A DNA stretch of 63,681 nucleotides, filler included, from Squatina squatina (taxonomy: Eukaryota): assembly GCA_031763465.1 (NCBI GenBank). It is 3 parts of 3 records of this genome, joined end to end, with 100 filler letters (N's around TTAATTAATTAA, not from the genome) between each part and the next. Parts side by side here need not be neighbours in the genome. Positions count along the whole stretch, not along the records: positions 1 to 27,407 come from JARFOE010000001.1; 2 more parts are not named here. The stretch is one strand, 5' to 3'. Under the pieces are notes generated by a model that did no database searches, was not told the DNA's origin, and was given only the letters and a program-made list of their open reading frames with translations. This document shows, piece after piece, positions 1-63,681 of this stretch. Numbering within the stretch: the stretch's first letter is position 1; every line of letters begins with the position of its first letter. The translations under genes were made by a program, and so were the position numbers.

Positions 1-1961
1 CGTCAGACAAAAATTCTTTACCACGATGGGGTCAGAGCGTGGACTTCTCAGCCACAATCGGTTGTTGAAGCAGAATCCAGCAATTCTTTTTAAAAAGGGA
101 TTGGCCCTGGTAATACAAATGAGGCACTATTGTCTGCAATAGCAAGTGCTTTGCATACCAGTTCTGGACCTATTACAGGACAACCGTCTGCAGCTGTGGA
201 GAAGAACCCAGCAGTTTGGCTCAACACTTACCAACCAATGTGTAAAGCATTTGTCGTCACAGATAAGGATATCAGGTGGGAGTCAAAGACTTCAGACTTT
301 TTTTTTTAAAACAGCAAGAAAGTTACATTTTCAACATATGCCATCTTAGTTTGACAGTTTCATCAGATAAGACTATAAATAAAATTTAGGCACTGGATGT
401 TTAAATTTAAAGGTGAACAAAGTTCCTAATAATACTGACTTATACTTCTAACCACTTTTCTCCCTCACCCCTGCTTCTTTGTGGAAAACAGTGACTTATC
501 TTAGGATATGGTTCAGCAGGCACCACTGGCCTTCTGGTATCTCGTACATCTGGCTATTTCCAGATATAAGCCTGCACATTGAATGTTGCTAGGTTGTTCA
601 GTAGTCAAGGATATCACAGCCAACCAATATTTTCTCTTCAGATTTTCAGTTGTTGTATAGACAGTCTATTATAAACTGTTAATTTATAAGTCTGTTATAA
701 GTATAGTTACTGTTTCTGTTTCATATGAGTAATTGGTATTAGAATGCAGCTGACAAAGTAGCACTTTAGCTCCTTGATCTTTTACTGGTTTTAACTATTA
801 TCTTGATTAAGGTAAGTAGATCACACGTAAAAGTTCTAATAGCACAGATGGTACCTACCTGTAAGCAGTAACCTGGAGTACTGAGCGCCTCCTAGTGTAC
901 TATTAGGGTAACATACAACCAGTCTTCTATTTAAGCACTTTATAACTACAGCAGAATTTACTTTATTTTTCCTTGATAATGATGTTTGCTTGGTGTTTTT
1001 TCAACAGTAGAGTATAATAAAGAGAAATTAAATATTCATGGAACAGCACTACATCAAGCTCCCTCAAGAGACTAATAAAGAACGTATACATCCATGCTAC
1101 TATGTTTCTCTGCAGTATCTAACTGCCATCTATGTAAATTTAAGATTTTTTTGGTTATTTTGTGATGACCTGTAGTGATATTTTATGTGTACTTTGAGGA
1201 TAGACTGCTCTCTGATTAGCTTTCCAGAATATGTCTGATAATTAGGAATTTGACTTTTGTGCAGTCCCATATCATTGCCAATATCAAGTAACAAATACAT
1301 GCGCATGGGGCGTAAATTTTGCTAGCGCCCACTTTCCTCCCCCGCTCCCCCCAGCAGTGTTCTTCCCCATGCAAATATGGTGAGGTTCAAGGAGCCCTGG
1401 ATATTGGGCCTTGGACCTAATCATCATGGTGCTGAGGAGGAGGTAAGTCCTCAAAGTTTGGACTGATGCTAATACATTCCTGTCATTGGAAGTGCCATAT
1501 ATGCATCCAGGTACATAGAACACCAGCACATCACAAGATGGTTCTGTTCCCTGCTTCTGAAGGTAAACCACTACCAGCAAAAAAAACTACATAGTGTCAT
1601 TGCCAACATATACCTTGCCTCAATGTAAGGACAGGAAGGTGACCCCAAATTTTGCATCACAAACACAGCCTTTAGTTGATTTCCTCATGATTTTTGAGCA
1701 ACTATTCATGCATAGTAGCTGTGGTGTGCCTTTTGTCTCTGAATCTGTTACATAGACATTACAACACAAACAGGCCATTTAGCCCAACCAGTCCTTGTTG
1801 CTGTATATCCTCCACATCAGCAGTAGTCCTAATCCCATGTGGCGGCCCTGTTCCCATACACNNNNNNNNNNNNNNNNNNNNNNNNNNNNNNNNNNNNNNN
1901 NNNNNNNNNNNNNNNNNNNNNNNNNNNNNNNNNNNNNNNNNNNNNNNNNNNNNNNNNNNNN

Positions 1962-2282
1962 TGTGGTAGAGAATTCCACAGGTCCACCACTCTCTGGGTG
2001 AAGAAATTCCTCCTCATCTCAGTCCTAAATGGCTTACCTCTTATCCTTAGGCTGTGACCCCTGATTCTGGACTCACCCGCCACTGCGAACATCCTTCCTG
2101 CATCTAGTCTGTCCACTCCTGTTAGAATTTTGTAAGTTTCAATGAGATCCCCCCTCATTCTTCTAAACTCGAGCAAATATAAGCCTAATCAACTCAATCT
2201 CTTTTTATACGTCATCCCTGCCATCCCAGGAATCATTCTGATGAATCTTTGCTGCACTCCCTCCATGGCAAGAACATCCTTC
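1962..2282 (-). mobile_element. CR1 LINE, ORF2 C-terminal fragment
   Basis: Translates LEFRRMRGDLIETYKILTGVDRLDAGRMF...RGHSLRIRGKPFRTEMRRNFFTQRVVDLWNSLP, the typical CR1 ORF2 C-terminus. Confidence 0.92.
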
Positions 2283-3916
2283 GGGTAAGCTCTGTGCTGT
2301 GCATATTAATTCATAAGATTTACCCCAAAAGGTACTAGGGGTTGGATGAAAGAAGTACTTACCTACTCAAATTTCAGTCCCTTTTTGAAGTGTCATATCT
2401 CGGCCTTGTTCGGTGACTTCATTCTAGTGGCACGTGCTGAAGCCATGAACTTACCAAATGCAGAATTAGGGCCTAAACCAGAACTTCTGTGACTGTGGGT
2501 GTTAGGGCTCGGATCTTCCTTCCTGAAGTGCTGAAAGGGATTCATTTCCATGGCATTCGCTGACTCGTTGCCATCTGATACTTTGCTATCCTTCGTATAT
2601 AAGCCTGTGTAGTGAGTGCCAACAGGCTGTTGAATCATCAAAGCTAACATCCTCACATATGCACGGTCAATCGGGTGGGGGAGCTTCTAGTTAACTTCCT
2701 TAGCCCAAGGGCACTGAGGTCAATTGTAACACCCAATATCTCAGCCCTGGCTGAGATTAGATAACCTAACACACAGATTGGAAATGAGCCTGGGACCATA
2801 TTGGGGTTGCAGTACGCTGAGAATAAATGAATAAGGAAATAAATATTTGGACTGAACAAACTCCCAGGTGTTGGCGCTCCAGTAGAATTCCTGACTGTAT
2901 GTAATTATTTTTTTTTGCAGTGTTTCTTAACTCCCTCTTATTTTTTTTTTAAAGATGATTTGATTGTCAGAATAGTGGGGTCTGTGCGGTTCAGTTCCAC
3001 AACAGTCATGAATTTGCAAATTGAGCCATCAAGTGAGCATTTTAAAATATGGGTAAGTCTTAAACAAGGGCTGCTGTAAACAGAGGCATTTTCAGTGTCT
3101 ATCCATATTGCTGTCTGCAGGGTGTTTATATTATTCAGGATTGTAATTTTTTTTTGCTGTTTATTTGTGATCATAGAAAAACTATCTCTTAAGGAAAATT
3201 TTCTTACTCAAACATAACACTGGTACAACTTCTCTAGGGTTCCAAGAAATGTGTACATTCGTTGATTAAAAATGCAGTAGGCATTTCTGCTACATTACTC
3301 CCTTTCAACTAAACAAGCACTGGGAAAAATCTACTGTGGTTATTGGCCTGTGTGTTTGATGAGACTGTTCCAGGTACATTCCCTGGTGCCATTGCACAGC
3401 AAAGCACATTTATTATTAATACACCAGAGATCAAAATCATTACAAGTGTAAAGATTAAAATCCTGTTTGTAAGCAGCTAGGCGAACAGAGCCAAAGCTGA
3501 TTAAAAATTGGATTAAGCTTTCTGATGCACATAGAGAGCAAATACACAGGAAAAAGACAGCTTATATTCAAACTGAGTAGCACACAGTAAAGTTAGTGCA
3601 GTGAGTGTAATGCTGATTATTTCCAGTTGCTGGTTGATGTTAGATAAAGAGCACTGTGCTATTTCTCTGACATTTTAAAAAAATCCCCCAGGGCTAGAAA
3701 TTGGTTTAGGCACATTTTCAGGCCGAAAATGGTGATGTATTCAAAGTGTGTGCCAGAAGCTGGACCCCCGAAGCTCGTGTAAAATTGGGCCTCCTCAGCA
3801 TAACTCCAACAGACGGTAATTGGGCTGGGAGGCGGTTTGCCGGTTGGCTCCCCACCAATGTGGACTGGCTACAGAGTCGGCAGTGACCCTCAGGTAGGTC
3901 CTGGGAGTTGGAAACC

Positions 3917-4077
3917 TAGAAACATAGAAAATAGGTGCAGGAGTAGGCCATTCGGCCCTTCAAGCCTGCACCGCCACTCAACACTATCATGGCTGATCAG
4001 TACCCCGTACCTGCTTTCTCTCCATACCCCCTGATCTCTTCAGCCGTAAGGGCCACATCTTTGAATGTAGCCAATGA
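3917..4077 (-). mobile_element. CR1 LINE 3' end
   Basis: Reverse complement of the CR1 3' UTR (tcagccatgat...gaatggcctactcctgcacctattttctatgtttcta). Confidence 0.85.
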
Positions 4078-4177
4078 NNNNNNNNNNNNNNNNNNNNNNN
4101 NNNNNNNNNNNNNNNNNNNNNNNNNNNNNNNNNNNNNNNNNNNNNNNNNNNNNNNNNNNNNNNNNNNNNNNNNNNNN

Positions 4178-4282
4178 GAAAGCGGGAACATGGAGATGAG
4201 TTAGAGGATCAGCCATGATCACATTGAATGGCGGAGCAGGCCCGAAGGGCCGAATGGCCGACTCCTATTTTCTATGTTTCTA
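4178..4282 (+). mobile_element. CR1 LINE 3' end
   Basis: ggatcagccatgatcacattgaatggcggagcaggcccgaagggccgaatggccgactcctattttctatgtttcta. Confidence 0.85.
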
Positions 4283-4972
4283 CGATATATTATGCTTTTG
4301 TAATAGATCTTTAATGTTTGCATTATTCATATTTGTTATACATTTGTAATATTTCATGAAATTGATATTTGTGTTTCTAATAGATCTTTAATTTGCATTA
4401 TTAATTCAACATTTATTATGCATTTGTAACAGATCAATTATTTATATTCATTACACATTTGTAGTATTTCATTATATTGATATTATGCATTTCTAATAGA
4501 TTGTTAATATTTGCATTACTGATTTATATTGATATGCATTTGTTATACATTTTAATATTTGCAATAATATTTATTATACATTGGGATCTTTAATAATTGC
4601 ATTATTAATTGATATGATTTATTAATTTGTTATAGATCTTTAATATTTGCATTCATATTTATTATACATTTGTAGTATGTCATTATATTGATATTTGTGT
4701 TTCTAATAGATCTTTAATTTGCATTACTAATGACTATTATGCATTTGCAATAGATCTAATATTTTCACTATTAATTGATATTCATTTGTAAAGGATCAAT
4801 TATTTATATGCATTATACATTTGTAGTATTTCATTATATTGATATGCATTTGATATAGGTTTTAATATTTGCATTAATAATTGATATGCATTTGTTAGGT
4901 CTTTAATATTTGCATTTAATATGACACATTTGTTAGTGATCTTTAATTGCATTAATAATTGATATTTATTGT
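4283..4972. repeat. AT-rich degenerate tandem repeat (minisatellite-like)
   Basis: Recurrent motifs tagatctttaatatttgcatta, tatgcatttg and atacatttgtagtatttcattatattgatat throughout; runs into a gap. Confidence 0.85.
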
Positions 4973-5439
4973 NNNNNNNNNNNNNNNNNNNNNNNNNNNN
5001 NNNNNNNNNNNNNNNNNNNNNNNNNNNNNNNNNNNNNNNNNNNNNNNNNNNNNNNNNNNNNNNNNNNNNNNNCAAGCACTTGTGTACATATACCCCCAGG
5101 TCTCTCTATTCCTGCACTCCATTTAAAATTCTACAATTTAGTTGACTTTGCCGCTCCTCATTCTTCCTACTTTTCTGTTCTTATTTCTCTCGCCATGTTT
5201 TTCTTGCATTCCTTCCTATTCTGGTGTTTTGCTTCTTTATCTCTCTCTTCTACTTAATTTATTTTTTCACCTGAGTCCCTATTGCCTTTGACCCATAGAT
5301 GATTTAAATACAACCAGGTGAAGGTGCTAGAACCTGATGCAGCCATCTTGAGTCTGAGATCTTTAAGGCTTTCCAGTGAATTCAATTTCGAGAAATAATG
5401 GATTAGTACAACTCGTGTTAGAGAAAGATTGGATCGCAA

Positions 5440-6440
5440 AGGCCTGAATTCATCGTACCGTTACTGCGGTTTTGAAAGTAATCCAATTCAGTAACTTGAA
5501 TGAACTAGGATGGAAGAGACTATAAGCACAAGATAATCATCAGTAATTAGGGTTTTAAATGTAACTCAATAACAATTATTAGCTTCCGCGTTATCTTCCA
5601 ATTTACAAAATGAGATCTTTTGTCCCTGTCACACGGTTTCGCTTCTTTTCCTCCTCTGCAACAAACTGCAATAATAGCCCAAAATCTGTTGTAGCAGGGC
5701 AATGAATGGTGCCTGCTGTTAGTTATATTTGCCCATTTAATGTCAACGATATTTGGTGCTGCAAGTTGCTGGAAGTGCAAGGTGAAACTGACACGGTGCC
5801 CTCTACAGGCCACCTGAGATCTGAGCGAACAGGGCAAGCAACTGTGTATCTCCATAACCAATCAGAGTGAAGGATTGTGAAATTAACAGCGCAAGGTCTG
5901 AGAGGGAAGTGTTAGTTAGAATGGGGGAATTCAATGTCAAATCAGGTACTGAAAGAGAATTAGAAAGAGGAGAAGAAAGATTGGATTAAGAGAGTAAAGA
6001 GATAGAGAGGAAACGTAAAAGTCAAATTATTTTAATTTTTCAAATAAATCTCCAACAACAATTAAAACCTGATGGAATGAGACCCCACACCTGTAATAGT
6101 TCATTTTCAGTGCTAGAGAGGCTGACTGGCAGTAATTAACACTTATCACATTGTTAAAAGCGTACTTAGACTTGACTTAACTTTCTGTGGTGAGTTTAGT
6201 TCCTACATACGGTGCAAGTACGGAAGCTTCATGCCACTCAATGCATTTAAATGGGGATCCAGACAGTGAGATGCCATTTTTGTGAAGCTAAAGGAGGAGA
6301 GGCGCATCTCTGATAACAACTTTTCCATTTCCGTGTTTAATCACGCATCTTCCCTCACCTGAAGTTGCTGTGGCATTTACTCATGAATACCGGTGAGCAC
6401 TATTAGCCACACGCTTGTTTCAACACCAAATTCTGGCCTA
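5440..6440. mobile_element. Probable non-autonomous DNA transposon
   Basis: Short inverted termini aggcctgaatt ... aattctggcct of the type seen repeatedly in this window. Confidence 0.45.
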
Positions 6441-8448
6441 TTATGACTTTCCAGATTTGCTGAAAGATATCTGTGTTTCGCGCTAGAAGCTCAGGAGCCA
6501 TTTTAAGGCTTCCTAGGGCATCGCAACTACATAATTCAGAATTTTTGTCAAAGAGTCCTTGAATACAAGAATTGCTGTAGAGATTGGAGCCTGTGCAGGT
6601 GAGTTTTTCAACAACAACAATTTGCATTTATATAGGGCGGCCAATTCGGGTTTTGGGCATTGGTAGCGCCAAGCGCCAAATTTAGTGCTGGAAGTGGGAC
6701 TCTTTGAAATTTTTCCTTCAAGCCCCCAATTAGTCACTACAGAATTTGCACGTTCAAATACGTGCAAACTTAAACGTTAAAGGACCCATACTTAACAGAG
6801 CTATTCGTGCTCAGCTTCAGCATGCAAATACCTCAGTTGGCTTAACTGCTTNNNNNNNNNNNNNNNNNNNNNNNNNNNNNNNNNNNNNNNNNNNNNNNNN
6901 NNNNNNNNNNNNNNNNNNNNNNNNNNNNNNNNNNNNNNNNNNNNNNNNNNNCATAAACCATAAGGGAATCTGAACATTTGCACAAATCATATAAATGGAT
7001 TTTCTGACTACTAGCTCGATTTGAGGACTGCCACTGTTCTTGAGCTACAGAGAGGAAAAAAAGCCGAATAGAGTGTGTGCTCAGCCTTGGGATATCTGCA
7101 AGAGGAACGCGTTGATTTCGCGGAGCTGAAAGCTCAGGATAAAATAACTTGAATCACCCAGGTGAGTTGATGCTGAACCCCAGGAAACTGAATGCAGGCT
7201 TAAGGCTGGCATGTAAAACTGGAAGGCCTTGGGGTAAATTTGTGTCCCCGCTGTATTGAAATCAATGGAATGGAAATGGGATGGGTTCTATAACGGGCAA
7301 GCACTCCATTCTGTCAGTTTATCGCCCATGCTGTGAAGATGAAAATTGACCTTGTTACAACCAAACCTAATGATAAACAGCTGAAGGAAATGGCAGTGTG
7401 CAGTCCAGAGCAAGGTGACTATGAAAGACAGGTCTATTGAAGGCTGAAAATGTGCTGGATTCTGACAGGGATAATGGCAGCATCGACTGTGAATGTAATT
7501 AAAATTTACCCATATCCTAATTTAATCATATTCATATCAGAGAGGCACGCAGAAAGCCTATGAATGTGTCTAGTCAAGTAATCAGATCATAGGTAGCAAA
7601 GTTAATGAAGGGGATCGGGAACCCAANNNNNNNNNNNNNNNNNNNNNNNNNNNNNNNNNNNNNNNNNNNNNNNNNNNNNNNNNNNNNNNNNNNNNNNNNN
7701 NNNNNNNNNNNNNNNNNNNNNNNNNNCTGTTTGTGATTGAAGGATTTTACCAACAAAATACAGAACACTTTCCACATATGCTCTACACGAGGAAAATAAA
7801 AAAATACTTCAATCTCCAGGCTTGCTTGACACTTGCTAATTTTGAACTTGTGTCCTCTAGATTTGCATGATGGAAGCCAAAAAAAGATCTTCAATGGCAA
7901 ACTGTTTTGAAAATTTATTGAAGTTCCAGAATTGCTCTGGCAATTTATTTTGACGGTAAACAAAGATACAGCTCCCCAATGGCAGAACTCATCAGCACAG
8001 AGAGAGCTTTTCATTAAACACAAATCAGCCAGCAAAAACATTATAGAAGTCTCAAGGTTCATCACTGAGGTGCAAGGTAATTTCACAACCTATCGCCCCT
8101 GTGTAATCCTCTATTTAGTATTCATTGCGTGCGCACTTCCCTATCTCCATGACATGCTGTCTTCTAGTCTGCACTGCTGCTAGGAAAGAGCGAATGCATG
8201 TGCACAGTGTGATTTGTTCTGACAGCAGTGAGCAGGTTATTACTCCCTGTTCTGCAAAATGTGTCACATCAATACCATCAATGCTTAGGACAGCGTATCA
8301 GATTATTCATAGAAAGTTACTTTTTACCAACATTTCAAGGTAAATATAATCAAAAAGGAACTGGGGGAACAAGTGGTGCAGGTAATGTGCATCACTGTTT
8401 GGCGTGAATGTAGGTACATACTTGAAAGGGGATATAACAGATCAATAA

Positions 8449-8673
8449 ACAACAACAACAATTTGTATTTATATAGCGCCTTTAATGTAGTGAAATGTCC
8501 CAAGGCGCTACACAGGAGTATTATGAGTGAAAGAATTTGACACCAAGCCGCATAAGGAGAAATCAGGGCAGGTGACTAAATGTTTGGTCAAAGAGATAGG
8601 TTTTAAAGAGTGTCTTGAAGGAGGAAAGAGAGGTAGAGAGGCGGAGAGGCTTAGACAAGGAATTCCAGAGCTT
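8449..8673 (-). mobile_element. L2-clade LINE 3' end
   Basis: Minus frame KLWNSLSKPLRLSTSLSSFKTLFKTYLFDQTF, then the tail ...ggcgctatataaatacaaattg(ttg)n. Confidence 0.85.
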
Positions 8674-8940
8674 NNNNNNNNNNNNNNNNNNNNNNNNNNN
8701 NNNNNNNNNNNNNNNNNNNNNNNNNNNNNNNNNNNNNNNNNNNNNNNNNNNNNNNNNNNNNNNNNNNNNNNNNGACCCCATCAGAGCAAATCCTCTTATG
8801 GTTGTGAGCTATTAAAAGAGATTATGAGTGACCTCTAGACTGACCAAAATAAATTTCAGTCATTATGAAAACCCTCTGGTATATATGGCCTAGAATTTCA
8901 CCAAAATGAGTTAGATATCAGTTTCCTGGGTCACTCATTT

Positions 8941-9345
8941 AGGAACATAGGAACAGGAGTAGACCATTCAGCCCCTTGACTCTGTTCCACCATTCAATTA
9001 GGTCATGGCTGATCTTTATCTTAACTCGATTTCCACACCTTGGTTCTATATCCCTTAAAACCCTGGCCAAACCTAAAACTATCAATCTCAGTTTTGATCG
9101 AACCTCAATTCAGGGAGCGAGTTCCAGATTTCCACTATCCTTTGTGTAAAGAAATGTTTCCTGACGTCACTCCAGCCCTAATTTTAAGATTCTGCCCCCT
9201 TGTTTTGGACTCCGCCACCAGGAATAGTTTCTCTCTATCTACCTTATCATAACACCTCAACTAGATCACATCTTCTATACTCAAGGGAACTCAAGCTTAA
9301 TCTGTTAACCCTGTTAGTCCCACATCATTCTGGTGCATTCCCATT
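8941..9345 (-). mobile_element. Decayed CR1 LINE 3' fragment
   Basis: aggaacataggaacaggagtagaccattcagcccc... tail followed by ORF2-end-like sequence. Confidence 0.75.
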
Positions 9346-11124
9346 GCAAGGTGCAAACAGCGGAACGGCCTGGTAACTGCATGCACTCTTTCACAGCAGA
9401 CTGGGGGATCATGCAGGCAAGAGACGAAGAGTGTCTGGATTTTTCATCTATTTCACTTCAATCTCCGATAACGTCACTGCATGTCTTAGTAGTATTCTTA
9501 TTATACTTGTACAAAATTATGACCAGTCAAGCACCGTCTGTTCCCACAGGACAACAGGGCATGGCACCAATCCAGAGAAGAACAACACACCACGTCATGC
9601 ATTCAGACCTCCAGGAGGACACTGATGGTAGGACGAACAGACTCCTGGGTGTGGGTGCCACTCGGAGGGAGCCTGTTCCACCCTGCTCTTGTACGGCTTG
9701 GCGCAAGTTGCTAACTCTAAGAAAGAGGGAAGACATTTCCAAAACATTAAAGTTGCCTAAAACTGTTTCAAAACAGATACGGATGGGAGCTTGTTTTTAA
9801 AAAGCGAGAGCCTTATTATCTCTTTCGCAGAATCGCTTGACTACAAGAGCCCTGTTAGCGAAATGCTTTACTCGAGGGGATACTGCAGATTACACACAAG
9901 TGTTATGTGATTATAAACAGCAGAAGACAAATTTTCTCATTATCTGCTCTTTAGAACTGTGAGAGATCTCATTTTCTGTTGTTCATTTCTTACACCTCGA
10001 GTAATTTTCCATTAGTGTTCTTGTTTTTAAACAAAGTGTTGCTTTCATTTGGAAAATATCAGCAGGATTTCTTTTGATGAAGAACAGCTACAATCCTTAT
10101 CCCTTTCCAGCTGCTCTTTATAAATGTGTGATTGGGAGCTTTTTTTTTAAAGGAAAAAGCTGCCCGGTCACATTGCGCAGTGGTTTATTTCTGGTGGGCC
10201 GCTATCACACCAAAGACTACAGAAAATAAACNNNNNNNNNNNNNNNNNNNNNNNNNNNNNNNNNNNNNNNNNNNNNNNNNNNNNNNNNNNNNNNNNNNNN
10301 NNNNNNNNNNNNNNNNNNNNNNNNNNNNNNNCTGTGCTATAGTTGAAATAATCACAGTAGCTCAACTCTCCATAACTGTGGTTTCTCCACCCTGGTGTCA
10401 GCCTGAGCACCCCAAAATTGGAAGGATATTAGAGCAGTTAAGAGGTACAGTGATGTAAAGATCTTTGGTCAGTGGGGGCCAAAGATGCGACCCTGCAGAC
10501 TCTTGGTGCCAGTAGTCGAGTCCCTTTGGGGACACTATTGTGGTGTAATGGCTGGAACAACACCCCCATGGATTTTGGGGGCCTTCGCTCATTGGCAAAT
10601 TAACAACAAGGTGTCATAGTTATCCCAAGAAGAATGGGGAAAAGAAGATTTTTTTCCATAGAGAGTTATTAGAATGTGGAATGCTTTACCACAGATGGTG
10701 ATTGAGGCATAGAAAATAATATAATTCAGAAGAGATTGGGATAAATAGTTGAAAAAGAAGAATCTAAAAGGGTACAGAGAAAGGGCAGGGAAAAGGATTC
10801 ATCCAATATTTATTTATCAGCACTTATTCATTTTTAATAGTCCATTGGGCACATGTGACTTTGTCTACAAAATAGAACATTTCATTCATGCAGTAAAAAG
10901 ATTCCGAATGGAGGTTTGCTGCTCAGAGCAGCCATTGATTGCTGTGAAGAGATCATTAGCAACCTTTTGTCAACTGATCATAATCTCACCACTTGCTGTG
11001 GATTGGAATTACAATGTAAATTGAAAAGCCTTATGGGTTTAAATTAATTTGTTTTTCATTTAACCAGATTGCAGGATAGCGATTAACGATCAACCAGAAT
11101 ACTCAGGGCTGCACTATCAATTAA

Positions 11125-11266
11125 AAAACCATTCCCAAGATGTGGGCGTCTCTGGCAAGGCTGGCATTTATTGCCCATTCATAGTTGACCTTCAGAAAGT
11201 AATGATGGGCCGCCTTCTTGAACCACTGCAGTCCATGTGGTGAAGGTAGTCCCATAGTGCGGTTAG
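11125..11266 (-). mobile_element. 3' end of a second CR1-clade LINE family
   Basis: gatgtgggcgtctctggcaaggctggcatttattgccc...gccgccttcttgaacc; same tail as at 22595, 46958 and 56122-56480. Confidence 0.75.
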
Positions 11267-11700
11267 NNNNNNNNNNNNNNNNNNNNNNNNNNNNNNNNNN
11301 NNNNNNNNNNNNNNNNNNNNNNNNNNNNNNNNNNNNNNNNNNNNNNNNNNNNNNNNNNNNNNNNNNTATTGTAAACATGTGAATTATGGGAGCACAGAGT
11401 CTTTCTCATTTACAAAATTCATTCCATCCTCCAGGATTTACTGCAGAGGCTTAATCAGTATTGACAAAAACAAGCATCTATTGCCGTCCTCACAGAACAG
11501 AATACAAAAAGATTGTCCAGTTTTACATGTTTATTATAATGTTTTATAATGAAGTACAAATTCAGTTCTTTTTGCCTTTGTCTAATATGTCCTGTTTTGT
11601 TTTGGAAATGGAGGTACCGAACAATGCACATCTTGCACACCATGGCGAGGTTGGGGAAATGTTTTCCATTCTATATGCGTAAAATTGTTTATAAAAAAAA

Positions 11701-11890
11701 ACTTGCATTTACATAGCGCCTTTCATAACCTCAGGATGTCCCAAAGAACTTTACAGCTTTATGTGATGTCAATGTTGTAATGTAGGAAACCTGGCAGCCA
11801 ATATAGGCACAGCAAGGTAGCACGAACAGCAATGAGATAAATGACCCGATAATCTGTTTTAGTGATGTTGGCCATGACACCAGGGAAAAC
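11701..11890 (-). mobile_element. SacSINE1/DeuSINE-like SINE, 3' part
   Basis: acttgcatttacatagcgcctttcataacctcaggatgtcccaaag...; homologous to the copy at 53497. Confidence 0.75.
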
Positions 11891-12213
11891 TCAGTGACAG
11901 TTAGAGGAAATCGTCCCTCCCTGTTTGTTAGGCCTATGACTTCTTCAATACTTGACTGCCACTGCCTGTAGGAATTGTAAAGGGAATCCCAATGAAATGT
12001 GCTTGTGAGTGTTGAGGTAGTCCCAAATTGGAACTAAGGGATTCATTCTGGAGTTGATTGGTTCCACCTCAGCATTTCCTCAAGGCTCTCACTTGGAAAC
12101 TGTATCAAGATCCTCTTTGAGAATGACAAGTGTTGGCAATAGTCTATCTGATAATTTGTGCATTATGGCTTGTCAAAATGAGCTTACCCTTATCCTTTCT
12201 CCCCATTCTGTAA

Positions 12214-12334
12214 ACAAAGAAACGTAGAAGATAGGAGCAGGAGTAGGCCATTCGGCTCTTCGAGCCTGCTCCGCCATTCAATGAGATCATGGCTGATCTT
12301 CCAAATTCAGTACCCTGTCCCTGCTTTCTCCCCA
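12214..12334 (-). mobile_element. CR1 LINE 3' end
   Basis: ataggagcaggagtaggccattcggctcttcgagcctgctccgccattcaatgagatcatggctgatc. Confidence 0.85.
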
Positions 12335-14689
12335 NNNNNNNNNNNNNNNNNNNNNNNNNNNNNNNNNNNNNNNNNNNNNNNNNNNNNNNNNNNNNNNNNN
12401 NNNNNNNNNNNNNNNNNNNNNNNNNNNNNNNNNNGTGCAAACTAAGTGCAACTTTCAACAACAAGTTCTAATCCTCTCGTAGCATTTTAAAGACAGAAAG
12501 GTTGATCCTGCAAGGCCTTGCTCCTGGCGTGGAGATTCTGTGTACGAGAGCACAGATTGATGAATCTATGGTGGAGATGAGTTCAGCCAATTTTTGGTGC
12601 TTCTGATTTTCTGTAAATTGGGACTTGCATCAGATTCTCTGATCCGTAATCCTGTGGAGTGCGAGAGACTCTGCCAGAAATGGAGCCTTGCAAAGTCACT
12701 CCTAAATTCCCTTTCAGAAGGAGGAAAAAATACAATCCGTAAATGTGAAACCCTATTAAAAATAGGATCAGACCACTGACCATGTTAAACCGCCAAACCA
12801 CACAAAAGAGCAAATGCAGCAGCACCAAAGTGCTTTTGCAGAGGCTCCAGCAATAGCAAGTAGTTCCCTGGAGCAGTGGATCATTTCCTGGAGCAACAGA
12901 GCAATTCAAGTCCAGGAGCGAACCTTCTTGTGGTTTTCTTGCTGTTCTTTGTTAAAATCCGTGCCCAGCCACATGACTAGCGCCATGTGGTATTCTGCAA
13001 CGAGAAGAGAAACCGTTCTCTCCAGGACAGAGACCACTTTCAGCCATTTTATTTACTACACTTTTTAAAGGTTGGGGAACATTATGCAGGAACAGTTTTT
13101 CCACAGGGCGAAGGAGCGCAGCTTTGCAGATCTGTAAATTTAAAAAAATCTGGCTGATCCTGCAGTCGTGGAATCAAGGACTTGAGCAAGTCCAAATAGA
13201 TTAAATGTCCAAAAATGTACACTTGATCAGATTGGCATTCAGGTTTTTATAGTTAGATTTTCGACAGCTGATAAGGCGCGATGGCACTTGTGTTATCAAT
13301 AGGCTTGGATTAATGTGACTGACATGTTATGGGAAAAAAGTGCACTTTAGCTCAATGCGCTGTGCTGCTCTGCTCTTTCACTTTACGCTCTTCACTGCCA
13401 CAGCTGTACTTGTCCTTGTGATCTACAGCTCAAAATATTCTTTGTGCATACCAGTCAAAATGTATATTGCATCTAATGTGCATTTTGCCTGCTGTATGTA
13501 CTAATTTGTCGTACTTGTATCAGATTGGATGAAATTTTGTATTCATAAAAATGCAACGAATCACAATTGAGCAGGTAGGGGGAGTATACTGTACAAACCA
13601 AAAGCAGGAGTGAAAACTACCAGTCATGAAGTTCAGAAAACTAAAACCAAAAATGGGCAGCCAGTAAGTGTTAGCGTTGAAAAAAACAAATTAAATGTAT
13701 CAAAATATATTTTGAAAATCCTTTCTACTGCCATCTTGGTCCTCCATTAAGTTGAACAGTTACAACTGTAAATAACATAACAAAAACATTTTAAGTTGTT
13801 TTAAATGTAGTAGAAAATGGTTACAGTTACATGCGCAATAGTAATTTCTCTGTTTGCAGTGCCTGTAATAATTTTTTCCACCATTGACCTATGCGAGTCT
13901 TAGGTTCATGTCGGTTTCCAGACGCGTAACTGCTCGTTAAAGAGATTGAAGCCAGAATGTAGCTGTGCACCGAGCTTCCTGATATTTCTCATGATTGACA
14001 ATAAGACTGGTGATTCAGAGGGTTACAGGACTTTCTTTTCGTAAGCTGCCCCATCCCCAGTTAAACCATTTTTTGAAATAATCAGAATTTTTTTAATGTT
14101 GATAAAACAACAGATCAGTATAAAGCNNNNNNNNNNCCCAACATTTTTGTGGCAACGCTGAAAGCAAAAACATATATGCTATATACTAGCTGATGTCCCC
14201 CAGCTACACTCAGCAAGTAGAGTCAGAAAGCTGAACAGACAGAGCTAAGGAGAAAACCAGCAAATGGGAAAGGGTGCAAAGCAGATCTCCATATTTTGTA
14301 GTATAATCTAAATGATTATAGCAGAAAAAATATATTTTATTTATCTTTATATAAATAATGGGATAGAACTTCCGTGGGGTGTATGCCCAATCTTCCACAG
14401 TAACTTTGACAGAAGATCGACAGAAACACAAGATAAATGGCGTAAACATTCACTTATGCTATTTCTGTGGGGTTTTCTGTCGAAGTTATGGCGGGGCATT
14501 GAGAGAATCGCCAGGGAATTACTGTACAGTGAGTTGGAGATGTGTGGAATTTTTTTTCCCTCTGAAATTTGAACTGTTGTGAGCATGCACCCAACATATG
14601 ATCCTCATGTGTGCCATCTCCATGAGAAATGACGTGAAAAAACGTCAAGTACATTGTATATAATAAATTAGACACAGACTGATCATTTT

Positions 14690-16877
14690 TTTTGTATCAA
14701 AACTTTATTTATCAAACAAAAATGCACCATTGAAATAACATTTCTATAAAAAAACGAACATCTGACTGTTCTACAGTGTATTACAAAAGCCTTTTTTGTG
14801 TACAAGTTTTATGTAGAAACAGNNNCATTCTATGTTTCTCCTTTTAACCATTTGCAAGTCAGATGTACACTTAATATTGCAGCTGCTAATCTAATTTGGT
14901 TAACATTGCCTATATTTCAACATGTGGCGGTCGGGTCACTCACAAAGAATCTTTCTCATGTGAATGAAGTTCCAGCACATTAAACCTTCACTGTAGTCAC
15001 AAAAGCGCCCATTCCAGACTCATCAGTACATTGACACTTCCTTCATAAATTATTGAAAAAGGACAGCCTAATAAATTAAATATTAATTATAAAAAGGTAC
15101 AGTTCCCACCCTCCCCCCAATCCCCTAGTTAGCAACTCACAAAGAAAGGAGTTGCTAAATATTGTACAATAAAAATGGTGGTGTTCTTTCCGCAATCACA
15201 TATATTCAGTTTGCCCTAATTTACAGTATATAGTAACAGGTTCATGCCAGTTTAAACAAGTATACATTTTTTCAATGTGTGTGGAAAATAATCATCACCA
15301 AGGCGGCTGCTATGAGACGTGGTTGTTTTGTGGCTGAAAACCAACCGACAGTTCTACAAGGAAACTGAATCGACAATGAAACAGCTCGAAACAGAAAAGA
15401 GTGAAGTAGGCAAAATGGAGAGGGTCTTCTGCAAACATTACTTTCACTTTAACTTGGAACTGCAATACGTTGTAGCTATTGAAGAGGATACCGTACAAGA
15501 AACAATGTTCTCAATTTTCTGTTCGTGAAGGGGAAAGAGTCACATGACCAGCTGTATTTGTTTTTAACACAAGCTAAAGAACAGCAGCAGCCTATTGTCT
15601 CACTATTATTCAATTTACTGTATGGGTATTGTTTGAATCAAGCTTAAATTGGGGGTGTTACGCAAAGATGGTTTGCCAAACAAAAACTCCACCAGTTCAA
15701 ATCAAGGATCATTCTGAACGGCAAAAGACTGCATCGTACGATAAATTGCATGCCAATTGCGTGTTTTTGGAACAGTCTCAACAAAGTACAATNNNNNNNN
15801 NNNNNNNNNNNNNNNNNNNNNNNNNNNNNNNNNNNNNNNNNNNNNNNNNNNNNNNNNNNNNNNNNNNNNNNNNNNNNNNNNNNNNNNNNNNNTTCCTCTC
15901 TTATCAAATGGACAAAAGAAAAACAATTGGTTTCTTCAACGGTCAATGAACACCCTGTGTTAAATACCCATTATGGTTTCATTTTAAACAGAGTCACTAA
16001 GTTATTCTGGGATGGGCACATACCAAAGCTGAGCAGAAGTTTTGATTCTCTATAGCCTGGAGTGTGCTTTTAATGATACTGCCTGAGGCTTGCACCCTGA
16101 TCACTGAATGGCTTCTTTAAATGTAAGCTGACTTACCACCGTGAATTATTTAGTATATTACCTCATGCTGATGCCCCACTGACACAGCCTACATTTTTTT
16201 TTAAATGATCAATATTTATTTGCCGGTATCAAATGGGGTCTGTTTTTTTCCCTATTGTGCGTGCCCAATGATCCAGTGTCTCGTGAGACTCTGCCTAAAA
16301 TCCACAGCTTCTTCCCCCCGCAAACTGAATTGGGTCACTGATGGAGTGTGTTCACAGACTCTATTCTACATGTATTTTATTGTCTGAGTTGTGGAAGAAG
16401 CATTTTCCCAAAATGCATGGGATCACTGATGGAGCAAGCTCACCGACTCCATTTTACTGCTATTGTAATTTTTCCCCCTTCTCCTGTTCCAAGTTGGTAA
16501 CTTCCCTGGGTGAGCTGTCTAGATCAGCTGCAAGTAAAATACTGAACCAGCTATTAATGACATTNNNNNNNNNNNNNNNNNNNNNNNNNNNNNNNNNNNN
16601 NNNNNNNNNNNNNNNNNNNNNNNNNNNNNNNNNNNNNNNNNNNNNNNNNNNNNNNNNNNNNNNNATGACATTCCAGTGCATTACTCTAAGACAGTGTGTA
16701 TATACAGATGAGCAATGGAACAGTTGTCAACATGAACAATGTCCTTTTGAGGAATTTCCTTGTTTGAACTGAAAGTTGCTGAAGAGAGGGCACACTGCGT
16801 GTCCCAACGTCAGTACATAAATACTGGCATGCTGCCTGGCTCCTGGTTGATTTGTCTCTAGCAGGTGGTGGTGACGG
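14690..16877 (-). other. DCC: Probable DCC 3' UTR (may extend further)
   Basis: Directly follows the TAA stop, has no recognisable interspersed repeats, is U-rich on the minus strand and ends shortly after an AATAAA. Confidence 0.6.
14704..14709 (-). promoter_or_regulatory. Candidate polyadenylation signal AATAAA for DCC
   Basis: Minus strand reads tttgat-aAATAAA-gttttgatac, with U-rich/UGUA sequence upstream and GU-containing sequence (tcagtctgtgtc) downstream. Confidence 0.5.
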
Positions 16878-17066
<189 letters not shown>

Positions 17067-17732
17067 CTAAACACAGTTTACTATACCTTATGACCGACTT
17101 ATCACCTTCAGAGTGTAACTCAGTTCCAAATTCAAATTATTGTGCAATGCAAGATGAAAATACAATGTCTACTATTAACCAATTTTGCCCTTTTTAAAAT
17201 TCATTTTCAGATACTTGTGATACTGTTTTATATAAAATGTCAAATATATGGAGGGCTGAACAATGGCAAGTTGACATGGTGACGTCAATAACAGGAAGAA
17301 GCCCACTGAATGGAGACCGTGACTTCGGACCTTCCTGAGAGCTAATCCAGAGCCAAACCCAGGTAAGCTCGCCACTGGGCAGGTTCAGTGCATGCAAAAT
17401 ACTCAGATTTGAAATGAGACGGTTTTAAAATGTGATTGAACAGAAATAACCGCTCGATTTGCAATCTTGTTTGTCAAACATGTTGCTGCCCTCAGTTACC
17501 ACATGCTCTGTTCCTACTTGCCTGTCGTTGCTGAATTTGTCTCTATAATAGTCTATGATTAAAACAACGGCAGACAAATTTCATCCTGCTAAAAGTATAC
17601 TGACTTCATCGGGATCAACAGCAATCTTACTGAAGGGAATATACTGCCAACATGTGATTCAACAATGCCATCAATAATCCTCCAGAAACAGCTCTTTTGT
17701 TTTTAAAATGTAACTAATTCTATTGACCTTAC

Positions 17733-17872
17733 ATTAGAATGGTCCTCTGTCCTGTGGCTCTCGTCTGTGACCTCTGGGGCTGTTGGGACAGAAACAGGAA
17801 GCAGCGGAGACCTCGCTTTTCCAGCCAGTCACAGTGAGGCCGTCTTACCATGACTCAGCGCAAGATTAGAAC
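17733..17872 (-). CDS. DCC: DCC penultimate coding exon (~28); contains an in-frame TGA at 17829-17831
   Basis: Acceptor ttttgatcacag|GT and donor AAT|GTAAGG; 140 nt. Translates [45 protein letters not shown], versus [26 protein letters not shown] in mammalian DCC. Confidence 0.93.
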
Positions 17873-19182
17873 CTGTGATCAAAACCCACAAAGTGTTAGA
17901 TGACGTACAACATCCCGTTTGCCAGTTTTAGTCAATACNNNNNNNNNNNNNNNNNNNNNNNNNNNNNNNNNNNNNNNNNNNNNNNNNNNNNNNNNNNNNN
18001 NNNNNNNNNNNNNNNNNNNNNNNNNNNNNNNNNNNNNNCTGCAGAATTTAGCCCTTAATAATGGACGGGCAATCCTGTGAAGCGCACTGACCTCTGGACC
18101 TGAACTCTTTATAAACGCTCTCGGGAGTGAAGGTCTGTACCAGCAGCTCAAATTCAATAAAGTATACCCTTACATTTCATTGATATTGCAAAGGATCTGA
18201 AAAGGTATGATTAAATCAGTCAACTGAATCAGAAATGTTAGGTGTGTGTTTTTATATCACACATGTAAAAGCGATTTCAACATATTTTCTTATCCTCTCT
18301 GCTTTTGACATTTCAGATGCTGAGCTGCAGGGAGGGGGGTGGGGATTCTCAAGGATACACAACTTTCTGACAAGGAAGGTGAACACGGATCAATTGGCTG
18401 CTTGTCTGCTTGAGCCTCAGTTGAGACTATTTGGACCATCTTGCAGTTTGTGAGGCGGAAAAAATCAAACTCAATTCCGCAACACTGTGAAGTGCTTTTT
18501 AGTCCTGTCATGCTTCCTGACATATTGATCGATGAAAGATTGAAAAGGTTGCTACTGAGTACAGGATTTACAGAAATGCGCTATGAAATTGGAAGAACAG
18601 CGCATGTTGATAAAAAGGGTATGCACAGTGAAACCTCCTATATTAGGGGTTGCTTTCCCAAATGTACCAAGCTGCCAGCCTAAGATAAATGACTGCTTGA
18701 TCTAAGTTCACTTGAAGTGCACCAAATCATTACCTGTGTTGATTAGATACACTTAATTTCAGCAGATTTTATCCCCTTTCTGTTATCTTGTTATCTATTT
18801 GTTGCTTGCCTCGGAAATAGACTAATTAAATAGGCTAAGATAATGTGGAGCATTCTCTCCAAGCAGATTGTTTAGTTATTTCAAGAGCACAACTTTAATA
18901 CTTTCATTAATTTATAGTCTAGCCAGTCTGCTAGTGAGTTTGGGTTGAGAATTTTACTGGCTCAACAAAGTGGAAAGTTTGTTGGAGTAAGAAGTGTATA
19001 ATAACATTAGTTCAATTATGAAGTGTAGGGTTGTATTCTGTAAAGTCTGTTAGCAGACTCTGTATTAGGTGTATTAAGTGCCNNNNNNNNNNNNNNNNNN
19101 NNNNNNNNNNNNNNNNNNNNNNNNNNNNNNNNNNNNNNNNNNNNNNNNNNNNNNNNNNNNNNNNNNNNNNNNNNNNNNNNNN

Positions 19183-19787
19183 TCAGCACAACGTGGCAAT
19201 GCTAAACAAGCGTTGCCACTGCGCTGACCTTGCGAATGCCGCATCACTACCAGTTGCGACGACAGTGTGGCTCACGCCCCCTGCCTTAAAGGGAAGTGCG
19301 GCAGGCTTGCAAGGGGAAGCGGGATTCAGGGCCACTGGACCACCAGGGACCTGGGTCCCGGCATGCCAGAGACCGTGCCGGCACAGGGGGGACACCAGGA
19401 AAGAAGGGCGATCGGCCGCCAGACATTGGCCGACAATGAAGTCAGCCGATGTGAAAAGATGGCGGGTGCCAGTGCAGGACCCGCGCCTTTAACACGCCTT
19501 GCCAACAACAGCTAAAACCTGTTGTTGCCAACGTCAGCGATTTCGTGGGTGAGCCGGCCTCCAGTTCTGGAGGTGGCTCACCAGCAGCGCTCAGGCAGGT
19601 CACGGGCCAGTGTAAAGGGATCAGTGTGCGATCTGATGATGTCACACGTCCGACCCTGGTGTTAACGGCATCCCCGGCAACGAGGCCTGAGCGCCGCCGG
19701 GGAAATTGTCAATTTTTTTTTCTATGCCGCTTTCACGCCCGGGGAGCGCCACTGATCACCGCTACCCAGGGTACACAAATCGGGCCC
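19183..19787. mobile_element. GC/CpG-rich non-autonomous DNA transposon fragment
   Basis: Sharp GC/CpG-rich block in an AT-rich intron. Shares motifs (cttaaagggaag, gatgatgtcac) with the 32516 element in opposite orientation and ends aaatcgggcccc. Confidence 0.55.
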
Positions 19788-19917
19788 CTAAAATTCATGG
19801 AGAAATATTTTCACCAGATCATACATTTTTAGCATATTCTGTTATGTAGGATGATACCTTGCTATTACTAAATGCAATAAAAACTCGATAAACATTCAAC
19901 TAATAATGGATTCTTAC

Positions 19918-20067
19918 CTGATCCAAATCCTCGATCGACTGTCAGTGTGGGGAACGGCATGGTACGCAATGGAAACTGCGGGTGAGGATATCCACATGTT
20001 GGAGATGGCAGGATGCCGGGATATTGGGCACTCTCTAGTGTTGGAACAGGAATCGCACTTACAACAG
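19918..20067 (-). CDS. DCC: DCC exon (~26): cytoplasmic region with caspase-site motif LTVD
   Basis: Acceptor ttctgttcacag|CT and donor CAG|GTAAGA; 150 nt, phase 1-1. Translates [49 protein letters not shown]. Confidence 0.96.
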
Positions 20068-21447
20068 CTGTGAACAGAAAATAAAAAATCTTACATCATT
20101 GCTCAGTCACATTGTCCACAAACTAAAAAAGTTTGCTGAAGGCAAAGCACTCAAAATATTGCAAAAAAAGTCACATTTAAAAAATAGCTCAAACATTTAA
20201 TGTGGTTTTGGTTTTATAATTATGCTACGTTTATTCAATTAGGTTACATTTTAAATTGAATCATATTTCATGTTAATTCTGATTAGCAAAAGGACACTTT
20301 CAGATTTTGCTGGAGGACACTCAAGGGAGATTGTCTCCTGATAAATGAATTCTCCAAGACACTTTGAAGATTGGAAGACAAGGGCAACAACTTTCCTGAT
20401 TAGGGGATGGTGTCATCACTTGTACCGATCACATCTGCCTTGACATATTTGAAATTTAAAGCTTTTAATCTTTTTATTCACCGTGTATGGGAGCAAGGTT
20501 GACATTCCAGTGGACATCAGTTAAAATTAGCAAGTTAGAGGTAAGAAGGAAAGTTCGACCCGAAGAGTAATAGAGTTGTGGAATAGATTACTGGGGAAAG
20601 CCAATGAAATAATTGGGGTAGGGCACCTGCTTTGGGTGCAATTGGCAATCTGGGTGCAAATTGCACACAAAATGCTGCTAATTTTCCAAACTGATCTCAT
20701 GGCTCAAGTTTCCGCCGAAACTTATTTGTATAATCACAATCGGGGCGATAACTCTCCGGAGCCAGGACANNNNNNNNNNNNNNNNNNNNNNNNNNNNNNN
20801 NNNNNNNNNNNNNNNNNNNNNNNNNNNNNNNNNNNNNNNNNNNNNNNNNNNNNNNNNNNNNNNNNNNNNAAAGAGAGTTCATTCCAAACATTTTGATTCT
20901 CCATAAAGCTGAAAAAGTGTATTCCAAATCCCAAAGGCTCCAACTGCTAAGATTGGAAATTGAACAGCTGTGAAACGGCAGCTTTTATGCCACTTTTTGC
21001 AGCTGTCAACTATTCACAGCAATGGAGTCATTGAGATTCCAACATTCCAACTTACCTGACGTGAGCTCCAAACACCGGGAACCTAGTAAAAAAGCTGTAA
21101 AAATGGTAAATACCTGGTAAAATGCTTTTTAAATACCTTTAAATAAGCTGCTGGTGATTTCAATTGGCTCCCCACCGCCTGGTGTCAGGTCTGTGAAGCG
21201 CAGGGAGACAGGCACTTGGCAAACTGGCGTGGAGGCGGGCTGAAATCACACTTTCGCCCCGCTGTCAATCACTGTCATTTTGACAGCTGACCCGCCTCCA
21301 AACTCGCACTCGCAGCACCAGTAAAATTCTGGCCTGATATTGTACATTTGTAAAATTAGCCCGATAGTAATCTGTGCACAGATTGTAGACTTTGTAGGGA
21401 TTTGGTTCTTGTATTATACATGAACCTTTAAATATACTTGGGCTTAC

Positions 21448-21677
21448 CTGAATGTGAGCCACTTTTGCTGGTTAATTGGTTCTCTGAGTGGCTGTGGCTG
21501 ACAGGGGTTATATCCTGGCAGCTTTGTTGCATGGGTGAATCTCGTACAGTTGGATCTGTGCCTGAGGGCTTTTCAATATTTTTCATCTCCATTTCTTCAT
21601 GATGTATCCAGAGATCTGGTGGCCTCAAGTCTTTTTGGCTGCCCTTTCGTTTGCCACCACTGTGTGCTGCACGTTTT
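21448..21677 (-). CDS. DCC: DCC exon (~24): cytoplasmic P1 motif
   Basis: Acceptor ccccatcacag|A and donor CAG|GTAAGC; 230 nt, phase-compatible with the previous exon. Translates [76 protein letters not shown]. Confidence 0.97.
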
Positions 21678-21841
21678 CTGTGATGGGGAGATCATAAATG
21701 AAAGAATAATATATGCCAGGAAAAATGCAATAATCTTACTTTTCTACCATTTATCTCAGAGTTTCAAACCAATTATGGAAGAGATTAATGAGGCCAAATG
21801 TTTCTGTATGTACATAAGGGAAAATTTCATGACAAATATAC

Positions 21842-22553
21842 TGGCCCTGAAATTGCGATCGGAGGCTTCCTGCATGTGGACACCTCCAATCACAAAAATA
21901 TCTATGAACTTACCTGACAGTCCTGGATCCAGGTGAGCTTGCAACTTTCTGCCCCCACAGCTGGGCTGACGGATCCCAGCTCCCAGGGAAGTCCAGTAGA
22001 GATATGGGAGAGGTCACAGGGGAGGCCCCAACCAATCAGGTAGGAGCATCTCTCATTCAAGCTTTGACAGTTCTGATAGATCTGTCAAAGCTTGAATGAG
22101 AGATGAAAAAGTACACAAACACATCCAAAAACATTTTTAAAATGATTGTAACATTAACATTTAATAACAAGGAGATAAATAAGTCAATTTTTTTTTTAAA
22201 TTTGAAAAAAATCTTTTAAAATGTTTAAAAACATACTTACCTTAATGGGAATGCTTTTAAAGTAATGTACAATTCATTTTATTGATTTGAAAATTTTTTA
22301 AAACTCTTCCGCTGGTAAAACTAAGCGTAAAAAGGATAAAGAGATTTCCAGTGCAAGTGTGGAGAAAATCTCGCAAAGCTGCACTATGGAAATCTCTTTT
22401 CCTGCCTAAGCATTTGATCTGTCAAGAAAAATCTGCAAGTGCCGGATATGTGGGCATGTGCAGAGCAGCCCCAGATTCGGCATTTGCGAAGTTCCCCGCT
22501 CCCCCGGGTGCATGGGAAAATTGTACTCACCCGGGGAGATCACAGTTTCAGTC
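21842..22553. mobile_element. MITE-like element with TIRs and multiple internal hairpins
   Basis: Left end tggccctgaaattgcgatc and degenerate right end gatcacagtttcagtca. The paralog at 47485-47820 ends gatcgcaatttcagggtca, a near-perfect complement of the left end. Confidence 0.7.
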
Positions 22554-22594
22554 ACATTATATATTGTTTTGAGAAAATATTAGATTTTTATTTA

Positions 22595-24715
22595 TTTGTT
22601 CATGGGATGTGGGCACCATTAGCAAGGCCATCTTTTATTGCACATCCTGAAGGTGAGCTGCCTTCTTGAACCACTTCAGTCTGTGTGGCAAAGGTACTCC
22701 AACAGTGCTGACCTTGTTGTAATAATTTGGTACCAAATGAATGGCTTGCTGGGCCATTTCAGAGGGCAGTTAAGAGTCAACCATATTGCCGTGGGTCTGG
22801 AGTCAAATATAGGCCAGACCAAGCAAGGGTAGCAGATTTCCTTCCCTAAAGGACATTATTAGTGCTTATACAGTTTATTGTTAGAATTTGTGCCACAAAA
22901 AANNNNNNNNNNNNNNNNNNNNNNNNNNNNNNNNNNNNNNNNNNNNNNNNNNNNNNNNNNNNNNNNNNNNNNNNNNNNNNNNNNNNNNNNNNNNNNNNNN
23001 NNNNNNNNNNNNNNNNNNNNNNNNNNNNNNNNNNNNNNNNNNNNNNNNNNNNNNNNNNNNNNNNNNNNNNNNNNNNNNNNNNNNNNNNNNNNNNNNNNNN
23101 NNNNNNNNNNNNNNNNNNNNNNNNNNNNNNNNNNNNNNNNNNNNNNNNNNNNNNNNNNNNNNNNNNNNNNNNNNNNNNNNNNNNNNNNNNNNNNNNNNNN
23201 NNNNNNNNNNNNNNNNNNNNNNNNNNNNNNNNNNNNNNNNNNNNNNNNNNNNNNNNNNNNNNNNNNNNNNNNNNNNNNNNNNNNNNNNNNNNNNNNNNNN
23301 NNNNNNNNNNNNNNNNNNNNNNNNNNNNNNNNNNNNNNNNNNNNNNNNNNNNNNNNNNNNNNNNNNNNNNNNNNNNNNNNNNNNNNNNNNNNNNNNNNNN
23401 NNNNNNNNNNNNNNNNNNNNNNNNNNNNNNNNNNNNNNNNNNNNNNNNNNNNNNNNNNNNNNNNNNNNNNNNNNNNNNNNNNNNNNNNNNNNNNNNNNNN
23501 NNNNNNNNNNNNNNNNNNNNNNNNNNNNNNNNNNNNNNNNNNNNNNNNNNNNNNNNNNNNNNNNNNNNNNNNNNNNNNNNNNNNNNNNNNNNNNNNNNNN
23601 NNNNNNNNNNNNNNNNNNNNNNNNNNNNNNNNNNNNNNNNNNNNNNNNNNNNNNNNNNNNNNNNNNNNNNNNNNNNNNNNNNNNNNNNNNNNNNNNNNNN
23701 NNNNNNNNNNNNNNNNNNNNNNCCGTATGTGGCTGGTCTAGTTATGTTTGTGCTCAATAATGATCTGAGAATGTTGATGGTGGGGGATTCAGTGATGGCA
23801 ATGTCAAGGGATGGTTAGACTCTCGCTTGATGGAGATGGTCATTACCTGGCACTTGTGTGGCGCGAATGTTACTTGTCACTTATCAGCCCAAGCCTGAAT
23901 GTTGCCTGGGTCTTGCTGCATGCGGGCATGCAGTTTATGCGAATAGAACTGAACATCAGCAAACATTTCCACATTTGACCTTACAATGGGGGGAATATCA
24001 TTGATGAAACAACTGAAGATGGTTGGGCCTAGGACACTGCCTTGAGTAACTCCTGCAGCGATATCCTGGGGCTGAGATGATGGGCCTCAACAGTCACAAC
24101 TATCTTCCTTTGTGCTAGTTATGACTCCAGCCAGTGGAGAGTTTTCCCCTTGATTCCCATTGATTTTAATTTTACTAGGGCTCCTTGATGCCACACTCGA
24201 TCAAATGCTGCCTTGATGTCAAGGGCAGCCTCACCTCTAGAATTCAGCACTTTTCTCCATGTTTGGACCAAGGTTGTAATGAGGTCTGGAGCTGAGTGGT
24301 CCTGGCGGAACCCAAACTGAGCATCAGTGAGCAAGTGCCGCTTGATAGCACTATCGACATCACCTTCCATCACTTTGCTGATGATTGAGAGAAGATTGAT
24401 GGGGTGGTAATTGGATGGATTGGATTTGTCCTGCTTTTTGTGGACAAGACACACCTGGACAATTTTCTACTTTGTTGAGTAGATGCCAGGAACATGTACT
24501 GGAACAGCTTGGCTAGAGGTCTTCAGCAGCATAGCTGACAGCCGGGATGTTGTTGAGGCCCATAGCCTTTGTTGTATCCAGTGTGTTCAGCCGTTTCTTG
24601 ATATCACGTGGAGTGAAGCTGAAGACTGGCTTCTGTGATGGTGGGGACCACAGGAGGAGGTCAGGATGGATCATCCACTTGACATTTCTGGCTGAAGATG
24701 GTTGAAGATGTTGGT
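22595..24715 (-). mobile_element. CR1-clade LINE with decayed reverse-transcriptase domain (spans an 820-N gap)
   Basis: 24119-24454 translates HKKQDKSNPSNYHPINLLSIISKVMEG...DAQFGFRQDHSAPDLIT...AALDIKAAFDRVWHQGALVKLKSMGIKGKTLHWLES (non-LTR RT motifs). The family 3' tail is at 22595-22862 in the same orientation. Confidence 0.88.
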
Positions 24716-25591
24716 GCCATGCCTGTTTTTTTGGAATTAAATGGATACCTAAGCCTCCAATGTAGCGGGCAAGAAATGCACACTTATTACAAGCTGAAAG
24801 TGCAATTCCTGCCCACCATATTGGCGTAGGCAAAAAAAAATAGGAATTTTGGGCCCGCGCCTGGAACAGTTGTTAGGCTCTTTACATATGCAAATAAGGC
24901 ACCTAACACCTGTAGGCCCCTATTTCAAGATTGGTTTTGTCCTGAGGCCATCGGCTGCACTCAGGGAAATTATGCCTTGGGATCGCCTGCGAGCTGAAAG
25001 GTTACGTTTTCCTCCTTTACGTTAGCCCAGAGGAGCGAGAGTGTCCCTCCCGACCCCAAATTTAATGGACGCTTGCTGCTGCTTCCGAACCGCCCACTGA
25101 TTGCCGCCACTCCTGACCCCCGACCTCCTCTCCTGACCCCCTTTTTCTCACCTTGTTCCTTGACCCCTTTGGTCCCTGGCTCCCCTCGATTACTGGACCT
25201 GACCCCAATCCCGGCAAGTCCCTCCCTAAATTGTTCCACCTCCCCAACTCCCTCTCCTCTTGTAAGACCTGCCTCAAGGACACAACCTGCATAGCTGAGC
25301 CTGATTTTGTCCTCAGCCGATACGTTCCCTGCCAAGGTCACTGGATAGTTGACCATGAGCTGCTTTTCCTGCTCCTTTTTGCTGTGGGTGCTGAGGCCAA
25401 CTGTGAAGTCCCTAACAAAGCCCTGGCTGTGATTAGTGAGCTGAGAAACAAACTTGAGGGGTCGCTCCTGAAGCATTTCATTCAGCTGCTCACCAGATGA
25501 ACTCATTGAGGCATCAGGGGACCTCCTTCAGAATGTTATCACAGCAAAGTGAGAATAAGGCATCAAAATAGTTAATGAAATACAAACATAC

Positions 25592-25754
25592 TTCCTTTGC
25601 TGTGCTGAAGATCGACGGGTGCAGATCACGGCAACAACAATGACCACCACGACCGTTACTGCACCAATGGAGACCACAATGATCACCAGCAGATTACCAT
25701 TCTTTTGGGGGGTCACACTGCCATGAGGTGGGTGCATTTGGCCAATGGGAGGCT
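25592..25754 (-). CDS. DCC: DCC exon (human exon ~23 equivalent): juxtamembrane + transmembrane segment
   Basis: Acceptor ttgtcttccag|AG and donor AA|GTATGT; 163 nt. Translates (E)[54 protein letters not shown], matching the vertebrate DCC TM region. Confidence 0.97.
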
Positions 25755-26994
25755 CTGGAAGACAAACAATAAGAAGTATTGATATAAAAACTTAGGATTA
25801 GTCCTAAAAACATAAAGTGAGGAGGTTGGAAGAATTTTCTGCATGCAAATAGTCGTTAGANNNNNNNNNNNNNNNNNNNNNNNNNNNNNNNNNNNNNNNN
25901 NNNNNNNNNNNNNNNNNNNNNNNNNNNNNNNNNNNNNNNNNNNNNNNNNNNNNNNNNNNNTTCATTATGTCGCTGGCCTATTTATCTTTTCATGTGATTA
26001 CACAAGTGACCTTCAGTTGAACCACTAGCAATAACCAAGTGATTCCTCACAGTAATTGCAAATGAGAATTCGAGCAGTAATCACAGTGGATGAAAGAGCA
26101 AATATTTGTATTCATCAAGTAGCTATCATGTTCCAAAATCTAGTGTATTTTTATGTCCGTTGATCTTTAACATCCTATGGTTGTGGGGATATTTCCTTCA
26201 TGCTAAAGCAATCATGAAAATTGTGTCCAGCATATCACATGTGCTTACATCATGACAAAAATGGCATATGGCTCTTCACATTTCCTATGTAAAGGCGTGT
26301 CAAAGTTGTGTGAATCGAAGAAGCCATTTAGACTAAAGCCTGAGACCTCTACAGCAACCTGGATCTGTAGAGTGCAATGCAGAGTTGGCAGACCTGAGCA
26401 ACGCAGGCAGTTCCTGCTCCTTTCATGGACCCCACTGTAATTTCAAAGGGACTGGTTGACCAAAAATGTGGAATGGAATTGTTTTTCTTGTAGACCAACC
26501 TGACCACCAAGCGTTCAGCTCCCATTTTTTGAGGGATAGGGGCCTTGTCATTATAAACCTACACTGGTAAAGGTTTTCCAGTACCAACCATGTTATTAAT
26601 ATAAGATAGTGATTTTGGGAGGACGTCGGGTGGGCAGCAGAAGTAGCACTCGTGCCACCCACCATAAGTCCTTGTTCTGAGGTCTGACCCATTGTGAGGG
26701 CTGGGCCTCACTTGCTTACTCCCCGGCAAGCTGTGAGCACGAACTAGAGCTCACATGCAACTGGTCAGTCAGAAGTCCAGGAACTCAAGTGCCTCCAACA
26801 TGGAGCTTAGCCAGAGGCTTTATCTACTGGGGTGGGGGGCTGGAAGCCCTCGGAGGGGGACAGGTCGGTGCAGAGAGGCTGTAAACAAGCTGAAGATTTT
26901 TGTGGAGCATTCGTGCTCCTCCTGGCCCCACAATAATCTTTAAAAAAACAAAACCTTACCTGGCTTTGGAATGGTTTAAGGACCGCTGGTTAGG

Positions 26995-27407
26995 CTGCTC
27001 AATGCTAGGGGACAATTTCCATATGTATCTTGACAATAACCAGCTCTACCACTCCATCCCATGACCACCTCTGTGTTATCAGATTGCTTGTCTGACATCA
27101 AGCCAAGAATAAGCCAGAACTTTCTCTAACTGAAGATGAGAAAGTTCAAAGCATTTATTCAGCCCCCACCAAAAAACCCATATCCATACCACCATCTTTA
27201 TGCCCATTCCTGGCTGCTTGTCAGGTGAAGCTGAACAATTTCACTGTCCTGATTCTCCCCGAGTTTAGTTTTACACTCCACCTCCACAACATTGTCCACC
27301 CCTGACCTTACTTCACCCCCACCACTGCTGAAATCCTTATCTATGCTTTCCGTAACTTCAGGTCTGACTTCACTACTAGCCTCCACCATACAGAAGCTCT
27401 AACTCAT
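26995..27407 (+). mobile_element. Decayed L2 LINE fragment
   Basis: ttccatatgtatcttgacaataaccagctctac (degenerate FHxYADDTQLY) followed by L2 ORF2-like sequence. Confidence 0.7.
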
Positions 27408-27451
27408 NNNNNNNNNNNNNNNNNNNNNNNNNNNNNNNNNNNNNNNNNNNN

Positions 27452-27463
27452 TTAATTAATTAA
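27452..27463. other. Artificial TTAATTAATTAA linker inside an N gap
   Basis: 12-mer giving stops in all six frames, centred as 44N+12+44N; identical construct at 41443-41454. Confidence 0.92.
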
Positions 27464-27507
27464 NNNNNNNNNNNNNNNNNNNNNNNNNNNNNNNNNNNNN
27501 NNNNNNN

Positions 27508-27625
27508 TCAAGGGATATCGATCAAAGGTGGGTAAATAGAATTGAGGTGCAGATCAGCCATTATCTAGCTGAGAGGCAGAACAGGCTCGAGGGGCTGAAT
27601 GGCCTGCTTCCGTTCTTGTGTTCCT
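27508..27625 (+). mobile_element. CR1 LINE 3' end
   Basis: gcagatcagccattatctagctgagaggcagaacaggctcgaggggctgaatggcctgcttccgttc. Confidence 0.8.
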
Positions 27626-29829
27626 TTTTATAAACCATATAAAGCAAAACATAGTTTCCTCATTTCAATTACAGCTGTCTAAATAATTAATAATGCAGAC
27701 ATCTGTGTTACGTAAAATGCTTGTTATCAGTTCAGTACTTCAGCAGCATTTTTGTCCTGGAAAAAATATCAATCTCATAAATTTTAAGTGAGTGAGAAAA
27801 GACAGCAAATGCTCTGTGATTTCTTCCATTCTGCAGTCGATTCTGCGTCAACACAATCCTTGGGCACCACACAAAAAGGTGTTGCAGTGAGAGACGAGTT
27901 ACAAAATGAATCAATATAGCTTCTCAAGTGATCTGGAAAGCAGAAGCATTGCCTGTTATAGGAGAGGCTGGGGTGTATCACAGTGTAGAGTGAGGAGTAC
28001 AGGAAAAGCGCCCTGCAAATTGCCTGAATTGTGTTCCCAAATGGAGTTCTTAAAAGAGCTACACAGTAGTTGCACTGAATGGTGGGAAGCAGCTGAGAAC
28101 CAAAGTGACTCAGACAAATACAGGCTTCCAAACGAATGAAGTCATAACATTTCTAGGCTTCTGCATGCAATAAAGACATTACAGGCGCCCAACTGGTAGT
28201 CCAGCGCTAACGCCCATTTTCAGTGCTAAATTTTAAGATGCAAAATTGGTGTCAGTTTAATGCCGGCACTAAATAGGTGCTAATGTGGGAGTGCTGAAAA
28301 CGTGGCGCTGAGCGTAAAATGGACTCTCTGACATCATCAGAGGGCACAGTGCCCAAAATGGCCACCTGAATTGGGCTCTATTTCCATGGCGTTAAAGTGG
28401 CGGTGACAACGCCTGTTTTTTTGGGTGGTGACACCCGGAATGGACATTATTTTGGGCGCAATTTGAATATCTATGAGGCCCCACCATTTTTATTGGAAAA
28501 AAAAACATTTTGAGATCTGATAATGCCTTGGTTTCATTGAAGATTTTGTCTGCTTTCAGCTGACCAATTGAAATTGACAATAATGTGGCTATTTGGCCAT
28601 GGGGGCCACCACTAATGTTGGAGTGGGTGCGAACGTGCAGGGATGGCGTCCTTTTGCAGCAGAGAGATGATCTCAGAACATGATGATGCCAGGCAGCATG
28701 TTGCAGCAGTTGGTCATTATCAGCACGTTTAGCGACCCCTTCATTTGCCACAGGCTTCGACCCCATTGGTGGCAGAAGCCGCAGTCCTGGTTCATACTCT
28801 GAGAGGTCTGACAGGAAAGTGACCTTAAATGAGGTATGNNNNNNNNNNNNNNNNNNNNNNNNNNNNNNNNNNNNNNNNNNNNNNNNNNNNNNNNNNNNNN
28901 NNNNNNNNNNNNNNNNNNNNNNNNNNNNNNNNNNNNNNNNNNNNNNNNNNNNNNNNNNNNNNNNNNNNNNNNNNNNNNNNNNNNNNNNNNNNNNNNNNNN
29001 NNNNNNNNNNNNNNNNNNNNNNNNNNNNNNNNNNNNNNNNNNNNNNNNNNNNNNNNNNNNNNNNNNNNNNNNNNNNNNNNNNNNNNNNNNNNNNNNNNNN
29101 NNNNNNNNNNNNNNNNNNNNNNNNNNNNNNNNNNNNNNNNNNNNNNNNNNNNNNNNNNNNNNNNNNNNNNNNNNNNNNNNNNNNNNNNNNNNNTTGTGGT
29201 TATCCTAATCAAGGGTTGGTGAAATACAAATTTGAAGTGAACTGGTTAAAATAAGACGTTGCGGCATCCTTCACTGCCAGACAGCACCTTAATGAGGAGT
29301 TCAGGTGAGGCAGTGAGTGATTTGTGTGGTTTCCTGGCATATATTCATCGGATACTTAAAGGGAGCAAATGCAATATTTATTAACACAGTACAAAAAAAC
29401 TCTCTCTGGATGGTTAATACACCAGAAAACACGAGAAGCTAATAAAAGATGGAGAGGACAGTCAGGACTCAAAGGCTTCATTTGCAATAGAAATATGCCT
29501 CCTTAATCTGAACCAGGGCACACAGAATTGTAATTGCCATTGCACTTCACTAATGAGTAACAGAATAGGTCATTTCTACAGTGCAACCTCATTATTACTC
29601 ATCTAACTTGCATTAAAATAAACTTCCTTTCAGAATTATCATTATAGTCAATAGAGGAGTTGAAATTCAAATTCTCGACCTGCCGATGATGGAAGCTGAA
29701 CTCACATTTTACTGCATTACTAGTCTAGTAATTTAACCACTGCACCATCGTACCCGAATCATCAAGTCCTCCCCTTGAATTCCCTCAGCGGGCACAGGAT
29801 AGTAACTGGGAATGGTTCCTCAACCCGAC

Positions 29830-30000
29830 TTTGAAAGGGGAAGCTAGATAAACCCATGAGGCAGAAAGGAATAGAAGGATATGCTGATAGGGTTAGATAA
29901 AGAAAGTTTGGAGGAGGCTTGTGTGGAGCATAAACACCGGCATGGACCAGTTGGGCCGAACGGCCTGTTTCTGTGCGATAAATTCTATGTAATTCTATGA
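29830..30000 (+). mobile_element. CR1 LINE 3' end (different subfamily)
   Basis: ...gagcataaacaccggcatggaccagttgggccgaacggcctgtttctgtg followed by an (aattctatgt)-type tail repeat. Confidence 0.8.
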
Positions 30001-31139
30001 AATCTAAATATGATAAAACCCTTCATGAAAATGATGCTTTTTAAAATTTATGCATTACCACCAATATTATATAAATATGCCAGACCACTCTATAAAAGAT
30101 TTGATAACATGGGCTAAGAATTGAAGTAGGTTTGAAAACGGGCACAGGGATTGCAATGCGCGCTCGGGCCATGCCCGTTGAAAGTAGTGCAGGCAGCACG
30201 CAACATTTGTGCTCCCTGCTAATTAACATAATTGATGCGTGCAGCCCCCAGCGCTGAGAGCGCTGCTGAGTGGCTGAGGGCTCNNNNNNNNNNNNNNNNN
30301 NNNNNNNNNNNNNNNNNNNNNNNNNNNNNNNNNNNNNNNNNNNNNNNNNNNNNNNNNNNNNNNNNNNNNNNNNNNNNNNNNNNACTGTTATTTGGAAAAA
30401 GCGCGCGAAGACGTCTTCATCCTCCATTATGCAGTTTGCAAAATCTAGTTGATGGTTAGGCAAACAAGTGCCTGCTCAAGATGCTAGCTTGGTCAGCGGT
30501 TTTACCCATGTCTGGCACCTCCATGTCTGGCTGGCCCTCAGGGGAAGAATGTTACTCCGGGGGGGCGCCATTATCCCTCCCGTTGCGGTTGATGGGGCTC
30601 TTAATTTTAAGCGAGCCTCTGATGGGCCGGGAGATGTCTAGCCCATCTAACTCGATGTTCCATCACCTTTTTAATTGGGTTTGTAATGGGCCGGGATTGT
30701 CTGGCCCAGTCGATCTTTTTGTTCAGCGTGCATGGGACTATTAAAACTTATGGACCAGAATGTCTGGCCCGGTATCGGTTATGGAAATGTATGATTGAGT
30801 TCTTCCTTATCTGGGTCTCCATTGTCTGCACTGTCCTGAGCTTTAGTCAAATTTAAAACTGTCTTCCTGATCTTTCAGACTGTACCATACAAGCTTGTAT
30901 TCCCTGAAATAAACTGCTCCCAGCCACGTTTGGCTGGGGGAGGACCAATTTCCATAACAAGTGCCTTTTGATTTTGTCCAGCTAGGTGTTAGTAAGGTTG
31001 CATCTATAGCAACCCTCAGCCTTCTAGTTTTGCTTCTGTGTTTTAATTCAGTCCCTGAACCACTGGTTTGGATCTTGCTGTGCTGGTTTCTGGTTTAATG
31101 GTTTTAAAGTATGGATTTTGGCCTACTTCTTACAGATAG

Positions 31140-31790
31140 GTACAAAAGGCTAATGGAATTCTGGCCTTCATATCAAGAGAACTAGAATAGAAGTGGTTTG
31201 AAATTATGCTACAGTTATACAAAACCCTGGTTAGACCACACCTGGAGCACTGTGAACAGTTCTGGGCACCACACCTTCGGAATGATATCCTGTCTTGGAG
31301 GGAGTACAGCGTAGGTTTACCAGAATGATACCTGGATTTAAAGGGTTAAGTTATGAGGAGAAATTACACAAATTCAGGTTGCATTCCCTGGAACTTAGAT
31401 GGTTGAGGGGTGATCTGATCCAAATCTTCAATATATTAAGTGGAACAGAGAGGGTAAATACAGGGAAACTATTTCTGTTCGTTGGGGATTTTAGGACAAG
31501 GGGACATCATATAAAAATTGGAGCTAAACCTTTCAGGAGTGAAATTAGGAAATACTTCTACACACAAAGGGTGATTAAGTTTGGAACTCTCTTCCCCAAA
31601 TGATAGTTGATGCTAGATCAATTGTCAATTTTAAATCAGAGATTGACATCTTTTTACTAACCAAAGGTATTAAGGGATATGGTCCAAAGGTGGGTATATG
31701 GAGCTAGGTGGCAGATCAGCCATGACCTCATTGAATGGCGGAACAGGCTTGAGGGGCCGAATGGCCTCCTACTGTTCATTTGTTCCGATG
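31140..31790 (+). mobile_element. CR1 LINE, ORF2 C-terminus and 3' UTR
   Basis: [24 protein letters not shown]...LELRWLRGDLIQIFNIL...TRGHHIKI...RKYFYTQRVI, then the CR1 3' UTR. Confidence 0.92.
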
Positions 31791-32515
31791 AAAACTGATG
31801 CAAAGAACTGGTGCTCTTTTGCTGCAACAGGTTTGCGTCTTGAAAGTTTCGGCAGTTTTTGTGGACTTTGTCAGCAAAGACGAGTAATGTGTGCATGCTT
31901 TTTATCCCCGCTCCTGCAATTCAGTATTTCCCAGATAAGGTGAAATTTCAAGGAGATAAAAAGAGAAGCCGTGATCTTTGGAAATCCGAAATAGAAACTA
32001 TACAGCAGGTCCATCAGCACTAGAAAGAGAAAAACATAGATGAGATGAACATCCAATGAAAGTTTTTCCCTGAATTGTAACTCAATCCTACTCTTTCAAA
32101 TGTGGGCTGATTCGTTGTACAGTCCCAGCACTTTCTATTTGAAATGCTAAGGAAGTTATTGAATGTAACTGAATTATTAAAACTTAATTTAAGGCCTTCG
32201 TTTTCCTCTAAAAATGAATGGTAGATATGTTACCTTGACCTCAGAACAGGATGAAGCAAAGAAACTTGACAGCTCTCTTTGATTTGTCTCTCTGCACAGG
32301 CTGCTGAATTTCTTTACAAGGACGATTTTTTGCACTTGAGATGGGAGGCAGAATTTTTTTCCCCCAATTAAGCCAAAGGATAGATTGCTGTTGAATTTAT
32401 AAAACCTTGCTTTGTGGAATGCAGAGAATTAAGTGATTTTTTAAAAAAAATTCAACCATTAACATTTCCATCAGTAAAATTAACCATTGAATAATTGGAA
32501 TTTATAACATTTTAA

Positions 32516-33269
32516 GGGCCAAAATTCAGAAGCGCCCCTTTGGGGTGCATACGGGGCAGGAACCGGCATTTCCTGCGCTGACTCCCGCCCCACCCACCGC
32601 AGAATTAATTGTTCTGGGACAGAAGCGAGGGCAGCGGTGTCGGCCTTACTCCTGGGCGGAACTGGGGCGGCTGGCCTGATACGTCACTGGAGTGGCCTGA
32701 GCGCCACGCCAGCGACGTCAGTCAGTCACGCCGCATAGCACACTGCATGCTGACATCAGGAGCACTGCCAGGCCTCCCTTCTAGGGGAGGGCCGGCAACC
32801 ATCCTGACGGAGCCCTGCGGCCCGCCACTGGACCACCAGGGACGCTGGCGACTGGGCCTGGCGTGCCAGGCGAGGGGATGGTGGCCTGAACCGGCCGTGG
32901 GCCACCATCATTCGGCTGAAAACAGAGTTGGCTGACAAATTAAGATGGCGGCCGCAGGCCTTCCCCTTTAAGAGGGCCGATGCAGCGACAGGTTTCCCTG
33001 TCACTGCAACTGCCCAGTGCTGCAGCCGCGTCTGTTGCGTGAATTCTGCCCATGGGACGCAAAGGGAGTTGCGACTGCGAGGTGTGTGATCTTTTCATCA
33101 CGCGCTAACCCGCCGCGAAATTCAGCTGGCCAGGCGCAAAGGCTTTTGTGCCCTAGGTGAATTCCCCTGGAGGCGANNNNNNNNNNCCGGTGCCATTTTG
33201 TCCTATTTTGCCCCATTAGCGCCCCTCGGAGGTGCTAATGAGGTGCAACAGGAAATTAATTTCTAGCCC
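32516..33269. mobile_element. GC-rich non-autonomous DNA transposon with TIRs, flanked by TTAA on both sides
   Basis: TTAA|gggccaaaatt ... aatttctagccc|TTAA; CpG-rich interior. Confidence 0.7.
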
Positions 33270-33774
33270 TTAATGTATAGGATGTACTAAATTTTGACAT
33301 TTAGTACAAGTGACATGGAGTAAGAGAGGGCAGTAATCAACAGCCCATTGTTTTGAACCTTAGTTGTTTGGATATCAGTTCCCATTGTCATTGTTGTTGG
33401 ACAGCCAGGACAACTCGAGACTGAATTTCAAAAAAAATGTTTAAATTGNNNNNNNNNNNNNNNNNNNNNNNNNNNNNNNNNNNNNNNNNNNNNNNNNNNN
33501 NNNNNNNNNNNNNNNNNNNNNNNNNNNNNNNNNNNNNNNNNNNNNNNNGGACATCAAGGTTAGTTGCAATATTCCTGCCACGCCCGAAATGAGCTAACTC
33601 GGCACACATTACACTGACTAGTTAAAGTAACAGTATGGCTCAACCTCCATTGTTGGTGGTAGAATCATTATTATTTCATTGAAGAAAATACATGAAATAC
33701 TGCTTCCACTCCTCTTCCAGAAACAAAAACTGAAAATACAAGCAAAACAATCTACTGTTTATATGGGGTTTTAG

Positions 33775-34100
33775 AGCCATTGAATTACTTTAAGTGCAGT
33801 TACTATTGTTATGCAGCCAAGCGTGACAGCAAACAGTAGAGTCCCACAAACAGCAAACAACCTGCTTTTGGTAGAGTCAGTTGAACAGCCTTATTGGAAT
33901 CTGTTACGTTCAACTGAATAGGCAGATGGAGCCTTGGCTTAACCCACATCGTCGGAAAGATGGCACCTCTGGCAATGCAGCACTCCCTCAGTACTGCACT
34001 TGTGTCAGCCTAGATTATGTGCTCATGCTTTAGAATTGGACTTGAATCTACATCCTACTGACTCAGTGGCAAGAGGACAGCCAAGTGCATCAAGCTGACA
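33775..34100 (-). mobile_element. Older DeuSINE-like SINE
   Basis: ggaaagatggcacctctggcaatgcagcactccctcagtactgcac (reverse complement of the Deu domain) and a tRNA B-box-like ggacttgaatc. Confidence 0.8.
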
Positions 34101-37100
34101 TGACCAGCTTTGCATTTTGATTATCTTTAAACTTTACCTCAATTTTCTCATAGAAAAGCTCTCAGTAGTAATTGCTTTAACATTTATTCCAGGTCAAGTG
34201 GTTAAGCATGAATAATGATGTGTCAAAACTGTACTGTAATGCTGTCAATAGAGCAATTACCATTTAACTGAAGAGTCAAGAGAGCATATTAGCTGGGCAA
34301 AACAAGCACAAGTAGAAAGGGGAAAAATAGGTGTTTCGAGCTGAAGGTATGTACATGTTGATTTCATTAGAACAGATATTTTGTTAAAATAACAATATTG
34401 CTTCATTCAAATCGATATGAAAAGCAAGGTAAAATGCTTGGAGATGGGGTAATTATTTGCACTAAACATGATAAACTTGAAAAGAACAAGGTACAGTCAC
34501 AGATACTTCTGTTCACAGAGGGTCTTTTATGAGAATCTAATTGAGTGTACATATTGAAGTCAGGTATCGCCACGGTAACCAGGATACAATAGATCCTATT
34601 GAATAGGGTAACGAGGTATATTCATTTGAAGTGATTGAGATTTTCTTTTGAATTTTAGGTAACCTATTAAGCTGAACATATCCCCTNNNNNNNNNNNNNN
34701 NNNNNNNNNNNNNNNNNNNNNNNNNNNNNNNNNNNNNNNNNNNNNNNNNNNNNNNNNNNNNNNNNNNNNNNNNNNNNNNNNNNNNNGTCAAATCCAAGTA
34801 GTCTGCTCACTTTTATTTTATTACTGCTGACTCCAGATAAATGCCTAACTAATCCAAATATAAAATTCTAATTGGCCAGACAACTTCCCATTCGTTCAGC
34901 TAAATATAGAGCGCCTGATTCAATGCTGAGCCTACAATTAAATATTCTCCAATTATCTCAATGTTCAGTTAACTCAATGCAGTTAATTTATTGCTTAATT
35001 TTACAAGAAAACAGGAGCAGACTGTTGCAGTCAAATTCTTTCCCCCTGTAAAATTTCTATGGTCGAAGTTGCTTTAGGCAGACCGAATTGCTGAATGAAT
35101 CATTAAATTGGATGTATGTTGCACACAGATTTGCAGTGAAAAAAATAAACGGTGAATGCTGGAAATCTAAAATAGAAACAGAAAGCCTGAGAAATATACA
35201 GCAGGGAAAACAGCAGTTAAAGAACGAAATGGGTGTTTCATCAGGACTTGGTCTGCAGCTGAATCTTCATCCTGTCTTTTTCTCTTCAGACTTGCTTGTA
35301 CTTCCAGCAGAGTTTATTACAGTGATTTACAAATTAACTTGGATTATCTGACCCAAGAAATATATATATATGTGTGTACTTTGGCAAATGTATTTGCCCA
35401 AAGATAACTGTAAAAATGTGTAAGAAAGGTGAACTCCTGCCCGACACTGTCTGAAATGCAGGACAATCTTTGGTTGGACAGCCCAATTTTGAGCTGGCCC
35501 AATGTCTTGCCCCCTTTATCAGCAAGTTTAGTTGGACATGGTTGCAGATGCAACAAGATGTAACAACAACAAAAGGTTCAGCAGATACTTCACACAGCGT
35601 GCAGCACTTGTCAGATACACGTTGCTGACAATTCAGCTGTGGCATCTTGGATACATCATTATAATAAGACAGGCTTCAACTTTCTAACCAGGGTTTAAAG
35701 TATTTTTATGCAGCTACATCCTTCACCAATATGATGATCTTCGATACGACCCACAAGGCAACATCTTATTCTCCATTTANNNNNNNNNNNNNNNNNNNNN
35801 NNNNNNNNNNNNNNNNNNNNNNNNNNNNNNNNNNNNNNNNNNNNNNNNNNNNNNNNNNNNNNNNNNNNNNNNNNNNNNNACAGTGAAACTCAAATGTTTT
35901 TGGATTGACTGGAATACAGTCTGCAGTTCAGTGACAGATATTTCGACTTAATTATAATGCAATAAATTGGACAAATGAGCCCTTTTGTTGTGTACCTTCA
36001 CTTTATGGGAGGGCAAATCAGGCAACCGGGTAAAGAGATCCAATTCATGGCTCCCCTTCATAGCCCACTCATTAAAATTAATAACTAAAAATTTGAAGGG
36101 CTGAGAATCAGGCTTCCTGATAAAGAGGCTCTGCATGACATTGGACTGAACAGAACTTAGCTTTGCTGGTGTAGGATCTAAAGAGCAGGACATTATTTGC
36201 AACAGCGTTCACTATCTGCAATATATAATAAAGTAATAATTTTACAGGGACAATTAGAAAAACAGTGACAGATAAATGTTATTTGGAAACCTGCCGTTTA
36301 AAGAATGAAGAATGTAAAATTAAATTTCTGGTGTAGCATCTATCATAGTCATAGTTCAACTTTAAAGCATATGGCCATGAAATTATGCTGTGGAATAATT
36401 GCACAAAAGCTTAACAGAGATGTCTGGAATTTCTCTGTTCTCTATTTTAGCCAAGATGTAAATCAATTTAAAATAAATACATTCGCTAAAATAAGGCACA
36501 AAGCAAATTCAGATGTGCACTGTAAGCATTCACATATGCTGTTATCCCAGGATGTGTTTTCAAGGCCCAACGGTAAACCTCTTCATACATACAGGATAAT
36601 ACTTTNNNNNNNNNNNNNNNNNNNNNNNNNNNNNNNNNNNNNNNNNNNNNNNNNNNNNNNNNNNNNNNNNNNNNNNNNNNNNNNNNNNNNNNNNNNNNNN
36701 NNNNNGGGTACGTATTTCTGTAGAGACAGATTAAAGAAAAGGTGTAGTTGTCAGATCGTACAGGGCGAGGTCTGCTTCACAGCAACTTTTGAGATAGAAG
36801 ATGTTATTTTTGGTTGGTCGAACAAACTGTAATGTTTCAATGAGAACAACATTTGCTTACGCTCAGAGGCCATTCAAACTGTGCACCTGACTCCAATACT
36901 CGCAGATCCACAAACACTTATCTGCGGGATTTAACACAATTTTTCACACCTTGCTTTGCTTCTGCCACTGTTAGTATCATGGGTTTTTGTTGCCGCTGAG
37001 CATTTGACCTCATTATTCAGTCTGGCATCACTTGAATCAAACTGACCAGATTGATTTGGGTTTAGAGACCCAAATCCCAGTTCAAACCTAATTTTTCAAT

Positions 37101-37302
37101 TTTTAATTCTTAAATATTACATGGTATCTGAATGAGAGTTTAATTAAAAGTGTATTTGTGGAGAGAGGTTCTTGAGACGAGCAGAAGTCAGATCTGAGGT
37201 AACAAATTATTTAAAAAATAATTGTTTAACTTACTCCCTTTCGTGATTCTTTATTGTTATCTTTGATGTGACAGCTTGTGACAGATGTATAACAGAAGAA
37301 AA

Positions 37303-37429
37303 GATTTATATAGCGCCTTTCATGACCACTGGGTATCACAAAGTGCTTTACAGCCAATGAAGTATGAAGTGTAGTCCCTGTTGCAATGTAGGAAATGTGG
37401 CAGCCACTTTGCGCACAGCAAGCTCCCAC
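37303..37429 (-). mobile_element. SacSINE1/DeuSINE-like SINE, 3' part
   Basis: atttatatagcgcctttcatgaccact...gcgcacagcaagctcccac, truncated by a gap. Confidence 0.78.
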
Positions 37430-38907
37430 NNNNNNNNNNNNNNNNNNNNNNNNNNNNNNNNNNNNNNNNNNNNNNNNNNNNNNNNNNNNNNNNNNNNNNN
37501 NNNNNNNNNNNNNNNNNNNNNNNNNNNNNGACATTTTCAAGCCATCGTTTGTGTTCTGAGGCAAACAGTTAAATTTGATTGTGAAAAGAAAACACAATTC
37601 TTGTTTTACAAAGGTAAAGAGTGGAAAAGCGAGGTAAGAGGAAAAATACTGCAGCAACATGAAAAGCTTGTTTTGCTGGGACCCCCGCTGATTGAGAAGA
37701 GATCAAAGCTCTGGGGGAGACTGAGGAACAGCTGAATGCACGGCATCGAAACAGGGCCTGTGGCAGCTGCTCTGGGCACAAATCTCCGACTCAGGTGCAC
37801 CACAAACTCAGGTCTCTGAAATGAACCAGGGGAGTCGGTTACCTCTTCCCTCCTTCATTATTTCATCTGCAAGTCACTAAGGAGATGCGAGCTCCATCCA
37901 TCACAATGCACAAATTCTCTGTGCACAGATTCAGTTCAGGCCTAATTAAAGACTTTCCTTTCATTTGCAGGGATAATTAGACTTTCATCTCACCAGGAAG
38001 CTTCAAAAAAAAAATCTATTTTTTTAACAAAAGCTACATCAAACAAAAGCAGACTTTAACTGTCTTTTATTCAGGGCACTAGTTAATAAATAAGCTGGCA
38101 CAGTCAACAAGAGGTTTGTGCGACAATGCATGCGACCACTGCTACTTTCATTTAGCCATTGACGAGTGTACAGCACACACGGGGAATATAGACATCCGTT
38201 ATGAAATTAGTTTGTCATAAATAATGAAGAATTTCTTCTAAAGATCAATTAATGCTTTAATCCAGTGAGCACTGAATTCTCCTGGTCATTTGCCGGGAAC
38301 TAAGGGACATTTCTTTGTTCATGGTAATCTCTCAATCAAACTCAAAATCCTTCATTTTTGTAATTAAATGTTATTGTTTTCTTACCGACCTTTCTATTCC
38401 ACGCAATTATTTCCTGAGACTGAAATCCAACAAACTAATTGCTACAATGGTATCACTTTCTCGACTGGGATTGGTGCAAAAGAACTCACCTTTGAATGAT
38501 GTACAAATCCTACTTTGTTGTCAGTTGACTTGTCACCTTGCAGAGCACGAAAGCAACTAGATCTTGTGAAATACCACTTGCAAAAATGACAGGATCTGAG
38601 GCTATTTGAAGCCAAATTGTAAACGATGGCAATGGACCAACAACTGTCTGTCAGCATTTACACACTAATTTGTTTTTCAGCATAAAGGAGGCAAAGTGGT
38701 CAGAATGTGAGATTCAGGGCAACCCCTATAACTCGAGTGAAGTATTCTGATTGACATCCAAGTGGAAGATGACGAGCTAGTTCTGGAATTGCCCGTCATT
38801 GGAATTTNNNNNNNNNNNNNNNNNNNNNNNNNNNNNNNNNNNNNNNNNNNNNNNNNNNNNNNNNNNNNNNNNNNNNNNNNNNNNNNNNNNNNNNNNNNNN
38901 NNNNNNN

Positions 38908-39102
38908 CCGATCTCCTTTCCCTGCCCCTGTAGGTGCTTGAAAACCTCCTGCATTTCTGGCTTTTTTCAGTTCTGATGAAGGGTCATCGACCCGAGACAT
39001 GAACTCTGTTTTTCTTCCCACAGATGCTGCCTGACCTGCTGAATTTTTCCAGCATTTTTTGTTTAGCTTCTAGATTCCAGCATCCGCAGTATTTTGCTTT
39101 TA
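38908..39102 (+). mobile_element. Penelope-like terminal-repeat fragment with degenerate hammerhead motif
   Basis: cagttCTGATGAagggtcatcgacccgagacatgaactctg...cacagatgctgcctgacctgctga...ccagcat; at least 4 related copies in the window. The family assignment is by recognition, not by search. Confidence 0.65.
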
Positions 39103-39715
39103 TGCTAGAGGTTACATAGATTGGGGCAGAAGCCGATTCCACTGATTTTTCGGTCTTCCAAAGTATCATGACAAATTGAATTCCAGGAACGCCATGGCTC
39201 CTCTTGCCCATTCCCATTATGTTGGAAAACAATTATGGGGGCACGTCTGGTGCATTCCTGGGCTTCGCCAGGAATTCTATCACAAGTACAGCATTCTTGG
39301 CCTTGAAAACGCTCCAGCATTACAGAAGTAAATGTTAATTGATCCCTTTGGGACCAATTACCATTGGAGAGTGGCCCCTGTGTTCCTGGACAGGAAAAGG
39401 CAAATTTTTTCCAGATCTCTTTCTTTGGTCCCATCGGGCCTCGGGCTTTCCAGCTTACAGCGGCAGGGTTCCACTCCAAGACATGTTGCCCTGTGGGGCC
39501 GGTGCTTCTGTTGCACCATTGCAGGCACAGGTGCCCATCCCAATTATATAAATCACCCTGGGATATGGGATGGGATCAACGAGGAAGTCCTGCCCACCAA
39601 CTTTCAGCACCTCAANNNNNNNNNNNNNNNNNNNNNNNNNNNNNNNNNNNNNNNNNNNNNNNNNNNNNNNNNNNNNNNNNNNNNNNNNNNNNNNNNNNNN
39701 NNNNNNNNNNNNNNN

Positions 39716-40100
39716 TGCATGCGACCAGCAGCGACCGGCTCCACCACCTGTGGTCCGATGAGGCGCAGCGATCTTTCCTCCAGATCTGAGAGTGGGGTAA
39801 CATCAGCCTCACCTCCTCCAGTCCACTGCTGCTCCATCCGGTTATGTGTGGCCTTGCGCTGCAGAAGAAGACAAAGACTTATGAGAGGCATAAGTGACGT
39901 AGGGTCCCGCAATGTGTGGCCTGACCTTCAGAGAGCTGCATGTGGAAAAGGCACATTACAAGGAGGACAAGCATTAACAGATGTAACCTGAAGCCATTGT
40001 GGCGTCGCTGGAGCATTGCTCAGATTTGTCAGAGAGCAGCGGATAGGAAGGCTGAGCACCAAGGTGTACTTACTTTAACTGCTCAAACTAAGTCATCTAA
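39716..40100 (-). pseudogene. Decayed two-exon Myb/SANT-like (Harbinger ORF2/NAIF1/MSANTD-type) gene fragment in a DNA transposon
   Basis: ...DDLV*AVK|gtaagt (40073) ... cttcttctgcag| (39859) RKATHNRMEQQWTGGGEADVTPLSDLEERSLRLIG. The phase-0 join restores the DLVRxxK-xKxxHNxxExxxTGGG...PLSDLEER pattern of this family. Confidence 0.65.
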
Positions 40101-40369
40101 ATGAAGCGCCTGGCATAAAGTGAGGCTGCACATTGCCTTTAAGGGCTGGTGGAGTCTGGAAAATGAATAGCTCTTGGAATTGGTCACGTTGAGAATGCTT
40201 CTCCCTGTTAGAGCCACAGCTGACCTGAATAGCACCTCCATTAAGCCCCATTAGTGCCGCCACTGATTTTTTTTTTAAAGAGACCAATGCCTCATCACTT
40301 TGCAGGAACCTCAACCCAGCACTAACAGACCTAATGCTGGTATTGTGGCGCTAACCAATTGGGACCCCT

Positions 40370-41030
40370 TGATGTTGAGCCAAAAGAAAGAGATATTAGG
40401 AGGGTTGGACAAAATGTTCTTAAAGGAGAAGAAGGAGGTAAGCAGGTAGAGTGGTTTAGAGAGGGAATTCTAGAGGGTGGAGCCCAGGCAGCTGATAGCC
40501 AATGACAGGGGAAAGGAAGGAGGAATGCACAAGAGGCTGGAATCAGATGAATGGAGAGGTCTGGGGAAGGGTTGTAGCACTGAAGGAGGTTCCAGAGATA
40601 GGGAGAGGCAAAGTCACAAAGGGATTTAAACATAAGGGTGAGAATTTAAATTTTTAAATTTTGGAGGACAGAGGTGATGGGCGAGTCGGACTCAGTGCCG
40701 GCAGCAGAGTTTTAGATGAGCTGAAGTTTGCAGAAAGTGGAGGATGGGAGATCAGCCAAGAGAGCATTGGAGTAATTGAGTCTGGAGGTGATAAAGACAT
40801 GATTGAGGATTTTAGCAACAGATATGCTAAGGGAGGGGTAGAGGGTGGCAATGTTATGGAGGTGGAATTGGGAAATCTTTACAATATACAGGATATGGGA
40901 TTGCAAGCTGAGCTTGGGGACGAATAGGATGCCAAGGTTACGAACAGTCTAATTCAGCTTGAGGCAGTGGAGGTGGAAGAGAATGGATTTAGTGATTAGG
41001 GTATGGAGTTTGTGATGGGGGCTTGAGACA
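40370..41030 (-). mobile_element. L2 LINE ORF2 C-terminal fragment
   Basis: HILYIVKISQFHLHNIATLYPSLS...HVFITSRLNYSNALLADLPSSTFCKLQLI and FKSLCDFASPYLWNLLQ. Confidence 0.85.
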
Positions 41031-41442
41031 AATAGTACTTACATTCGTTTAAACCGACCTCACAAGCTAACTGGAGAAATGTTCCTGCTTCAAAAAAAAA
41101 GTGCCCCTTCGTCTACTGTCGCTCGACCTGTCTAAATTACAGCAGAATTTCCACTGCTGCATTTTCAAATACATGTCAGGAATTTCTGTGCTTGGGGATT
41201 ACATTCTTAGTCCAACAGTCTTCAATGGAAACTGTTTAACTTGTACTGAAGATGATATAAATATTTCTAAGGAAATTCTATTTCTTTTGTAGCATCCCAT
41301 AAAAAGCACTCCCAAGGAAGTCTATAAGGTTCCAATAAGATTATTTTGAAAAGGTTTCACATTTAGTTTAATCTTGCTCAGTGAATCACTAGTTTGCCNN
41401 NNNNNNNNNNNNNNNNNNNNNNNNNNNNNNNNNNNNNNNNNN

Positions 41443-41454
41443 TTAATTAATTAA
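41443..41454. other. Artificial TTAATTAATTAA linker inside an N gap
   Basis: Same construct as 27452-27463. Confidence 0.92.
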
Positions 41455-42599
41455 NNNNNNNNNNNNNNNNNNNNNNNNNNNNNNNNNNNNNNNNNNNNTA
41501 ATAAATTGAGGACCATTAACTAAAATGACAGGCAACCAATAAGCCTCAGTGTAAGGTCAGGCAGGGCTTTGAGATTACGCTGTTAATGGAGGAAATTTAA
41601 ATTTGCTCATATTTCCTATCTTCAGATCAATGCCAGAGTGGCTAAGATGGATTGCTGTGTGCATGCTGCATGAAAAGTCTGGATGTTCTCATATTTCATA
41701 ACTGCCAATCACTGACTGTCACAAACTGACTGCCCCCAATGCAATATCCAACATCTGTGCACAGCCCATATTTAATTTTTGTGTAAGAGAAGATCTGAGC
41801 TACAAATAAAACATGACCCTAGACTGTCAATCAGAAATGAAAGTTTGCAACGTTGAGTAAAGAATTAGGATTCGCACTGAGTGATGACTTTGTACTAAAT
41901 CTCTGCCCATGTTTCTTGGGTGACAGAACATTCACCATCAAAATAATTATCACTGCAATACACTTGCTACAATGGATTGACAAAATTTGTTTTTCTGCTT
42001 CTGGTTCCCTCTCTAGCGAGCCTTTCTCTGCTTTGTGTCATTCTGGAAAGGCTGAACGAAGAGTTGAGACATAACCCTAAAAAGGGGAACAAAACAAAAA
42101 TCAGCAACTCTGCGAAATTAGAATTGGGATACATTTGCCAGTCAAAGCTTGCTAGCATTTTGTTGACGACAATATAATTACGGAATGCCCAAGAGCTCCA
42201 ACTCTCCCTTCTTCCCTGTGATGAAACGCCTGGCCTCTACACAACACCTCTCCCTGACCATTTGGAAAACAGCGGCTCAACCCTGCATCTTACAGGACAC
42301 AGCCATTGGAGCGCTGCTCCAGTGAACAGCTTAGTCATCGGCAAATGTTTTTTGTCTGCACGGTTACAGCCAAGCACCAAAACAGGACCTTACACAAAAG
42401 TAAACTTTAACAAAGGCACAAATAAAAATCTACAGGNNNNNNNNNNNNNNNNNNNNNNNNNNNNNNNNNNNNNNNNNNNNNNNNNNNNNNNNNNNNNNNN
42501 NNNNNNNNNNNNNNNNNNNNNNNNNNNNNNNNNNNNACTCATGTGCAAGAAAAAAAAAATCTGCATCTACGACTAAGAGTAGGACCTCGCAACAAATAA

Positions 42600-43050
42600 A
42601 AAATCTAGCAGCATCATTGCTTGAGAGGTGCCTGGAAAAAGCAGATATTACACCTTTTATTAAAAAAAACAAAGATAGCAAAAGTGGCCCAGGAAACTGC
42701 AGACCTGTGAGCGTGACCTCCATTGGTTTGGTTCTGGAAACCTTTTAAGAGAATATCATGGAGCATCTGGATGAAAACAAAATCATAAGATAGACAATAT
42801 TGGTTCATGAAGGGGCAGTCTTGCAAATCGAATATACTGGTTTCCTTTGAGGCTGTGACAAAGGATGAGCCAGAATAGTGAGATAATCCTGCCAGTTTAT
42901 AAACCACTGGTACAACCTTACTTAGAATAGCATGTCCTATTTTGATCGGCGCAGTATATAGCGGTATTGCAGCTACTGAAAGAATACAGAAGCGAGCAGC
43001 CAGGATGATTGAGGCGATGGAAGGATTTGATTAAGAGGAGCAATTACGTT
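42600..43050 (+). mobile_element. Highly decayed CR1 RT fragment
   Basis: acaccttttattaaaaaaa...ccaggaaactgcagacctgtgagcgtgacctc (P.FKK...PGNxRPVSxTS) and ttcatgaaggggcagtcttgc (FMKGxSC). Confidence 0.65.
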
Positions 43051-43614
43051 GAGAGGTGGCAATTGGTAGATTAATTGCATGATTATTTACAACTTTACAG
43101 CTGAAATTACACCAAATGAAAATTGGTTTTGTAGTGCTGGACTATTCCAGAAAGAGCAACATGGTACTCCAGCAGTGGTTATTCGGCTGGTGATAACTGA
43201 ATGATGTGCCTGATCCCATGAGTTGAGGACTGGTTAGCTCTTCTTAGAACATGGCTGTCGGAATGTATCTTTTTCATTTTAATAAGAGCAATATATATTT
43301 AATACAAATGCTGTAGGCCCTTCAATAAGTTGTTGGGGGTTGTGTGGAATGGTTTAAACAGTACTTTCATATTTAATAAGACATTTCATACTGATGACTT
43401 TAATATGATGATGATGATGATGTTGTTACTGGGTGTGCTCCAGCTGGGATGATGCTTACGGCAGATACTTATTCCTCCCCAAATTCCGAACCATAGGAGT
43501 CAAAGAGATAAACATGTCTTCAACCAGAAGCAAAAGCCTGATAGCTGTTCTAGAACAGTACTTGGCAGAGCGTGTATGTGACTGCTTCACACAGTGGAGG
43601 CAATAGGACCCCAA

Positions 43615-43836
43615 TTCGCACAGCTTAGAGCCTAGGCAGCTGAGGGCATTGCTGCCAACAGTGGAGTGATGCAAAGTGTGGGTGCGCAAGATGTCAGAAT
43701 TGGAGGAGTGCAGAGGTCTCACAGGGCTGAAGGGCTGGAGTAAGTTACTGATCGGGAGGGGCAAGGCCATGGAGGGATTTGAACACAAGAATGAGAATTT
43801 GAAAAATTGAGACATTGCCGTACCGGGAGCCAATGT
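43615..43836 (-). mobile_element. L2 LINE fragment
   Basis: HWLPVRQCLNF..ILILVFKSLHGLAP motif, frameshifted. Confidence 0.8.
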
Positions 43837-46800
43837 NNNNNNNNNNNNNNNNNNNNNNNNNNNNNNNNNNNNNNNNNNNNNNNNNNNNNNNNNNNNNNNN
43901 NNNNNNNNNNNNNNNNNNNNNNNNNNNNNNNNNNNNGCACACTCATTGACGGGCTATTTTCCAGTTTACTTACAACAGAATTACTCACTTCTACTTCTTA
44001 CAACTTATCTACTTTTGTGCCTAAAACCTTGCTTACTCATGTTATTTTACTCCTTCAGGCGATTGAGAGGTGGGTGGCTGGGCCTTTACTGTTGGAGTCT
44101 CAAAGGACTCACGTGATGCTAGTCTCAATGAAGCTGATGTCCTTGAAGGACCTGCTTCTGGCAGAAGCTGCCTTTCACTTTCACTTACAAGGGTGGTCTG
44201 GCATCAGGAGGAGCTGCAAGGAAGGGACGAATATGTCACTGACCCGAAAAGGACAATCCAAGCCAATGAGTCACTGCACTTCAAAATAATTCATTGTATG
44301 TGAAGCATTTTGTGACATTTCTGAGAGATGGAATAAGATGCTAAATAAATACAATGCTGAAAAAAGGACAAATTGACTTTCTACTCCGAGAGAACAGAAG
44401 AAACAGACCAAGGCTCGTAAAGGTTAAATGTATCCACTCTTTCATTGAAGATAAATAGGGATCTTGCTCTTAGGCTTATGTCAGTTTCCGAGGAGGTGCA
44501 TGAGAGCAACTTAGAGTACCTGCCTTTGAGTGTGTCAAATGAGGTCTTGGTCTGTTATAGGTCTACACACCTGAGTTCTCCATCTTTCAGTATTGTACAT
44601 GATAAGCATCTCAGCCTCAGGATAGCCGATGTACAGGTGCAATTGGGTAAGATTACACTGTACATTTGTAGGGAATCCAACCAGGATCTGATTTTTAATC
44701 AGTTCAAACAGGATTCAACATTCTACTCTGATGAAAAAGTGTTAACCTTCCCCCCAACTATTTTCTATATTTTTTTATTTGTCACAACAGCACGTCTGAG
44801 ATCTTTTACTATTTTGAGACGTGGAACTCAAGTTGTTCTATTCATCTATGTTTTTGATATTTCACAGTTTTGTGCTAACTGAAAGCAGTAAAATTCACTA
44901 TTCTATTCCTGGCTGGGACACCCTGGTGTTAGTAACATTGATGTTTTCAAAGCCCTGCATTACGTGCTTTTCCGGCCTTGTCCTCCTCCAGGCTCTTGGA
45001 ATTTTAGGAATGGTGCAATTACATTAGGTAAGACAGTTTGATGGATGAAGGAGTTGAAAGACTAGTTCTCTGTGCAAGTATATGGTTTGAGACTTGTTGA
45101 AAAGCCTGTTACAACCTTCTGACCTCTTTACGGTTATAGTGAGAATGAGGCATTTTTCTAATTTAGTTAATCTAGCTATGTGAGCTTTGTAAATCTTTAT
45201 TGCTGTAGTTGATTATCATATTTACCAACCAGAGGAAAATGTTCCTGATCACAGATTCCTTCCCTAACTCAGGCTAGCCTGAAATACCCATTAAGGTATA
45301 TTACTCCGTACTTGCATATGACATGAAAGCTACAGCACCAGCAAATTCATGACATAGTTTATACTGCTACATATCCTGCAAAGGTCAATGACCAAAGGAA
45401 GACTATTTGTGAATGTGCGACTGCTTCAGTTAGGCACGAGGTACTATTTCAGTTAAGGGTCATAAGTCCTCCTCTGAACAAGGTAGGCGGCAGCACAGTT
45501 GTGTTAAAAGATCCACGTGACTGCTGCTGAAAAGGAGAAGTAATAGTGGTAGAATTTTGTGCATCATGAGATTTGTAAAAATAATGGGGGAGGAGGTTCA
45601 GGCTAAGGTAGACTATGGCCCTGAAATTCCAGGATTGAGGGAAGGTCCACATTGGCTATTAATCTATTGCAGGGCTTGAAATTTCTGAAGTGTTCTGTTA
45701 GAGAACCATCAGGAATAAATTCCATTCAGTTCCAGGGTGCATGCAAGAACAGCCCACACTCACAGTGGCGGCCACATGAAAAAAAAGACTGTTGGTCCAT
45801 CAAGCATGTTCCACCCAAAGAAAATTGAAGTGATAAACCACATACACTGAAATACAGTATTTTCACCAAAACACACCATATGCGCTGAGAGTAAGGATGG
45901 GATGACATCATCTGTCCCAAAGCCAATAACTTCTGCCTTCATATCTGCCTTTGAGAATGAAAAGGCATTCGGTTAAAGGGGAATTGCTCAACTGAGATTG
46001 CTTGTGGAGACTTGGACCACATCTTGGGGCTCATTGCAGGTGTTGCACCAAACAAGTTACTGTCGCCCACAGGAAGCCATCCCCTACATTCTGCATTAAC
46101 CGTTCATTCTCTTCATTCTCTTTCAACTCAATTACTGTGCTGGGATACGAGTACTGCACAATGGGCTTCCCAGTCGGAATCCCACTTTATCTGATCGATA
46201 TACGCTGGAGGAGGAGGAGGAGGAAGATGGAGGCTGTAAGGGGAGCCAGATTAATCAGGTCGCACCAGAGGAGAACCAGCCCATCCCAGCTCAACCCTTC
46301 CAGCAGGAACTTTAGACCCAGGTGCACTTTTCAAGACGTTCCCACATTTGTATTCTATTCCCCTATTTTATCAATATCCCTTTGGAGTTTCCTTTGGTCT
46401 TATAAAGAAATAACTATACTTCCCATTTTGGTATCATCTGCAAATTTCAACATCACTCCCTCTAGGTCTACATCCAAATCCTTGATATAGATGGTGAGCA
46501 GAAATGGCTCCAGAACTGAAGCTTGTGGCATACCATTTCCCACTTCCAGCCACTCTGAAAAACTGCCCTTAACTCCCAGAGCGTGATTTTAAGCCTACCT
46601 GCCTGGCAGAAACCGGGAGGGTGGCAAGTTAAAATGTCCAGGTTGACTTAACTGCCGATTTCCTGCCTGCCTTGAGCCAATCCTAATTTTAACCTGCCCA
46701 CCTGAGCAGATGTCAAAGACACTTGCCTGAAGCTGATGGGGTCCTTCTTTAACTATTCAGATTGGGGTCCATTGATGCCATCAGGCTCCGACTGCAATTT

Positions 46801-46957
46801 TAACTTGGGGCTTGAGCAGGGAATCCGGGGTGGTTTTTCCGTCAGGATGAAGCTGGTCAGAAGAGGTGCTGAAAGGTCCGTTTTTTACTTTTCTTTCTGA
46901 GACCAGAGGATTTCTCTGCTGGGCTCCACAAGGAAAGTTTAGGCCTCAATTTTTAAA

Positions 46958-47193
46958 AATTCATTCCTGGGATGTGGGCGTCGCTGGTAAGACCAACATT
47001 TATTGCCCATCCCTAGTTGCCCTTAAGAAGGTGGCGATGAGCCACCTTCTTACAACTGAATGGTTTGCTAGGCCATTTCAGAGAGCAGATAAGAGTCAAC
47101 TACATTGCTGTGGGTCTGGAGTCACATATAGGCCAGATCAGGTAAGGATGGCAGATTCCCTTCCCTAAAGGACATTAGTGAACCAGATGGGTT
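46958..47193 (-). mobile_element. CR1-clade LINE 3' end (same family as 22595)
   Basis: attcattcctgggatgtgggcgtcgctggtaagaccaacatttattgcccatcccta...agagtcaactacattgctgtgggtctggagtcac. Confidence 0.8.
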
Positions 47194-47293
47194 NNNNNNN
47201 NNNNNNNNNNNNNNNNNNNNNNNNNNNNNNNNNNNNNNNNNNNNNNNNNNNNNNNNNNNNNNNNNNNNNNNNNNNNNNNNNNNNNNNNNNNNN

Positions 47294-47481
47294 CCTATCA
47301 GACCTTCCCTTCTGCTCTTTCTCCCCTCCCCACTTCCCCCGCCTCTGCAGGTGCTTAAAATCCTGCTACAATTCTAACTTTTTCCATTTCTGATGAAGCA
47401 TCATCGACCTGAAACATTAACTCTGTTTCTCTCTCCACAGATGCTGCCTGACCTGCTGAGTTTTTTTCTAGCATTCTGTTT
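47294..47481 (+). mobile_element. Penelope-like terminal-repeat fragment with degenerate hammerhead motif
   Basis: atttCTGATGAagcatcatcgacctGAAAcattaactctgtttctctctccacagatgctgcctgacctgctgag. Confidence 0.65.
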
Positions 47482-47484
47482 AAA

Positions 47485-47820
47485 TCTTACTTTTTGGGAA
47501 TGCTTTTAAAGTAATGTCCATCCTTTTTTGATTTGACATTTTTAAATATTTCTTATGCAGGTAAAACCAAGCTAGGTTTTACGATGCGTAAAAAACTTGA
47601 AGCGATCCCCAGCGAAAGTTTTGCAAAAATCCCGCAAAGCTCTTCGCTGGGGATCAGCTTCGCAACCTAAGCGTTGGATCTGTCAAGAAGACTCTTGACA
47701 GATCGCAAATGCTGGTTATGTGGGCTTACAATGAACAGCCCCATAACCGGCTTTTGTGATGTCTCCCCGGGTGCGTGGGAGCATCATACCCAACCGGGGG
47801 GATCGCAATTTCAGGGTCAA
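47485..47820. mobile_element. Right half of the MITE family seen at 21842
   Basis: Aligns by eye with 22235-22553 (gggaatgcttttaaagtaatgt..., ccta agc..gatctgtcaagaa..., ccccgggtgc) and ends in the TIR gatcgcaatttcagggtca. Confidence 0.72.
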
Positions 47821-48114
47821 TGTCATAGGAGTTCTTCACATACTGAATAAGACTCTAACACAAAAGCAAAACTCTAACTTGTGTTTGTCAATCATTATTA
47901 TTCATGCCCATCTATCAGTGCAGCATGACAGTAAAAACAATTCACATTACATCGTTAAGGCACAGACTGAATATATGACTAAAATATCCAGGTAAGTCTG
48001 TTACACAATTGCTACCTGGATAAAATGAATGGAACCCCCAAATAATCGGTTTAATTGCTTTAATTGAATGATGGACATTAAAAAGTTACAACTCTGTTGA
48101 ACCCATATTGGAAA

Positions 48115-48480
48115 ATGCAATAAAAACAGAAAATGCTGGAAAAACTCAGCAGGTTAGGTGGATAGTGTCTGTGGAGAGAGAAATAGAGTTAACCCTTCGT
48201 CAGAACTGGAAAAAGTAAAAAATGTACCAGGTTTTTAAGGAAATGCAGGGGCAGGGAAAGGGGGAGGGGACGAAAGAACAAAAGGGAAGGTCTGTGATAG
48301 GGTGGAAGGCAGAAGATACTAAGAGACATTAAGAGAAGGTGCAAGACAAAAGGATATGGTAATGGGCAAGTTGAGAAATAAAAGATGAGTCTCGATGGGG
48401 TGTAAATGGGGAATAGCAGCTGCCGTGGGGCGAGGGTCGAACAAAAGCAGAAATTAACTAAATAAATAAAAAAGAAAAGG
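48115..48480 (-). mobile_element. Penelope-like fragment, inverted relative to the 47294 copy
   Basis: aaaacagaaaatgctggaaaaactcagcagg...gagttaacccttcgtcagaactggaaaaag...agggaaggtctgtgatag. Confidence 0.65.
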
Positions 48481-51400
48481 AGCCGAGGTAATGGTTTGAT
48501 GTAATAATGTAAGGCACCTTCTACATAGCACACTAATTGAGGAATAATGTAAAGCACCTTCCATGCAGCTCACCTCTGACTATAATTATTTTTATATGTT
48601 CTCAAAAACAGACATTGATGTTACTACTCTAGTTAATGTACAATCTTGCTGATTTAATTGATTAAATATGCTTGGTGAAGTAGGGGGACTGTAGCCAAGA
48701 AATTTCTACTGGTGGTAGCAGCAGATGAATGTTTAATCTGTTTATATTTAATGAACAGGTTAACAACTCCACTCAAATAGTGGACAAAATAATGTCATGC
48801 GAGCACATTAAGGATTAGTCCACTAATGTCCTAACAGAAATATGTGACTCAGCATGACACTCAGGTCCGGTGGCCATACAGTGTACAGTTCAATCCACCT
48901 GCCTGTTTTCTGAAGATGTACTGTCATTTTCACTTAACATGAAAAGAAACAGTCATACCACAGCGCTCCCATTGGAATTTTCAAGCATAAATTATAAAAT
49001 GCTACTAAAAATGGACAGGTTAAGTATCAGCTGCCATGTTTAAGGGTGCCAGATAATAAATATCCCAGACTAAACATTTGCAAACTGTCTGCCCAGTAGG
49101 AAAGAGCTCTTCAAAACTGTCGAATTGTAGGGTTTGACCTCTTTCGGAAGTCCTACAGAGGTTTGGCTGTTAAATATTAGACCTGCGTTGGATCTTTCAG
49201 ACAAAAAGGAAGAAATACACAGCAGGTCCTTCCACATCTGTAAAAAGACAGGTTAATGTTTTGGATATAACCTTTCATCAGAACTATAGTCTAAAAGTCT
49301 TTCAGCTTGTAATTTTCAGTTCCATCTTTACAAATCGTGGTGGATCTGCGGGCGGCCAATTCGTGTTTCGGGCGTTTCTAGTGCTAAGCACCGAATTTAG
49401 CGCTGGAAATGGGACTCTTAGAAAATTTTCAGTGAANNNNNNNNNNNNNNNNNNNNNNNNNNNNNNNNNNNNNNNNNNNNNNNNNNNNNNNNNNNNNNNN
49501 NNNNNNNNNNNNNNNNNNNNNNNNNNNNNNNNNNNNGTTCATTTTTATCGCAATACTCCAGAGAGCTTTAATTTGATAAACAAAGTAAATTTTACCATAG
49601 CAACACATTCTTGGAATTAAAATATTTCCAGTTTCATTAGATGAAAGTTCATTTGTTTTTGTGAAAGTGCATGTTTGAAGCATTAGGTCTGCTAATTCAC
49701 TGCGACATAACTATGAAACATAAACAAAAAATGCTGGGAATGCACAGCAGTTTGGTAACTATCAGCAAGAGTTTTTTGGGTGGTACTCTCCATCTTTTTC
49801 TCTTCGGCACTGGTGGACTTGCTATGCATTTCAGCACTTTTTACTTCTATTTCAGATTTCCAGCAGCCATGGTTTTTATTAAAGAAATGTCCTGTATCAA
49901 ACTGATCTTAATACATATTGATTCACAGATGTCGCAGTAATATGATATTATAAGAAAGGAAAAGTGATTTTTTTTTTCAAGAACCAGAGGGGTCTTTAAG
50001 AATTCAGGCCTGGCAGATGAGAGACAACAGTTTTTTACATATTCAACTACAGATGGAGAAGAGGTCATGGTGGTGAAATGTTGGCATTCTTAGGGATGGT
50101 GAAGAAATAGCAAGGTCTAGTGGAAAAGTAAGCCCTCATTATTAAACAACTAGGAACCCATACAGTTGGCACAATAAACACAATGGCAGTGATTTCCCCT
50201 ATCTCGGTGGGTCCGATGCAGCCGGAGTCAGTTGCAGGTCCCAAGCCCACTGCTGGCTCCAGGCCGCTCTGTTGAAGTGATTTTACGATGATTCNNNNNN
50301 NNNNNNNNNNNNNNNNNNNNNNNNNNNNNNNNNNNNNNNNNNNNNNNNNNNNNNNNNNNNNNNNNNNNNNNNNNNNNNNNNNNNNNNNNNNNNNCATAGA
50401 TAGTCTGGGTCTAATGTGCAGTTGTGATATTTAGGGTTTGAAATTTTGTAGGGATTCTCCTGATTGTCAGCCACAATACCATCAATCCTGGGTTTCCACA
50501 GATCTTCTGCTGAACTTACAGCTAATGATCAGGTTCCTCAGGAAACCATAACCAAACAGTTTGAACAATTGATCTATCCCAGTAGCGACGCTTGCTACAA
50601 CAATGACATTTCTGTAGAAGTGAACAAAATGTTTGCCTTGCCACATCAATTATGTCCAACTTTCAACTGTGGCAGAGTAAAAGCTTTGAATCCATCATGC
50701 TGCCATATATCTGACCCTGCTGTATATTGCCAACCAGGTCACAAACCACAGTGACTATCAACCTGCGATATGCATCGTCAGCATTGTCTGCCCTGCATTG
50801 ACTGACAATAACACATTACAAATGTCACCATCTATCGAGAAACTAATGTTGATTCACTGTCTGCAACATCGGCCAGACAATTATTATGGTATTGTGAAAT
50901 TGCCACTCAACAACCCTGGCTAACACTGGCTAACAACATCTTCTTTAACAACCCGACCAGGATGGAGGTATCCAAAAAGGGAGTGTTTATAGGGTACATC
51001 AACAATTAAAGAGAGTCAGATACACTAATCAGATTGATTCTGAAAGCCACCTGATCATCATTACACAGAAGAGAAGTGCCTGGTATCATTTTGTTTCTGA
51101 GTCCACTATAGCCATATCGGTCGTGTGAATTGATTGATTGTTCTCTATTATAACTCATCCAGTTCTCAATCAGCCTTTTTGAAGATATAGTGGGGCAGCG
51201 ATCAGCTCCAGTTGGGGGGTGAAGCAGAAGGAAGGAGGAAGAGAACAACAAATTGAAGTAATCCCTTTCTATGGAGTTGTGCCTCCTTGCTGCTGATTAT
51301 ACCGTGGTATTGACAATGAGCAGTACCAAATCTCTACCCAAACCATGCTGCAACCCTGGCTGAATCAGGTAGCTCAGTGCACGCAGCAGTGAAGAACCTT

Positions 51401-52904
51401 AAAAGAACAAAAGAAAGAGCTACAGCTTTCTTTGTTCTTAACATCAAAAATGTACTTGGCAAATCTGGATGCATTAGAACTCAGAATGTATGTTGACGGC
51501 TGTTATTGGAAGGAAACCATTTCAAAGCCTGTCTCCAAAAAGATACATTTGTACAGCTCTGTTTGTAACAGATGTCTTTCCCAGTGTCTGAAGAAACCTC
51601 ATTTCAACCACGCACCTATGTGTCTGATCTGAAGGGATGATCATTTGGACACTGACTGGGGATATGCAATATTTAATCACGGTACAAGGCTGCGTTTCAC
51701 TGTTTCTTTAAAAGAAAACAAAAAAAACCTGTCGAACCATGTGCCAATGAAAACTTTATTCCCAAGCACTGCTCTAATGGATTATGCAATTAATCAAAAC
51801 TTTACAAATATCAAATAGCAGTTTTATGATAGTTAAAATAATCACCGCTGGAAGTAGTGGGTAGTGGCCCATGCAGCCTGATAGTTTGGCTATTTCTTTG
51901 TCTGGATCCTTGTCTGTTAAACTTTAGGATAAGAATTAAAAGCTCAGTCAGTTACAGCTCTCCATTTAGTGTTGAAGCGTGGGGTGTGGTAGTCTCTGAA
52001 TTAAATCATATGAAAAACTGGGCAACAGGGTATGCTAGTTGAGTTCACAGTCTGTTGCAACGTGGCAATTTTTAGTCTACATTTACACAGAGGCTGTTAA
52101 TTCATCAAATATAAATGAGCTAGAAAGAGAAAGTATGGAAGAGATCTGAAATTACGGATGGATCATCTGCAGAATTGAATTCATTCTGAGGCTGAATTGA
52201 CCTGGAAAGAATTCTGATTAAGACTAGCTAAAGATATTACAAACAAAAGTTTTTATTTCTGATTTCCAGCATCTGTGGTATTTTGGTTTGGTAAAGATAT
52301 TACAATGTTGGCATCGTATAATACACTCTGATGTTTCACAATTTAAAATCAGCTGTTATAACACATGAACTGATATGAAACTGAAGTGGAACAGGTTAAT
52401 TGAGATTTATCTTGAGCTAAACTCAACTCTGTTCCTCCAACATATTAGTTGTAGTTAATTAAACTAATATAAGAAAGACAAGTTTTAAAATTGCATTCTT
52501 GAATAATAAAAATGAAGTAGGTGATCATTTGTCATCTAAGGCTTGATGACAAGAGTTGATACTGTAGTCAAGCAAAGAAATTAAGATTCGGCAAGATGCA
52601 AGGTGAACTACTGCATTGATGTTCTAATGCACTGTGCCATGGGGCCTTAGGATGGTCAATGCCCTGTTGAGTTTTCTGTCTTCATCGTGCCACGAGAAGG
52701 ATGGGTGAGTTGTTATTTTTGACAGCGGGCTGGGACCTGGGGAGCAGTGCAAGTTTATAAATTCTCAGTGCAGTACCCCAGTTGGTTGAAAGCTGTACTT
52801 TCAAAATCAGTTGCGCCCTCCCAATATGACACCACTTCATGCAACAGATTGCCTCATCCACCACTAGGGATGCACATTTAGATTTCTATTTCCAAAGGTA
52901 AAAC

Positions 52905-53030
52905 TCCAGACAGTGTAAACAGAGAGAAACTGTTCCCATTGGCAGAAGGGTCAAGAACCAGAGGGCACAGATTTAAGGTGATTGGCAGAAGAACCAAAGG
53001 CCACATGAGGAAAATCTCTTTCACGCAGCC
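52905..53030 (+). mobile_element. CR1 ORF2 fragment
   Basis: EKLFPLAEGSRTRGHRFKVIGRRTKGHMRKISF. Confidence 0.8.
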
Positions 53031-53496
53031 CCCAGCCTCATTATATTTAAATGGACAAACTGCCTATTGAGAGTGGATTAGCAGCCTGCCGTTAAACCCG
53101 GAACCAGGCGGGTTGAGATTTTACAATTTTTATATCTCGCTCGACCCTAATCCACCTGTTTTTGGGGTTAAAATTACCCCTTCAGTGCTCTTTAAAGTTG
53201 GGACAAGGAGAGAAAGGCTATACAGTAACTGAGTTTTCCCAAATGATTTCAAAACAAATAGGCCTGTGAATGTTTGAACATTTTGGGGTAGGTTTTGATA
53301 GTTAGACTATTCATACTTACTTTCACCTCGAAGCGACTGGCTGATAGAGGAGCAAGAGAATGAGAATCCTACAGGGAGTCTGAATGGATCTGGCTTGATG
53401 GAATGAAGTGGCACTTTTATCGCTCTGATCTTTATGCTCTTATTAACTCGAATGAAGCCATTATACTTGTATTGACTAACCATGAAAGAAAAAAAA

Positions 53497-53890
53497 GACT
53501 TGAATTTATAAAGCGCCTTTACAGCCAATGAAGTAATTTTGAAGTGTAGTCACTGTTGTAATGTGGGAAACGCAGCAGCCAACTTGTGCACAGCAAGCTC
53601 CCACAAACAGCAATGTGATGATGACCGGCTAATCTGTTTTTATGTTGAATGAGGGATAAATATTGGCCAGGACACCTGCTCTTCTTCGAAATACTGTCAT
53701 GGGATCTTTTACGTTCACCTGAGAAAGCAGATGGGGCCTCGGTTTAACATCTCATCGGAAAGACGGCACCTCCGACAGTGCAGCACTGCCTCAGCACTGC
53801 ACTGGAGCGTCGGCCTAGATATATGTGCACAAGTTCCTGGAGTGGGATTTGAACCCACAGCCTTCTACTCGGAGGTGAGTATGCTACCAT
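53497..53890 (-). mobile_element. Near full-length SacSINE1/DeuSINE-like tRNA-derived SINE
   Basis: Deu domain reverse complement (cctcggtttaacatctcatcggaaagacggcacctccgacagtgcagcactgcctcagcactgcac), B-box (gggatttgaaccc) and an L2-like tail (atttataaagcgccttt). Confidence 0.85.
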
Positions 53891-54060
53891 GCATTACAAA
53901 GAACAGTTGGTGCTCACTGTTGGATTAGATTTGAAGAATTGAACTTTCATACGAAGTAATGGAATTCCAGGCTATAATTAACATAAAGTTTGACTTAAAA
54001 AGACAAGTAACTCCCAGACCAGAGATTGCTGTGGCATTCTAACATTCTAGTTCCTCGAAG

Positions 54061-54159
54061 TTAAGTTGAAGATAAATCCCCAGTGCCTGATAATCTACAT
54101 CCCAGAGTACTAAAAGAGGTGGCCATGGAAATAGTGGAAGCATTGGTTGTCATCTTCCC
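54061..54159 (+). mobile_element. CR1 RT fragment
   Basis: KSPVPDNLHPRVLKEVAMEIVEALVVIF. Confidence 0.85.
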
Positions 54160-56121
54160 NNNNNNNNNNNNNNNNNNNNNNNNNNNNNNNNNNNNNNNNN
54201 NNNNNNNNNNNNNNNNNNNNNNNNNNNNNNNNNNNNNNNNNNNNNNNNNNNNNNNNNNNCGTGGATTGGTTGGCAACTTCAGAAGCTCAAAAATTAAAAT
54301 TAATTTAAACCATTGAACATAAGTTATTGATTAATTACTCAATTCCCAATCACATTATTTGGAGAATCTTTCAGAACACTCACCTCAAAAGGTTAGTGTG
54401 TTATTTCAAATAAAAATCCTTCTTAATACATTTTACTGAACTGCCACGAGAACAACTTAAGTTTGGAGTGGGCTATTGATCCTTTGTAATAAAGATAAAC
54501 ATTTCCATTCATAAAGATTTATTCAATATTCCAAGTCTAAAATTTCTCATGATAAGTTAGTCTGCATAACCTTTCTGTGATCACAATATATTTATAATTT
54601 TAGAAATGAATGGAAAAAAAGGAAGAGAATGATTACAGTCTTGAAATCAGTTTCTGTTGTCTTAGTATTTGTAACATATGCTAAACATTGAAGAACTGGG
54701 TGGCCTAGTTGATTACAATACTATTCTATCTCCTCCAGGGCCTGGCATCAAATCTAGTTCAAACTACTGATTGTTATTCTTAACAGCTGAGGTTAGAAAT
54801 ATACACACGTCGCTCATGCATGTTCTTCACCTATTAGGCTTATATTTTGCCTTATCCTGGTACTCTTTTTCAAGTAAAAACGATTCTTCTGGACCTTCTC
54901 AAGGCCCTTGTAATAGTCTTCCCTGAGTTGACCAAATTGGTGATGTCCTACGACATCTTTGGATCTGGTGCAAGCTTTTTGGACCTGTAGAGGGCCCAAA
55001 AAGTTAAACCCAATTTCCTAAAACATTGTCGGTTGAGACTTCCATAACCCATCAGTGAAACAAAACCCATGTTGTGCCATTTTGTAAAAGTTCATACTGC
55101 ACAGCTGGTTGAATGAAATATTTGACCTTTGTACTAGTTAAATAACAATTTAATTGCTTGAGAAATGTGAAAGGAGCATTGCTGCAGGTGCAGTCTTCTT
55201 TTTTCTTTCATTCTCAGTAAATGATTTGTAGGGCACAAATTCATCCAAAACAAGGTTGTGTGCATCTACTGTTCTGACTTGGGTTTGCTAAATTCTATAA
55301 TGTGATGGGAATTAACACTTCACAAAATGACAAAAATATAGCCCTATGGTTCTTAAATATGTCTTAGGCAGTTGAATTCATGAANNNNNNNNNNNNNNNN
55401 NNNNNNNNNNNNNNNNNNNNNNNNNNNNNNNNNNNNNNNNNNNNNNNNNNNNNNNNNNNNNNNNNNNNNNNNNNNNNNNNNNNNTTGTGTAATTCAACGC
55501 TTTGTGCCTGGAACTCTGCTTTGTAAAGTATGCTTTAGACAATCCTAGCTTACAGTTATGATGAAGAAAGAATACATGTAAGTATTGAGGAGGCTTCCCA
55601 CATTGGAACACATTTCCTGTAAGAGTCAGTTGGTCCTCTGGAGGGCTTAAACCATGAATGTTTAATGTCTTAGGCTTTATTGGCATACACATTCTCTTAA
55701 TTATGCCTTCTGTAGTTGTTACAATGCACATTTATCTTTTGGGAAAGAGAAGGTTGCACAGCAACCTAACTAAAGTTTTCAAACTGATGAAGCGAATTGA
55801 CTAAGTTGATCCAAGCGGTTCTTCACAGAGATGAAAAAGACAAATAACAGGAAACTGAAGCTAGGAGTAAGAAATGACTCACACTGAAGTTCCCCCCAAA
55901 GAGTGATAGAGGTGTTCAAGAGGTTGTCAGAGAGATCTGTTAAGTCATTTTATTTTATAAAAATACTGAATCCATCAATGTTCCACAGGTTGAGCTCAAA
56001 CACTTTGTAAAACATTTGGAACCGTTTAAAATGAGTTCTGGTTTTGCAATGTTTCTATCAGATTTGGTACAATCAACCCATTATTACATCACATCGCTGA
56101 ATTTACCGCTAGTGTGATGCA

Positions 56122-56480
56122 ATAGGCCACTGATTTATGTCCTTCATACAACTCACCAAGGCTTCTTTGGCAGCTCTTCCCAAACCCGTGACCACCACCA
56201 ACGAGAAGGACAAGGGCAGCAGGCGCATGGCAGCACCATCACCTCCAAGTTCCCCTTCAAGTCACACACCATCCTGACTTGGAAGTCTATTGCCGTTCCT
56301 TCATCGTCGTTGGGTCTAAATCCTGGAACTCCCTCCCTAACAGCACTGTCGGAGTACCTTCACCACACGGACTGATGCGGTTCAAGAAGGCGGCTCATCA
56401 CCACCTTCTCAAGGGCAACTAGGGATGGGCAATAAATGCTGGCCTTACCAGCGACGCCCACATCCCAGGATAAATGAAGA
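56122..56480 (+). mobile_element. CR1-clade LINE 3' end (same family as 22595)
   Basis: ...tcctggaactccctccctaacagcactgt...ttcaagaaggcggctcatcaccaccttctcaagggcaactagggatgggcaataaatgctggccttaccagcgacgcccacatccc. Confidence 0.82.
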
Positions 56481-58425
56481 AAAGAAAAAGTAGGTAACAT
56501 GTGCAGAAATAATGCTTGCAGGCTGATGAATACATACAAAATATGGAATTCTGAAAATAGTTTGCTTGAGTATTATAAGTGAAAATAGACATTTTGTTGA
56601 ATCTCCTGCATGGCACAGAAGTATTTGTTCACTATGGGGTTACCTGGCTACTCGACTGTAAGTTAAACCCATCATCCGTTTGGAAGACAGTTCTTCTGTA
56701 TGTGGTAGCAGGTTGCATGAATTTCAAGTGTTTTATAAAATCTGGCAGCGTTTAATCAAAACACGTATTGGTATGTTTTGATTGGAATGGAAGGGGCACT
56801 GAAGACTAAAAAGCCCTTGGATTTCAGGCAGCTTGTGAGCACACAAGAGCGAGCCTCTACCTTCCAACTCCAAGGTGGGTTTGAATTCCAAGGGTTGTCA
56901 GTCACCAGTCTGCCTGCCTGCCACTGCTCAGATCCACTTTAGTCAGCTCGCAGCCAAACCTCCTCTGATTACCACACTTTGGCAGGGATGCTGTGCCTTG
57001 TGAGAGGAGAGAGAGAGAGAAGGGGAAACTGACACTGTTGGCTTGCCCCGAAGAAAACACACATTCTGCCCAAAGACAGTGCAGAAGAAAGTGAATTAAG
57101 GACAGCGTTATAATTAGTGGTTCCTGGGGTAAAAATAAACTATACTCGAAAATAAAAATGTGAATTACTGTTGTGAGTACAATTTAATACAACTTATGTA
57201 TAGATTCTAATGGGTTTTGAATCCCAAATGCCTACAGCTTTCGAGCCAGAAAAACCAACATATTGTGTATATGGATCGGTGGACATGGGTTTTGAGCTTG
57301 GCTATACCCAAAAATAGGTGAAAGTATTATGACTCTATGTAAATGAAGGTAATATGTCATATATTTTGCTCCCTAGAATGACTGGAATCAATGGAAACTT
57401 GTGTGACCCTGACATCCAGCATTGCTAAGGGTGTTCAGGGGTGGGGGTGGGGGGGAATTTAAAATTTAAAATGCCTGCTACTTAAAAGTAATTAATTCAG
57501 TGCGATCAATTGATTTGAGGAACCTGGCAAGCAACATTTTGTTTTTAAATTAGGAATACTCAAAAATAACGAGCCCTTGCAATAAATATAAGCAGTTACA
57601 GGTACACAGACTGCACTGGATTTAATTAAGGAAAGGATTGCAATTGAAGGATAATAAATGCAAATGGAGTCCTTTGACTCGAGTATGTAATTGGAAAAGA
57701 AAAGCACTTCTTTATTTAGCTATTGCAGACATACAGTAGGATTCTGCTCCATCTCATTTTTCAACTATTTATAGCTTAAGATTCATAGCTTCAATTAAAG
57801 CTGCAGAAAACCTAGAGATAGAATGCAGTGGAAACTTTGCTCACATCCATGCCACTGAACCGGTTTGTCACAATTTATTAAAGATGGTTTGGATGTGGAC
57901 ACAAAGATGGAATATTTGCTAATTATACTAAATTTAGAATCATAGAAATTCATGAGGCAGATACATAGCAAATGCAGCTCAATGTACATATGGAGATGGG
58001 GTGGGGGGGGGGAAAGGAGAGATAATAAAAATATAAATGGAGTGCAGCAATATGTAAAGTTAGGGGGTGCAGATTCACAGGACTTTTATAGCAGGATTGC
58101 AATTCAAATAAAGCTCATTCTCCAACCAGTGGAAACAATTTTTCACTGTTTACCCTCCCTAAACCTCCCAGAATTTTGGAAACCTCCGTTAGATCCAACT
58201 CATAACCTTCTGTTAGTGAACAATAGCCCAAAATTGTAATGCGATAGGATGGAACTGCATCAGGCGGGTTTCAGGTATACAAGAGGGGGCTGAAGTTCCC
58301 ACCGCTACTTTCCTCTGCCATCTGCCTATTTTTCAGGGTTCGGGGCAGGGAGCCCCCAGAGAATTCACTTCCAGGGTTAGCGGTTGAGGCAGAAATATTG
58401 TTAACATTCGAGATCAGATTGGATC

Positions 58426-58524
58426 GTTGCATGCAGGAAATAGGGTTGAAGTAATAGGGGAACAGGGTGAGTAAAGTTGCATGCAGGAAATAGGGTTGAA
58501 GGAATATGAGAATACAGGGTGAGT
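58426..58524. repeat. Two-copy ~50-bp tandem duplication
   Basis: gttgcatgcaggaaatagggttgaag...acagggtgagt at 58426 and 58476. Confidence 0.9.
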
Positions 58525-59008
58525 GATTAGAACTATTTTCTTGCATGGAGGGTAAACGCCAACAGAGACTGGCCTCTTTGCGTGTTGTAACCTCGATGTA
58601 TATCTATGTCTATACGAGAAGATTTGTCTGCCCTCAATCTCACTAGTTTGTCCATTACAGTTTTTTCTACTTACGTTAATCATTTAAGTCTCTCCACCTT
58701 ACTAATCTCTATCTTGGCTGCACCTTGGTATTATATGCTCCTTCTCCACTGTGAAGACAAAAATAAGGTCCTAAGCCTTATTTGCTGCTATGCTTAGCAT
58801 GGCTCACAGGGGTTTTCTCATGTTTACCTATAGACGGCAGCTCCATGGTCCTTCCGTGTAATTACCGTAGGGTGGTATTCCTAGCCCCCATGCTAACGCT
58901 ATCCATTAATGCTAATGATGCACAATTCCTGGAACACATAGCCAATTGGCTGCTAAAACTTCTGACAGAACTGAATCCGGAATGGTGCAAACCTGCTCTG
59001 ATAAAAGA

Positions 59009-59082
59009 ATACAAACAAAAATTGCTGGAAAAACTCAGCAGGTCAGGCAGCATCTGTGGAGAGAAAAACAGAGTCAATGTTT
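59009..59082 (-). mobile_element. Penelope-like fragment truncated by a gap
   Basis: tgctggaaaaactcagcaggtcaggcagcatctgtggagagaaaaacagagtcaatgttt. Confidence 0.6.
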
Positions 59083-60828
59083 NNNNNNNNNNNNNNNNNN
59101 NNNNNNNNNNNNNNNNNNNNNNNNNNNNNNNNNNNNNNNNNNNNNNNNNNNNNNNNNNNNNNNNNNNNNNNNNNNNNNNNNNGTAAGTTGCTGGCAGGGG
59201 CCGAGCAGAGCATTTTCCCAGTCCGCTGCTGTAGTGAGCCAGTGAACATCTTTCCTCGCATCACGCACAGCCCCAGGTAAGAGTTCTGCTGCCACCAAGC
59301 AGTGCTGTTTTAAGTTGCTAAAGATGTAGTCGCCAGCTGTTAAAACTAGACCTGCCAGGGGCTTTGTTCAAAGTAATTGTTTCTGTGATTCTCATTTTGT
59401 TTTTTGTTGTTGCAATTAACTGATTTTAAAAGGTGGGTGATCTAAGAGCAGCAGGTAATCTACTTACAGTTGTGCCTTTTGCGTGCACTGGACAACCTCA
59501 CACTCAAGAAACCAAGGGGAAATAAAACTATATAGGAGCACATTCCAGTCAAACAATTAAAGAATCAATTTTTTTTTTACAACAATTACTCTTTTTCCTA
59601 AAACTATTAATTCAGCTGAGGTTCATGTGTGTCAGAATATCACAAAATCATCAGAGGCACTGATGTAGGAATGCATTAACCGATTATTGTNNNNNNNNNN
59701 NNNNNNNNNNNNNNNNNNNNNNNNNNNNNNNNNNNNNNNNNNNNNNNNNNNNNNNNNNNNNNNNNNNNNNNNNNNNNNNNNNNNNNNNNNATGATCTAAA
59801 GGGTGAGATTTTTTTTTAAAAATCCGACGCACGCCGCTCCAACAATTTCTGGGCCGATCTTTTCTACAGGGCTTTCATCCAAGTTATGGTGAGAGATCGG
59901 GAGAACCCCTACAGAAATTCTATCCCCAGCTATTTGTGTTTCAAGCTATTCAGTTCGGTCCTATCCTTTCTACAGTTTTTTTTAAAGCAAAGCATTCATT
60001 GTAGGCTGGAAGGTCAATCTGCCAATCCTGGTTAAATTGACTCCGTTCTGAAACCAAAGTAGCCAACATACAAAAAAAAAGTCTCTACTTCACTCAACTA
60101 CTTTCCATCCTAATTTATGGTAATATATCTGCTTCCTCACCATCCAAAAAAAAAGCAAAGAAGGAAACTGAAATTTAACTTGCTTTAACTGAAACATTAC
60201 TATTCGGTGCAGCAGCAAACACTGACTGAAGGGCAACTGTTAACATTGCACCGGGAGATTTCTAAAAATTGTACTTTGAGGTAGGGTTCTGCTATAATCT
60301 GTGAATTCCCTGCTGCGTAACAGTATTTTTCAGTCAGATTTGTATACCTAGATCCAGATGTTTGAGTGTCTTCTTACCGTCTGCTGTGCTGCATATTTGG
60401 ACAGGAGTGAAAGAAGGTTTGGCTTTATTTAATTGTCTCACTTACCTGGCACAGGCTCTGGCCCAGGGAAATGCAACTACTCCCACTGGGCAGTCAGTAT
60501 TTGACTTAGAGACTAACGGGTCCAGTCAGTGTGGTACCCTGCACCTTTCAATTAACCTCGTGAACCTCCTCCAACCTCCCTCCTCACCCCCCCACCTTCC
60601 TTTCTTCCTAAGTGCTTCAACAAAGGCCCTTTATGAAGGTGCAGAATTTGAAACTTCGGTGTGGTCTCCCCTCAGCTGCACTTCTTTGGGGAAAAGTCAA
60701 TTTCCTCAGGAATTTTGCGGCTAAGCCATAACATCTGCAGTGCGTGAACTCATACTTTCACCCACCAAATCATAGAGCACGGGAGCAAGGTGACAGAGTG
60801 AAATGTAGATTGGGTTTAAAGGCTTTAC

Positions 60829-61180
60829 TAAGTTTGCCAACCCTCCAGGATTGTCCTGGAGTCTACAGGAATTAAAGATTCATCTGCAGACCACTGCTTC
60901 CAGCAACCCTGGAGAAAAATTATTGGGGCCTTAAAAAATGATTTTTTTCATTTTCTTTGAATACTTTCATTTATTATTTATAAAAACATTGGAGATGGGT
61001 AAAAAGCTGTTTGTCTGACAGTCAAGAATCATTGAATTGGCTGTCAAACAGCCTGTTCATTTTCCAATTGGTGTGGGAAAGCGATGTGCCATGTGGATAG
61101 TTTTGTTGGGCAACCAATGTGGGAACATGGGGTTCATGTGATGATACATCCAGGAATATGTCCCAAAGTTGGCAACCCTA
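60829..61180. mobile_element. Non-autonomous hAT element (MITE) with 8-bp target-site duplication
   Basis: GGCTTTAC|taagtttgccaac ... gttggcaacccta|GGCTTTAC; TAGGGTTGCCA-type TIR and an exact 8-bp TSD (60821-60828, 61181-61188). Confidence 0.88.
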
Positions 61181-63681
61181 GGCTTTACAAAGGGTTTCAA
61201 GAACTATCCTGCTCCATCGACAACAGAATATAGACTGGAACGCTTTATTCTTCTCATAGTTCCTCTGAAGCAGTTTATCTGATGGGTTTTCCATTTTTTT
61301 TAAAAAAGAACTTACAGAATGCATTTTGTAATGTGTTTCTTACTAGCCCTGACACTCTGGTTAATTCTTATTCTAATACTTGCTGCCACACTTCCTGCTT
61401 CATTAGGTCTGGGGGAGCAGTCTGATCTGTGGTCTTCATCATAGCCACTGTCAGCGCCACTCCATGACAGGTACTGCGCTTCAGCGAGGCAGGATTGGTA
61501 CCAGTAGCATTTCCATTCCCCTGGTTAGAGCACTGTGCTACTGTATAATATACCCTCTAATGTTTGAATGAGAACTAAAGAAATTTGCGTAGTGCATTTA
61601 TCACGAACTTTTCTGATTGGGCAGTTGAAATAAGAGGCTTGATTCTGAAGAAAGTCTGTAATTTTTTTTTTTGGCCATAACGAATTTAACTTGTTAACAA
61701 TGATTGTTTCACTGCAATCTTAACTTGCACAGACAGTTCTTTAACATGCAAATGATAATACTATCATATAGTTTGAACAGGATAACGTTTTGGTTTAAAA
61801 GGCAGTGTGTGACCTTTCAGTCCATCGAAAGCACTAACAGCAAAATGGTTCATTCATAAACTGATGATACAAAGTGATGGGTGACATTAAGTGATTGCCA
61901 GGTTATCACTTCATGACAATATTCTTCTTGCAGTAAAAGTGTTTGAATTGCACCACAACAAAAGAAAACAAATACACTTCTATATTCCTCAGATGCAGAT
62001 GGTTAAGAAAGCGTTGCGCAATCACTACAGGAAATGGCGTCAGTGACCACTCTGAAGTCTTTTTTCCACAATTTCACATTCTAACACAGAGGTCGACTTT
62101 AACTCTTGGGCGTTGGTGAGCCACCCATTCTCTGGCGAAGTGGCCCCCGTGATTTTGAGGCCACGGTCTTTGCCAGGTAAGCTGCAGGGCAACAAGCAGG
62201 CGTCCCAACGCAGCTCGCCAGATTGAGTGCTGGAAATCGGGCCAGAACAACCACCAGCAAGGTTGCTGAGGGTGGTTGCAATCACGACTTCGGTTCCTCC
62301 GGGGCCCACAGTATAGTTGAATGCTTACCTTTGAAGGTCCTCTTCTCTCTTCCTGCACTGCACAGGCTCTAACCAGTGCCTACCTAAAATGGCAATCGGG
62401 GTCATATTTACATCATAGGACCCTGAGTTCCATCTTAAAAGGGGCATAGTGCCTGAAATAGACTCCCAGCAGCAGGCCTCTTTTAAAATGGAGCCAGCCA
62501 CATCACAGGTATTAACGGGGTGGTAAGGCTACAAGCCCCATACTGAGGCTGTTACCGCTCCACTAACGTCAGATGAAAGTCAAAATGGACCCTACAACAG
62601 TACAGAGTCAACATTTTACAAGTATTCAATTGTCAGAATAATACAAAAATGTTCAGAAATATATAGGAAAGAGCCCAAGAATGCAAACAGACTACCATTA
62701 TAATCAACTGATCCAAGTAACGTTTATAGATTTAATAAATGACAGAACTTAAGATATTCTGACTACCTCACACTGACTTTGTGTTATAGTTTTCTTACTT
62801 AGGGGGCAAGTTTATAAAGAATAGTGTGAAATGAGAGAACAACTTGTTATAATGTCTGGAAATGGTTATGAGGATGAGTTGGCTGTGCCAGGAATTAACA
62901 CATTTTGAAATGTTACGCCAGACTGGTCTGAACTGGGCTAAATTGGATTATTACTTTGGAACCAACGTCCCTCTAGGGTGCGTGGGCGTGAGGTCACGCA
63001 TCAATCAGGGGGTCCCGCGCAGACTGTTGCTGCTNNNNNNNNNNNNNNNNNNNNNNNNNNNNNNNNNNNNNNNNNNNNNNNNNNNNNNNNNNNNNNNNNN
63101 NNNNNNNNNNNNNNNNNNNNNNNNNNNNNNNNNNCCCCGTCACCCCAGGCCAGCAGAACTGATGCCCCCGCTTCTACCCAGCTGACTCAGCATTGGTCAT
63201 GCATCCATTTTCTCTACATAGTGCATTTGCCAGAATTTTCATTTCTTAAGTGCTGACTCCTTGCAAATAAGCTGCCATTTATTATTATTTCAATAAAACT
63301 TCAGCACTAAACAAATGCTCAGTGTTATCCACAGTTACAGATGCTAGACCAGTTGGGACTAGCCAGCTCCAACTATAGTGTTGAAATCCAATACACAAAG
63401 GATTGTACAATTAAGAATTCTTACAAACAGACTAAGCAGAATTAGTAAAATCCTGATTAATGTATAACTAATTTCTCAAGGAATGTTACACTTGCATCAG
63501 GATTATGTCTTAATCAGGATTTCTGCAGACACAATATAAAACAATAGTTGTACCTTAGCTCTTAAAGCATGTTAGTATGAATGTTCTTTTCAGGGTTGTT
63601 TAATATATAATACTAGGGTGCATAACAACGGGGCACAGTTGTAACAACTGGCTCTGTTACTGACTGGGATCACAGAGGGAC

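Follow-up and report, generated by a model that had tools for sequence, protein, structure and literature searches.

The penultimate coding exon of the DCC gene of Squatina squatina contains an in-frame TGA in the draft assembly GCA_031763465.1, which raises the question of whether this shark carries a shortened or recoded receptor or whether the codon arose in the making of the assembly. The TGA letters are truly present in the record, and the stop they spell is likely not real biology. The locus was analysed within a stretch of 63,681 nt, filler included, which is referred to below as the window.

Position of the stop in the DCC gene

Five DCC exons (23, 24, 26, 28 and 29) were recovered in order on the minus strand by tblastn with chondrichthyan DCC proteins (Table 1), under an exon numbering which we take to follow that of human DCC, the penultimate exon being 28. 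The gene is the DCC orthologue, as it has a Neogenin_C tail with P3, an MBD2 neighbour and an identity of 250/253 residues to the nearest shark DCC proteins, those of Heptranchias and Pristiophorus, with three carpet sharks following at 249. These identities place the animal among the sharks and hint weakly at a squalomorph. The tail-to-tail placement of DCC and MBD2 is presumably the same as in human. No next MBD2 exon was found by tblastn, and the 60 codons of the exon that was found included one odd residue, a Lys at a variable column that is the common vertebrate state (111/120).

Table 1. Features of the DCC locus in the window, with positions counted along the whole stretch
Feature	Position	Strand	Evidence
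MBD2-like exon (90-97% identity with proteins of Chondrichthyes), facing DCC tail to tail	98-275	+	protein comparison
100-N gap; flanks overlap by 8 nt and relatives have no missing sequence here	16565..16664	.	sequence, relatives' contigs
Assembled piece of 1274 nt holding the stop; relatives' contigs continue past both ends	16665..17938	.	contig comparison
Start of 3' UTR	16665..16877	-	comparison with relatives
Terminal coding exon, intact P3, normal TAA	16878..16967	-	match to PDB DCC, proteins
Penultimate DCC coding exon, 140 nt, AG/GT intact, phase 1 to 0	17733..17872	-	sequence, Pfam, tblastn
Glu to Asp, the other private change; altered base 17763, 68 nt away from 17831	17763..17765	-	relatives' DNA, proteins
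In-frame AG inside the exon with pyrimidine-rich run (16/20); first exonic base 17779	17779..17800	-	sequence
In-frame TGA at Gly codon; variant base 17831	17829..17831	-	sequence, relatives' DNA, protein alignment
100-N gap, 107 nt above the stop	17939..18038	.	sequence
DCC exon 26, intact, no private residue	19918..20067	-	tblastn, 20-species comparison
DCC exon 24, intact, no private residue	21448..21677	-	tblastn, 20-species comparison
DCC exon 23 (transmembrane), intact, no private residue	25592..25754	-	tblastn, 20-species comparison

The minus strand around the stop reads GCC TCA CTG TGA CTG GCT GGA AAA GCG AGG, and the residues encoded after the stop matched positions 237-265 of the Pfam family Neogenin_C (PF06583; E 1e-05). 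Relative to the Chiloscyllium DCC protein the stop stands at residue 1385/1446, and 62 residues would be lost, P3 among them. The distance from the end of the TGA to the exon donor is 96 nt, and under the 50-55 nt rule a stop lying 96 nt above the last junction predicts nonsense-mediated decay (NMD). Downstream, the terminal exon, read from 16967, was identical at 28/28 residues to the DCC C-terminus in PDB 3au4_B.

A sequence-only reading of this DNA had described an in-frame TGA in place of a conserved Gly, a Gly at the same column in mammals, a distance of 96 nt to the last junction and a conserved terminal exon with an intact P3, and these points were borne out by the sequence and its coordinates, the mammalian DCC proteins in the alignment and the PDB match, respectively. 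That reading had also held the rest of the exon to be conserved with both splice sites, which stood for the splice sites and not for the exon as a whole, as the Glu of a second codon has been replaced by Asp (Table 1).

Neither exons 25 and 27 nor any exon preceding exon 23 turned up in the called sequence, a 10-residue sliding search included. The missing inner exons amount to two of the seven between 23 and 29, and each of the two intervals holds at least one 100-N gap. Regions searched included 19918-21448 for the inner exons and 25754-63681 (38 kb) for those preceding the transmembrane exon. These absences are most simply put down to gaps or long introns, and less simply to a true deletion. 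The gap immediately above the stop-bearing piece lies in the interval of the missing exon 27 and is preceded by AG and followed by GT on the minus strand; an exon placed there would leave an intron of 66 nt, and with 42 gaps in the window such flanks may be chance. An FN3-like tblastn match at 19616-19455 (32%, E 0.003-0.04) was out of exon order and was set aside as chance.

Other parts of the window include an AT-rich array of degenerate short repeats at about 4300-4970, with a GC content of 0.30 in 4001-6000, and broken open frames at 1832-2188, 24122-24466 and 31286-31600, which we take to resemble the tails of LINE reverse transcriptases. Open reading frames at 18293-18580 and 2396-2686 had no Pfam match. 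The spacers at 27408-27507 and 41399-41498 both have the form N44-TTAATTAATTAA-N44, a palindrome that closes every reading frame on either strand, and are likely man-made joins, that is, a non-genomic scaffolding linker.

Comparison with relatives and constraint on the gene

The DNA of relatives was compared over 17715-17895, where the stop site was covered by three organisms (B, C and E) from three studies, each by one contig at a depth of 14-18. All three carried C on the plus strand at 17831, which gives GGA, and they also differed at 17763, restoring Glu. A further relative, organism D, was compared within the listed differences (40 of 106, up to 17402), that is, short of 17831. At the protein level the stop column was Gly, never Cys or Trp, in 120/120 of the DCC matches listed (of 282 found) and in 20/20 chondrichthyan species, the latter set containing one protein per species from 36 entries after isoforms, fragments and two unrelated members had been dropped. 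The column of the Asp change was Glu in the same 20/20 species and in 119/120 of the matches listed. A broken DCC tail was seen in 0/20 chondrichthyan species, and a pattern scan of metagenome contigs gave 0 matches. As judged from these relatives, the stop is confined to the record, or to a lineage that arose after organisms B, C and E had branched off. Introns of the relatives differ by 6-10%, which means that any change more recent than this separation would look private too.

The five exons contain two private residues in 253 codons, namely the stop and the Asp, and the other 207 DCC codons contain none. For a neutral yardstick, intron 28 differed from organisms B, C and D together at 26/435 sites (6.0%). 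Had a quarter, half or all of the path been neutral, 8.6, 17 or 34 amino-acid-changing changes would be expected, and the probability of observing two or fewer would be 0.009, 6e-06 or 7e-13, respectively. The data accommodate neutrality over at most 14-55% of the branch. With two private residues against 8.6-34 expected, an old pseudogene is excluded, while a young one would fit the data. A unitary pseudogene was accordingly rejected within the scope of exons 23, 24, 26, 28 and 29, in which there was a single stop. Over 16672-16873, the first approximately 200 nt of the 3' UTR, no difference common to relatives B, C and D was found.

Origin of the in-frame TGA

The TGA probably stems from a single miscalled base in the consensus, at a point where a fragmented draft had little read coverage. 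The window includes 42 runs of N, 33 of them exactly 100 N long, and comprises 43 pieces with an N50 of 1692 nt. Since the relatives' contigs are continuous at both ends of the piece holding the stop, and the flanks of the lower gap overlap, reads probably ran thin there. From the upper end of this piece the stop is 107 nt away and the Asp change 175 nt. Few reads would have covered the site near the assembly break, one miscalled base would have been carried into the consensus, and the Glu to Asp change could be of the same origin as the stop. The true DCC gene would then likely keep the Gly, and its receptor would be normal and include P3. That the two private changes lie so close together is suggestive and falls short of significance, with a chance of 0.18 that they share the exon.

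A change of a single base creates a stop in 3.5% of cases in these exons. Error rates of 1e-4 to 1e-3, which are assumed values, would give 0.015-0.15 false stops per DCC-sized gene, and an assumed rate of 1e-5 would give 0.0015. The stop, its absence in relatives, the constraint on the gene and the gappy assembly are observed, and from these we infer the error itself. The points against an error include the clean remaining coding sequence, the lack of a bias toward damage-type changes, the non-significant clustering and the private look that any young change would have. Changes of the damage type (C>A/G>T) relative to the relatives numbered 10 vs 6, 7 vs 5 and 7 vs 5 (p 0.45-0.77), a comparison in which true divergence swamps the signal. 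The G>T damage artefact put forward in the sequence-only reading finds no support in these counts. The ranking given there, of error ahead of a private allele and of a private allele ahead of readthrough, holds.

The site resembles the false nonsense calls in draft genomes treated in PMC5865188, being a lone stop in a conserved gene, unshared with relatives and set in an incomplete assembly. Sequencing errors and incomplete assemblies are noted there to mimic gene loss, and at least 10 raw reads are demanded. The pipeline of that study would discard this site as lying in the last 20% of the protein. If the TGA is an error, it has meaning only as a caution, in that single stops near breaks in gappy drafts are no proof of gene loss or recoding.

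A real nonsense allele of the one animal, most likely heterozygous and with the mutant side chosen by the assembler, is unlikely. Nonsense alleles are rare in a constrained gene, and it is for this reason that the allele was ranked second. It fits every comparative result, including the private base, the intact gene and the clean flanking coding sequence, although it would be rarer than the false stops expected at draft quality under the assumed rates, and the Asp change would need a second, separate cause unless both lie on one haplotype. Were the allele real, its mRNA is predicted to undergo NMD, or the receptor would lack the last 62 residues including P3, and a heterozygous allele would be of note for this single animal alone. 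In people, carriers of one loss-of-function DCC allele are viable and penetrance is reduced (PMC10996338), and in kanga/+ mice the volumes of the optic nerve and tract did not differ from those of wild-type animals (PMC7062470).

It is quite improbable that a young stop has become fixed in the species, either as the first step of a loss of DCC or P3 or tolerated through the in-frame AG inside the exon. Use of this acceptor would drop 31 codons including the stop and keep P3, and its run of pyrimidines compares with 12/20 at the normal acceptor. The use of cryptic sites after mutation is documented in zebrafish (PMC5716581). However, a deletion of the kind that the internal acceptor would produce was present in 0/114 measurable DCC proteins (148 examined, most of them found with a query containing this exon, which biases the count), and no published report of a DCC exon-28 splice variant is evident from literature listings. 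The bypass matters only if the stop proves real. Skipping the exon altogether would be no rescue, because its length of 140 nt shifts the frame and P3 would be lost regardless.

The data allow for the neutral spell given above, and DCC has been lost twice in birds, where early commissures were described as without obvious change (PMC5327424 and PMC5327406), and these points lend a fixed stop some room. Those bird cases are losses of the locus and not point stops, and the intact tails of the 20 chondrichthyan species and the lack of a second disabling change in the five exons argue against fixation. One study was unable to produce homozygous kanga mice (PMC7062470). For the broader proposition of a shark with a just-fixed stop that cuts off P3, or one surviving via the acceptor at 17779 (31 residues dropped) together with a leaky UGA-C, the chance is small. 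Only a fixed stop would have wider meaning, as it would offer a lineage other than birds in which to study the crossing of commissural axons without DCC signalling, and one young enough for compensating changes to be traced.

Still less probable is an origin of the piece from a recent, decaying duplicate of the DCC 3' end with the true gene intact elsewhere. The two amino-acid-changing and zero silent private changes in the exon are possible for a neutral copy, but the piece occupies the site at which the DCC 3' end should stand, converging on MBD2 and collinear with exons 23, 24 and 26, and each relative has a single contig at the site.

There is only a very remote chance of programmed stop-codon readthrough, by which receptors with and without P3 would be made from one mRNA. 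The sequence-only reading had raised it on the strength of the UGA-C context, and this much stands, as no stop context leaks more than UGA-C, for which a basal readthrough of 3-4% is reported in mammalian cells (PMC4615788). For the remainder of the idea, one of the refuting observations named in that reading, the absence of the TGA from related species, was made, with GGA in 3/3 of those covering the site and Gly in 20/20 species. A stop conserved across species, by which programmed readthrough is recognised, is therefore absent. The frame past the stop is open and conserved, which is equally expected for an ordinary exon. Vertebrate genes with proven readthrough keep UGA-CUA throughout vertebrates (PMC4132726), and those named there, OPRL1, OPRK1, AQP4 and MAPK10, share with this site a UGA followed by CU and coding-like sequence after the stop. 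They differ from it in that the stop here is unconserved, has the context UGA-CUG-G in which the C is the first base of an old Leu codon, and interrupts an ancestral domain, with no short extension past a main open reading frame. Two defining features of programmed readthrough, a conserved stop and CUA(G) after UGA, are both absent from the DNA. Readthrough of UGA inserts Trp, Cys or Arg (PMC4615788) and not the invariant Gly, and at a few percent of readthrough, with NMD predicted as well, full-length receptor would be scarce. When the exonic part past the stop was folded, it was no more stable than shuffles (z 0.04, 0.13 and 0.88). Selenocysteine insertion or A-to-I editing of the UGA has an almost negligible likelihood and is favoured only by the identity of the codon, as no SECIS or relevant Rfam element was found in 13500-18100, where the UTR has gaps (four weak unrelated matches, E 2.2-5), the column never holds Cys or Trp among the matches listed, and no local duplex for editing exceeded shuffles.

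DCC losses elsewhere and a possible second donor site

Known DCC mutants give a measure of what a real stop would mean. If the stop were real, its product would lack P3 like that of the mouse Dcc kanga allele, but kanga affects the P3 exon itself, whereas the stop here is one exon upstream with NMD predicted and the allele here is putative. Carriers of one allele are viable both for human DCC loss of function and for kanga (PMC10996338 and PMC7062470). Galliform and passeriform birds show that DCC can be dispensed with in a vertebrate lineage (PMC5327424, PMC5327406), and their losses are of the locus and linked to rearrangement, in contrast to the present case in which five exons, the splice sites, the 3' UTR and the synteny with MBD2 are kept. 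Titles and abstract openings in the literature give no evident report of DCC loss in sharks.

Also of interest at the penultimate exon was a second GT on the minus strand (17732-17726), 5 nt past the normal donor, in a region unchanged in organisms B, C and E. Use of this site would bring the last exon into the +1 frame, to be read as YMSRMT and then a stop, and an annotated DCC isoform of Mobula hypostoma ends in VRFMSRMT. Sharks and rays may therefore have a natural DCC isoform that lacks P3 and has its stop in the last exon.
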